Assembly: GCA_907165135.1 (NCBI GenBank) | Contig: OU015569.1 | Span: forward strand, 7,626,001-7,690,000 | Reading direction: 5' to 3' | Origin: Oikopleura dioica | Lineage: Eukaryota; Animalia; Chordata | Length of the DNA: 64,000 bases | Shown here: piece after piece, positions 1 to 64,000 of the stretch | Layout: each line of letters starts with the position of its first letter | Position numbering within the stretch: the first letter of the stretch is position 1 | Program-made: the position numbers and the translations under genes | The notes under the pieces: generated by a model | Seen by the model: the letters and a program-made list of their open reading frames with translations, nothing else | The model's database searches: none | What the model was told of the DNA's origin: nothing

Positions 1-194
1 ATCTTTCGGTAAACGAGAAATTTTCAACAGGAATGGGCCACTTAACTCTGCGAATGTGTATTTGACCGGTGCTTTAAAAAAAGCAACGTGTGATACTGAA
101 AGCCTAAATATTTATTAGCCCTTGTTAAATAGCCCTTTATGAAAGGTTGAAAATATATAGGTAGCCATTAGGAAGACATATTCGAACCCTATTT

Positions 195-1640
195 ATGGGG
201 ACACCATCTCCTCCACCAAACGAAGACGTGGAGAAGAAACCAGCGGCGGATAAAGCTGCTGAAGTGAAACAGAGCACCCGAAAAAACTCTCAAGCCAAGT
301 TTAGTAAAGTACCAAAAATAGAGCACTTCTCAAGGTGACAAGTCCAGAACTAACCGTTTCTCCAAAAATTATGGTAGCGTAATTGATTTTCTAGAAATTG
401 CATGTTTGTGAGTGGTGTTCCCTTCATCGAAACTAGATTTTTTTTTACTTCGATCGGGGCACAGTTGTCTTTCTAAACCTGGAGAAAGAACGAGAAGATG
501 AGCGAAATGGGAAGGAAAATGTTCAAACGCAAAACGCAGAAAAAGTGCGAGATGGTCAACCAGGGAGTACCGGCAGTGATTTGGCTCAAAGAAGGAATCC
601 GGAAAGTGGAGCTAGCTCTAAGAGAACTGAACCAAGAAGCTCAACATCTGGTAGAACTTCAAAAAGCCACAGAAGCTCAAGAAGCGAGGGACGCAGCTCG
701 AAGGGCGAGAAAGAGGAAGGGAGACGCAGAGGATCAAAGAAAGTGCAAATCGACAACGCCAATGGAGGAACAAAGCGAGACTCCAAAGGACGTCCTCGAG
801 AATCCACAAAATCTAAACGAAAATCCCGAGAGTCAGAAGAGCTGCGAGAACTAAAAGAAAAATATGAGCGAAAAAGACGAAGTAAGAAAGGAACAATTGA
901 TATCGGGGACGATATCCAAGTCTGGGTTTAAATACTAATCATAATTCAACAAAAGTTTTTCTTCGACTGCCAATAAAAACCCCGTAAGAGAAGAAGTCGA
1001 GAAAGAACCATACGATCCCAATCGACCAAAAACACCTCAACAAAAAGTTTTTCTTTATATCGCCTTCGTCATTTACTTTATTATACCATGGTAAGATGAA
1101 TTACTTCTGAGAAAAATTCATCTGCTTAGGATGATCATTATAAGACAGTGCTGTAAATTATAACAGGTGCTTTATTCTCGACTAGCACGCCGCTATGAGC
1201 AACAGATAGAATGGTCCAATATGAATAATGAACTTGTGAAAAACCTGTCCAAGATCCTCTCCTGTCTGGAAAGATCAATTAGAATGCTCTCTAGTCATGT
1301 GTACTCCTTTTTACCTTGCTTTTTAGCAGCTTCTAAGGTAGTTGACATTTGGTTTTTAGTCTACTCGTAATCACCGCTATTGGATACACAGCTCTCAAAG
1401 ATCAACCTCGGCTACCAGACAACACGGATTCTTCAGGTAAATAAGCAAAGAAACTGTAGCTTTTGACCGACTCATTTAGTTTCCGAAGATATCTACCTCA
1501 AATGTTTTTTGTACTCGCGCAACGCAGAAATACCAGGCTTGGAACAGGTAATGAACTCAGTAGGACTTTTACGAAGCTGCTAAATTTAGGAGGATAAATT
1601 TATGTGCAGTATGTACCCGCTTTACAAGATCGTGAAATAA
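195..1640 (+). CDS. Probable multi-exon gene of unknown function: charged low-complexity region followed by hydrophobic, possibly transmembrane segments
   Basis: ATG at 195 (MGTPSPPPNEDVEKK...), a long K/E/R/S-rich open frame at 482-931, and hydrophobic exon fragments (KVFLYIAFVIYFIIP, LLVITAIGYTAL) separated by GT-AG introns. I could not assemble one fully consistent model and recognise no homologue. Confidence 0.35.
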
Positions 1641-4600
1641 CAAGTCTCCACTGCAAATACCAGAATAATTCAACCTTCGTCAAGCAAATCTCCGCCGCTG
1701 AAACGTAAGGCTCTAGGTTTATACGAAAAGCAACCTGAAAGAGACTGTAGTTTTACGTGTGGACGCTTGCTATGACATTCTTTTTCCTCCACTTGTTCAC
1801 GAATTATTCATCTTATTTATCTAATTAAATAATATATAATAATATATAAAAAATCGGCTGGAGTGAGTAGCTTTTAATATTTGATCAATATTTCAGCACT
1901 CAAATACTTCGAACTTACACCAGCATGAACAGAAACTATTCTTTATTTCAAACCCCTGGAGATTATTACTTATTCAGTGCAACAGCATCACTTATTCATC
2001 ATTGAAAGACCACCGCTGCCTTCTGAATTCTTCCAAGACAAAACTATTTGTCTAAAATTAATTTCATTTATCTGCGCTTAGTTTCGTTGTCTTAGTCGCT
2101 GCATAGTTGGAAAAAGACTCCTTGCTCTAAAGGGTGCCTTATTAGGGTGGCATTATTTCTCAGCGTCATATCCTGTCAAAATATGGATGCCAGTAATCTT
2201 CACATTAATCGCCGCGGTTGAGGCTCGTTGAGCACTTGTCAATGAGTATAGTCTCGCTTTTTGATGTAAATAGTAATCAACGGAATAGTGTGTCTCGAGT
2301 AAGCGGTAGCTATCCGACCGTGTTAATTACTATCCGTATCTTTACGATGTCACAAATTTTACTGGTCTTTTGATCGCGACAGCGTCATTAATAATCGACT
2401 TAGTTTTATCGCTTCCCAAAGACGCCGCGAAGCAACGAGCTATCCAACTGATTGCTTTTGAGATTAAGTTAACAGGTTCTGGCAGTTTGATTTCGCCCTA
2501 AAGGTCAAGGTGTTCGGACAAGGGGCCTCGCTGCTGGCCGGAATAATGCGCCATGAAATTGGCATTTTCCTGCGCGGCAGGAGCTACTTTAACTGTCGCG
2601 CTAGCAGTGCTTGATGATCCTACGTCCTGGCCGTGTGATGGTGGCATTAAGGGCTCGGAGCGTTATCGGCGAAGAAGACTTGTCGCACTCTTCGGAATTT
2701 GTGTCCTGCTGAGCGCGATAAGGCGGCGGAGATGCGCCTCGTTATCAGCTGCATTTGACTTGGGCGCGTATAATCGAGAGTGAAGCTGGCCGCCGGGCGA
2801 TGTTTTGCCGACTCGACCGAGACCACGGTGAGACTCCACGCGGAGTGGCCGCCGAAGCCACAAGCAGGCCGTCACGGGGACGGTAGTTTGACTTACTACA
2901 CTACTCAACCATCGCCAGATTATGGAGCGGGGAGCCCTTCGAAGGCAGCTTACGGCTGCTGACGAAATCGAATCGCTGCCGACAACGGCACCAAACCGAC
3001 AAAGGAACCAAACACCGCCGCAACCAAAGTTTGCTCCTCGCGATAAAAACCGACGGACGCTGAAGTTCAGCGAAACTCCGCGAGTGAGCAAACCGCGCGC
3101 AAAAGTCAGTAATCGCGTTTATTGCCGTTATTTTACGCTAACAAAAGCATTCTTTGATGAGTGATCCGATAAAGTGGAACATAGTTATCCGAATATTCTT
3201 ACATTCTCATTCTTGTAAAGTTGTAATCATGCGCGCTTGGATAAAAGTGGAATAATCCCCTTGGAATCCCCGATCCCGAATATTTAGAACGCAATTAGTT
3301 TGAAATTATGACGAAAACAGAGTCTCTAGCGTGAACAAGTCGAGTGCCGCTCTCTGTTTATGTTCGATTTCTTACAATACATTATTGTTTGGTGGGGAAA
3401 CAATGTTGTAAAGCACCACTCATTATCCGTGGATGAGAGTTGCGAGGACTCTCTTCTCTGAAATTGGAATCTTATTATGTTTTCGTCACCGAGGTCGCTG
3501 AGCATGAACTAATTAGTTCTGATAACTCAAGCTTGTCAAGTAAATTAGGGTGTGCTGCTTGTCTTCCCGCACTAAATACCCAAGAAAAGCGGCAATCAAT
3601 AAAACTTTGATTTCTCTATCTTTTGAGACATTGTTTATGTTGAAAATCGAGTTTAGAATGGTAGAAACGCTGAAACATTCTTGCTTGAACTTGATTTTTA
3701 CCCTCCCGAGCCGAGTGTACAAATCGGGATCAGCTTCTTTTTCCCCGTTTTCGTCGATGATGATTATTTTCCAATGCGACCATGATTCTACAACTCATTT
3801 TCGGAACTTTCATTCTCTAGCCTTTACCTGATATGAACACCATAATTGATCCTACAAGGTTATAAATTGGTTTATCGACAACTGTCAGGCCGGGACAGAT
3901 TTGGCGCCACCAAGTTAAATTCATTTCCTAAGGTCACGTGCGGTTTTTCGGGCAATTCTGTCTTGGAAAAGAATAATCACACCGAGGTAATCGTTGGAGC
4001 TAATGGCTCAAAACTCAATTATGCTATTTAGCCTTGCAAAAGCTGATTACTCCCAATCCATCAAATCAGCTTGACTGCCTTTGATTCCGATGTGTTTATT
4101 TTCAAGATAGTTAATGGTGGTAGAGCAGGAGGCACCTGAAGGTTAGATAGCGCTTGTTGCCGAAACAGCTTCAGAATATTGCTGTGCAATGAATAAAAAT
4201 AAAACGCTCCCATTGCGATGAAGCGCGTTTATTTTGGGCACGCCCGGTGAGTTATTTTTGCGGCGGATGAAGGTTACACCGTGCTCGCGCTTTTATCAAT
4301 AATGGCTCGGCGAATTACAGAGTACTCGGCAGCGAGTTCCTGTAACACCATGTTTTGGCGATACGAGCGCGCACGCACTTTGCTGATGTCGCGCGACGGT
4401 TAAGACAAGTTCCTTCGGTTCCGGTGGGCCGCAGCGACTCGCAAAATCTGATAAAGCGCGCTCTCACGAGAAACAATATTGAGGAACGGGCGGTGGTGGC
4501 GGCGGTGCAGGTGTGGTGCTCCTGCGATCAATTGGTACTTCCCGGTGTGGTAAGCTCATAACGCCCGATTTAGAACAAGTACCAGCCTCGAGGAGTCGCG

Positions 4601-5461
4601 TAACTGCACACTTGACGGGGAGCACTAGAGCTACACCAACATTTGGTGTCGGACGATTACCACGGTACTCAGCCTAAAACCGAAAAATTCATTTTGAGCC
4701 TACTCGTATCCTACTCGCGCGGCGCAGCTCCTCCGACACCACCAAATTAACTCACTACCTTGTGCACTATCACCGGAAGTGCCTAGACTGCTTAAATAAC
4801 GTGCTCTGAACACTAAATGCCTCCGCCAGCGCTATAATGGCTGCGGAAATAATTGACCAGAACAAAGGAGACCAGTTCAAAATTGAATTAAAGCCGTCTC
4901 TTGACAACACGATTATCCCTGTTTCCAGGTTCCTCCAATAAATTAACGACGTACACTTCATCGCTTTCTTATTGCAGCCTCCCTACTTATATCTAACAGG
5001 TGATCGAGAGGAAACGTGAATATTTAATATATTTAAACTTTAGCTGCTAATAGTGACTCCTAGACAAGCGAGTTCACTGGCTTCCACTTCAAGATAATGG
5101 GCTGGGCTAAATGAGCGACTTGAAAAGTAATCGCAGCTTTCGAAAGAGGCAATTTTCTCGATAAAATATCCTCATTACTAGAGCAAGCCTCTAACAAGCC
5201 TGCGAAAACCTGCAAAAATAAGTGAGTAGACCAATTTTTTTAGGAAAAACACGCCTACTAGGGTAGTAGTACTTCGGAGTGGCGGTGTATTTTTAAAGCC
5301 AAGAGAATGAAAAAAATCATCAATCAATTTCTATCTAGTGATTAAATCTGGCCGAAAGGCGCGTGGAAACAGTCCATGATGTAGTTGAAGTTTCCACGAG
5401 CTTCCAAAATATTTTTGAATATATTATTTTTTGCTTCATTTATTTCCAAAAATAGAACAAT

Positions 5462-6953
5462 TCAAAACTTAGGCCTTCTTTGTCTTCCCGTATACTTGGT
5501 ATTTTCACTGTGTTTAGTCGTCTTTCCTTTTCGCAAATGTCGTTCTTTTCTGGCAATTACTTTCTGCTTCCTTGTAGCGTTCTTGACTCCGCCTGCACTG
5601 CGAAAGTCTTTCGTTCGCATTCTATCGGTATTCGTGGCGGTATCCATTTCGTCAGTCAGCCCTGAAGACAGCGATCAACAAAGATGATAGCCTGACGCTG
5701 TAAAACAAACTAGCTCATAAATCAGTGATATGTCACGCATCATGTGTTAACGTTATGAGCAGCGCTCTATCACTGATTGTTTCACTAAATATGTAAGCTA
5801 GTTGATTTACGAGCAATAAATCAACTTGATGCGAAACTGTGATCATTTAGGAAGCCCATCACAACTCTAGCAATCAGCTAATTAAGCAATAAAAGCATTT
5901 GGCTCGCACTACACAGAGAGATTAATTTATTGAATGTGGTCAATTGAGAGTTATTATTTAAGTCATATAGTCTATATGATATAGACATAATCAGATTATT
6001 TCCTGAATTATTTGTATAGAAAGAGAAGTTTTAGAAGAGAATCTCGGAATAAATAAGCACACACACCTGCAGGGACTTGAGCTTGCCCCTGTTGAATTCC
6101 GGCGAAGAGACAAAGGTAGTATTTTTTTGCTTTAGCGGAGTTGGGATAATCAACCACCACACCGCCAGAGAATCCAGCGCGCGTTGCTTGATACATTATC
6201 AGTTCCATTTGATCAGGTGTCTCTGGATAAAGCTTAACCATATATTACACGCGCAATAACACTTGATTTGTTCACTGTCGAGGATAATGGGCTTTTCAGA
6301 TCATACGCAACAACGATAAAAATTTAACGAAGAAGCTCAAAAGACGATAACATTTAATCCTTCTTTTATCGCTTCTGGCAAACTGCAATCGAAGCGGAGA
6401 GAAAAGGCTTTTACCTGAAGTACCGCTCGGGCACCGTGCCTGAGCGACGAATAGAGCGTTTTGAAGAACTGGTAGAGTCGCTTAGGGGGCGAGTGGCCTT
6501 TCTTGTCCGCATTGCAAAGCCACTGAACTGCCGAAATTGAAATCGCGCCGTCGAAAACACCAGCTCGGTAGTGAATTCCTTGACCCATATCAGCCAGTTG
6601 AACGTCGCTAAAAGTAAAAATGGATGACTCTGCAACAAGAACCTCCAATCTTGCCGCTTCAAAACCACTTACCCATCTGTTTCCCGTTCGCTGACGGCTA
6701 CATCAAGCATTGCCTCAGATATATCCATCCCAACCCAGTGGTGTCCTTGCTCGCTCAGGCATTCCCCAGACAGTCCAGAGCCACAACCAATGTCTAGAAT
6801 AAAGGAGGGCTGATCTTCTGGAAGGCAGAGCATTTCAATCGCACGCTCGGACATGGTGGCTTGGATCTCCATGATTCGCGTATTTCGAGAATATTTTTTC
6901 GCTTCATCGGTGTTATAAAACACTTCTGGCGGGGCTGTGTGTTCAGGACGCAT
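5462..6953 (-). CDS. BUD23: 18S rRNA m7G1575/1639 methyltransferase Bud23/WBSCR22, 4 exons (6953-6673, 6607-6415, 6232-6067, 5661-5462)
   Basis: [14 protein letters not shown]-terminus, SAM motif [38 protein letters not shown], and C-terminal KERHLRKGK...[12 protein letters not shown]. All introns are GT-AG and in frame. Confidence 0.96.
5713..5826 (-). other. Cluster of inverted repeats in BUD23 intron 3 (candidate structured intronic RNA)
   Basis: Perfect stems 5720-5730/5768-5778 (11 bp), 5713-5720/5753-5760 (8 bp) and 5800-5809/5817-5826 (10 bp). Confidence 0.3.
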
Positions 6954-7299
6954 TTTTTGGTCCTCGATGTCAAACAATTCACGCTCACAACCGACCACTC
7001 TTAAACTTTTTTCTTTCGGATGGTCATTCGAATCAGAGCCTTTTAGCGTGAATTAAATTGAATTCATCATCTTCTATAAGGATAAGGCGACTCGTTATGA
7101 TGCGCTACGCATGAGAAATTTGAAATTATAATTTCTTTCATTTGCGTTCGCACAAGATGTTAAATTTCCTCTGCTAATCAAAGACACGATTTAACCAATC
7201 ATGCGATGCGTGAATTAATTATTTCTCAACAAGGCGATATTTTACAATTCATTGTATATTTTGAGGGACAGGATTCATACGGTACAGTTAGCATTCCTT

Positions 7300-10200
7300 T
7301 CATTTGGCAGCTTGTCGACGCGATTTCCCGAGTCTTTTCTGTGGCTTTCGCACACCCTTCGCTCCTGGTCCCCGCTTTCGTGGTCCACCAAAATGCGATT
7401 CTGCGTCGTTTCTTTTGTCTTTCTTTCCCCCAAATCCAAATTTAGCATTCTTCATTTCTCGTTTCGAAAATTTCTTTCCCTAGAATTCAAATTTTACTAG
7501 CTTTCTATTTTTTTCTTGATTTACCTTCTTCATCGGGTCTTTTTTGACCTTGTTAAAATCTGCGATGCCAGCTTCGCCCTTCTTCTTGATCATTTTGATT
7601 TCCTCCTTGGCAATCTTTCTTTCTTCTTGCTTCTTAACCTTGGCCTGCTTTTGTACGTCCTTGGCGAATTTCTTCTGCTGTCTCATTTGACGAATCTTGT
7701 CGCGCTTTTCAATCTTCGACTTCTGCGACAACAAATTAGCCTTCACTTTGCCCATGTGCTCGTCACTTTTCGCCATTTCCGCGAAGTAATCTAAAGCCTC
7801 AGTTAGACTAAACCCAACTTACAGAAATAGTCGCCACTGGACTAATGAATGAGACTGATAGAACGTACCTTTCGGCCTCAAGAGAGGTAAACCCGCTCGT
7901 TTCGACCTGATAACTCCGATTCGTGCGCCTTCTGTCGCTACTTTTTGGAAATGATCTTCCCTTGCGAAATCGTCTTTTAGAAGTGGATTTACGCCGTCTT
8001 CGCCTTCCTCTACCGGCTAAACGAACGTTTAATCGTATTCTTATTCTGACACACTCACCATCTCAATCGTGAGATCCAGCCTCTCGGTCCAATCCAATTT
8101 GTTCTTGAGAGCAGTGAGCTTCTGTTGGATCGCCTCAACGTTGTTGATGTCTGGGCGCTTATTCTTTTGACCAGAGATGGTGATTTTGGAGCCAGGCTGA
8201 ATAAGACCCGTCGCAATAGCCACCCGCAGCTCCTAGAATACCCATGCTAAAGTGCGTCAAAAGTATAGGTCATACTTAGGGTCTACGCGCAAAAAATGGG
8301 CAACCTCTTCCGCTTATTTTCACGGAAATCCAATTGTACCATATTTTAGAGCATCCCCGAATAAGTATAAATCGGTTTTAAAAAGAAAAAAAAATCGAGT
8401 TTTTCAACCCTTTTTCTCATGTCAAAGTTCCCAAATTGTGGTGTTTTTCAGTTTTTGGCACCGGAAGTGGGTCGCACCCCTATAAAGTACCCTTTTTTTT
8501 GTTCTCTGATAATAGCTTACCGTCTGTTGCATCTATATCAGCAAAAAAACTCGTATCGGGTACCTAGTGCAAGATGAGATTTTTAAGTCGGAAGTTCCTC
8601 CGGAAGCACTAAAAATGCCGAAATTCGCTCTACTTCTCTGAACTTGGGATTTCTTGAATGGATAACCCCTGCAACTTATCAGAACTGGTCTTACCAAGAC
8701 TTATCTAACCGAACCGCGGCCCAACCAGCCGGTAACCGCGGCCCAACCAGCCGGTTTTCTTCAAGAATCATCGAGTGAACCATAATAATGTATGTTTTTT
8801 TGAATATTGATCAATGGACGATCATTTTGCTCGGCCAGTAAATGGCCACTTATGGTCAACTTTGGTCTTGTTCGGCCGGAGGATCCCGGAGGACCTCCCT
8901 GGTGGAAGACCATCCGCTGGAAGACCAATATTCAAAATATTCAATATATGGCCGCGCTCGGTCAGTATATGGCCACCTTTGGTCATCATTGGTCATGTTC
9001 GGCCGGAGGACCCCGGAGGACCTCCCTGGTGGAAGACCATTAGATGGAAGACCAAAATTTAATAATAAAATAAAATGCCTTGCTGGGCTAAAAATTGACA
9101 ATTTCGGCAAACTTTGGTCAATTTTCACGCCCGTTCATTCTTTTCAATCGGTGTCAGGGCGAAGCCGACCCGAAGGGGAGGCCACGCTCGTTCATTCTTT
9201 TCAATAAGTGTCTGGGCGAAGCCGCCCCGAAGGGGAGGACACGCTCGTTCATTCTTTTAAATCAGAGTCAGGGCGAAGCCGACCCGTAGGGAGGCCACGC
9301 CCGATTATTCTTTCAATCAGTGTCAGGGCGAAGCCGACCCGAAGGGGAGGCCATGCCCGATTTTTCTTTTCAGTCAGAGTCAGGGCGAAGCCGACCCGAA
9401 GGGGAGGCCATGCCCGATTTTTCTTTTCAGTCAGTGTCAGGGCGAAGCCGACCCAAACGGGAGGCCACACCTGATTATTCTTTTCAATAAGAGTAAGGGC
9501 GAAGCCGACCCGAAGGGAAGGCCACGCCCGATTCTTCTTTTAAATCAGTGTCAGGGCGAAGCCGACCCGAAGAGGAGGCCACGCCTGTTCATTCTTTAAA
9601 TCAGGGTTTGGGCGAAGGCGACCGGAAGAGAATCAGATTTCCGTCCATCTTATTAAGTCTGAGGTAAAGCAAGGCTTGTCTCTAAAAATACTTCAAGTTC
9701 ACGAATTTTTTTAGATTTTCCGAATAACTTCGTCCCGGAAATCATTCGGAAGGTTTCTTACGGATTCAATATTCGGGATTTCAAAGCTTCAAAATCCAAC
9801 AGACAAAAGCGCAACAGAAAAGCCCTGTTAAATCCTTTTTGCCCTGACTCTGACTGAGAAAGATGATCCAACGTGGGCTCCTCTTTGGGTCAGCTCCGCC
9901 CTCCCTCTGATTAAAAAAAATAAACGAGCGTAGCCTCCCCTTCAGGTCGTCTTCGCCCTGTCACTGTTTAAAAAGAATAAACGGGCGTGGCCTTCCATCC
10001 GGGTCGGCTTCGCCCTGACACTGATTTGAAAGAATCAATTGGGCATGGCCTCCCGTTCGGGCCTGCTACGCACTGACACTGATTTTAAAAATAAAACGGG
10101 CGTGGCCTCCCCTTCGGGTCGGCTTCGCCCTGACTCTGATTGGAAAAAATGAACGAACGTGGCCTCCCCTTTGGGTCGCCTTCGCCCTGACACTGATTGA

Positions 10201-13200
10201 AAAGAATGAACGAGCGTGTCCTCCCCTTCGGGGCGGCTTCGCCCAGACACTGATTGAAAAGAATGAACGAGCGTGTCCTCCCCTTCGGGGCGGCTTCGCC
10301 CAGACACTGATTGAAAAGAATGAACGAACGTGGCCTCCCCTTCGGGTCGGCTTCGCCCTGACACTGATTGAAAAGAATAATCGGGCGTGGCCTCCCCTTC
10401 GGGTCGGCTTCGCCCTGACTCTGATTTAAAAGAATGAACGAGCGTGTCCTCCCCTTCGGGGCGGCTTCGCCCAGACACTGATTGAAAAGAATGAACGAAC
10501 GTGGCCTCCCTTTGGGTCGGCTTCGCCCTGACACTGATTGAAAAGAATAATCGGGCGTGGCCTCCCCTTCGGGTCGGCTTCGCCCTGACTCTGATTTAAA
10601 AGAATGAACGAGCGTGTCCTCCCCTTCGGGGCGGCTTCGCCCAGACACTGATTGAAAAGAATGAACGAGCGTGGCCTCCCCTTCGGGTCGGCTTCGCCCT
10701 GACACCGATTGATAAGAATGAACGGGCGTGGCCTCCCCTTCGGGTCGGCTTCGCCCTGACTCTGATTTAAAAGAATGAACGAGCGTGTCCTCCCCTTCGG
10801 GGCGGCTTCGCCCAGACACTGATTGAAAAGAATGAACGAACGTGGCCTCCCCTTCGGGTCGGCTTCGCCCTGACACTGATTGAAAAGAATAATCGGGCGT
10901 GGCCTCCCCTTCGGGTCGGCTTCGCCCTGACTCTGATTTAAAAGAATGAACGAGCGTGTCCTCCCCTTCGGGGCGGCTTCGCCCAGACACTGATTGAAAA
11001 GAATGAACGAACGTGGCCTCCCCTTCGGGTCGGCTTCGCCCTGACACTGATTGAAAAGAATAATCGGGCGTGGCCTCCCCTTCGGGTCGGCTTCGCCCTG
11101 ACTCTGATTTAAAAGAATGAACGAGCGTGTCCTCCCCTTCGGGGCGGCTTCGCCCAGACACTGATTGAAAAGAATGAACGAGCGTGGCCTCCCCTTCGGG
11201 TCGGCTTCGCCCTGACACCGATTGATAAGAATGAACGGGCGTGGCCTCCCCTTCGGGTCGGCTTCGCCCTGACTCTGATTTAAAAGAATGAACGAGCGTG
11301 TCCTCCCCTTCGGGGCGGCTTCGCCCAGACACTGATTGAAAAGAATGAACGAGCGTGGCCTCCCCTTCGGGTCGGCTTCGCCCTGACACCGATTGAAAAG
11401 AATGAACGAGCGTGTCCTCCCCTTTTGGTCGGCTTCGCCCAGACACTGATTGAAAAGAATGAATGAGCTTGGCCTCCCCTTCGGGTCGGCTTCGCCCTGA
11501 CACTAATTGAAAAGAATAATCGGGCGTGGCCTCCCCTTCGGGTCGGCTTCGCCCTGACTCAGATTGAAAAGAATGAACGAGCTTGGCCTTCCCTCGGGTC
11601 GGCTTCGCCCTGACATTGATTGAAAAGAATGAACGAGCGTGGCATTCCCTTCGGGTCGGCTTCGCCCTGACTCAGATTTAAAAGAATGAACGAGCGTGGC
11701 CTTCCCTTCTGGTCGGCTTCGCCCTGACACTGATTGAAAAGAATAATCGGGTAGGCTTTTCCTCCGGGTCGCCTACGCCCTGACTCTTATTGAAAAGAAT
11801 AAATGGGCGTGACCCCCCCTCCGGGTCGGCTTCGCCCTGACACTGATTTAAAAGAATAAATGGGCGTCGCTATCTGAATTGACTATGATTGATTTTTATT
11901 TTTTTTTAAATGTTGGTCTTCCAGTTGATTGTTATCCGACAAAAGGGGTCCTCCAGGAGTCCTCAAGCATAAAGTAACCAAAGTTTGCCGAAATTGTCAA
12001 TTTTTAGCCCAGCAAGGCATTTTATTTTATTATTTAATTTTGGTCTTCCATCTAATGGTCTTCCACCAGGGAGGTCCTCCGGGGTCCTCCGGCCGAACAT
12101 GACCAATGATGACCAAAGGTGGCCATATACTGACCGAGCGCGGCCATATATTGAATATTTTGAATATTGGTCTTCCAGCGGATGGTCTTCCACCAGGGAG
12201 GTCCTCCGGGATCCTCCGGCCGAACAAGACCAAAGTTGACCATAAGTGGCCATTTACTGGCCGAGCAAAATGATCGTCCATTGATCAATATTCAAAAAAC
12301 ATACATTACAGTTTTTTATGGAATTTTTGGACATCAAATTTTTGGACATTTTTGCAATTTTAAGGGGTTTTCTTGGGACACTTTTCAAAAGTGCCTGTAT
12401 CAAATTTTTGGACATTTTCTGCGCCAAAATTTTAAATTTTCCGTTTTTTGCCAGATATGGCGTTTTTTCTTATCGAAAATCTTACTTTTTCTTTGAAAAT
12501 GATGAGATTTAAGGTTGATCTCGTACTCCTAGAATTTTTTTTGTCTTTAGAAGAAGGAAAAAACAGAGGATGATGGAGATTTTTCTCAAAAAAAATTTTT
12601 TAAACGATTTGGATAGGACATTTTTTTTGACAGCATGAATCAAATTTTTGGACATTTTTTCGAAAATCTTGGGACAAAAAATGTCCAAAAATTCCATAAT
12701 TAACTGTATTATGGTTCACTCGATGATTCTTGAAGAAAACCGGCTGGTTAGGCGGCGGTTCGGTTAGATAAGTCTTGGTAAGACCAGTTCTGATAAGTTG
12801 CAGGGGTTATCCATTCAAGAAATCCCAAGTTCAGAGAAGTAGAGCGAATTTCGGCATTTTTAGTGCTTCCGGAGGAACTTCCGACTTAAAAATCTCATCT
12901 TGCACTAGGTACCCGATACGAGTTTTTTTGCTGATATAGATGCAACAGACGGTAAGCTATTATCAGAGAACAAAAAAAAGGGTACTTTATAGGGGTGCGA
13001 CCCACTTCCGGTGCCAAAAACTGAAAAACACCAGAATTTGGGAACTTTGACATGAGAAAAAGGGTTGAAAAACTCGATTTTTTTTTCTTTTTAAAACCGA
13101 TTTATACTAATTCAGGGATGCTCTAAAATATGGTACAATTGGATTTCCGTGAAAATATGCGGAAGAGGTAGCCCATTTTTTGCGCGTAGACCCTAGTCAT

Positions 13201-13301
13201 ACTTCATCGGAGTCTTCCTCCTGATCCTCAGGGATTCTATCTAAATCCATGTCCTCGCCGACTTCGGAGTCTGATTCAAACTCTAGCTCATCCATGTCCA
13301 T
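7300..13301 (-). CDS. EBNA1BP2: rRNA-processing protein EBP2 (EBNA1BP2); exon 1 at 13301-13203, remaining exons 8232-7300; intron 1 carries a 4.9 kb transposon
   Basis: Acidic exon 1 MDMDELEFESDSE...DSDE joins in frame to ELRVAIATGLIQPG...LDWTERLDLT, DDFAREDHF, RPKDYFAEMAKSDEHM, and C-terminal KFGFGGKK...RLGKSRRQAAK*. Confidence 0.92.
8850..9060. repeat. About 120-bp tandem duplication inside the transposon arm, rich in GGAAGACC/GGTC motifs (mirror copy near 12040-12245)
   Basis: Two copies of ...ttcggccggagga(t/c)cccggaggacctccctggtggaagaccat...ggaagaccaa; a degenerate third copy lies near 11910-11965. Confidence 0.8.
9125..9625 (+). repeat. 57-bp tandem repeat array, about 9 units, left arm orientation
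   Basis: Unit approximately ttcattcttttcaatcagtgtcagggcgaagccgacccgaaggggaggccacgctcg, repeated. Confidence 0.92.
9840..11870 (-). repeat. 57-bp tandem repeat array, about 35 units, inverted relative to the left array, with 171-bp and 513-bp higher-order periodicity
   Basis: The period is seen directly (10201 vs 10258) and the 19-aa periodic pseudo-ORFs confirm it. The diagnostic variant gataag recurs at 10711 and 11224, 513 bp apart. Confidence 0.93.
12309..12706. mobile_element. 398-bp Tc1/mariner-like MITE nested in the right arm of the foldback element
   Basis: TIR CAGTT...TATGGAATTTTTGGACAT / ATGTCCAAAAATTCCATA...AACTG, with TA duplicated on both sides (12307-8, 12707-8). The left arm shows the empty site. 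Internal aaatttttggacatttt repeats. Confidence 0.88.
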
Positions 13302-14312
13302 GTTTCTTGTTTGTTTGTATCGCTAAATACGCGAAAAAGTCAATACTTATTAAGACTAGCAGAATGGATTCAGGAATTCGAACTTGCAGCATTCGACTGA
13401 ATATGTACTTTTGATGTGAGTGAGCGCCAGCTGTAGGAGCGTGGACAAGGGGCTACTTTTTAAAATTACAATAATTTTAGCGAAGAAATAAAGACAGAGG
13501 CTGGCTTATCCACGCCACTACTCAGAGCAAAATATGGGCATTCCAGGTTTTTCATTTTTAGATAGAGGCAGTTGCTAGGATGAGTGCTCGGAATCAAAGT
13601 TGGATAAAAATTTAAAAACTGAAAGTAAAAGATCAACTCGATGAAAAGTGACCATCCTAGGTGTTCTGGAATATTGAGAGACGACGCCTCGTCTTAGAAA
13701 AGTAGTTCTACCATGGAACTGATAAGTATAAAATAAGGCTTCGTCTATTGTCAATATATTTGTCCATAGACTATTGACGATATAGTTTTGAACTGCTGAA
13801 CTGATAGAGGGTCAGAACATCTTTGAAACAGGCTAAGAAACATAAAAAAACGTTGATAAATGGTAGTGGTTTTTGAAAGAGCGCATCAGTAAAAAAGGGC
13901 TTGATAGACAGCGTTATAATTAGAAGTGTATCTGTAAATTAATTTTTGATTAAAGGTGGCCGAATATAAGAGTAGAATTTAAATTAAAAATTTGGAAATT
14001 TAGGCAGCTTTGAAGACTTTGCAATATTTTGGATATGTAACGGCTGTGAAGAAGCTATGAATTTTTTTATAAAATAAATTTAGTTAAAAGTGAAAGAATT
14101 CCACTATTTCAGGTGGAATCCAAAATCTCTTTTCTTTGGTGGTCGAACTATTAGCACTCGTAAATTTGAACAAAAAAGAGTTATTTCAGTGAGTGAAATA
14201 AAAGGTTGAAACTAATGGAAATAGAGGTATTTAAAACTTAAAAATCATCCCGAACATAAGAATTTCGTTATCGACGATAACTTATCGTCCGATTCTGATC
14301 TCTTCAGATCTC

Positions 14313-15083
14313 CTATTCGTCTTCCGATGCAGTTGGGCCAGACTCTGACATCTCATTTGCCTTTCTCTTGCGAGCAATGCGAACTCTCTGACCAGAAAGA
14401 ATGTGATTCAGAGGCTCTGGATAATAATCCAACGGAATTAAGGGCTCTTCATCAGAGTCCGTTTTCATTTCTTCGGCTTCTGACACCTTTTCTTCTTCCT
14501 TATCTTCTTCGCTGTCGGTCAGCGAAGTTTTGATCTTAAATCACATTCGTTAAAAAGGCATTGAACTGATAAACATACTGTGGTTGTGTCCTCTGTCGAT
14601 CGAACAATGTCAGGTACTCCCTTACGAGTCAAATTCCCGTCCTCGTCATAGTAATCCATGACGGTGATTTTCATCTAAATTCAGCTCAATCAGAATAATA
14701 ACAATGGTCGAGGTACTTACACCTCCGAAAAGTTCACGAAACTCATCATGCAATGCCTTATTCCATTCGTTCGCATATCTCTCCGCCTTTTCGATGAGAA
14801 GCTCACGATAGATTTTGTATGTTTCCTTCGTCTCCTCGGCCATTGCAAGATTTCCTTCCGCCATATACTCCGCAATCATAAGAGCCTCGATGTGATCAAT
14901 GCCCGCAAGAGTCTTCTTCAGATCATCCTCGAGAGCCATTGTCAAATGTTTGACATTGGGCCCTGGAAGCAGGAAAACGTCGTCGCCATCGATTCTCATC
15001 TCGCGGCTTTGGAGCACGCAAGGAATTTCGGCGGCCCCAGTCAATTTATGGCTAATGGTAACGTTGTTGCGGTTGAAGGACAT
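14313..15083 (-). CDS. Orphan acidic protein with a basic RKRK patch near the C-terminus, 3 exons
   Basis: MSFNRNNVTISHKL...EFRELFGG | DYYDEDGNLTRKG...TTT | IKTSLTDSEEDKEEEK...ARKRKANE...SEDE*, with GT-AG introns and an AG acceptor upstream of the ATG. No family recognised. Confidence 0.65.
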
Positions 15084-15916
15084 TGGAAGACGAATGATCA
15101 AAGAAATCTAAATCGAGAAACTTAAAATCATCTTTTATCGAGGAGCAGAGAATGAATTGTGGCAGCTTGAATTTTTGAAGAATTTATTTTTAGTTTTTAC
15201 GAAAGATTTCTGAGGAACAGGAATGAGAGATCGGCTGAACTTAGGAGAAGAGTTGAGTAATAAAGCATAAACTTGAAATTAAAGGCGAAAGTTGAGAGAA
15301 CTGAGATACAATAATTTTGAAAGTGAAGAAACTGTTTTCGTGATAGGCATTCAAAATTCATCTTTTTCTTGGATGTTGCGTAGGTAAAGGTAGTTTTCAA
15401 GCTAAAATAAATAAGTGAAATGTTCGCAGGTTATACCGCTAGTTCATGATTCAACCAAATAATTACTCTTCTCAATCAAGAACTCTCGGTACTCATGCAG
15501 TTAGCGCTAACTTATCACCAAGCGTGTAGCATCAATTTTAAGCGAATAACATGTAATTTAGTCACCATTTTATTTTACGAGGATAAATAGAAATTGTTTA
15601 GAGACGTAGAATAAAGGTTATAAATTTGCGGTAATTAAAGCAAAAACGTGATTTTACCAGATTTGGGTAACTCTGGCGACATGCGCGCCGTTTTTATTTG
15701 AATTGTTGAGAGCTAAAAGAAAAAATGGTGAGATCCATGAAAAACAGTGGCTACGCTATCTACCCCACACTATTTATAAAACTGTGATTCGACTTTATTC
15801 TTTTAAAAATTGGAACACTTTCGAATACGAAGACTATTTTCTAATCAAAGAAGGCCGTCTGGCAGACTGCCATCGAATCAGGAACAGCAAATAAATGTTT
15901 CAATGATAAAACTGGG

Positions 15917-18900
15917 TTAGTGCCGCTCTAGGACACTTCATGTGCATATCAGCAAGTGATATAAACAGTGAATGTTGAGACACCCGCTAACACAGAGTTT
16001 ACTTCTTACGCTCGAATACCTCATCTATGCTGGGTCGGTTTTGACTTTCTGCAAGGTGCTTTGCGAGGTCTTCTTGGACTTCCTTGCATTGTCGAGTTTT
16101 CATATTTAGATCGAGGTCGAGACAGGTCACTTTTTCTTCTAGCTCTGAGATGCGCGCCTCCTAAGATAGTGTTTTATATATGATCGACTCGTGGGAACTT
16201 ACAAGTTGTTCTTTCTCGAGGTCCTTTTCGCGAAGCTTCCTGCCGTATTCGTCGTCGATGGTTGCGATACGCTCGCTTAGTTCTGAGGTCTCAGTGTTGT
16301 ACTTTTGAAGCGACTTTTCCATTTCATCAATATTTACACCTTAATTGCATTGCTTGAGAAACATATTTTTAGTTCTTGTCGAAACCTTTTTCAATAGTTT
16401 GCGTCGCTATGGTTGTCTTTTCTGAGGCTAAATAGGAAATAGAGAGTTCCAGCTCTGCATTTTTAGACTTCTCGGTAGTCAATTCGCCCTTCAGAGTTTC
16501 TACACGACCAGCCAAAAGTTCCACCTCTCGAATGAGCGCTTCGCCAGTTGAAGGCGAGTGCTGCGTGTGGAACTCAGATAATTCTTTTACACGATTGCGG
16601 TAGACATCATTCTCATCTCTTAAACGGCAGCACTAAAGCAAAAGTATGATTAAAACTGCTCCGCTCAGCCCCTAATTACCTCTTCTTCTGTGCGACATTT
16701 TTCTTCGCTGATAATGCGAATCTTAGCCAGGGTGGCTATTTTGGACAAAATTTTGGGGTCTGGCCATCCAATTTCCATCCAATAAATTTTGAGCCGGAAC
16801 TATCCATCCAAAATCCAATCCAACCCAATTATTACCCAATTACCCAAAAATCCCCAATTCCAATTAGATCCAATTGGATTTCCAATTTTTCCAAGGCTTT
16901 TATCTCTTTGAAAAGAAGGGAAACAGTAAGTTTTTATCCAAAAGGAGGGTCAACATAGCCAAAACAATGATTTTTTATCCGAAATTTCTCATTTTCATTA
17001 TGAAAATGACCCTTCTTTGCATAGTTTAGCGATATATTTTTTATTGGATCCAATTCCCCAATTTCCCCCAATTGCCCAATTTTCCCCAACAAAATCCGGT
17101 ACCCTGGCCATCCAAATTCCATCCAAACCTTATTGGATTGGATCCAATCCAATTCCAACTAACCCCCAAATCCAAAATAGCCACCCTGATCTTAGCTTCG
17201 AACTCTATTTTCATTTCTATTTTTTGTTCTTCGCTACGTTCAAGTTGACTTTAAAATGGTTCAATTCGAAGTCCAAGCAGAATATGGGTTACCTTTTGTA
17301 ACTGTCGACGAGGCTTTTGTTTACAGTGTCAGAAATAATTGGGTCGCCGAAGGAGTGCTGAGTAGTTGAGGAAAGTGGTTCGATTCCGGAGTGTAGTGAA
17401 ACTTTATCTGGCGACGTCTTCGATGAAGGTACCCGCGAGGAGCTATTCTTGTCTGACCCCTCAGACAAATTAGACATAGTTTCGAATTCCAAGCCGATCG
17501 CACTAAATTAAAGATGACACAAAGCTCGTGCTATCTCGTGATGGCTCAGCTGAAAGTCAATTACTCTCGCTGGAATATTCTAACTAGGGTTCGAAAGTAA
17601 CACCGAGAATTTTTAAAGTTGGCTTTGGGGATACCGTATGCGGCATACGCCATTCCATACGGATTGAAAAAAGAGCATTCTGGTTGACTTACCTTCGGAA
17701 GAGGATTTCGCCTCGCTTGTTGTTAGGCGATAAAGGCACGGCTATCGTTGGGTGAACGTTTTCCTCAAGCGCTTCGAGCTCAAGAAGCTCATCAGCAAAA
17801 GATTTTGGCTGATGAGCAGGTTCCGGGAACACAAGAGAGCGATTGCTGAAATTTAGGCGCGTTTGGAAATATGCTGCTAATAGGCTGAATCCCGAATACA
17901 CCACGAAATCACACAGTGAGCGCGGTTAAACTTTGGCGATGGATGTTTTGACAAACTCCAGCACCAAATTTTTAACACGAATAATTATATCATCAAATTA
18001 TGTCTTTTTGTTAAATCATTCACCCAGAGCTAACGAGTAGGGAGTTGAACAAGAACGCAGATTCCGGCGGAAGCTGCGGCTCAAGTTCAAGCTTCCAACA
18101 TTCGAGTCGTTTAGTTCCGCTACTCTACGAGTCCTAGAATCAAATGAGTTAGCTTCTTCTAGGAAGGCACCGCCGAGGACAACTGATACTGAGGGGTTTT
18201 CCCCGACCATGGCAACCACTAAATTGATCCAAACAATAAAATGGCGGAGTGGCTACCTTTTGTGCTTTTTGATGCGATTCTCTGACTTGGAAATGTTGAG
18301 TTGCTCTTCCAAGTCAGCGTTTCGATTCTCTAGCTCGCTTATAACACGCGCCATGACTTCTTGTTTTTCTTCGTACTCCTGAGTTCTTTGATCATCGTTG
18401 AGCGTCTCTGAAAGGCAGTTTAATACTGTTCGGTACGATTGAAATAACCGTCTTCGTCGTGACTCTCGTTGTGACGGAAGGAACGCCCGTTCGCTGTACT
18501 CTTTTCGCTTTCCGTGCCTATGCCACTAGAAAGCCACTTCTTCACTTTTTCGTCAGAAGAGTTTATCGGCGGGGTGACCACGGAATCGATAGGCGGCGAA
18601 GAACTGGATGGTCCGTAGACAAGAAGCTTCGCTGCCGTGTTAGGCCAGTTGATATCGAGGTCGCAGTTCTGGTTAACGGGAATAAATGCAAATTGAATAT
18701 TGTACAATGCATAAATGCATTCCACAACCTGGACGAGGCCAGGGTGGCGAATTAAGGCACCAGTGGTAAAGAAGTCGTCGATCGATTTTTTATCCCTATC
18801 GAAAGGGGTTGGTGAAGGATGCTCTTATAGCGCTACTCAGTGAGTAGTACTCACGTTATAATTGTTTGAAGGAGGTCTGCAAGACAATTTTGGCTGAGGT

Positions 18901-19312
18901 AGTAACGCAACAGGCCCCGTCCCCTGCCGAGGTCCGTTTGCAATGACTTTTTGAGGTTAATATATCGTAAGCCATCTATGAGCTGCTTGCTCTGCTTGGT
19001 CACTTGTCGGAGGAAACTAAAGTATTCAACAGCAGGCTTCTTGTTGAATATGCCGCCGACAGGTTTGAGTCCAAAGAGAAGAAGATACTCAAGCTTCGCA
19101 CAAAACACATGAATTGAGGGGCACTCATCTGTTAAAGGAATCTGTGAACTAGAAAGATGTGTCAAGACCGAGAAAATCGACCGAATTGACAGCATATTCG
19201 GATCTGTAGAATTACCTCCGCGAATACTGAATAAGCTGCGCCGCCGATTTCGAGATGTCCAGAAATAATCTAGGAACATTGCCAGGAAGTCCCGGGGTGA
19301 ATGATCTCCCAT
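15917..19312 (-). CDS. RUN-domain coiled-coil protein, FYCO1/RUFY-like, interrupted by a MITE in a coding exon
   Basis: RUN domain PLTDEC...KLEYLLLFGLK...DGLRYI...TDLGRGRGLLRYYLSQNCLADLLQ...LYNIQF...DLDINWP resembles FYCO1 and is followed by coiled-coil exons. The 3' end is approximate and no FYVE motif was seen. Confidence 0.75.
16728..17188. mobile_element. 461-bp hAT-type MITE
   Basis: TIR CAGGGTGGCTATTTTGGA / TCCAAAATAGCCACCCTG; 8-bp TSD ATCTTAGC at 16720-16727 and 17189-17196; internal ccatccaa/cccaatt subrepeats. Confidence 0.93.
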
Positions 19313-19526
19313 CTGTCATCGGCTCATTCTAAAATTCATCTTTCAGAGAAAACCCGGAGCAAAAAGGTACTTATTTTCTGTCAGAAAAGTGTTAAAATTG
19401 GCAGTTGTGTGCTCTCGAGAAAGGAATTATCAGTGAATAACAGCTACGCTCGCTTCAGACAACTAACAGTTGATTATGTTTACGCAGTTGTCTATAGAAT
19501 TTTGAAGAGGAATGAACTGCTTGGAA

Positions 19527-22222
19527 CTATTTCTTCTGCTGCTTGGCAAGTTTGTACTTCTGATAGCTTCCCATTTTCGTTTTCCTGATGGACACAAAAT
19601 AAAAATTAATATCATGTTTTCTCTCACTTGGCAGTTTGAATTTTCTGAACTTCGTGTTTGTAATGAATAAACTCGTAAATCATTTTCCCCACTTCATTTC
19701 CGAGGATTTTAACTATTCGTTCTTCTGGAGACTCAATAAGATCTCTGAGACTGTTGAAATTGTCCAAGACCAAACCCACATTTTTCGAAGTGATACCTGG
19801 CAAGGTAAGTGCGGCGTCTACCTACAAATAAGGAAGTTTCATTAGGACTTCTGAAATCCAGTTACCTGTTGGGTGTTGTACTTTAGAGCGATATCGGTTT
19901 CGCAAAGGATACTTGGGTCTTCCGTATCTTTTTGAGCTCGCTGAACATTATTGCCGTGTGACTGGGTGATCTTGACCAGAGAACCCTTAAATCGAGGTAC
20001 TCACGAAATCAATAGCAATTTATGTTACCTGACGTTCTTGAAATTGATCAACGCCAGAATGAGTTTCTCAAGTGCCATACTAAGCGAGTAAGTCTTGACT
20101 CTCGCCCCTTTAAAGGTGAAGGGTTGATTTTCTTCAAACTCGAGCAGCAAGATCGGGCGCGTATAATGTCGGCACATCTTCGTTAGCTGCGTGAACAGTC
20201 TCCCGTTGTTGATTGATCCAATGAAGTCCATCAATGATTTCCGCTCGACGACCATCTGCGGCGAAAGAACGAAGTCGCCGACCTCAATCATGCTTATAAT
20301 TGGTCTTAGATGGTGACGAAAAAGCATTCCAGGAAGTTCTGATTTAAACTCGCGCGTATCGATCACAATCGCCGGCCAGTTGTCATAGTTTTCAATGTCC
20401 ACTTCATGGGTCTGCTTGTTCTCGATAGAATCTGCCTCCTCGAGCAAGTACTCAAACGCTCGTATTTCGCTGTTCTTTGTCGAAACGAATTGAGCTTCGT
20501 CTACTGTGTCTACATAAGACACTGAAAAGACACTGAGCTTGCATTTGGACTTCATAAGGGACGCCTTAGCGTGCTCAACTTCTCTAAAAGAACTTTGTCT
20601 ATATTTCGTCGATCTTATCAGTTTCACCTAATCGTCTTCAAGTTGACCTCGTATATCACAACGAAATCAGGTCGCATATCGTAAATCACACTTTCTATTC
20701 CGAAGCCAGGGTCGTTATCAAGAAGAAACAAGAAAATATCTAGTTCCCCAACTTTCGGCAACTCTTCTTCCTCCGAGACTTCTTCTCCAGAATCAGGGTT
20801 TAGAATAAATCTACGATACTGCCATTCTAGTATTTCTTCTGGGGATTTTTTCAATAGCGCGAGCACCTCTCGTCCGGATTTTGCGTTTCTGCATGTTATC
20901 AAGACTTTTTTTCGTGTCGTTGAAGCTGTCTTTTTAATTTCGCCAATGATGTTGATGAACGCCTCCCATTTCGGGAAAATTTCGAACTTGAGATCTCCTT
21001 TCTCATGAAATACTCGCAATTTAGCAAGTTCGTGGAGTTTACTTGCCTGCGGATCGTTTAGCCACTTAAGATCTTTTTGCTCGATCTTCTTGTCATATCG
21101 GTTCTTCAGATTCGAATAGAACTCTAAACATCGACTGTTTACAAATGCGAATCCCATTTTAGTAGTTACCAACGGCACTGTGGTAGATCAAGCTGAAGAG
21201 GTGGACTTGGATTTCTCTAAGATTGGCTACACATTCTTTTCCCCGCGCGTCGACGAGGTCTGACTTCGGTTCGTATCGTTCTTCTATCCACAATCTCAGA
21301 CCGCCCCAGGTTGAGAAAAGTTCTACAGAGTAGCTGCCGAGATCGACGCCGCTCTTTTTGATTTCCTTCACTTCTTTGCTCATCAAGTCAAGCAAAATAC
21401 GCTGCATCTCCTTCATAGTATCGGTAAATCTGGCTTCATAGTTAACAATAGTCTGTTGGAAAAGATAAACACAGTGTTATTGGCAATAATTTATCGCTGA
21501 AATAGGTAAAGTTTGCATATCCTATCCTCAGTGCTTCGAACATCAAGCTTGACGAGCTCGTGAAACCTCGCGAAAATATGGCTTTTGCTGACCATAAGGG
21601 AGCTCATAAGATCTCTAAAATTCTTCGCTATTTGAATCGGACTGTTTGAGAGGCAGTGATGGAATTGAAGACCCTTAGATTTCGCTAGATTCAAGATGAA
21701 ATTTTCTTCCTTTTTTCGAAGACACTTTTCAGGCGTGAGGATGAAGATGCTGTGTATCTTCCGATCAATGACGTTTTTGAGCAAGTCTTGAGTGAGTACT
21801 GGAGAGCTGATGAAGAAGATTCCACCTTTTTTGTACATTTTGGTTCGTTTTGCGTGGTGGAGCTCAGATACCGATACCACAGGCTGGAGTGCACCAGACA
21901 ATATGTACTCTACTTTTAATCGTTCCATTTCCGACTTACTTTCTTCAGCGATGAAAATTTGTTATATTCATTGAGAATACGTCCAAAAGTACAATTTACA
22001 CCGCTGACTAGCGTTAAGTATAAATATTAGCTCCGAGCACTCTTCTTCCATGAGATATGGAAGTGTAAGAGAAATAAGAATCTTTCTCACTGAAAAACCA
22101 ATCGGAAGCACTAGTAACGAGCTTCCTCTTTGCATTCTTTTGACGATCTCTCTCTCATAGCTAAGAATTGTGTCGACAAAGCATTGATGCTGCTCTGTCA
22201 GCGAGCTAACCGTACCGGACAT
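19527..22222 (-). CDS. ERCC4: DNA repair endonuclease XPF (ERCC4/Rad1)
   Basis: N-terminal LSYEREIV...helicase-like region, FPKWEAF, nuclease IVIDTREFKSELP...VGDFVLSPQMVVERKSLMDFIGSINNGRLFTQ, and C-terminal (HhH)2 LTLPGITSKN...IYEFIH. Confidence 0.94.
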
Positions 22223-22408
22223 TTCTTTCTTACGAGATAAAAGTAAGAGAAAATCAACACGAACAAGTTTAAAACATATAGAAATATATTGCTTGACACA
22301 TCTGATGATGGCAGTGCGAATAAATGGAGAGATAAAGGCAGTTGGCTAATACAAAAAGCTAGACAGGATTTTGAAAATTATCGTATTCTTGAGGCAAACG
22401 TTAACGAT

Positions 22409-25400
22409 CTAGCTGGAGCACATCATGCATGCTTCTGGGTTATTCAACGAGCAGACCTGAAGAAAGAAAATTGTCTTCTGCTATCCATAAGGCTGTGGTC
22501 TTACCATAGCTGCTTCATTTAATCGTTGAATGTCTTCTTCGGTAGGACCTTTGCCCTCGTCAATAGAAGCCTCCACAGGCTCGGCCTTGACAGCAGGCGC
22601 TTCGACCTTGCCCTCGAATGGAAGGTCGTTGGTCTTGGCTTCTTTCTTGGGGACCGTGTTCGTCTCCTTCACCTGAAGATATTCCCTTTTAAAGGACACA
22701 AATATTGATCAAAATTACCTTCGATTTATCGATGGTGAACTTGATCGCAGCGGCAGCTGGCTTTGTACGAAGATAGTACATGCCAGTCTTCAAGCCCATC
22801 TTCCAGCCAGCGAAGTGCATCGAAGTCAATGTTCCGTACATAGGCTTCGCCATGTGGATGTTGAGCGATTGGGACTGATCGATGAATGGTCCACGATCGG
22901 CCGCCATCTGGAGAACATTCTTTTGTTTGATTTCCCAAACAGTCTTGTATCGTTCTTTGACGTCGTTGGGGACCGCAAGATTCTATTTTTTCTAACTTCA
23001 ATAATCGGGGATAATTTAGATTACCTGAATGGAACCGTTGTCGTTGACGATCTGCTGTCGAATCTCGTCGCTCCACACATTGATTTCCGTAAGCTCACGA
23101 AGAAGATGTGGGTTCACGACCTGGAACTCGCCGGAGAGTACACGTCGCGTGTAGATGTTGCTCGTGAAGGGCTCAATGGATTCATTGTTACCCAAAATCT
23201 GAGCAGTAGATGCAGTGGGCATCGGAGAGACCAGAAGGGAGTTTCGAACGCCATGAGTCGCGACCTTCTTTCGGAGCTTGTCCCAGTCCCAAAGATCAGT
23301 GGGAGTAACACCCCACAAGTCAAACTGGAATTTACCCTGCGCCATTGGAGAGTCAGGATTTTTCTGTCCAGTAATTGGATGCGTATGAGCTTTGTAACTG
23401 GCGTACGGTCCATCCTTTTCAGCCATCTCGCAAGAGGCCTCCACGGCAGCTAAAATAGAGTCAAATCTTTAACAAATGAGGCAAAACTTACCGTAGTAGA
23501 TGGTTTCAAAGATCTGTTTGTTCAAGTGCTTCGCCTTTTCTGACTCGAAAGCTAGTTTCAAAATGCAGAAAGTATCAGCGAGACCCTGCACGCCGATTCC
23601 GATCGGACGATGCTGGAAATTGGAGAATCGAGCTTGCTCGACAGGGTAGAAGTTGATGTCAATGACCTTGTTGAGGTTTCGTGTGACTATCTTCGTCTTT
23701 TCGTATAGGTCATGGAAGTCGTAGTACATTGAGTTGTCTGTCGCATTCTTTCGGATGAAGGCGGGAAGAGAAAGAGAGGCCAAGTTACAAACTGCGACTT
23801 CGTCTTTCGAGCTGTACTCAACAATCTCAGTGCACAAGTTTGAGCATCTGATCGTGCCGAGGTTTTGCTGATTGGACTTTCTGTTGCACGCGTCCTAAGG
23901 CCCATAAGAAAAAAGGCATTTGATTAAGCTAACCTTGTAGAGCATGTAAGGCACGCCGACCTCAATCTGGGCTTCGATGATTTTGTACCAGAGAGCTTGA
24001 GCCTTGACGGTTCGCTTTCCGCGGCCTTCATTCTCGTATCGCTGGAAAAGAGACTCGAACTCTTCGCCCCAGCACTCATGAAGACCGGGGGCTTCATCGG
24101 GGCAGAAAAGAGTCCAATCGCCGTTAGACTCGACGCGCTTCATGAACAAGTCGGGGATCCAGAGAGCGTAGAAAAGATCACGAGCTCGGATTTCTTCAGA
24201 GCCCTGAAACTTTATTCAACAACTAAGCCGAATCAGTTGAAACTTACAGTATTTTTCTTTGCATCGAGAAATTCGAAAATATCAGCGTGCCAGGGCTCCA
24301 AATAGACGGCAAAGGCACCTGGTCGTTTGTTGCCACCTTGATCTACATACCTTACAAGAGATTAAGTATTTTGTTACGTACCGCAATAACTGAAGATAAT
24401 GGAGATAATGAGAACCGCGAATTGATAAATGAGTGGTGAAGTGTGCAATTTTTTTCTACAGTCGCATCTGACACAGAACATGCTCCGAGCAGAATTTGTC
24501 TGAGCTAATAGTAGTCAGAGGCATTCCTTACGGTGAACTGTGTAGATACTTGTATAACTGAATTGATAAATGACATGCATGATTACCGCGCGGTATTGTT
24601 GTAAACTCGCAGCATGGGAATGAGTCCATTCGAGTGTCCATTGGTTCCTGTAAGAGAGTCAATTTTGAAAGTTTAATCAACATTCTTACCTCCAATGTAA
24701 GATCCACGGGCTCGGATATTGTGAACATTGATCCCGATGCCTCCAGCATTCTTGGAGATCAGTGCACATGTCTTGAGAGTATCATAGATACCTAAAAAGA
24801 TTAAAGCTTTCCTCATTGACGTTTTCTACCTTCAATCGAGTCTTCTTGCATCGCAACAAGGAAACAGCTGGACATCTGTGGTCGAGGAGTTCCGGAGTTG
24901 AATAGAGTGGGCGAGGCGTGAGTAAAATACTTCATGCTCATGAAGTTGTAGGTCTCGAGGGCAGCGTCGATGTCATCGCCGTGAATGCCGACGGAGACAC
25001 GCATGAGCATATGCTGTGGTCGCTCGACAGTCTTGCCATCGATCTTCATCAAATAAGATCGCTCCAAAGTCTTGAAGCCGAAGTAGTTGTACTCGTAGTC
25101 TCGATCATGGATGATCGCGCTGTTCAACTTGTCCTAAAAAGATAAGTTAAAGCATGACCGCAAATAGAAAACTTACCTTGTTGTCCATGATAATCTTATA
25201 AGTCTGATCACCAATAAGCGGCTTCTTCTTGCCATTGTAACCTTCGACGTTGCGCAAATCCTCGATGACTTCAGTAAAGAGTTTTTTTGTCTCCTTGTGA
25301 AGATTGGAAACGGAGATTCGTGCAGCCAGAATCGCGTAATCGGGGTGATTGACCGACATCTGCGCCGCTGTCTCGGCGGCAAGATTGTCCAACTCGACGG

Positions 25401-25639
25401 TGGTGACTCCATCGTAGATACCATCGATAACCTGAAAAGATGATATTATAAGCGTTTAGCTTCACAATGTTGTCTTTGTCATTGGTTGCCGAGAAAAAGT
25501 TTACCTTTCTAGTGACGGTCAGCGGGGAGAGGATGTTCATGTCGAGATTGTAGCATAACTTCTTGATTCGAGAAGTGATCTTGTCGAAGAAGACCTCCTC
25601 AAGACGGCCATCCCTCTTCTTAACCCTCAAGTCAGCCAT
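22409..25639 (-). CDS. RRM1: Ribonucleoside-diphosphate reductase large subunit (class Ia)
   Basis: ATP cone [46 protein letters not shown]...[29 protein letters not shown], and C-terminal [15 protein letters not shown]. Confidence 0.98.
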
Positions 25640-26110
25640 TGCAGTGCCGTTTCTATAAACGTTCATGGTTAAAAATCGAAAACTTGTGCTCTCTCGGTGC
25701 GTTTCGTTGTTAATGGCAAATGGAAACAACAAGTATGAGTTTCTAAGAGAGTCTAGAGATGAGTGCGCTCCCTCCCCAGAAACTCAACAACACACATCAA
25801 AATTAACCGGGGTCTTCTCAAAACGCGGTTATAAGACTTCCAAATCAAAATTAACGGGTTTCTCGCATAAATCATACTCACTTTTTCTCAACGAGTACTT
25901 TTCTTACTCTATTTTCGGGTTTTTCTACCATTTTTGATATTCTCTCTTGATATTTTATTCGAATGAAAAAAATCAGCGATGATTGCTGCTTTTGTTAATT
26001 CGAAAAAAGTGAGTTTAGACGTGCGCAAAGATGTCAATTTATACGCGCGGGGAGCAGCAAAGCGTCACAAAAATATTGTCGAAGACAAAAATGTCGGTTA
26101 GCCGGACAGC

Positions 26111-26118
26111 TTTGGCGG
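26111..26118 (+). promoter_or_regulatory. Possible E2F site (TTTGGCGG) upstream of RRM1
   Basis: Match to the E2F consensus in a CpG-rich patch about 470 bp 5' of the RRM1 ATG; RRM1 is a classic E2F target. A short motif alone is weak evidence. Confidence 0.3.
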
Positions 26119-26452
26119 TAAATCGGATCCTGCGCGAAGTTTCGTTTGGGGGGACACGCATCGCTCGTAGACGCTCTTAGAGCAACGAAATATAATAAAG
26201 ATCACGGATATTTTACAGTGGAAAATATCAGTAGGAAATCACAGCAGCGACCAAATTACTAACCGTTCTACAAAAATAAAAAAAATGTAAGATTAATAAA
26301 GAAACAAATTCAAATCCTGCAAAAAATGAGACAAATCCAAAGGGTACTAAAGCATCGCCATGCAAGAGATTTATCAATTGCAAAGAGAAATGAGTAACCA
26401 AGGGAAAGCAAAGGGTGTGGTTTATGCAGCACGAGATTTATTCAAAGCGCAT

Positions 26453-27174
26453 TTAGAACTTGTCGAATTGCTTCTTGTTAGCTCCTGGGGGCTTGGTGTG
26501 CTTGATGACGTTGAATCGGACGGTCTTGGAGAGAGGTCGGCACTCACCAACGGTGACGATATCGCCGAGTTCAACGTCCCGGAAGCAGGGAGAGAGGTGG
26601 ACAGCCATGTTCTGAACGCAGTGATAAGCAAGATTGAAGTAAAATGCGGTTAGGCTTACGGTGTGTCGTCTCTCGAATCGACCGTACTTCTTGACAAAGT
26701 GAAGGTAGTCTCGTCGGATGATGATGGTGCGCTGCATCTTCATCTTTCGGACGACACCGGTGAAGACTCGACCTCTAGAATTCAATTAAAACGGGTCGCT
26801 GGCGAATAGGATCGACTTTTCCCAGCCTGAGTTCGACCTCAACCTGAACAGATTCGAGAGCCTAACCGTAGAATTAATGAATCTGCTCAAAGACGAGGTC
26901 TAAAGAATTTAACTCAGATTTTCCACAGGCTACGTGACGAGAAAAATTCTCGGGGAAGCGCTCTGCTTCGGGAAAAGTGGTCTAACCGGATGGTGACGTT
27001 GCCAGTGAAGGGGCACTTCTTGTCAATGTAAGCGCCTTCGGTGGCTTCACGGGGAGTCTTGAAGCCAAGACCGACGTTCTTGACGTATCGCTTCTTGACC
27101 TTGGAGCCCTTCTTGGGGTTGTAGACAACAGCGGATTGCTTCTGGTAAGCTTTCTCGACCTGCTGGGCGTCCAT
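26453..27174 (-). CDS. RPS11: 40S ribosomal protein S11 (uS17), 3 exons
   Basis: [13 protein letters not shown]...[31 protein letters not shown]|[35 protein letters not shown]|[33 protein letters not shown]. Confidence 0.98.
26815..26978 (-). ncRNA. Highly structured RNA element filling RPS11 intron 1 (candidate regulatory or intronic ncRNA)
   Basis: Nested stems on the sense strand: ACUUUUCCC/GGGAAAAGU, CUGAGUU/AACUCAG, GACCUC/GAGGUC, UUGAGCAGAUUC/GAAUCUGUUCAG, plus two side hairpins. Confidence 0.5.
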
Positions 27175-27582
27175 GATGTCCGTTCAATTCAATCTAAAAA
27201 GTATAACATCAGGCTTTTCGTAAACTCAACTCATTTCTCTTTCAGCGATCACTTTTCAGCAGAGAGGCCTTCTCTCTGAGATAAAACTGGTCAACTCTCT
27301 CGTAGTAAAATAGGAATGCGAATGTCATGTGAAGTGCGCTCATTGGCCGGTGGATTTCTCCTGCGCGATTGGCTGGTGCGAGTGAGCGCGCCAATTTCAA
27401 AGTGGTCTCGTAAATTTATCTTCCTTGTCTCCAATTTTTGACCGAAAATGGAAAATGACTATCGCGAGCAATTGACAAGCAAATTTATAACAATTATCAA
27501 ACATCTAAAGAACCTAATGAATAAAATGATAGGATACTTTGATTTATTAAAATATCGGGAAGAAATAATTTTAAAAAGTAGT

Positions 27583-30266
27583 CTAACAGCTCCAATCGGG
27601 ATTTAGCTTCGATGAAGGATAGCATGGGCATTCAGCGTGGATTGTTGAATTGTAGCAGTGAGCACCAGTCGGGTCGCCCAGCGCAAAACACGGGAAAATA
27701 TCGGTCTTGTAAATCAAAGGTCCGAAAAACATGATGAACGCGTTGATCAGGCCTACACCAATGATCTTCGGCATAAATCCATTTGTAATCTAATATGTCA
27801 GTTAATCTTTGGAGTAAATCCAGAAATACCGAATGAATAGACTTTAGACGACCACTGCCGAAAGCAATAGCGTTTGGTGGAGTGGCGGCTGGCAACATGA
27901 AGGACATCGAGCAAGCGACGGTGGCTGGCAGGCAGAGGTAGAGTGGATGGACGCAGACTTTCAGCGCCTAAAACTTTGACGACATTAAAGAGAAGAATGG
28001 TACGCACCAGTTTATTTAACAGTGGAACGAAGAGGGCACATGCAGCAGTGTTGGAGGTGATTTCGGTGAACATTGAAGCCATTATTGAACAAAGCAAACA
28101 AATTGCCCAGCTTTCCCATCCATCCACAAGCTGTGCTAGACCTGTTGCGACGAACTCAGAAAATCCGGAGTCGTCAGAGGCTTGTGCGATAGCGTATCCG
28201 CCACCTAAAAGTTATTTTTCATCATCTACGAAAAGCGTTGTGTTACCGATGAGTATCAAGACTCCCCAGCCGGTTCTTCGCTGCACAACATCCCAAGTCA
28301 GAATTGGACGAGCAGGTCCGTGATCTAAATCTGTTAAACAACGCGAAATTATAACTATTTCTTACTTATCGAGATCTTGTCTTTTCGGAAACGATTGAAT
28401 ATGCAAAAAAGGCCGGAATCGTCGATAGGTAGAACGAACAAGCAGATTCCAATAAGAATAACGACCATTCCGTCTGTCATGTAACTTGGAACCGGGAAAA
28501 TATACGCCCAACCGGCTCCATCTGTGGGTTCTCTTGCAATCCACAAAATCACAACGATGATAAAACAGAAAAGTGATACATATTCTCCTTGCTTCATGGG
28601 GCCAAGCTTTTTGAACTCGGTGTTGATCACATTCTCAGCGCCTTCGTTCTTTTCGCATTTGAACCAACTTTGACCAGTTCATTTATGTTGTTTAGTACTT
28701 CGATAATCATATAAACAAACATTCCTGATGGGATTCCAGCCAAAGTTGAATCCTTGGAGCCAAATATAAGACAGAAAAAATGTCAGAAATGAAGGTAAAA
28801 GATTGTACATTGCCCAGTTCGCATAAGTAATGGCGAAGTACCCATTGTTTTGGTATTCACTTGTTGTGTACTCAGCGTAGAAATCGTTATAATAACCAGA
28901 GAGATACAAGTTCAGATCTGTTCCAGTAAATGTGCCAGTCCCGCCGATTGAAGCGGCGAAAGGAACACAAATCAGTAGCCCGATATCAAGAGCAGTTACT
29001 TTAATCGGCTTTGAAAAATATTATTTCATTATATGTTGAAATATCATTAATATTTCAGTAGAGAAAATCTCTCAGCCAATCCTGTAACTTCCGGTTCAAT
29101 GTCAGAACCATCACTTCCAACCACTGTAGAATCTATGCTGTCCATCGAGATCGCATCGAAATCTGTTTCTTCTATGTCTCCGTGTTTTTCTGGGCCTTTC
29201 TCCTCCGTATTCGATTTATCAGTATCTTCGTCAAGTGCTTCGTTCACTTCACCCATTTCAATTTCGTCTGTCTGGGCTCCTTTTAGTTGATCAAGCACTT
29301 ATTATGATAAAAAAAATTGAACGACAATCAATGAAAATAAAATTAAAATTTTCTATCCTTTCTGAAAGAACGATTGGGATCATCAAAGCTGTTGTCGATG
29401 TATTGGCGATGCACATAGAAAGGAACCAGGAGACAAACATAAATCCGAACATTAAACTTCTAGGGTTACTCCCAACAAGTTTGAGAGCTCCAAGCGCAAT
29501 GCGTCTGTGTAAATTTGACTGCTCAATCGCAATTGCAAGCATAAATCCTCCGACCAGAAGCATATTGACGTTTGACATGTATCTATAAAATTTTATTCGC
29601 TTTGGAATGAGTTTCTGCTGTCCAGTTAAATCTTTGGCTTTTCGATGCCCAGATTTTCGAAAGATGACCTTACAATGATCCTCATAGGCGTGGTCATTCA
29701 AGTCGACTCAAGGAAAAATGAGGTTACACTTTGCATTAATAAACTAAAAGTCATGCAAATACGTACTTTGAAGCAACGAGTCCAGAACTGAGTAAACCAA
29801 AGCTTTTAATGTCTCGAAAAGACGATGTGGTTATTTTTTACTGTTTTGGCTTTTCGAGCTGTTCCTTGGGAGAACCACGTAAGGAATAAGTGCGGTAACA
29901 GCAATCGGCAAAATATCGAAAATCCAGAAAGAAGCAACAATCACAAGAAGATACGAAAAGTCAGCAATAGGGCGAGCTTCCAAAGGATTTCCATCCTCGA
30001 GTTCTTTTTGGGTATTTCCGCGTCGGTTACATTAAATTTCGCTTAATCAAAAACAACCTTCCTAAGCAATCGCATTTGTTGCAGTCAATCAGCGTTTCGT
30101 TATGTGTTCCATTGAAAACCTGCTCCTCTACACAAGGTGTCAACGTCAGTGGCAGTATAAGTGTCAGGGAAGGAACGAGAATGAATATCCAAAGTCTGTA
30201 ATAGTCGAAGACGAAGTGCCGCGCGAAAGTCAGGGCCCGTCTGACGGGATGCCGCCTCTCGCCCAT
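27583..30266 (-). CDS. SLC13-family Na+/dicarboxylate-citrate-sulfate cotransporter
   Basis: Motifs [76 protein letters not shown], and [14 protein letters not shown]. The paralogue cannot be assigned. Confidence 0.93.
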
Positions 30267-31089
30267 TTTTTCTCACGTTCTCTTCCTTCTATCTCTTGTC
30301 ACCCTGTCAGGACTTCTCTGAGAACTTACGAGTGTTGTCTTATCCACTGCGCGGCGTCTGAACAGATCTTTTAAAAATTTTGCAACGTAGAATTGGCGAT
30401 CAAACAGATGTAACATTCTCGTCCACGATTTTCTCTAAAACTCTCAAAATTTCTCTGCAAATCAAATACCCGTCAGTCCTCACTTTTACGAAGAATAAAA
30501 TACTACGTCAAATATAAGTTTTGGCTTTACAGTGCACACCGTAGATAGCGGCCGCGTAAAAGCTATTTCTTATTTACAGGACAAACTTGATACATTGAGA
30601 AAAGCTTTATTTTACTATTATCCTGCATTTCAGTAAATCACATATTTATGATAAATTTTAACAAACCCAAATGCTTTATTTTTTCTCGTTTTTTGTAATA
30701 GAGATTTACATCACTCTTATGAATATTCGCTTTCTTGGTAAAACTTAGTCTTTGGCGTTTCAGTTAACTATGGTGTTATAATTAATAGTGTGTCTTAGAG
30801 CAAATTTGAGCACTTCTGAGTTGTGTACCGAAAAGACAGGCGTCCGCGATATCGAATTTGATTCTCACCGAGAGCGTCTCACCGTCCAAGCGCAAAATTT
30901 TTCAGGGTGCAGGGCTTCTATGATGGACAACTTGAATAAAAAAAACTGCATATGTGATACAAATAAAAGCATAGGCGTGAGAGTAGGTCATTATGGCAAG
31001 AGGGATCTTGCGATACTAAACACGTGCTCGGTTCTCATTATGAAAGTCTCGCTTCTGATCTGTGTTCAGTGTCTTTAAAGAGAAATGAA

Positions 31090-34041
31090 ATGAGGATAAT
31101 TTCATTTTTGATCGGCATATCCTGCGCTATATTTGTCAAGGAGGTATGTTAATATTTTCGGCAAAAGATTTTAATCAAACGAACTATAGGACAGCTTCAT
31201 CTACTCCCAGTTCCTCGACTTAGATGAGATCGACGTAGAACTCAACAAACTTGTTGATCCCCAAGAGAATCCTAATGCTGACCAGTTTTCTTTTTCGCTG
31301 GATAAATTTGAGCTTTTTACTGCGGAAAGACGTGAAATCCCTGTCGTTGTTATTGAACCTGTCGGAAAAAACGCCGTCGAATCAGTGGTTGTCGTATGTG
31401 GTGCAGACGGCTCGAATTTTGGAGGAGTCACAGCATGTTTAAATGTTGCCAAAGGAATTGTTTCCAGAGTTAGTTGACTAAAAATTATATTCCAAAGTTA
31501 ATAAAACAAGCGTAAGACCCGAACTATTACGGATTTACACGAGCAGACATGTCAAATGGATTTCTTTCTGCCGTTAGATTGATTGTTATTCCAGTTCTGA
31601 ATCCTGATGGCTACAATTATGCGAGAACCGCCGATCGACTATGGAACAAAAATCGTGCTCCAACGGGCAATTTGAACTGTCCCGGTAAAATATTCAAAAT
31701 AAGTATAATTGGTGTAAAATTATATAAAAATAGGTATAAATTTGGAACGCAACAGTCCTTACGAGCATGTCGATCTCTCGAATGAGTGTTCTTCTGATTA
31801 CGGTGGTTCTGCTTCTTTATCTGAAAACGAACTTCGTGGTCTTTCCGAATATCTTTCACGTAACGGTCCAGTCAGAAGCATAATCTTTGTCTCGCAAAGA
31901 AGTTCGGAAGAAGGTGGAACGAACTTGTATTTTTCTAGCACTCTCGATTCTGAGCGTCAGTCAAGCGATAGACATGAGATTTTCTTGGCGGAAAAAATTG
32001 CAAATGCTGCAACAAGAGTTTCGAGTGCGGGGAATCAGTATCGAGCTGGAAAATATCCTACTCTGTACACTTCAGGTTTCGGAACATTCAGAAATGATTT
32101 CTGATAATCTAATTTTAAGGTTCCTTGCTTGAGTGGGCAAAGAGCGAGACTGGCCTCAACATTGAATTCTGCTTTGAAATGAGCTTGTCTAAGGCAGGAT
32201 CTGAAGAAGACGAGCAGTACCAAAGATCAATCGGGTTAGAGTTGCTTTCTGCTATTGAAGTTGTTTGGAAGAACGCTGATAAGCGAGCAACATTTACTAC
32301 CACTCCACTAGATGATTACGTCTGGCGCGAGGACCCTTCGTACTCTTGGGAACAAGTGGAGGGCGCTATTTACGAAGATGAATGGACGATATCCTACGTC
32401 ATTAACTCGACATCTCAGAATTGGTTGAACTCGACGATTCTTAACGAGTTTGTTTGGTGGCATTTGAACGTTATAATCCTCCCAAAAACATTTGCTTATA
32501 CAGATGCTGCTATTCTGCTTGTGGTTGGATGGGATAATGTAAATTCTTACTTATTTTTTATTTACAAGATTTATTAGAAAGATCGAGATCCAGCTGACGC
32601 GTTAACTCGAAGCGATACAAACAGAGCTAGGGTAAGAAAAATAACGTACGCTGCATGCAGCATGTAACATGTTACACGTTATATAGCTCGGAATCCACAA
32701 CTATCTAATTCTCTCCCTAGTCATATGTTGCTTCGTCTGGAATACCGGTCGTACTCAACTACCAAACGCCTAACCAGCCGATCTTCTTTGTTGACGATCC
32801 TCTAGAAGCAATTTACCCGAATGGTCGAAAAGAAGACGCGATCATTGCCAGGACTTGGCACATGTTCATGGAAGATACGAGCTTCGTTGATGTTCCTGTC
32901 CGTTTACCAATGACTAAAGCTGCCGTCAGAGCAATGGACACTGCAGAAGACTTTATGGTTCAAAATAATTATGAAAAGCCGATTCGCTGGGGAATTACTG
33001 GTGCCTCAAAACGAGCATGGACAACTTGGTGCACGTCTGCAGTGGATTATGAGCGGATTGTGTGGCAGGCGCCAGTTTGGATGGATCTTCTTGACCTTGT
33101 TCCTTCGGCGAAACATCATTTCAGATCATTGGGAGGATGGACATACAACTACTTTGATTACTACGTGGAAGGATTCACTTACAACATCGACAATCCCGCA
33201 TACGATGATTTAGCGGCAATCGTAGACCCGTTCACATATCTTGATCGATATTCCAAGTCGCAAATGACACTTGTCATGAATGCTGGAAACGACGAGTTCT
33301 TCCTCCCATCGGACATGTATTTCTTTTGGGACGATATGTTCGGCGATAAGTTTATGAAGGTTTTTCCAAACAAAGGTCACGGAGGTGTAGGTTACAATAT
33401 TCGAGCTGATCGTTACACCGGACCAGAGCTCGAGAACATTGTATGGAGAGCCATCGACGGCCTTTTTGAGGAGTTTCTGAGCCCTACTATCACTAAAAAA
33501 GAAAACGGATATCAACCATGGACATGGAAACTATGGAATGAGGACGGCTTTAGTGGTATTGATTTCTTTACAAGTGTGCCAATATCCGACGCACGAGCTT
33601 GGCTAAGCTACTCAGCTGTTCCGGACAGACGAGACTGGAGGAAATCTGGCCTTACCGAGTATCTATGTCCTAAGGAATCAGGTTATTTTTATAAGTCTTT
33701 GTAATCACCCATTCCCGAAACTATATCAGAATTAACCCAAAAAGGATTACACAGAAGATATTGACTTCGACGACTACTGGCACTTGATGAATACAACATA
33801 TTATGATATCAGTGAAAAGATTGTTTTTAATCACTTTCCTTCATCTGATTATGAGTTCCAATACTCATTAAATCTTACAGATCCTATGGTTGGCGAAAAA
33901 TTCATCACATTTTTCTTGGAACTCGAAATTGACAGTGAAGTAGGCTCACCAATTACTTTTTCGACAGAGGCGAATATCGCGCCAATGATTTATCCATACG
34001 AGGAGTGCGAAGGAGCTGCCTGTCTTGGGTGCTTTATTTAG
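31090..34041 (+). CDS. Secreted fusion protein: degenerate M14 zinc-carboxypeptidase domain plus PqaA/AprA-like alpha/beta hydrolase
   Basis: Signal peptide MRIISFLIGISCAIF; M14 traces IPVLNPDGYNY...RLWNKNR...GINLERN...LEWA...FCFEM; the same exon then continues into TPLDDYVWREDPSYSW...TSQNWL...WWH, PMTKAAVRAMD, GASKRAWTTW, NAGNDEFF and PNKGHG. Confidence 0.82.
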
Positions 34042-34145
34042 ACAGTAATCTGCGTCAGGAAGAATAAAGTTAGGAATCAAAGAGGTTTTCAAGTGTCTGT
34101 TTATTGAGATGAAAAGGCAGGAGAAACTTTGTACATTGAACAATT

Positions 34146-37100
34146 TTAACAACTCTCGCAAGTCTGCTTGCAAAGTGCAGATACAAAAGGAGAGGAGCAT
34201 GAGCTCTTCCAGCTAACACATAATTCACTGGAATCAAAGCAGCGATCAGATGAGACTGGACATGTCTGGCAAGTTCTCGCGCAACTTGCCGCAACATGCG
34301 CTTGATTACATCCATCCGAGATCTCTAGACAAATGTCTTCATTGATTCTGTCGACACATTCCATCACAGAACTTTCAAGCTTACAATGGCCGCATTTAAC
34401 GGGGCAAGATTTTCTCATTTTCGCTGCAGTGAAAAGAGCAGTGCACCGATTTTCTTCAATCTCATTGCAACCAGGCTCATCTTCACACTGTGCATCGGAT
34501 TTATCAAAAAACTCAACCGAAATTACATTTCTAGTTTCCTTTTGACATTGTCCACAAGTATCTCGGCACAGGTTCACTACACTCCAGTCAGAGTTGCAAG
34601 CTTCTTTGATCTCATTACATGCAAGAGAACCAAGTTTATCCGAGCATGATGATGTCGGGTAATCTATCTGAGCGCACTTGTTGCATGTTTTTGGACAGCT
34701 TCTGGATACAAAATCATTGTTGCATCGAGATTTCAGTGATGCGCAAAATTGTGCATCTTTGCACTCTTCGATTGCTCTGGCATCGGCTGTAGTGTATTTA
34801 TTCACTTCCTGGATGATTGCAAATGCCCCAGTACTAATCAAGTCGAATCTCATTTCGACACCAAAGCCTTCGTAGCTCATCACATTTACATCGAACTGTG
34901 TTCCAACAACTATTTGATGACTTCCAGAGCCACAGAGTCTGACAACAGGCTGTCCCTGATCATAAACGTCGACAAAATAGGAGCAGTCATTGACTGTTCG
35001 GATATCCATAATTTCAACGGTGAGCATCACTAATTGATTCTCGTCAGGTCGATTGATTGACCATTTACAAAGTTCTTCAGATGACGGTCCATTGAATAGA
35101 ATTGACTTTTCTTCGAGTGATACTGGAAGAGAAAATCCTTGACAGCTAAGAGGGAGATCTTCTTTCATCGGTGCTACTTCGATTTCTCCTGATGATTCGA
35201 ACTCAAAGTCCCCAGAACCATTGCCAGAACCTTCCGACGCAGCTTCGTCATCTCCTGAATAGTTTTCCTCCCAGTTTGCGCAAGTGGCACCGCAGTTATT
35301 TCTGACGAAGGGCATATAACAGAAGTTTTGCCAATCAAGACAGTTCAGACTAGCGTCCCCGTTTTGAGTGGATGCTGAATCTCCACAAACGCTGCAGGTC
35401 TTTGAGCACATAGCTCTGGTAGTTGCTTCATCGCACATGAAACCGATCTGTGGACAGAAATCGTAAATGTCCTTGCAAACCATTGGCGAGGTGCTTAATT
35501 GATCTTCAATGATGTCGGTGCTCTTGGAATCCTCGTCTAAGCACAAACCGCAGGTACTTAATTTTATGTTTAAAAGAATTAAGATATAATCAAAACCTCG
35601 GGCAAAGTTTTTGAGTGAATTCTGAGTGACAATCGTTTTTCCAATCAGGGCATCTAGCGACAGAATCTTTGCATTTAGCCATCTCAACTTCTATCTCATT
35701 GCTGGTATCTGATAATTCTTCTTGGCCACAAAGTTTGCAGCTTTTCGCGCATAGAGAACTGACTGCGGATAATTCGCAAGAATCCAGCCATTGATCGCAA
35801 ACGGAAGAAATGTCAAAACAGGACGATTCAAAGCGAGCTTTAGGCTTTCCTCAAGTTTTAAAATGAATTCTACTCAGTCAGTGTGTTTATAAAAAATGGT
35901 GAAATTCATATTGATCAAATAATTAAAGTTTTTTAAAACTATTTTTCTTAACATCTTTGCAAAGAGGATCACATGTCGCAGGACAAATACGTTTTGTTGT
36001 ACTTAACATACAGGCTGGACCATCAGATAAATCAATTGAGCCACAAATCGGATCGTCCTGACAAGCGAGCTCGAGAGTGTTCGTTGCGCCTTTAAACTTT
36101 CTGCAAGAAGGAAACTGTGACACTTGTTAAATACAGTAGTTCTCAAATAAGCGAGTTTACTAAGGAACATGCTGCTCCGGATATGAAAATTCGCATGTTA
36201 TGCATAACAAGTTCCTGTGGGTGATTCTTACGGGAGAGAGGAATTTCCATTCCTTCTTCAGTGACACACCAGCATGTTCGGAAATCACATTGCATCTCTG
36301 CAAAGGAGCCATCGTCTTTACAGTGAATTGATGGGGCCCCGGCTGGTTGCGACATACTCTGTTTCTCACATTCAGACAATCTTATGGTTGTTGTTGTTGT
36401 GGTAGTAGATGTAGAGGTAGTCGTCGATGTTCTGGTTGATATTTCCGCTGCTGTGGAAGTTTCGATTGATTCACCAAAAACAGAATCCACGATTTCTTGT
36501 AACAGCGATGTGTCTTGCTCCTCTCCACCGAGCAACTTTGAGATGTTTTCAAATAAGGCTCCGAAAATTGGAATCTGCATAATCGGCTTTAGCAGTCCAT
36601 ATTTATTTACGGGTTGCGAGTTGGCTATTTCAGTGACATTTGTGGAATCCGATAAGACAAGATGTTGTGTGCCTTCTATTAATAGGCGCAGCAAACATTC
36701 AAAGAATCTCATTTTTAACTAGAAAAGTGATTTGCTGGCCTCTTCCCTAGAATTTCATATTCTGCACGGACGATATCGACAGAGGAAACATCAAGTCGTC
36801 GCTCCTTGAGAATGTCCTTGTTTTCCTTGATAATCTCTTTTGTTTGTTCCTCTAGCTGAGATAAGAAGGTTTCTTGCTCGAAAGAATTCTTGCGGTAGTC
36901 CTGGAAGAGGTACTTAACAGTGACGTCGGCGATAATGCTTCCTGCGCTGAAACTTGTGACTTCCAATCCGTTGTATCCTTAGAAGAGGCTTATTTCTAAT
37001 TCAAATATACATGATAGTTAGTCGAAACACAGTCTCATCTGCGATTTTCAACCGTGTACCTGAACGATCAGCGAAGATCTCTCCGAGTGCGTCTTCGATT

Positions 37101-38907
37101 TCAGCCTTCATCATCGCAAAAATAAAAGATTTATCATCTCCAAAACTAGAGTCCCATTCCATTTCGTCAAATAATATCGAGATTGAGCATGACGCACGAA
37201 TATTCAATGGTTTGGATGTGGTCGTCGTCATTTGTACAGTCGTTGCTGTTTGGGAGGGTATTGTTTGAGTTACAGTCGTAGTTGTTTCTGTAGTAAAACT
37301 TGCGTCTGTGGTGACACTGCAGAGGCCGCAGGAAAAAGGACAGTTCAAAGCTAGAGCTTCAACGTGGCAATAAGCGCCAAGCACAGTGCAAGTCTCATCA
37401 GAGTCGAAGCAATCTTCGGGACTCAGTGTTGTCGACAACGTCGAACTAGTAGTAGTGGTACTTGTTGTCGTGCTTGTTGTTGTTGTTGTAGTTGTGGTTG
37501 TAGTTATTTTGCTACAGGCATTGCATGTTCGTGGACAGTATATATCTCCGGACTGGTATAAATATACGATATCATAGATACTTGTCTACGTAATTTTAAG
37601 AGTCTTTGTCAATAGACATCTAAGAAAATAGACGCAGAACAGATGGCACTGCCATCGATGGCAGTGCATGAATTAAAATGCTCATCAAAGGGCTGGCGGG
37701 ACAAATCGTCTCAAATCGAGCCTCTTATTTTTACTTGATAAATACGAAACCAGTTCCTAAACTCGCACTTCCGCAGTATCTTCTCAGTACATTGCACGTC
37801 TTGCTTGAATCTTGACACCAGTCTGGAAAAGTACTAAAGGTGCTAGTGGTTGTAGTTGTGGTGGTAGTCGTGGTTGTAGTTGTGGTAGAGCTAGTCGTTA
37901 TTGAAGTAGTGGTCGTGGAAAGCGTTGTGGTTTTCGTACTTGAAGGAAAATTACTTATGGAATATTCAATTCTAGCGAAGAGGAAATTTAACTCTGGCTT
38001 ATAGGGGTCATATGTGGTCAATCTTCGGGGTATAGAAAACTGTTTCTCCCTAAACCTACTCCTAACCCGGGGGCTTATAGGAGAGGTCTAATTTCTGAAG
38101 AATAACTTACGTTAGAACTTTAGCGACGATTCCGTTCGATCGGGGAGTAGGAATTGGGTTAGAAGGGTATGATCTGGCGCAGAGTCGACAGGAGACTGGA
38201 CAAGATTCACGAATGAAAGGCTGCTGGCAACCACGAATTAACTGCGGACAATGAGGAAGTCGATCTTCGCAGAGACCGGTTCGTTGCGGAAGTCTAGAAG
38301 TACTTTTGAAGAAGTTTTTTTATACAACCGAAATTCCGGCAAAACCACAGAACTCGAGTATCCTCGGAAAAATTCTAGTTCCCTACTTAAAAATATTCTA
38401 AACAAACTTTAAGATTACAGACTCTGTAATACAGAGCAAGTGTTTTATGAGCGACTGCGGTATTTGGTCGCTAAATTTCAAAACTACAAGAGCCAATTAT
38501 GCTGAAAATTAGCTAGTGAGCAGGAGGTAGAAAGACCACAAGGCGACCGCGAAATTTATATAATTAAGAGCCAAATCTGCCTTCAATCATTTTATAAAAA
38601 CAATACCAACAAGTGTCAGCTCAAGAGTCTTTTCTCAAGTTTGGACAGCCTTGGGATACTTCCGAATGAGTGGATGTTGAGTACTTACCCACAAGCACCA
38701 CAAGTCAATGTACAGAGCTTCATGTAATCAGTATCAGAACAAAATCTAGTGCCATACTGAGCGCAGTAATCGGGCCGTGTGTCCAGGCATGTCTCAACCT
38801 TTTCCTCGGGTTAAAAATAGATTTATAATCAAACCTGAGTTTACACATAAAACATGAAATGAGGAAATAACGCTTATTACAATTATTCGGTAGTTGAACC
38901 TGCTCAT
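34146..38907 (-). CDS. Large secreted multidomain protein: about 14 ShKT domains, Thr-rich mucin linkers, SEA, thyroglobulin type-1 and CUB domains
   Basis: Signal peptide MSRFNYRIIVISVISSFHVLCVNS; repeated C..C..C...C...C..C ShK units ending CP.TC..C; SEA motif FSAGSIIADV; TY motif QCDFRTCWCV; CUB region CQGFS...CKWSI...CSYFVDV...RLCGS; Ser-Gly acidic sites. Confidence 0.85.
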
Positions 38908-40620
38908 TGTATAGAGATTTTAGAAAGCGAAAAATTGTGATGCGAGGGCACTATTTTTGATACAAACTTGAAATAATTCTCAACCCGGTCCTTTCTCTGT
39001 CCATGCACAAGCGATAGTATAAACAACAACACTTTCATTTCTCTTGTTAAAAATCTGAAATTTAGGGATATTCCACCCTTTCAGAATCTACGAGAAAAAT
39101 TAAGGGGGACTGAAATGCTGAAAGAAAATCGAAAAAGTCGAAAGCTTCATGACTTCTCCGAGGGCGCCATCGAGCGCTCCAAATTTATCTAGCGAATGTT
39201 TACTTTTTTTTAGATTACTAAATTGAAGTATGGATCTGGTCGCTAGTCATATGTTAAGTGAGTTTTTTGGCCGTGTGATTTTAATATTAGGACCGTTCAT
39301 CGTTCAGTTTGGCTTGCCTATTAGATATTTAAATGGTTGAGATCTAAGTAACGTTTGTTAGAGGAGTTGCACTACAGTAATGCCGAATCGGCAGATCAAT
39401 CTATCTAATTTGCCTAAATATGAAAAATGCAAGCTTGAAGATGAAAGAGAGTGCTAAATGGGAGATTAGTTTTATCCGCACGTAAAAGGGCTCTTCAGGC
39501 TTAATGAGCTGCAGAACACGGAAGAAAAAAGAGATGAAGATAGAGATTTTACTCGGAATCTTCGCACCTACTGTGCATTCACTTGTCATCGAAGCGAGGG
39601 TACGTTACTCAAGTAAAGACATTCTTAGTACTAACGAGCTCTAGTTTAAAACTGGTAGCCCGGAAACTAAAAATAAGCGTATTTCTTAAACACACTTCAG
39701 GAGAAACGGGGAGAAGCGAACATTTGCGAGATGTTTACAGGTAAATATTCCTCTCGAAATCGAAATCCCAATTTGATAACATTCAGATCCGGCGAGCATT
39801 AACGATTATGGTAAAAGTCCTATGAACATTCCAGTAGCAAAGTTATTTCTAGCGAATGAGATGACAGAACCAAAACTTCAGGGCCAAGGTTGAGCCTCAA
39901 TATTTGATTAATTTCCGGGTGTAGACTTCAAATCATATTGCATTTTATTCGTTCCTAATTGAGCGATAGTAAGGAGATAAATCGAGTTTACGCCCAAACG
40001 AATCAACCATCGCGCAGTATCTCGCCCAGTATTGCTTAGGCCTTCGAATGCCTAACGTGCTCCACTTTTAAACTCACTAAAATAAAATGAGCTAACAAAT
40101 CTTATCACTGCAGCATTTTCTGGAGGAAAGCAGAGGATGCCAGTTGTAGATGTTCTGCAATTCAGTAATGTGGGGAGAAATGTTTTACATGGAATAACAT
40201 CGTCTCCGGCCATTTTGCGGAGTGCCCTTTCGCATCATAAACGAAATTATAAAAACCATCGAGGGATCTTGCCTCTTACATAATTGCTGATTCAAAACCT
40301 GCTCGACTAGAGAAAGTAAGCTCCACACTTGATGATGGTAACCTGCAGAACAAGACGAAACGCGTTCAGATTGAAAAAAGACGTAGTAGTTGTATTTTCG
40401 GACAAATGTAAAAGTTTCAGTGTGAGAATGTAAAAGTCCCAGTCTTTTTTTAATACCCAACATGGGTATTAAAATAAGCAGCAGGTTGCTCCTTTGCTTC
40501 CAGAAAAGGAGATCCTTCTCCGGGATCTCATTTTCTCCGCTTCCTCTCCTTCACGGATTCTTCTTCAGTAGAAGCTTTTCTGGAAGATTTCTGCTGCTCT
40601 TCTGCGCCGTCGTATCGCAC

Positions 40621-41034
40621 TCAGCGATACTTCTTCCTCTCATACTCTAAACGATCAGTTACAGTAAGTGTTTGTATCGACGGAACGGACTTACCGAGAG
40701 ATCTCGGAACTTTTAGCGGAGTTTTCTTTGCAGACTGGACGGATCGGACCGGTGTTGAAGAACTTGTCGGTACTGGAGGTCTCCCGACTCGGCAGATTGT
40801 GACGGGCAGTAGTCATCGGTTACCGGTTATACTGACTAAAGGCCGCCGCATTGACAGGTTCTTCCCAGCTCGTCGTCTCAGCACATGCCTACGAGAAGTT
40901 CAAACTTTAGCTCTCAGGAATTTGGACTTTACCTCTTCGACTTTGGTGAATTTCTCGACGAACGAAAAGACGAAATTTCGAGTCAGCCACTAGGAAACTG
41001 CGTGGGCGCGCGATGACCTCTTCGAGTGACTCAT
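40621..41034 (-). other. Possible small spliced transcript (basic peptide or lncRNA) divergent from the RRM gene
   Basis: Strong gtaag/gtaaag...tag introns near 40930-40889 and 40694-40647. A basic peptide can only be assembled by assuming additional weak introns. Confidence 0.25.
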
Positions 41035-41465
41035 CCTGTTCGAGAGAAAGAAAGAGAAATAGAGACCGATCTCGAATGGATCCTCGCTCTATCGACCGTC
41101 ATTTTGCTCTTACAAATCACTCTTCCAAATTCTTTTGCTTAGATAATTTTCTCGAGCACCAAAGTGGAAATAAATTAAGCTTTATTATTGCGCAAGCGGT
41201 TTTATGAACAATTACTGGAATTTTTTCGTATATCTTTAACTGTTTAAGAGAATACGTCACTCATTCAACAATTTTTAACTGGCGATTAATCCTGTTATAG
41301 TCACTGAGGTTGATAATCTTCCCAAAATTATTGTATTCGTCAGAAACTCCTGACGCTTGTAATTAAGATAGGTTTGAAATTGACAGGCTTCGGGCGGGTG
41401 TAACAATCATTTCGAATCGGAGCTTGAGAGAGAAAAAGATACAAGACCTGAGACTCGATCTCGAA

Positions 41466-44400
41466 ATGCCTTCCACTGTCAAGGTAGGTCTTGGAAGTGA
41501 CTCGGGAATAAACTCTTTCTAAGCCTACCGATGGTAGCCAAGTGGCGGTTTCACCCGTCGAAGAAGTGGCAAACGGCCTCGAGCGAGTTAATATAGCCGA
41601 CAAGGCGGCAGAAAATGGACAATCGAATGGAACTAGTGCGCATGTCGAAAACGGGAAAGAAAGCAACGGGAGTGGCTCCTCTGATCACGAAAACCAGAGG
41701 CCGACCGAATCAGCCCCGAAAAAAGAGAGGGGAAAAGTAAGCACCATCACAAGAGGTGAAGTTGATTTTGAATTCTAGCGCCGAAACCGACAAGTACTCG
41801 ATATCACCCTCCCGGCTTACCAGTCAGTGAGGAGCCAATCTGATGGCCATTTAAGGGACCGGCGTAGAAGAAATCGAATAGACGTTGTAAGTTGTTCTTT
41901 CTTCGAAAATGATTCCAATTTATTTGTTTGAAGGAGAACTTGGAGCCGACCGAAAAACTGTTCGTTGGGGGACTGCCGATTAACTTTCCTGGCGAAGAAC
42001 TCGGTGAGCATTTTTCCCAATTCGGAACTGTTGTTGAAGCTTTGGTAAGATTGCTCTGTGAGGAGATCGTTTCTTAGTGTTGTTGTTCAGACCAAAGAAG
42101 GACGCACATTCGGCTTCGTCACATTCGCTTCGATCGAAGAAGCAGAAAAGGCGCTCGAAGTAAAGATCCACAAAATCGCCGATCGCGAAGTCGAGGTCAA
42201 GCGCGCCATCGCCGCCAACAATCGCTCTCATGTAAGTCCCTTTGTTGATGACACTTTTCCACGAATCTACGTTGAATTTTCTAGCCAATGCCTAGTCCAG
42301 CAATGGTTGCCCCAATGAGCGGGGTTTTCTACCCACCATTTGTTTATCCGGTGAGAAGTGATTGAAATCAACTAAAATTATTGAATCATAATTTACGCTT
42401 GAGATTTTCATCTTGGTTTGGTGATTAGATTTTGATTAAAAATTAAGAACAGTTTATTTACATTTGGCATGAAGTTATTTAATTTAACGAGATCTAAAAT
42501 ATAGTCAAGTCTCGTAGACAGCAGTGGTGGGCGTTGAACTTGTCACAATTTACTGCTCAAGGCCGTCCAACTCTAATCTTTGTCTTTGCTGAGCATCCGT
42601 TCAGAACATGCCAGTAATGCCGATGGATACTAGTTATGGAATGATGGAGCCGTGTGCCTCGCAAGGAAGCTGCAGCTCGACCTCGCCGACCGGTTCTCAG
42701 TTCCACAACGGAACTAACTACCCGAACTCTCATCCCGACTATGAGATTGACGGGCAACAGCAAAAAAAGCTATTTATCGGAGGCTTGCACTGGCGAACCG
42801 AAGACGACGACCTCCGGAACTATTTTCAGGCCTTTGGGCAACTAACAGACGCCATGGTCAGTATTTTTTTCGACTCTCATTTTTTGAATGAAAACTTTAG
42901 GTAATAAAATGCCCCGAAAAGCAAAAGTCGCGCGGATTCGGTTTCGTTGTGTACGCCAGTCCGGAAGACGCGGAGACTGTCCTCCACCATCCAGTTCACC
43001 AAATCAACGAAAAAGTTGTTGACGTAAAACGTGCTGTTTCACGCGACGTAAGTGCCTTCGAAATCGCGAGCACCGAAAATTTTTCACGGCAGTTGCGCCC
43101 ATCCTAGCATAGCTCTGTGAAAGATTTTCGTTTTGACGTGCGCTGTTTATCGACTTGAGAGTGTTCTGAACAACTTTGACTAAACCGATTTAGTTGATCG
43201 GGAGATTGAAGTCAGATACCTACTCCGAAAATAATTCAAATAACCTCGTTAAAAGTAAAAAGGTATAGTAGACTTATTGTCATAGCCGGCCAAAGACATC
43301 GTTGTTTGTCGTTTTCTCGCCTCAAACTTTCGATGCATCCACATTTTATTGCAGAATGTAAGAAGCGGGCTGTTTTACCCTCTGCTCGCACATTGTCCAA
43401 TAGCTTAAAACACTCTGCACAGAAATAGCAAGGACTATTTTAGCTGCCTTTTTGACGAAACCTATCTTGGCATGCTTTATTTTCTCGATCCCGCGGGTCC
43501 AATAAACAACAATTTATTCGACCAGGCAGTTTAACGCTTGTCATGAAGTTACAAACCCACTAGAAATCTATTTTGCTAGCGGAACGGCTCCATCTTTCTC
43601 GTTTTTGCCTTCGATTCAGTTTCTGTGATTGGGTTTTTCTTGGGCTTCCATCTCGAAGTGTCAACGCATCGTTCTTTCTCACAATTGGGAAAGATCAGTG
43701 TCGCTGCCTTTAATTCCGATCTTGCGTAGAAACATGTTATTTTTTGGTGTTCAAATGCTCACAAGTACTACTTGGTAATAAAAATCCTTGATTGTCAAGC
43801 GATTTTCAGAAAATCGAAGAGATTCACAAGCAAATCTAAGTGGTTTCGTGAATGTTTGCATGCCCAAATAACACAAATTCACATCTGATTTCACTCACTC
43901 ATTTGCATCTCTTTCACTAACTACATTTGTTTGCTATTAGTATCATTACCTCGCTAAAGTATTTGTAGGGACAAGACATTGTGGACGAGGCAGGCCGCCA
44001 TCGTCCAGTTGACAAAGTTTTTGTCGGTGGAATCGCCGCCGAAACGACACGCAAAGAAGTCAAAGATTACTTCGAAGAGAAGTTCGAAGGCTGCAAAGTT
44101 AAAAACGTGAGAACGATTATCTCCATTGAATTATTACACATGTTTTAGATGGACATGAAAGTCGACGAGGACACAGGAAGCCATCAGAGCTACGCGTTTA
44201 TAACCTTTGCTGATACAGATAAGGCGAAAGCAATCGACGTTGTTGAAAGCATTTGCCAAAGCAAATACCAGCGAATTGGATCTCATCTGTGCGAAGTGAA
44301 AAAAGCTCACTCGAAGAATGCTAGATTCATTAAAAATGCCGAGAAAAGTACCTATCCTTCCCTTTTTTGCGCTCTTAACTTGTATTTAAGAGCATCAACG

Positions 44401-44839
44401 GGAGCGTGAGTGCACACCAGCTAACTGTGTCTACTCGACGGATTACACGCCTTATCCGATGTATTCACCGATATATTCGATGTACCCTTATCCAATGCCA
44501 GTACCCGTCGATCAACATGGTCTCCCTATCGGTGCTGATGACCAATCTACAGGACATTACGAATATAACGGTGTTTGGTATCCGAACACTAACTTAGAAG
44601 AGGTATTTACTCTTTTGATAGACAGCGTTTAACGACTCCTAAAGGATAATGAAATCAAGGAAGAGTCATCAAAAAAGAAGAGCGAAGAATCAAATAATAA
44701 TGGAGGCTATGCATCTCCAGCTGAGTTTAGTCCCTACGGATATCCAAGTTATTATCCAAACTGCGGAACTTACGTTCCAGCGTCGTACTCTCCTTACGGT
44801 AATTTCTACATGGCGCCGCAGCACGTCAGCGAGCATTAA
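41466..44839 (+). CDS. Musashi/DAZAP1/hnRNP A-B-like RNA-binding protein with three RRMs and a Tyr/Pro-rich tail
   Basis: RRM-a KLFVGGL...RTFGFVTF...VEVKRA; RRM-b KKLFIGGLHW...SRGFGFVVY...VDVKRA; RRM-c KVFVGGI...SYAFITF...CEVKKA; C-terminal YSP/YP-rich exons. Confidence 0.85.
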
Positions 44840-46534
44840 AAAGTACGCCAACAAACTATGCCTTCCCTAACAAGCGACTAAGTGGATGAGATTCATTTGT
44901 TCAAAAAATGACGAAGGCTTTAGTACCAAGAACCAAACCCTACACACTTCAGCGAAACCAATCTTCGCCAATTAGGATCTTAAAATTATCAAAATCTCCA
45001 ATTATCTCCTTCCTCTTCACAATTCGCGTCATTTGACCATTAGATCGAAATCGACCTCTTTCATATGACTAGTTTTTAGCTGCTTCAAACTTGATCTCGT
45101 ATTATTATCGTTAAATGATTAGCTACTGCGACTATTCCGGAGTTGCTGAACTACTGTCAATCTCCGCCCAGACAATTGCCGTTCACGGACACTTCCGTTT
45201 CACAAGTTTTATTTTTTTGGACGGCAGCACCGCCGATCACTTTGACTTCGTTCAATATCCTTTTTACTTGTGAGCTGCTTGGGCGGCAGCTCTATTTGTG
45301 TATATTTTTTCGAACCTTGTCTCTGCTATACATATTTATAAGAATTATATCAATCTTGATGCAACAGAGGAAAATCTACTGGTGCTTGGGCTTTGACACG
45401 AAGATTCTCTATTTCGTGCTGCGCTACTATTTTTTTTATATGAACAAATATCCTGAAAGAGCCCAGCCAGCCTGCCATCTTTGCTACGGCTTCACTAATT
45501 TATTAATTTCGCGATCGAGAGCAAGTGTATTTTCCCTGTTCACAGTGCTAGGTTTTCTCAAGAGACCCTTCTGCCCCAAATAACCCATAAAATCCTCTCT
45601 TACGCGCTCTCACTAAATTTGGAAAGAGTCCTTTTCGAACTTTCCTTTATCAATCAGAGATGACACCAGATTGTTGTTCTTGCGCTGATGAAGACGCAGT
45701 TATTAACAAAGTAAAACAAAGCTGAACTTATGTTGCTAATATTTATATTGAGAATATCCCTATTCACTTTTACGTCGGCTGAAAATATTCATAACTCACA
45801 AGCAAAAACTACTACTTTTGACAGTTATTCTGTTATATTTCAGTTACATTTAGCACTTCTTTTAAGTTATCCACTGGATGTAAAACAATTCCCAACTTAC
45901 TTTTTAATTTTCCGTTTCCGCCAACAAAAATGCTTTCAGTTTCAATCCTCAGAGGTCCTTACACCACCTTTTGTTTATATAATAATCATTTCCGTGCCTC
46001 AAACAAATGTCTTTCCACTGTGAGGAGAGAAGAAATTCAATTCACACAATTGACCTCAAGTAAATCGTCGGCTGGTAAGCTGTGAGTTGTGCTGATCTTT
46101 TCCTTATGTTTCCATATATGTTTCCATATCTTTCTTTATCCCTTTGATTTGCCTTTTGTGCCTCGAGTTATTTCCGATTCGCCAAAAATACAAAAAAGGA
46201 AATATTCAATTCTTCCTAGCCGCTTTTATTTCTGTTTCCTTGGGTAAAATACGTTCTCTAACTTGACATAGGGTTAATACCACGTCCCAAGTCATTTAGC
46301 TTTAGTTGTATATAGAATTGTTACTCAAATATATGCAGCCGCTTCCCTTGTTAAGTTTGTTAAAAATTTTAATATATTGCGTCGTAAGAATATCAACACG
46401 GTTAAAACATTTCACTGATAAACAAAAAATAAACGAGCTAAGATTCGTACCTGCGTTGCTTCTTTGTAATATAAATGAAGGAAAAATTAAATATTGAATT
46501 CGATGTGATGAGAATGTAATGTTTTGGCATTAGA

Positions 46535-49500
46535 ATGGGGCAGGACGATTTCTCTCCGTCGACCCAGTCGATGGCCAAGAACTTTATGTTTAAAGGCTTC
46601 GATCCTGAGGAGTACGCAAAGTCGATATCGGCGCAGTCGGACGGGGACAAAGATTTGATAGAACGCCGTGAGAACATACGGGTATTTACTTGTCGTTGGT
46701 TTGAACAGACTCACTTGCGTAGTTACTGTCCGACGAAACATCTCGCAAGCTAAAGCGGCAAGTCTACCTCAACTATCGGCAGTTTATTGAAGCTGCGCGC
46801 GAGATATCTGCGCTAGAGTCCGAAATGATCCGTATCAATCATATTCTGCAGACGCAAAAGTCGACGATGGATAATTTAACAAAACTGTTTTCGGAAGAGA
46901 CTTTTAAGGACAAGCTAGAAAGGAAATGTAATTTCGATCAATCTGAGTCGTGTTTTTCCAGCTCTTGTGGAAGGAAGTTGAAGCTCAGCAGCAGAAATCG
47001 AGTGAAGATGGAAAATCAGCCTATCGTGCGCTGAATACAATAATTTCTAAAGTCGAGGGGTGCAGTCATGTTCTGGCTCCAGGTCGATATTTGGTCCACG
47101 ATGGAGAAGTGACTGAACTCGACCAGAATGACTTTTCTGAAATCGGGAAGCTTCGTCTATTCCTTCTCAATGATTCATTAATCGTTACAAAAGCGTCAGA
47201 GGAACGTCAGCGCTCAAGAAAAGAGGCAAAACTGAAATTTCAAAATCTCTACTCACTTGAAGGATTACCCATCGTGAATGTGAAAGAGCGTGACATGGGC
47301 ACCAAAAAGAACTGCGTAAAAGTGATGAGTTTTCCTGAACCTCGCCTGTTTCAGGTAAGAAATCGACGTCTTACAGTCTTATTTCAAAAAGATTCTTTAG
47401 TGTCCGACGCCAAAGGAGAAGCGTCAATGGCTAGAAATAGTAGAAGAGACAAAAATTTCCTCCAAGACGAAAACGTCTTCTGCTGGCAACCCATCTGTCC
47501 CGCTGGCAGATGATGGAGACGATGGGAATCCATTTTCAGGAAGTTCAGATGCCTCAGATGAAGATTCTCATGTGCGTCTATCTCCCAAACAGGATTGGGG
47601 CTACTTTTTATGGTTGACTAGGCAGAAATATTGATTCATAATGTCAGCCTAAAAGCGAATTTACGAATAGTCGGATTAACTCCAGAGAAAAATGTAGCCC
47701 ATCGATAGGATTCAAACGCGGGAAATAATCTTCCTAGCTGGATCCAAGAAGCGCCAGAGGAAATCGATGTGCTTCTAGCACAACGGGACTTTGTCCAAGC
47801 TCAAAAAATTCTCCTCAAATGCGAAAAGACCCTGGCTACGGAACATCCGAAATCTTCTAACGACACTAAGCATCAACTGTCAGAAAAACGGAAAATGATC
47901 GTGGAGGTCCTCTGTGCGGAACTTTCGCCCGCCGCCGATAGATCACTACGAGCTGGTCCTAGAGGGCAACGAGTTCCTGCTCAGGATCGGTACTCGAACT
48001 TAAGTCACAAATTTTAAAAGCACTGAACAGTCTGAGAGCCATTGTAAAGCTTTTGATCCAGCTTGGAGAAGAACGGAAAGCTGCGAGACTCTTTCTTGAA
48101 TCGCGCACAGCTGCTCAAAAGTATTCGAGAAAGAATCTCGTGATGGAAGGATAGGGCATAAAACCAATGAATCATTGGCAATGATGATTACTGCAAACGA
48201 GAATTTTCTGGGCTAAGCATTAATTTTATTTATCTTTCTCCGCCCTCCTTAAGGTGACCTAGTGAGACACAACCAGAAATTTTGCCGGATTTTCTTCGAC
48301 CATATCTACGAGACCGCCAAAGAATTCAATAATGACTTTGAAAACAAGGCTGACAGTTTCTCGAGCCTGGTCGTGTGGGTTCAAGATGAACTTAGAGACT
48401 TCGTCGAACAGTTCGCTAATCAAGGTTTGAGACTAACGAAGTCATATTTTTTCAATTTATTCAAGTGTTTCTTGGCAATACAGAGCTGCTGGAACAAGCA
48501 GAGTGTGTTTGCGCCGCTCTTTCCGGATCCTCAAAGGTAATTTTCTATTAACCGACGAGAGTTAGGCTACCTGGCGCCTACTTCTCCTTCAATCACTCCT
48601 AAAAAGCGGAAACTGGCAGGGGATAATAGAGTGACTGTTGCTCTGTTCATTTTTATTTTTGAGCAAACTCTTAACAATTATAAAACTTGGATCCTCATCG
48701 GTTCAAGTGTATATTCAGGTGCTTTATGCTCAACAACATTATAATTAATTAGGCAAACAGGCGATAAACACGCAACAATATCACTCATGATAATGGAGAG
48801 TGTTTGGGCACGCGACTCTTACTGAAGTACACTAGGAAGTTTGCACTTGAGGATGCCGTCGAAACCATAACCGGTATAATTAATTGCAGATAGATCGGAA
48901 AATGTAAAAATGGATAAGATATGATATTACAGATATTATTATTACAGATATGGTATTATATTTACGTACGCATACTCATACTTTAATTTCTATCCAGTGA
49001 TTCTCGCATTTTCATAAGGCGGTGTGCCACATTTTCTTTTTTTTGGGAGAACCTTAGGTGACCATCCGGTAACCTGTTTTTTTTTTCAATTGACATAATT
49101 TATTGAAAATTTTCTGCGGTGAGGATTTTGCTTATGAAACGTCAGTGAGTAATTTTTATTGTAAGAGGTAATACGATTCTTTCAACACAGATTTTTTGTA
49201 TGGGTTTATTATTTTCTAACAGTCGATTTTTGCTTCTGGAGTGCTTTTTCGCGATAATACAGGGAAGCTTTCTGCTGTGAGTCCATTACATTTTAGTCTT
49301 CGTTTCGATTTAAAGAAATGTACAGTAAGCCATACATGTGACTCCCAGTTGTCAGTTAGTTGATGGTGGGGAGTCAAGATCGGATTCGTCAATTATGTTA
49401 GTTTTGGTAGTAGACTCATCTCCAGACTCGTCTGTCTTTTGCCGACGCCATTTCGCCCGGCGATTCTGGAACCAAGTTTTTACTTGACGCTCTGTCAAGT

Positions 49501-52199
49501 CAAGCGCGTCCGCCATTTCGCGGCGATCCTAGAAGGAATGGTGAGAGGCTTCGATTTTTAGTATTATGGGAAAAGTTTTCATGATAACAAGGAAGACTTA
49601 CTGGTGGGCTGAGATATTTTTCTGTTTCGAATTTCTCTTCAAGCTTGTTTGTTTGTTCTGTTGTGAATCTAACTTGACCACCTTTTCGACGACTTTTGCT
49701 CCAATGTGGAGAGAACGGTATCAAAGGGACTAAAAGTTTATGTCAGATTTATTAATTATTCCAGTGCATAAGTTGCCTTATTTATTGCTAATCAAAATGT
49801 TAATACTATCATTTTTCTTGTCTAAGCATTAACCTGTATTAAGTCTTTGAGGTAGCTGACTGCACATTTGATTCTGGAGGGCTATCGCCTGTATTTGTGC
49901 GTTTAATAGGTAGCTTGATACGGACGTAACATCGGGCAAGATATTCAGACCAGTTGACGGTAGGCTAAATGATCCCCGTATGAATGGGATCGTCGTGGGA
50001 GTAGCAGCCCCAGTCAGTGATGAAAGTGATGCTGTTGTGTTCGTTGGGTATGAGAGAGATCTCATGTGGATACTGTTCAGTACTTGCGAGTCCAAGGTTG
50101 ATTCCGCACTTGATTGTCTACTAGCTAAGAGATTTTCTTATTTTGTCTCTCTATAATTTCTTCCATTTATGTTTTTGATCTTATTATAACAAAAAATAAT
50201 AACTGTTATACCGATTCGCGTATAGCATCCTTTGTTCTTACACCAGATTCGGTGCTGAACCGAGTGCAAATAAAAAGTTTAAGAGACCTTTCCTATCGAG
50301 TAGCTTTTTCTTTCTTCCATTGCACTTATTTACAAAGTATCTCTTTATTGAAGAAATCGCAAAATCGAGAATAAAGACGAATTTTTAACGCTTAGCTATG
50401 ATAAGAGAACCCTATTATTTTTTGCACGATGGCGCCGCCGCACTGGAGGAGCTGATCGTGATGTCTTGATCAACAAGAGTTTTATCGGAAGGGGGCGCCC
50501 GTGCAGGCTGTGATAACTGACTACCCACTGAAGTACGCTAATAGATTGATCGATTGCAACAAAACCTAAAGTTAGTTCTGCACTTAAGTCCTTTGTGATA
50601 AAACATAGTATCGCTCATCGAATTATTTGCCGAAAAGATTGTTTTTGTACTTTTTTGGGTTGGGAACGATGCGTTATTTGCGCTGATAAATAGTGCCACC
50701 TTGTTTACACGGACAGACCAACAAAATTGAATTGTAAAAGAATAACCGTTAAGTATGATTTATATAAAGATGAATAGCTCAATAGATTGTGAATAATCCG
50801 ATTGACTAGCCAAAGGTTAGTGAGGAATGTAGAAGATCAGCTTCGGATCTGTCATCAGTTTTGAAGATAATTCAGTCAATCTCCTTAAAACCGTTCTATT
50901 AGCTTTTTCACAGTTTTTCGTCTTGTATAAAAAATACAAGACTTGAAATGTTTGTCCATCAGGCTGATACAAAGTTGCCTTTAGAAAGTTGAATTAGAGT
51001 GGTATGAGAAGCGAAGTAAAATTTGTGCACTTGAATACTCGGAAGAAGCGGAATATCGAGTGCTCAGATAAAATTAAAATGTCTCAAATGATCAAGTGAT
51101 CTATTAGTGGGGTGCCCTGCTCCCCCCGAAATGATTCAAGTAACACTTCCGCTTTTGTCGAGTAGCATCGGCACTATGCTGCTCCCTTCTAATGATCTTT
51201 GATTGATACCGCGTTAAATGAGTTGTTAGTGATGTATCGCATGAGAGGATGAGAGAGTGCATGACGGAAACCCTTTTCCGACTTACGGCTTCTATTTTTA
51301 ACCAAGTTTAGTTGCTAGAGTTATCTTTCAGACAAATTTCTCAAGAGAGAATATTCCTTTGTCATAATTCGACCTAATTCAGCATCCTTCCGACCAATTA
51401 GGGGTCAAAACGGTTTTCACTGATCAACTATTGATCGATCAGCCAGTTTCCTCCTAGAGTAAAAACTTTTAAACACGCATCCATATCCGTTATCCAGTGC
51501 TTTCAATTTTCCTCGATCAGAGCTAACTTTTTTATAGCTTTCCGAAATGGGGCTCGACGTGGAATTTCTTCTAGCACATCTGATGAGAAGGCATATTGTT
51601 GAAGCCATAATCAACCACAGAAAGTTAATATCTGATGGTACGAAATGGAAACATTCTAATGAGGAATGGAGACCTCTCAACTTACAAACGCCAACTGTAC
51701 GTACAAGAAAAGTTTATGAAAACAACGAGGAGAACTAGTCAAATTTTAAATATTTAGGCACTGGAAAAATTGAAAGAAGAAATGTCCGGGCTAAACCTAA
51801 CAACATTCAACCAATATTGCAAAGACCCTTGTTTTGTCCGTCTAACACCGACTATGATTTCTTTCGCGCGAGCATGTGTAACGCACACACAGGCGGCAAT
51901 GAAGCTCTATTCGCAGGAGCTCTACCACCCGATCGTTGACTCGATAACAGAATTACTCCGAACTGTAACACATAGTATCTCGAAGAGTATGGCAGAAGTA
52001 AGAGATCAAGAAAAAGGTACCAATTTACTTTATTATCATTAAATAATTTGGTGTAGCAAAACTAGTCCGCCGATCTGCGAAATTCCTGGCCTCTGACCTC
52101 ATTCCCGCCGTCAACAAGATTATAAAGGAAAAAACTGGGAAAGATCCGCGCTCAATACAGGAGCTCCTTCGAAATTTTCTTCAGAGCTTTCCTTCTTGA
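46535..52199 (+). CDS. EXOC8: Exocyst complex component 8 (Exo84), with a 3001-nt intron at 48537-51537
   Basis: [34 protein letters not shown] domain KVEGC...YLVHDGEV...[17 protein letters not shown], and GLDVEF...[20 protein letters not shown]...LY.QEL. Confidence 0.92.
49352..50065 (-). CDS. HHEX: Homeobox protein HHEX/Prh, nested antisense in an EXOC8 intron; an additional 5' exon near 50200-50320 is possible
   Basis: Homeodomain [29 protein letters not shown]|[29 protein letters not shown] is the HHEX signature; acidic tail follows. Confidence 0.93.
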
Positions 52200-52678
52200 A
52201 AACAGTTCAGCAATCCATTCCTAAATCCCGGTTTCTGTTATTTTTTCATCCTTCGTTCACGACTCTTCACAAAACGTACTTTTCCAAGACGAATTATTCT
52301 CACTACCATTTCCCTTCATTTTGATTTGCCTAAACATCTACTTTTATATCCGTGAATATATTGCTTATTATTTTCTAGCTAAAATTATTCAATTTATTAC
52401 CTCGTGATATGCGATTCGTGATCAGAATTGTATCATTTTTCGCATGAAGCTTTGCAACGTAGTTCATTTGCCTCAACCTGCGATTTATAACTAATAAAGC
52501 CAAAACACTCCATCTGACTTCATTATTGTTCCCCAAGAATGCTCAACAACGTTAGTCACCTATTGTATTTTTTTTCTAAAAATCAACAAAAAACTTGTTG
52601 TTCCTTGTTGATTCATTGGATAAGAGAGTGTGACAGTAACTGCTTAAATTAACTCGACGACTTAGATGGGGCAAGGCA

Positions 52679-53954
52679 ATGAGTCGGAAGCTCAATGAAG
52701 ATGAAGGGTCGAGACGTTTGAGCTCCCTTTCCAGGGCGAGTAAAATGTTCGTTATTCAGATAGGTAATATCCGATGCGTTTCTTAACAATAATACTTGCA
52801 TTAGAGGCTTTGACGGGTCAGCTGTATGAACTGCGATGCAGTTCATCTGACAGCGTGTGGAGCGTAAAAGGTGAGTCCACGCGTTCTCATAAGCTGTGAA
52901 TGAGTCTCTCTAGCCCGTCTCTCGCGCTCCGAAGGAATTCTTATCAGCCAGCAGCATTTGATTTTCGCCGGGCGCGAACTCAAGGATTCAGAGACGCTTA
53001 ACGATATCGGAGTAAAGAAAATGAGCAAAATAAGACTCGTTGTTTCAATGAGAGGAGGACCTATTAATACCAGGTTAGAAAAGAGTAGAAATTCGATTGA
53101 CTCTTTTGGCAGACTGGTGGATGAAGAGCCAGATGATAATTGTGTGCCGGTTGATGAACTCACAGAAACAGAGAACGCATTCGCTGTACTATTCGTCAAA
53201 GACGGAGAGAAAGTTAACTTCGTGAGAGTCAGTGTTACAAATGACGAAACCGCAACAACTTCCACTCCCTTCGAACAACCGCAACAAGCAACTGTCTCTA
53301 ACTCAAATCCAGATTCTATGCGGGCGCTTGAGAATCGGAGAACATATCAGGTATTCTAACTATATTTAAATATTTCTACTTTATTAAAGAAAATGCAAAT
53401 GTTGCGTTCAAAGATGAAAAATCGTCGTTCTGAAAAGCATGGTCTTCCTTCTTTGGCTTTTCCGCGTGAGGCGCAGGTAAAAAGACACAACTAGTTATTT
53501 TTCCTCCCTTGAATATTTTAAGAAAGCAGAAAAGCTCACTTCTTTGCCGCCGATTTATCCACCCGTTATGCCCGTTTCCAACATTCATTCCCAATTCTTG
53601 AGGCGTTACGGACTCGCTCCTAGTCGCGTTGATCCCGACACGACTGGAGGCGAGTCTGGTGCTTTGAATTTGAAGCCCTCTCCTCCATTGATCCCAGAAC
53701 CGCCGCCACCGAAAGCACATCGGCCACGATGTGCCAAATGTGGCAAGCGCCTTGCCTTGCACGAGCAGTATCAGTGCAAGTAAGCCTCACAAAACAAACC
53801 CGTCATTATAAAATTGAGGTGTGGACTGCAGTATTGTTCGAAACATCGTTACGCCGAAGAACATGCTTGTAAATTCGACTACGAAAAGGAAAACAAGCAG
53901 CGTTTAGCCGCCGCAAACGCCGCATTCAACGGACCCCGGCTGCCGAAAATCTAA
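52679..53954 (+). CDS. ZFAND4: AN1-type zinc finger and ubiquitin-like domain protein (ANUBL1)
   Basis: IEALTGQLYELR...SVK...EGI...QHLIFAGREL...LVVSMRGGPINTR, and C-terminal RCAKCGKRL...QCKCGLQYCSKHRYAEEHACKFDY...RLPKI*. Confidence 0.92.
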
Positions 53955-54444
53955 ATCGAGAAGTTCATTGTTCATGGAAGGCCAGTATCTGTTCAGCTTG
54001 TTGAAGGCTTATCAGTTATATCCGAATATGTTTAACTTATTCATGGAACCAGATTCTTTCGTAAATCAACTATCTGTTATTCTCAGTTTTCAACAGATTC
54101 AGTTGACCTTGTTATACATTTATTTATCATTATGTTTCACCTTAAACCTATATATCTTCAGAATTTTCTTTTGCTTATGTTCCATACCAGTTATCGTACC
54201 AAAAATTAATTCGCAAAAATTTGCGGTTATCATTGTCTGGGGTACGGGTCATCGTTATCCACCAAAAATTCATTTCTTATTAAAACAGCTCAAAACCTCG
54301 CGAGCACTTGTTTTTGCATTTCTTCTTCAGTTTTGCTCTTTCCATTATCTTTTTCAAACTCCCTTGGATGCCTTCAAAATTATATAAAAATTGTATTTTC
54401 CATCGGCTAATATCACAGTCTATTAAGAAAGCGTTTCTGCTGAA

Positions 54445-55688
54445 ATGGAGCAGAAAGATGAAAATAATCAGTCCAAGGACGTTGTCAAGTATCGAGCCTC
54501 CCTTCAAAGCTGCAGAAATTGGAACTCTCAACTGGCGAAAAATAGACGGTCCCGGATCCCGTACTTTGATTCACAGACGAATGTTGATCAGGTAAGAGCT
54601 TAATTTGCGGAAATATTACCATTTTAAAACAGGTGGAGATAGAAGAACGAACTGCTGGTCTGCGTGAACTCTCAGATAACATATCTGAAGCGTACAGATA
54701 TCCCCAGCGGCGATGGAGACGACGAAAGGACCCGACTTCCTCAAGAGCGCTGGCGGAAAACCCTGAACATGGAGTAACTTGCCTCCCAAATTGGAAAATA
54801 TTCGAAGATACACCAGAATTAAATGATGCTCATATGCAAGATGATGGTAAAGAAGAATTTTCAAGAAAGAAAGTATATTTTTAATTTAGAAGGTGATAGC
54901 GATGAAGATTTCAAGTTCAAAGGAAGAAGATCAGCTGGAGGCAGAAAACTGCCTCCTTCTAGACGATCCTCGGTCCGATCTACTCGTTTGAGCAATGACA
55001 ATCAGCGCTCTCGGCTAAAGCCTTCCATCGATGATGATTACGAAGCGTACGAGCCCCAGCATGAATGTCATATCTGTGGACATGTAAGCGTTGACAAGAG
55101 TCAGTAGCAAACTTACCAATTTTCAGAGAGTTCTGCATCAATCTTCTCTTGGATATCATATGCGGAAAGCCCATCCAGAGGCTATTGCTAAACAATCAAC
55201 CAGTACTGATCAAAGACGTCTGTTCAACAACGTCCTCAATTACGGAAAGGTAGGTGAAGTTCTTTGAAATAGATATTATACTCTCACTAAAAGTGTGATG
55301 TTTGCTCAAACGGGCCAGAAGCATCCTCTGAAGATATGTCGATGTTGGTGCAGTGCGGAGGCCCTTGCAAACGTCTTGGGCATCCTTGTAAGATTGGCTC
55401 TTACTTCGAGTTTCTCTAATATATTTTAAGTTTGCATGAATCTACCTTCCAACATCGTTAAAAACATTACTAGTTATCTATGGGAATGTCAGGACTGCAA
55501 GCATTGCTCAAAGTAAGCTTTGTCCGTTATTTCTCTGTTTGATGATTAAATATAGGTGCGGACTTGACGAAAACGACGACAAGCTTCTCTTCTGTGACGA
55601 CTGCGACCGTGGTGTCCATCTTTACTGCCTTAATCCTCCGCTGAAGAAGCCCCCGAGTGGCCAGTGGACCTGTGGAATATGCGCCTGA
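54445..55688 (+). CDS. d4/DPF family double-PHD protein (BAF45; DPF1/2/3-like)
   Basis: Requiem N-domain [16 protein letters not shown] and [11 protein letters not shown]; tandem PHD CDVC...GHPFC...[13 protein letters not shown]...[34 protein letters not shown]. Confidence 0.9.
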
Positions 55689-55982
55689 CCTGCCAGTTTG
55701 TTTACTCTTAGTTTCCCCATTCTTCGCAAAACTCTTCTCACCGTCGAACGGATAACAATCCATCGGAGACATATTCTGTCTATCAAAAACCTAATCTCAG
55801 TCAAGAGAACTCTTTCTTTATAAAAGTGCATAAGAATTGAGACAACCGAACGCTCAGGATGTGCACCTACACGAAGTCCTCTCGAATTACCATGTCTTCC
55901 AACTGAAACAGAGTCTTTTTAATAGTTCTCTCAGGGATTAAATGAAAAAATAAACAATTTTAATCGAAAACATCGCCTTAGA

Positions 55983-56661
55983 ATGGCCGCGGCTTTTCGT
56001 GCAGCTGCGATTCAACAGGCTAAGCGTGTCGGGTTTACTCAGCAGGCGTTGGATATCGCAGCAAAAGAAACCAAATTAAGGCATGTGCCATATTCGAGAA
56101 CCGCAACATAATCTTAAATACCTTAGTCCGGCCATCGCTAGTATGATGACGCCTGCTGAATTGGGAATCGAAACTTGCATATGTTTAAACGACTTGACTC
56201 TTGACTACTTGGCTGGAAAAAAAATCGGCGAAATTCCAGTCAGCTGGATAAATGAAACGCATCTTCCTTCAACGTTGAGCAACAACCTTACGGCAGCGTT
56301 ACAACTACGATACGCTTTGTTATTGCCATTTAAGCCACACTGGGCGGAAGCACGGGCGAGTATGATTGTTGATTTGCCTAATATGCCCAAGAATTCAAAA
56401 TTGCTGGGCAAATTTATTGATGATTTAATGTATTCTTGTGGCGATGAGAGCGTTGATTTTCAGGCTGGTTCGTAAGAATATTTTCTTACAATTGTTGATA
56501 CAAGTGTTACTGAACCGATCGCAAAGTTCCACGTAAAAAGAGCGTCTCTTCTGAAAATCTTCGTTGCAAGCGATCTCGTTTTTATTCAAGATGAATCTGA
56601 AGAAATACAAGAAACGCGGCGTTTTATCGAAAGACAAATTGCTATGTACAATTTTTCCTAA
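55983..56661 (+). CDS. COQ9: Ubiquinone biosynthesis protein COQ9, short form
   Basis: GFTQQAL..AA...LSPA.ASM, LQLRYALLLPF..HWAEA, IDDLMYSCGDESVDF, KRASLLKIF...DLVFIQDESEE..ETRRFIERQI. The first intron is GC-AG (56081-56126). Confidence 0.8.
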
Positions 56662-56716
56662 AAAACTGAAAACATTTAGCTAAAATGCTATATTGATAGT
56701 AACATTTTAGCTTTAG

Positions 56717-59023
56717 ATGAAAGAAATTGTTCTCCCAGTGGAAAATGGCCCGGCGCTCGTATCAGAGGTTCTCCACGCCTTTGGAATTACAGTGGTTATC
56801 CAACACGTAATCATTCACTCCAAAGAGCGGTATTAACTTCAGTTTAGTCAGACACTGACTCCGACTCGTCGTTTAATGATAAGAAGTTCATCGTTAATCG
56901 CGAAGTCAGTAGAGAATTAATCGGGAACGATTTGAGGCCTGGTGATTTACTGATCTTTGTTGACGGAAATCCTGTTGCTGATATGTGGATGAAGAAAGTT
57001 TCTGGAGTCGTGCGGCTTTCTTTCGAGGAGATGGAACGTAAATCGAAACGCAAGCCAAAAAAGAAGAAAGATCGTGCACCTTGTCCGACGCAGGTGGTAG
57101 CCTTGATGGAGTCTTCCCATGCTGAGTCTCCTGATAGGATTCTCTATTTGAATCCAGATAATGAGAAGACAACCAAAATGGCGAGATCAGCTGGTGCTAT
57201 TCTGACTATAGGAGGTAATTTTTTTAATCGCTTCTAGCATTTTACTCATTTCTAGATATCATAACGCGAATAAATTTGACGCACGAGTCTGCTTCAAAGA
57301 GCAGTGAGACTTCGAGTGGCACTGAGTATGACGAAACGAGCAAGACTGCTTTCCCTCCCGTGACGAAGTTAAACGCAGCCTTTGGGATTCCCTTTTACGC
57401 ATCGTTCTTCCGATCTGGGAAAGTTTAACATGTAATTTTTACCAGACATGTCGAAGTACGTCATCGCGTTTTCTTTCGATTATTGTTAAACTATAATGAA
57501 GGAAACAGAACTGTTTATATATGGCTGTCTGCTGTCCACTTTTCCGAGCGAGATTGTCAAGTAGCCGCGAAATCCCTACGAGATTTCTCTAACTTCCTTT
57601 ACCTACCAGGGCATCTTCATCCAGCTTATTTCGACTCCTTTTGCCATAATCTTTCTGAGCCGGATCAGGCAGGACGGAACTGGCCATTTCAATATAAGAA
57701 TCATGGTTTTTCGTTGCCAGGTCTGTTCACTTCTGTAAGAGGTCTCCGTATAATCATAGCAATTTACAGTTGATATACACGTTGACTTGGACGCAGCTCT
57801 TGCAGAAATCGATGCTGTCGAATTTGATTCAATTTCAACTTCTGATCATTTTTATCCTCGGAGAAAGTACTTTGTAATAGGGTCGTGCTGCTTTTTAAAT
57901 AATTTACTGGTCCGTTCACATTCTTCGCAAGTCGAGCAACGGCTCATCTGTATCGCGCACTCCATCGTCAAGCTTGAGCCTGACGAAATTTGTGAGTAGT
58001 ACCTACTGATAGAGATAGTAGAAGCCAAAGAATAATTTAGTCTGCCATGAGGTTTTCCTGGATAATCGCGCCAAAACAAGTCAAATTGTTGGCTACGAAG
58101 AACCCGAGGGACGCTCTTATGCGCTGGTGATGGTTCAACACGAGCCTCACATCCCAGGCCTTCCCACAGTAACGATTGGCGCTCTTTTGGAATCATTTTA
58201 CCCTATAGATAGAGCAAGTACTACTCCAAAGGTTGTTGACCCGATGATCACGCGTAGATGCCGACAGGTTGCTAAAGTGATTGCTCGCAATGAGCGCCTC
58301 TTCAATTGGATTAATTCTCCTGACGATTTCTATGCAACAAAGGATACAAATATTGAGAGGAATCAGCCATCACAAAACTCTTTCTTTTCGAAATTCTCGA
58401 AACCTGTTCCGCCGCCTAGGTTTGACAAAAAGAGTAGTACGTCGTTTGACTCGATAAATGTAGCGAATCCGGCTCATACAAGTCAGGAAGTACAACTGCA
58501 TCGATGCTTGGGCCTCTCAATGCTGGAGAATTACACACTCATTTTGGCAACGAAGCAAAAACTTTTCATGAGCCTAGCACTCAGATTGTTGCTGGACCCA
58601 ATGGAATCTCCTACTTTACGTGCTTTGTTGAATCTGGAGTAATTCTTCAACCAAAGACGGTTGGACTCTATGTGTCACAAGGAACGGAAAGAAGTTGTTT
58701 CTGAAGTTTTAAATGTTTATGCATCAGTTGCATCATAATTTATTTAAACTGAGGGCAATTTTTTGATTCCATCTAAAGAGCTGCTCGCCAACTTTCGATC
58801 AACTATCGAACAAATGCGCCCACTTCTCGAGAAATCATCAAACTCAGATGAGGAAGTTGGTGCCATAATAAATGCTGGTTTCAAAAAGGGTTCCGGGCTT
58901 CTTCAATACTGGGTTATTGGACGAAAAGTCGATAAAAAATCACTCTTTATTTGCATTAACGCGCAAGTTCCACAGAACATGAATGATATTTCTCTCAAAT
59001 TCGCTTTTGGCTTACTTTTATAA
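56717..59023 (+). CDS. INTU: Planar cell polarity / CPLANE protein Inturned
   Basis: N-terminal PDZ (RPGDLLIFVDG), GAILTI, DAALAEIDAVEF...RRKYFVIGS, EVF...EPEGRSYALV, GP...SYF, and C-terminal YWVIGR...LFIC...ISLKFAFGLLL*. Confidence 0.88.
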
Positions 59024-59175
59024 ATTTTTTTCGTTTCTTCAATATTTTTTTCTTTCTGTAAAAACGTTTTCTCGCTCAATATTCCTATTTCCACTGTTCC
59101 CTTCTAGGCTTCATTCCTTTTTATTTCAGTTTTTTCTTTCCTTGAAAACAATTAAATTTCTGTTTTTCAGTGAGG

Positions 59176-59596
59176 ATGTGGCACATACTTTTTTTTATAA
59201 GCGCAGTAATCGCAGCAATTTTGATCACACTCCCAAAAAGAAATCCCGTCCGAAAAATCATTATTCGAACACCTGTGATTCTTGGGACACTCCTCAAAAC
59301 CAGAAGTTTCAAAGATACTGCCATGACTATTGCTGGTAGTAGCGGATCTGGCTGTCAAGATCGATGCTGTGGTAGTAATAAAGTAATTTAACTCAGTTCT
59401 TTTTCTATTTACTCCATTGACCTTTTAGGGACATCCAGCGAACATGCCTGACCCGGAGACGCTGGCCAAAATGCAAAAACAATATCAGATGCAGCTCCAG
59501 ATGGCAGGCCGAATGAACCAAAATCATCTCCAGAAAAGTGCCGTCACTCCGTCGTCATCGGTGTTTATTCCCGTCGAAGAGGACGATTTAGACTGA
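59176..59596 (+). CDS. Small orphan protein (about 125 aa) with an N-terminal hydrophobic helix, a CxxxCC cluster and a Gln/Met-rich tail, 2 exons
   Basis: MWHILFFISAVIAAILITLPKRNP...GCQDRCCGSNK|GHPANMPDPETLAKMQKQYQMQLQM...EEDDLD*, with an in-frame GT-AG intron. Confidence 0.7.
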
Positions 59597-59848
59597 TTTT
59601 CTTATAAAACCCACGTGATATTCTTTTGTATCATTTCTTATTCCCTATTTTCACATGTGATCTTGCGCGAAAGCTTATTTTTGTATAATATTTTTAATGA
59701 ACACTACCAATACGCCATGGTTAAAACGAACAACGCTATTTTCTACTAAATCGAATGAGACCCATAACTGTTCATTTTTTAACGATTGATTATTATTTCA
59801 TTTTGAGCTGTTAATTTTACTCGGAAAACTAAGAAGCAACTTTAAGAG

Positions 59849-60835
59849 ATGTTATGGTGGAAACGAATATGGCGTCAACCTATGAATCTATTTATGTTCA
59901 TCGTGTTTCATATTGCTGCACCAGCTATCTACTGGCTAGTATCTCGTGAAGACGCAACGCTTTTCGATGGCGACTGGCTGCGCTTCCACAAAATTGTGAC
60001 TAATTTTTTGTTGGTTTCAGTATTTTCAAACTTATGGAAGTTAATTTTATCCGACCCAACCCCCAGGAAGATTATTTTCACAGGTAACGGCAACCTGTTT
60101 CTTCTCTTAAATTAATTTCAAGAGAATGATCACATCACGAAAGGATGGGATGTATGCAACACATGCGAAGCTTACCGTCCTCATCGAGCCCATCACTGCG
60201 TGACTTGCCGCGTCTGCGTCCTCAAGCGTGACCATCACTGCTATTTTGCTGGAAACTGCGTGGGATACTCGAACGCCCGGTGAGATTATACCCTATTCGG
60301 TTCCCATTATTGAACTGCTCTCTTCAAGATATTTCTACGGGCTGCTTTTCTTTACCTGGTTGGCGTTGGTCTACACCAACTTTATCACTCTCGAGTTCTT
60401 GTTCAAAACGACGCTTCTAAATCCAATCCAAGTTCTCGTCTCTTTCTTCGCCCCCATTCCAGCTGCGCTTGTCGGCTATTTGCACGAAGACTTTTTCGTC
60501 CTCTTTGTCTCCACGATCTCGCTCTTCGCCCTTGGATATACTTGCTACCTCATCTTTTTACACTCAGAAAGTTTTGTCTCAGGAATTACTCTAACAGAGA
60601 TGAATCGAGAGAAAGGTTGTTTGTTCAAGTAGCTGATTTTTCAACAATATTTTCAGAGTCCTACAAGGAGCGATACCGCACTGGAGTCTTTCAAAATATG
60701 CGCGAGATTTTCGGTTTAAACTGGCCCGTTGCGTGGATTAGTCCCTTCATCCCTTCTCCACTATTATCTGACGGATCTCAATTTCCTCATCCAAAGAACA
60801 ATCGCATTACCCACAGCTCCAGGCAAAGAAAGTGA
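59849..60835 (+). CDS. DHHC palmitoyltransferase (most like ZDHHC22/24)
   Basis: [40 protein letters not shown], four hydrophobic segments, and [16 protein letters not shown]. Confidence 0.92.
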
Positions 60836-61493
60836 TTTTCAAAATGACAACTTACTACTTCACGTTACTATTGGAAATAGGAAAGCGTTCTTGTATCTTA
60901 CTGTAAAAATATAACTTTCCTTCGATAATCTATTCTTCAAATAAAGTACTGGCAATAAAATAGCTGCATTTATTCTTTTCAAGGAAATTATTTGTATGAA
61001 CGGAACTAAGAATGATTGAACGCGCCGCCCTCGTTTACGCTTCGTTGGCGGTAGAAGCGAATCAGTTGGTGGTGGTGACTGCACCGCGGGTGGTGTCACG
61101 AGCGCGGTGCATTCAAGTAGAACGGCCCAGCGCCAAACTAGAACAAGCTTGGTGCGCATTATTCAATTTCGCTATACATCTGCTTTTTCTTCCTTTTTTG
61201 CAGGTAAGAGATTCTGTGAGTAAATTTACCTAGATGGCTACTGGAGTGCCACTGTATTAGTCAAAGAGATGATCCTCCCAAAAGTGGGACAAGAGCGCGT
61301 GTATATGTATTGAAAGACAGAATATACAGGCTTAGAAGTGACCCGCTACTTATCGCATTTGGGTTAAAGTTTTCAACTAATCGTTCGATTTTCTGTCCAA
61401 CTTCAATTTCGCAGGCTATTCATTCCAGTCTAGTTTTAGCTAAGTTTAAACTTGAAATTATTTTAGTTTTAGTGAGAGAGGAAAAACTTTAAA

Positions 61494-62533
61494 ATGGGAA
61501 ATTCGGGTGTGCAAATTATTGCTCTGCTGTTGACGATGACGACGTTCGTCATTACCCTGATTGCCTGCATCCTTCCATTCTGGCGAAGAAACGACTTGGA
61601 AGGTGAAGTTATCGAAACGATCCGTCGTAGCTCAGGTATTTTTTTCCATGGTAAGGGTTATCTCATGTGCTCTATATAGGATTATGGACGAAGTGCACTT
61701 ATCTGGCCACTGGAAACTGGAACTGTGATGCCTACGACAGATTTTTTATCGGGTTACCGGCGTCATTACAAGGCGCCCGTGCACTTACAATAATTTCTCT
61801 CTTCTTCGGATTTTGCGCAACAATTACGTCTGTTATTGGTCTTGATTGCACTACCGTCGGTATGGATCAACCTGGACTCAAGCAAAAATGCGTAATTATA
61901 GACTCTTTCGAATAAGTTAAATAATTAATTTTTACCTTAGATGCTTGCTGCCGGCGTTATGCAGATTCTCACTGGAATATGTATCGGCGTTGCTGTTAGC
62001 TGGTTTGCATCATCTGTGCTCTATGAATTTCATAATCCTTTATCGAGAGGACCGTAAGTCGTTGAAATTCCAAGCATCTTGTAACATTCTATCTATAGAT
62101 ACGTTGGCCAAGGTGTTCGCGGGAGCTATTCTCAAAGCTATTATGGAAATAACGGTGATCGTTTCGTCTACGGGGAGTGTCTCTTCCTTGGTAAGTTTTT
62201 TCATCGGGATGAAAAGAACATTAAATCAAGTTACTGGAGTATTGGTAGTTTCTGATGCAACGCTTCAATTTTAACGCCAGACGTTTATTGACGTCGATGC
62301 GGTGTTTTCAAAAGAATGAAGTCTAGAATATATTCTCTTAACGTCATTTGCTATTATGAAACTTTCTCTTAGGATGGGCCGCTATGGTCTTGGGAATTGT
62401 CAGCGGTGCTCTTTTCTGCTGCAACGGCTACTCCTCGCTCAACGAAGAAGACGACAACAGGAGTTTTAATGCGGCCTATCAGCCTCCGATGGACTACGGC
62501 CGTCCCAAATCCATGGGTCATGAATACATCTAA
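61494..62533 (+). CDS. Claudin
   Basis: W...GLW..C......C first-loop signature (GLWTKCTYLATGNWNCDAY), LQGARAL, four TM segments, and a C-terminal YI PDZ-binding motif. Probable 5' UTR exon ends at 61203. Confidence 0.92.
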
Positions 62534-62770
62534 GCAGGAGGTGCAGAATTTATGTCCATTTCCGCAAGACCCTTTCGACACACCTTTATTGCACTTGTTT
62601 TCTACTAACTCACTGCAACAATAATACTCGAATCTTATTCAAAGATATGTGCCAATACCTGTCTGCGAGATTACCAATTTACTGACTTCATTGTTCCTAT
62701 CATTCCGAAAATAAACTCGACCTTGTTAAATATATTTTTCGTTATGTAAACGAATATATTCACTGGCAGA

Positions 62771-64000
62771 ATGAGTGTCGAAAGGATGGAAACAAGTAGT
62801 TCTGGAGATGGAAAAAAGGAGCTTACGGGTCGAGCTCGTCGTAAAATGTCAAAGATGTTGAAGCAACCAGCTTCAATCATTGTCGAGGAGGATTCTGACG
62901 CGCGCTTGAACGTGTCTGAGGTTTGTTTTAGATCAAACATATTATCTAATACCAATAACTCAGCTTGTCGAAAAAAGAAGAAGTGAACTTGAAGCAATGT
63001 TGAATATAATTCACGATCCACCATCAACAAGGTCTGCTTTGCAACGTATTTCCCGCTGCAAGCGCCGAAGGGCTTCCGCTCACAATCTGAAGAGGCTCCC
63101 CAAAAGCGTCCGCACTTTGATTGTGACGAACGAGTATACTGAACGAGCGGGGTATGAGTTATTAAGGAATATGTTATGAATCTATTTAATTCAGTTTGAA
63201 ATCATACAAGCGCAGAAAGCTTGCAAAGCGTGAACTACTTTTCAAAGAAGGGAATCAATCTGAAAACGTCAACACGCCTAGTCGGCTTGCCACACATGTA
63301 TGGTTTGCTAAGCGGTTTCACATGATTGTTAAATTTGGATGGCATCTTCCTCTATGTCCTACTGAGAAAAAGCTCAAACATTGCATGAAAATCTGCGCTG
63401 GAAAAGTGCCTGGAACAGTTGGATTTGACTTTTCTTTCATCAAAAAAAGGGACGACGAACAGGAGAAGAATCTATCGAGAATGATTCTGATCGGAACGCT
63501 TGCGGAAGAGATGTGTGCGAACTCGAAAGTAGTTGTCGATCAAGAGTTACAAGCGGGTTATGTTATCGCCTACATGGAAAATGAAAATGCCACGAAATTC
63601 ATAACCGAACTAATCATGTCAAAAAGTAATTTGCGATTTTACTTTACGATGTTAAATATTCTTCAGATGGGCATGTGGGAGGATTGGAGCTTTGGCAGTT
63701 ACACAGATGCGCCCGTGGGAGTTTAACATTCCCCGATGACTTCCCTGATTGTGAGGAAGGAAGGAAAGTAATCAAGGCTGAACTAGGGCGTATAGACACT
63801 CAATACCGGCGAAAGTAAAGGGAGAATCTTTATATCGATAATCTACTGCGGGATAAATTTCCAACGCAGCCCTGCTGATTAAATATTTATACTTCATCCC
63901 GAATGAAAGCCAAAAGGAAAGAACAAATTCTTGAGCGTTAATCTTCTTGAAAATGTGGAACGCTCTCTCCCATCACCTCCTGGGGTTAAAATTGATGATG
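62771..64000 (+). CDS. POP1: RNase P/MRP subunit POP1, probably running past the window end
   Basis: KRRRASAHNLKRLP, LATHVWFAKRFHM...LCPT, and POPLD motif FPDDFPDC. The junction after 63815 could not be resolved. Confidence 0.85.

What the first reader, a model, noticed from the sequence alone, without database searches (positions are those of the whole stretch)
8233..13203. 4.9 kb foldback transposon inserted exactly at the 5' splice site of essential EBP2, duplicating the donor
Seen: the 8-bp TSD (AGTATGAC on the coding strand) is the last exon base plus the first 7 intron bases. A donor therefore exists at both ends, and a 43-nt intron (8275-8233) has become about 4970 nt. Unspliced read-through stops immediately (GAA GTA TGA), and the second donor is not preceded by a usable AG|GT ratchet point. 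Inference: the arms of about 840 bp plus the inverted satellites would fold the pre-mRNA into a giant hairpin that re-juxtaposes the donor with the old 43-nt intron remnant. This could let a short-intron spliceosome skip the element, while also creating long dsRNA (ADAR or siRNA substrate). EBP2 is an essential 60S biogenesis factor, so tolerance would be notable.
Basis: partly seen in the sequence, partly recalled or inferred. Interest (0 to 1): 0.85.

Follow-up and report, generated by a model that had tools for sequence, protein, structure and literature searches.

The report
Tolerated hairpin transposon on splice donor
A 4.9-kb hairpin-shaped jumping element landed exactly on the start signal of a tiny intron in an X-linked ribosome-assembly gene of the tunicate Oikopleura, yet a male with only this copy reached sequencing and RNA from the same study is cleanly spliced, which makes it a natural test of how an animal with ~45-base introns copes with a sudden 115-fold longer one.

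Summary
A 4919-bp non-coding foldback element (8277-13195, TAGGG ends, 8-bp TSD) duplicates the intron-1 donor of EBP2 and stretches a 43-nt intron to 4970 nt. The gene is Oikopleura dioica OKI2018_I69 XSR.g15506, in the X-specific region; the sequenced animal was one male and his reads show only the insertion junction. Another DNA sample of the study holds both alleles, a third only the empty site. An RNA run shows the exact exon 1-exon 2 splice carrying the insertion haplotype's base at 8212 (both empty haplotypes seen differ), and a weak arm-to-exon-2 RNA (about 1% of the contig depth) in which the copied donor is unused. So the allele is very probably expressed and spliced. That the hairpin is needed is not shown: folding favours the true donor over its copy by ~3.5 kcal/mol only when the stem is closed, but O. 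dioica has other >1-kb introns and the minor RNA lost an intron from inside the arm. No editing was seen. The scan noted similar insertions elsewhere in this genome (ZFC3H1 donor, RPB1, POLA1) without RNA; this one has it.

The parts
13203..13301 (-). EBP2 coding exon 1 (33 codons), ends GAT GAA
   Evidence: matches public model P0170 and transcript-derived homologues
13196..13203 (-). Target-site copy 1 (AGTATGAC); holds the used donor GAA|GTATGA at 13202
   Evidence: RNA junction leaves exon 1 here (loose end at 8232)
8277..13195 (.). Non-autonomous foldback DNA transposon, 4919 bp, ends TAGGG...CCCTA
   Evidence: empty site present in runs X2 and X4
11971..13195 (.). Left arm (1225 nt including nested MITE; two 127-bp subrepeats at 12028-12266)
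12309..12706 (.). Nested 398-bp Tc1/mariner-like MITE (CAGTT ends, TA duplication), left arm only
9841..11857 (.). 57-bp satellite, 35.4 units
9634..9837 (.). Unique central spacer, about 200 nt; no room for a transposase
9126..9628 (.). 57-bp satellite, 8.9 units, opposite orientation
8277..9124 (.). Right arm (848 nt; 22-bp duplication 8712-8755; 127-bp subrepeats 8829-9067)
8480..8520 (-). 41-nt GT-AG intron inside the right arm, removed in a minor RNA
   Evidence: joint 8478/8520 in run X6; sequence
8269..8276 (-). Target-site copy 2; holds the copied donor TAA|GTATGA at 8275, not seen used
   Evidence: no 8275-8233 joint
8233..8275 (-). Remnant of the original 43-nt intron 1 with the old acceptor
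   Evidence: 42-nt intron at the same site in Bergen O. dioica (L003); also L016
8059..8232 (-). EBP2 exon 2; SNP at 8212 separates the insertion haplotype (C on +) from two empty haplotypes (T)
7869..8016 (-). EBP2 exon 3
7525..7790 (-). EBP2 exon 4
   Evidence: Pfam Ebp2 E 7e-19
7300..7479 (-). EBP2 exon 5 to the stop codon (after a 45-nt intron 7524-7480)

Best explanation
A young non-autonomous hAT-like foldback element cut 1 base inside exon 1 and 7 bases into intron 1; its 8-bp target duplication left an intact donor on exon 1 (shown). The allele segregates in the Okinawa culture (shown) and works: the whole 4970 nt is removed in one precise step from the exon-1 donor to the old acceptor (strongly indicated, about 0.9, not allele-proven). 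The puzzle is why an equally good donor copy only 43 nt from the acceptor does not win. Most likely the arms zip up as the right arm is transcribed, so the copied donor emerges at the foot of a closed helix with its exon-side bases paired, while the true donor, already bound by U1, is held about 50 unpaired bases from the acceptor, the size this spliceosome prefers (inferred).
For: X-specific scaffold, single male; source run shows only the insertion junction (X1). X2 holds both empty site and insertion junction (depth 41.8 and 12); its depth fits the study's pool of 50 mature males (38.9 expected; identity of X2 inferred). RNA run X6: exact junction at depth 844.5 with C at 8212 as in the insertion haplotype, against T in both empty haplotypes seen; arm-containing RNA only 11.5; no joint from the copied donor. 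Both donors match the consensus equally (5 of 9), yet with the stem closed opening the true donor costs 1.7-1.9 and the copy 4.7-5.6 kcal/mol in all 12 contexts; in local, stem-free folding they do not differ (0.8-2.7 against 1.6-2.3). No second OKI2018 EBP2 entry turned up.
Against: C at 8212 is ancestral (Bergen and wild transcripts have it), so C-bearing empty alleles could supply the spliced RNA; contigs hide minority alleles. Nonsense decay would hide mis-spliced RNA. The minor RNA lost a 41-nt intron that lies inside the predicted duplex and still kept the remnant, so the copied donor can be skipped when the arm is probably open. A global fold of the right arm alone also gave a high cost for the copy (5.3-5.5), so masking may be local. 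O. dioica splices other >1-kb introns (PMC4122922).
Confidence: 0.48

Rival explanations
1. The allele is spliced as an ordinary long first intron. The exon-1 donor is committed early (short capped or trans-spliced first exon, U1 carried along with polymerase) and is delivered to the acceptor when it appears; the copied donor is ignored because it has no exon upstream or sits in a small local hairpin. The giant hairpin is a bystander.
For: 2.4% of O. dioica introns are >1 kb (PMC4122922); the same EBP2 intron is 751 nt in another larvacean; the minor RNA shows the copy unused while the arm was open enough to splice; right-arm-alone global fold masks the copy.
Against: A 41-nt cryptic intron in the arm is spliced without exon context, so short-range pairing of splice sites does operate here and should catch a 43-nt GT-AG unit; local folding gives the copy no handicap without the stem. 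The 751-nt relative is itself two hairpin MITEs.
Confidence: 0.37
2. The allele is a strong hypomorph: much of its RNA is mis-spliced (copied donor, cryptic sites, early poly(A) at AATAAA 12031/11900) and destroyed; carriers survive on a fraction of normal EBP2 or maternal supply, and the clean RNA seen comes from empty alleles that share the SNP.
For: C at 8212 is ancestral; read-through meets a stop at once, so decay would hide errors; two sense AATAAA in the element; depth in contigs is no measure of allele share.
Against: Both empty haplotypes read from the study carry T while RNA shows C; a hemizygous male gave the genome; the junction reaches roughly a quarter to a third of the depth in another sample.
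Confidence: 0.14
3. Assembly artefact or a somatic insertion private to the sequenced animal.
For: Long satellites are hard to assemble; the unit counts may be inexact.
Against: Perfect TSD; short-read contig crosses the junction; the junction is in two other samples (DNA X2, RNA X6).
Confidence: 0.01

Closest known systems
Non-autonomous hAT elements (Ac, Buster, Tip groups)
   Same: 8-bp TSD (PMC3942097); TAGGG terminus fits the hAT end consensus (own knowledge); no coding capacity
   Different: Arms of about 850 bp instead of 10-25-bp TIRs; internal satellites; no transposase available to place it in a group
Foldback elements (Drosophila FB and Galileo, sea-urchin TU; own knowledge)
   Same: Long modular inverted arms with internal tandem repeats of unequal length, nested insertions, low copy number
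   Different: A structural class, not a lineage; ends here look hAT-like; no sequence link tested
Introner elements / transposon-born introns (Huff 2016, cited in PMC13326754)
   Same: A DNA transposon that is removed from RNA, with its TSD supplying a splice signal
   Different: No new intron is made: the intron pre-exists in Bergen O. dioica and another larvacean; an old intron is enlarged and gains a competing donor
Long-range intronic RNA pairing, RNA bridges and loop-outs (PMC8052449)
   Same: Complementary stretches that bring distant splicing signals together or hide them
   Different: Those are short (median 13 nt), conserved pairings; in that study the strongest ones are depleted next to splice sites. 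Here the stem is hundreds of bp, brand new, polymorphic, and starts 7 nt from the donor
Recursive (ratchet-point) splicing (own knowledge)
   Same: A long intron with an internal donor
   Different: No AG before the internal donor; it is not seen used

Membership tests
hAT superfamily | 8-bp target-site duplication | tested here: met
   empty site
hAT superfamily | terminal consensus (T/C)A(A/G)NG (own knowledge) | tested here: met
   both ends TAGGG
hAT superfamily | short TIRs of 10-25 bp (PMC3942097) | tested here: not met
   arms about 850 bp; hence filed as hAT-like, not as a member
hAT superfamily | hAT transposase, own or of a partner with the same ends | tested here: inconclusive
   no coding room in the element; no partner found in metagenome contigs; the genome itself could not be searched
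Foldback elements (structural class) | long inverted arms with internal tandem subrepeats, non-coding centre | tested here: met
Foldback elements (structural class) | dispersed copies at other sites | tested here: met
   other flanks on the same terminus in runs X1, X2, X4; arm depth about 5 times the gene's in X1
Introner elements | insertion creates a new intron position | tested here: not met
   42-nt intron at the same site in L003 and L016, 751-nt in L021
Recursive splicing | AG|GT ratchet point at the internal donor | tested here: not met
   TAA|GT; no joint from it
Structure-assisted splicing | stable pairing that brings the splice sites together | tested here: inconclusive
   predicted; not probed; minor RNA suggests open arms in some molecules
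Structure-assisted splicing | splicing falls when pairing is broken and returns with compensatory changes | not testable with these tools
   needs minigenes
EBP2 family (PF05890) | Ebp2 domain over the protein | tested here: met
   four exons hit successive parts of the profile; 92% identity to transcript-derived relatives

The most novel reading that the evidence does not exclude
Foldback transposons in this short-intron animal are self-hiding: their own arms fold the element out of the pre-mRNA and mask the donor copy made by their target duplication, so multi-kb insertions are tolerated even on a splice site of a hemizygous housekeeping gene. This would be a general route by which tiny introns become long ones, and would explain why many such elements sit in essential genes of this genome.
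Probability: 0.3. Interest if true: 0.78.

Novelty: new variant of a known kind. Interest (0 to 1): 0.56.

Why it matters
How a spliceosome tuned to ~49-nt introns (PMC8008620) handles a sudden multi-kb intron, and whether RNA folding does the work, is usually argued from genome comparisons. Here both alleles segregate in a laboratory culture, males carry one or the other alone, a SNP marks them, and the long allele has a built-in competing donor as an internal control. That makes the question directly testable. It also supplies the RNA evidence that this scan's similar cases in the same genome lacked. If the hairpin proves irrelevant, it remains a tidy example of a target duplication rescuing a splice site.

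Tried and rejected
An apparent stop in the last exon is a 45-nt intron, confirmed in RNA, so the gene is not a pseudogene. Transposase: only satellite-derived and short ORFs; these were not scanned against Pfam. Rfam: nothing near threshold. Terminus search in metagenome contigs: 0; no element sequence in any fetched relative. Exact look-ups of exon-level ORFs to fetch other Okinawa-lineage contigs failed. Two-step rescue (copied donor first, then a regenerated AG, which would drop one Glu codon or shift frame) is rejected as the main route because the RNA junction is exact. Cryptic acceptor at 8283 would add 7 nt out of frame; not seen. A local hairpin over the donor in the empty allele is context-dependent (0.7-4.8 kcal/mol) and was not relied on. 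Literature searches found no paper on this allele or on foldback-assisted splicing; Denoeud 2010 was not held. The whole element was not sent to read laying because the tool turns away long repeats, so the left junction and the direct 13203-8232 joint table were not obtained. An empty-site DNA pattern has no reference and was left out.

Full report
Observation. On the minus strand, exon 1 ends GAT GAA at 13203 and is followed by GTATGAC and then the element end TAGGG; at the far end CCCTA is followed by A GTATGAC and a 43-nt remnant ending in AG at 8233. The 8-mer AGTATGAC is identical at 13203-13196 and 8276-8269. The element is 4919 bp and the intron 4970 nt. The arms are 98-99% complementary in two blocks; aligned end to end they differ by a few substitutions, a 22-bp duplication on the right and a 400-nt block on the left, which is a 398-bp MITE with CAGTT ends and a TA duplication. 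Inside lie opposed 57-bp arrays of 35.4 and 8.9 units and about 200 nt of unique spacer. There is no room for a transposase.

Host gene and organism. Four exons hit successive parts of Pfam Ebp2. The public protein OKI2018_I69.XSR.g15506 (288 aa) is this gene; its locus on OU015569.1 is identical to the window and the model removes the whole 4970 nt. The assembly is from one male and XSR is the X-specific region (PMC8008620), so he had one copy of the locus. No second EBP2 entry from this assembly appeared, which is suggestive, not proof. Yeast Ebp2p is essential (PMC4040698); for Oikopleura this is inference. Intron 1 is old: 42 nt in Bergen O. dioica and in a metagenome contig, 751 nt in another larvacean where it holds two hairpin MITEs.

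Reads (four runs of one study, all as contigs, stretch 7200-8700). X1, the likely source, has one mismatch-free contig from the gene into the arm and no empty site. X2 has the empty site (loose end equal to exon 1, depth 41.8, T at 8212) and a 59-nt piece across the insertion junction (depth 12; 29 and 30 letters on the two sides, just under the tool's 31-letter rule for a bridge but exactly the length an allele-specific junction gives with 31-letter words). One male cannot hold both; the depth fits the study's pool of 50 mature males (38.9 expected), though that identity is my inference. X4 has the empty site only, also with T. X6 is labelled as guessed DNA but skips introns 2-4, so it is RNA. 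It has an exon 1-exon 2 junction contig at depth 844.5, exact to the base, with C at 8212 like the insertion haplotype. It also has a contig at depth 11.5 that runs from inside the right arm through the unspliced remnant into exon 2, carries the two right-arm-specific bases, has no mismatch, and lacks a 41-nt GT-AG intron at 8520-8480. This shows that the insertion allele was present and transcribed in that sample. No joint from the copied donor and no exon 1-to-left-arm piece was listed. Limits: contigs drop minority forms, depth is not allele share, decay hides faulty RNA, and C is the ancestral base, so C-bearing empty alleles are possible.

Mechanism. Shown: the target duplication leaves exon 1 with an intact donor; the allele is polymorphic, transcribed, and was the only copy in the sequenced male. 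Strongly indicated: it is spliced precisely. Inferred: why the true donor wins. The two donors are equal on sequence (5 of 9 to consensus) and the copy is 43 nt from the acceptor in a genome with a 49-nt median intron, so something must hold it back. A fold of the whole pre-mRNA closes both arms, leaving 7 plus 44 unpaired intron bases. With the stem closed, opening positions -3 to +6 costs 1.7-1.9 kcal/mol at the true donor and 4.7-5.6 at the copy in all twelve contexts tried; with local folding only, they are alike. Because the right arm is made from the inside out, the helix can be zipped before the copy leaves the polymerase. Against this, the minor RNA lost an intron from within the arm, implying open arms or a start inside the element, and still kept the remnant; a global fold of the right arm alone also hid the copy; and 2.4% of O. 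dioica introns exceed 1 kb (PMC4122922). I put hairpin-assisted choice at 0.48, ordinary early commitment at 0.37, a hidden hypomorph at 0.14.

Comparison. The element works like a non-autonomous hAT (8-bp TSD, TAGGG ends) with foldback anatomy; the long arms fail the short-TIR criterion (PMC3942097) and no transposase was available, so it is called hAT-like. It is low-copy: arm depth is about five times gene depth in the source run and other flanks appear, in line with two scan notes of 57-bp-array foldbacks elsewhere (unchecked). It is not an introner, since the intron pre-exists, and not a ratchet point. Long-range pairing that affects splicing is well described (PMC8052449), but as short conserved helices. 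The scan recorded related insertions in ZFC3H1, RPB1, POLA1 and others in this genome without RNA support.

Verdict. Real, young, segregating, and very probably functional; each ingredient is known, the combination is an unusually clean natural experiment. Interest 0.56.

Noticed in passing
window 12309-12706: 398-bp Tc1/mariner-like MITE with CAGTT ends and TA duplication nested in the left arm only; it post-dates the arms and bulges out of the predicted stem.
   Followed up: yes
window 8480-8520 (-): A canonical 41-nt intron inside the transposon arm is spliced in RNA run X6; the transcript may be a slow-splicing EBP2 intermediate or start inside the element.
   Followed up: partly
table 7, flanks of other copies at 8277: The 8 bases next to other insertion ends, like this TSD, seem to have AT at positions 4-5, unlike the nTnnnnAn and nnnTAnnn preferences I recall for Ac and Buster. 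Based on consensus of 1-2 contigs each; a lead only.
   Followed up: no
window 9126-9628 and 9841-11857: Each 57-bp unit has two mini-hairpins, GGC-GAA-GCC and CCC-GAA-GGG (UUCG-type loops on the other strand); no Rfam match; the unit length is 19 codons, giving a 472-aa repeat ORF on the EBP2 strand.
   Followed up: partly
L021:2753-3503: The same EBP2 intron in another larvacean is 751 nt and made largely of two hairpin MITEs (2768-3072, 3094-3417), the first 15 nt after the donor: an independent expansion of this intron by inverted-repeat elements.
   Followed up: partly
L005 and L006 (also L002, L003): EBP2 is followed closely by a BUD23/WBSCR22-type methyltransferase gene, and transcript contigs join spliced EBP2 with both neighbours, suggesting an operon of ribosome-biogenesis genes; if so the insertion could affect the downstream gene too.
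   Followed up: no
window 7480-7524 (-): A 45-nt in-frame intron that hides a stop codon and could be mistaken for a nonsense mutation.
   Followed up: yes
run X2, loose end at 8332: A contig shares only the outer ~56 nt of the arm and then diverges: a related family with the same ends.
   Followed up: no
window 16720-17196: A second, unrelated MITE (CAGGG ends) already noted by the scan (s1-409160).
   Followed up: no

Follow-up and report, generated by a model that had tools for sequence, protein, structure and literature searches.

A young hAT-like MITE in a coding exon of the X-linked gene g15508 of Oikopleura dioica and its possible removal as a new intron

Results

The locus lies in the X-specific region of the OKI2018_I69 reference assembly of Okinawan O. 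dioica, and by the window we mean the whole 64-kb stretch of DNA that was analysed. On its minus strand it carries g15508, and the coding sequence of isoform t3 of this gene (15354–19319, 13 exons) encodes a protein of 686 aa with a RUN domain and a coiled coil. The public protein CAG5098261 (Oidioi.mRNA.OKI2018_I69.XSR.g15508.t3; P0009) maps to the window with 100% identity through 12 GT-AG introns, which confirms the consistent phases that a preliminary description of this DNA had noticed in the introns around the interrupted exon. The N-terminal RUN domain is recognised by Pfam (RUN, E=2.5e-13), its closest solved structure is the RUN domain of FYCO1 (7BQI), and the gene is conserved in every sampled Oikopleura lineage as well as in more distant relatives, at 41–50% identity.

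Coding exon 8 of g15508 is split, in the part that encodes the coiled coil, by a non-coding, non-autonomous hAT-like MITE of 461 bp (16728–17188, minus strand) that has inverted ends, a target duplication and two further copies elsewhere. In coding orientation, the 5'-side inverted end CAGGGTGGCTATTTTGGA (17171–17188, minus strand) and the 3'-side inverted end TCCAAAATAGCCACCCTG (16728–16745, minus strand) are complementary at 18 of 18 positions. The element is bordered by a perfect 8-bp direct repeat, with the upstream copy of GCTAAGAT at 17189–17196, where it provides the codons A-K-I, and the downstream copy of GCTAAGAT at 16720–16727 (both minus strand), in such a way that the coding strand reads ...GAGTTCGAA GCTAAGAT/CAGGGTGGCTATTTTGGA ... 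TCCAAAATAGCCACCCTG/GCTAAGAT TCGCATT.... A 17-mer of the inverted end was found at two sites in the 64-kb window, both of them ends of the element, when 0.05 sites were expected by chance, and no second copy of the element was detected within the window, diverged copies included. The longest ORF of the element has 94 aa, its ORFs match other copies of the element only, and an Rfam search with the element and its flanks gave no match. A further intron of 47 nt with GT-AG ends (16633–16679, minus strand) lies downstream of the insertion site, at a distance of 41 nt, and is found in the Okinawa lineage only, being absent from the Bergen genome (L001) and from the wild-relative contigs L002 and L003 described below, while the proteins P0030 and P0031 run through this position as TEEEC.

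Two independent copies of the element were identified in ocean metagenomes, 89–96% identical to it and with the same end bases. The first (L079; Tara Oceans, PRJEB4352) shows 89% identity and a 33-nt deletion, and is preceded by an open frame of 23 codons. The second (L080) shows 95.5% identity and lies 10 nt upstream of an acceptor-like site, TTTTTATAG/, followed by an open frame of 127 codons; a Pfam search with the ORF flanking this copy gave no match. As the similarity of both copies ends at CAGGG and CCCTG, the 8-mers correspond to the target duplication and lie outside the element. Another 71 single matches to the 17-nt inverted end, in JGI metagenome contigs, were discarded as chance matches, none of them extending beyond ~26 nt in blastn.

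The inverted ends of hAT transposons begin with the consensus YARNG, and their target consensus is nTnnnnAn. The ends of this element begin with CAGGG, which fits YARNG, and GCTAAGAT has the fitting A at position 7 and a C instead of T at position 2, in a comparison that concerns a single site. To judge from the sequence, the 8-bp duplication together with CAGGG-type ends is a hAT signature, and several features of a hAT-type MITE were found, namely the 8-bp duplication, the short YARNG-type ends, and a small, non-coding element present in several copies. The claim of the preliminary description that a 461-bp hAT-like MITE sits in a coding exon was thus borne out by the 18/18 ends, the 8-bp duplication and the copies with identical boundaries.

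The empty site, which the preliminary description had proposed to look for, was found in two relatives. In the Bergen genome the alignments of the left and right flanks overlap by exactly 8 bp, with a single GCTAAGAT at L001:5056–5063, and a wild relative of ~90% DNA identity (contigs L002 and L003) has a single GCTAAAAT there. In three further lineages, transcripts or models show an uninterrupted ...IEFEAKIRIISEE..., and the orthologues encode the empty-site reading ...IEFEAKIRIISEEKCRTEEE. The empty sites in Bergen and in the ~90% relative mean that the insertion is derived, and these comparisons indicate that it arose in the Okinawa lineage after the split from its closest sampled relatives. 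As both the inverted ends and the duplication are perfect, the insertion is apparently very young. Since the relatives share the uninterrupted site, the AAG Lys codon that gives the acceptor AG considered below is ancestral. An assembly artefact was rejected in view of the perfect duplication, the matching boundaries in independent copies and the clean empty sites in relatives.

Given that the assembly comes from one male and that the locus is X-specific, the filled allele is the sole copy of g15508 in that animal. The possibility that the insertion is only a rare heterozygous null allele, which had been named as fatal to the idea of a new intron, is therefore excluded for the sequenced male, in which no second allele could shelter it; a tolerated hemizygous null is compatible with the data.

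If the element is retained in the transcript, translation from ...IEFEAKI would meet the TAA at 17041–17043 (minus strand) as the first in-frame stop, as previously described, closing an ORF of 57 aa (17041–17214); an exact look-up of this read-through ORF found nothing on record. Two GT dinucleotides, at positions 5 and 26 of the element, are in frame with the AG of the duplication, the candidate sites being of poor to moderate strength. The GT at position 5 (17183–17184, minus strand) belongs to the donor AGG/GTGGCT (the slash marks the exon-intron border) that was the first to be proposed. Its place within the inverted end makes it common to all three known copies of the element. Joined to the AG that the downstream GCTAAGAT supplies at 16722–16723 (minus strand), it defines an intron of 463 nt (17184–16722) that leaves 6 additional nucleotides and gives the stop-free product AKIRIRIIS, so that the arithmetic of the proposal is correct. 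The public model, as shown by the exact mapping of CAG5098261, takes the same acceptor and a different donor, GGG/GTTAGT, whose GT (17162–17163, minus strand) lies 25 nt into the element. The corresponding intron (17163–16722) has 442 nt and leaves 27 nt, encoding the 9 residues RVAILDLGI, which are present in the three public isoforms of g15508. Of the junction originally proposed, therefore, the acceptor agrees with the public model and the donor does not, as 3/3 isoforms use 17163.

Both donors were compared with those of the other introns of g15508 (n=11), of which 8/11 have an A at +4 and one (intron 5) reads GTTAGC. A G at +4, as in GTGGCT, is found in one of these 11 donors and in ~7% of those in a rough window-wide matrix. 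In this matrix, which was built from 60 introns harvested ab initio from the window and is noisy, in such a way that it serves for ranking sites only, GTTAGT is at around the 63rd percentile and GTGGCT at around the 3rd. The acceptor common to both introns, CCACCCTGGCTAAG/A, is preceded by a C-rich tract without a T-run and has the bottom score in the reference set, and a T-run is present in 10 of the other 11 acceptors of the gene. The pre-mRNA is predicted to fold into a long hairpin (MFE -155.7 kcal/mol, z=-4.2) whose closing stem, of ~20 bp, is made by the inverted ends; the GT at 17184 would be inside this stem, and both candidate donors would be base-paired within the hairpin.

The public annotation was produced with AUGUSTUS, guided by intron and exon hints that came from RNA-seq of the same culture. 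This program takes in-frame canonical introns only, and it would place one here even without read support. Protein searches around the junction, carried out in two length classes of sequences (332–1057 aa and 67–212 aa), detected no Okinawa-lineage transcript of g15508 in either class; they returned sequences from other lineages, all with an uninterrupted AKIRIIS, and the three public Okinawa models.

Scar-free excision was rejected as the main route, as it would need AT-AG borders (duplication register 6). Among the nine registers of exact excision, AT-AG is the only one with an AG acceptor, and none of them corresponds to AG-AC, AG-AT or G[ACG]-AG. Intron classes of the type G[ACG]-AG are reported for O. 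dioica.

The extent to which in-frame removability is informative was analysed by inserting the element in silico at all 3,942 combinations of position and orientation in the host CDS. Of the simulated insertions, 27% could be removed in frame through GT-AG sites, with no stop and a scar of up to 30 nt, and 14% paired the GT of the inverted end with an AG of the duplication. With removal in frame possible by chance in 14–27% of the cases, removability at one locus is weak evidence. The rule put forward in the preliminary description, by which the GT at element position 5 and an AG at duplication positions 5–6 give in-frame removal, is arithmetically sound, as exactly 6 nt are always left in any codon phase. 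Moreover, the element GTs at positions 5 and 26 are in one register, so that with an AG at duplication positions 5–6 or 2–3 the length of the scar is always divisible by three.

Discussion

The public gene model treats the element in exon 8 of g15508 as a newly made intron, and its removal from the RNA in this manner is conceivable. We tentatively favour, at a confidence that stays somewhat short of probable, removal by the spliceosome through the AG of the duplication and the donor that leaves 27 nt. A hAT-like MITE landed in exon 8 of the X-linked gene, duplicating its 8-bp target, and according to this proposal the ordinary, permissive spliceosome of O. dioica would remove the element from the pre-mRNA of carriers as an intron of ~440–460 nt. 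The acceptor AG would come from the AAG Lys codon, duplicated by the insertion and used in the downstream target copy, and the donor would be a GT supplied by the 5' end of the element, with GGG/GTTAGT at 17163 as the better candidate and AGG/GTGGCT at 17184 as the weaker alternative. Use of the donor at 17163 would place the nine residues RVAILDLGI within the coiled coil. In-frame removal would likewise be open to any other copy of the element whose duplicated target has an AG at positions 5–6 (or 2–3).

Different lines of evidence argue for this proposal. The element is real, its insertion is derived and copies of its family exist in wild plankton DNA; the host gene is conserved, and the filled allele is the only one that the sequenced male has. 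The RNA-seq-hinted annotation spans the element by a GT-AG intron in the three isoforms, and the sequence GTTAGT resembles the donors of the gene itself. The spliceosome of O. dioica is permissive, and 76% of the introns of this species occupy new positions, unshared with other animals (PMC4122922). In addition, a donor within the element combined with an acceptor from the duplication is a documented route for introners (PMC11282704, citing Huff et al. 2016). On the other hand, carrier transcripts were not found in the searches described above, the annotated intron may reflect the frame-keeping of AUGUSTUS, and the RNA-seq hints come from other animals of the culture, which possibly carried the empty allele. 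No T-run precedes the acceptor, which has the lowest score, both donors are paired in the predicted hairpin, removability in frame arises by chance in 14–27% of the simulated insertions, and the donor matrix that favours GTTAGT is noisy.

Several of these points are the same that sustain the main alternative, a loss-of-function or truncating allele, which we consider unlikely but deserving of serious attention. In this case the element would be retained, translation would run for around 50 residues into the element, up to the TAA at 17043–17041, and the protein would lack its C-terminal coiled coil; the gene would be dispensable in culture, in such a way that hemizygous males tolerate its loss, and the annotated intron would be a repair made by the gene predictor. 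The searches around the junction and for the read-through ORF gave no RNA sign of removal, the insertion is so young that selection may not have acted yet, and the weak acceptor, the paired donors and the restriction of AUGUSTUS to in-frame canonical introns count in favour of such an allele. Against it, g15508 is kept in all Oikopleura lineages sampled and also in more distant relatives, and the male that carries the insertion lived to the age of sequencing with its sole copy filled.

The predicted pairing of the inverted ends brings in a further alternative, which the preliminary description had not raised, an excision independent of the spliceosome similar to SOS splicing, by which several cuts in or near the inverted ends, mostly non-GU-AG, would give products that are in frame only in part; for this locus we regard it as improbable. 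[quoted passage not shown] (Nature 2025, PMC12779559), DNA transposons in exons are cut out of mRNA without the spliceosome, in a process that needs AKAP17A, CAAP1 and the ligase RTCB, and for which the pairing of the inverted ends is the necessary and sufficient trigger. The same paper describes cuts that are heterogeneous, mostly non-GU-AG and located in or near the inverted ends, with products in frame only in part, and an action on exonic and not on intronic copies, non-autonomous elements and unrelated transposon families included. These factors are conserved between nematode and human (PMC12779559), and both structural preconditions, the exonic position and the ~20-bp pairing of the ends, are present here, the latter as a prediction of the fold. 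However, the inverted ends of the substrates tested are longer than the 18 nt found here, going by the 54 nt stated for Tc1 in PMC12779559, the products described there are imprecise, mostly with indels, and little suited to the making of a stable new intron, and no feature of the locus specifically calls for this type of excision.

Splicing at the junction originally proposed, from CAGG/GTGGCT at 17184 to GCTAAG/AT at 16722, by which 463 nt would be removed, ...AAGATCAGG/ATTCGC... would be joined and I-R added to the protein, is very doubtful: its sites exist, its product is in frame and stop-free, its GT is kept in the three known copies and its scar is the smallest canonical one, but G at +4 and C at +5 make a poor donor in this genome, the donor is at around the 3rd percentile and within the perfect stem of ~20 bp, and the public model uses 17163. 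These cut sites are not the likeliest ones.

Splicing of transposons out of exons has precedents in other organisms. From 1987 onward, Wessler and colleagues are reported to have found that Ds, a non-autonomous hAT element of maize, is removed from the pre-mRNA when it sits in exons of wx, adh1 and bz, through donors in the terminus of the element combined with nearby acceptors, leaving small scars that may be in or out of frame. Those studies reportedly dealt with plant mutant alleles, not with candidates for fixation, and with multiple alternative sites backed by cDNA, whereas the sites proposed here are candidates read from the sequence. The insertion in g15508 adds a further case of a transposon in a coding exon with an in-frame splice route. 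The maize Ds work is cited in PMC12779559 as earlier evidence that a gene can survive the insertion of a transposon. SOS splicing likewise concerns DNA transposons with pairable ends in coding exons of animals, with excision from RNA that leaves short indels; it has been demonstrated for Tc1, Tc3, Tc4 and hsMar2, and is not known for hAT-like elements or from tunicates.

A closer comparison is offered by the introners of Micromonas and Aureococcus, which, like the element described here, are short non-autonomous DNA transposons with inverted ends and a target duplication (PMC11282704). Their geometry is the one proposed for g15508, with the element carrying the 5' GT or GC and the duplicated target providing the 3' AG (PMC11282704; Huff et al. 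2016). Nevertheless, introners are present in hundreds to thousands of demonstrably spliced copies and duplicate 3 bp, whereas in our case three copies are known, one of them clearly exonic, splicing is putative and the duplication is of 8 bp, hAT-like. Neither is the AG built into the target preference here, as ~7–14% of the exonic landings simulated in g15508 supply it. With three known copies, of which one is clearly exonic, the description of the family as introner-like is tentative. The text of a survey of introners (PMC9860276) makes no mention of Oikopleura or tunicates.

Among larvaceans, Fritillaria borealis has introns derived from MITEs that are also lineage-specific and have inverted ends and target duplications (PMC11282704, PMC13326754), and its spliceosome is adapted to odd sites (Henriet et al. 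2019, as summarised there). The introns of Fritillaria are mostly AG-AC or AG-AT and scar-free according to these sources, whereas the plausible routes at g15508 are GT-AG with scars of 6 or 27 nt. Scar-free, non-GT/AG boundaries made from the ends and the duplication, as in the Fritillaria type, were not found for this element. For the Bergen lineage of O. dioica, the insertion of transposons figures among the proposed sources of introns (PMC3443670, Table 1, citing Denoeud et al. 2010). With respect to those cases, as summarised in that table, the present locus belongs to the same species complex, and it is Okinawa-specific, X-linked and apparently very recent. What is new here is that the public model departs from the junction proposed to leave 6 nt, that removability is weakly informative, that the male has one copy of the gene, and that SOS-type excision should be weighed for exonic insertions of this type.

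To our knowledge, animals have so far been largely missing among the organisms with transposon-made introns. A more general idea, that the pairing of inverted ends directs the excision of fresh exonic MITEs in Oikopleura, either in an SOS-like manner or as stem-assisted spliceosomal removal, is a speculation to which we give little credit. If true, it would provide an entry route for the many lineage-specific, stem-closed, non-canonical introns of Oikopleura, and the hemizygous X locus would be a genotype-able natural test of how an intron begins to form in a chordate. The locus represents a clean and cheap test case and not a new mechanism. The origin of most introns of Oikopleura is an old question, and a young hemizygous insertion such as the one in g15508 makes its first step testable.

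Intervening sequences in the split exon

As judged from the sequence, the ancestral exon that is split by the MITE in g15508 also holds a 47-nt GT-AG intron (16633-16679, minus strand), located 41 nt downstream of the MITE insertion site, and this intron is a second lineage-specific intervening sequence there. When compared with the Bergen genome and a wild relative around 90% identical, it was found only in the Okinawa sequence. In those two, ...GAAGAAGAG and TGCT... are contiguous at the intron position, and their ORFs read across it with an unbroken TEEEC. At 16633-16679, neither inverted ends nor a target duplication was evident.

The relative is represented by two environmental contigs, L002 (Logan SRR23998815, 2185 nt) and L003 (ENA ERZ27264890, 672 nt), which show 88-92% identity to the window in exons and introns alike, in such a way that Okinawa is far nearer to them than to the Bergen-type or P0008-type lineages. 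Despite this closeness, both contigs are devoid of the MITE and of the 47-nt intron. They may come from a lineage closely related to the Okinawa one and so far unsampled.

Other copies of the element

The two other copies, from ocean-metagenome sequences (L079:162-589 and L080:382-841), have unmatched 8-bp flanks (GAGGTGAC vs. TCTTAGAG and ATAAAAAT vs. ACTTTATC, respectively), most likely due to chimeric metagenome assembly across the repeat. In L080, GCTAGT occupies the place of GTTAGT, the second donor of the window element. As the acceptor-like TTTTTATAG, with the putative boundary at its end, lies 10 nt downstream of the L080 element and an opposite-strand open frame of 127 codons comes after it, this copy is probably located at the 3' end of another gene's intron, in opposite orientation.

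Exon usage

At 17693-18133 (minus strand), the Okinawa models disagree among themselves and with other lineages. Exon 18133-18035 is skipped in model t1, and exon 17845-17693 (NRSLVFPEP...TIA) is included in all of them, whereas P0008 and P0001, transcripts from other lineages, leave out most of the latter and read PYSLAVPLSP. A canonical donor for this short form was looked for in the window and not found. The differences in this stretch suggest conserved alternative splicing.
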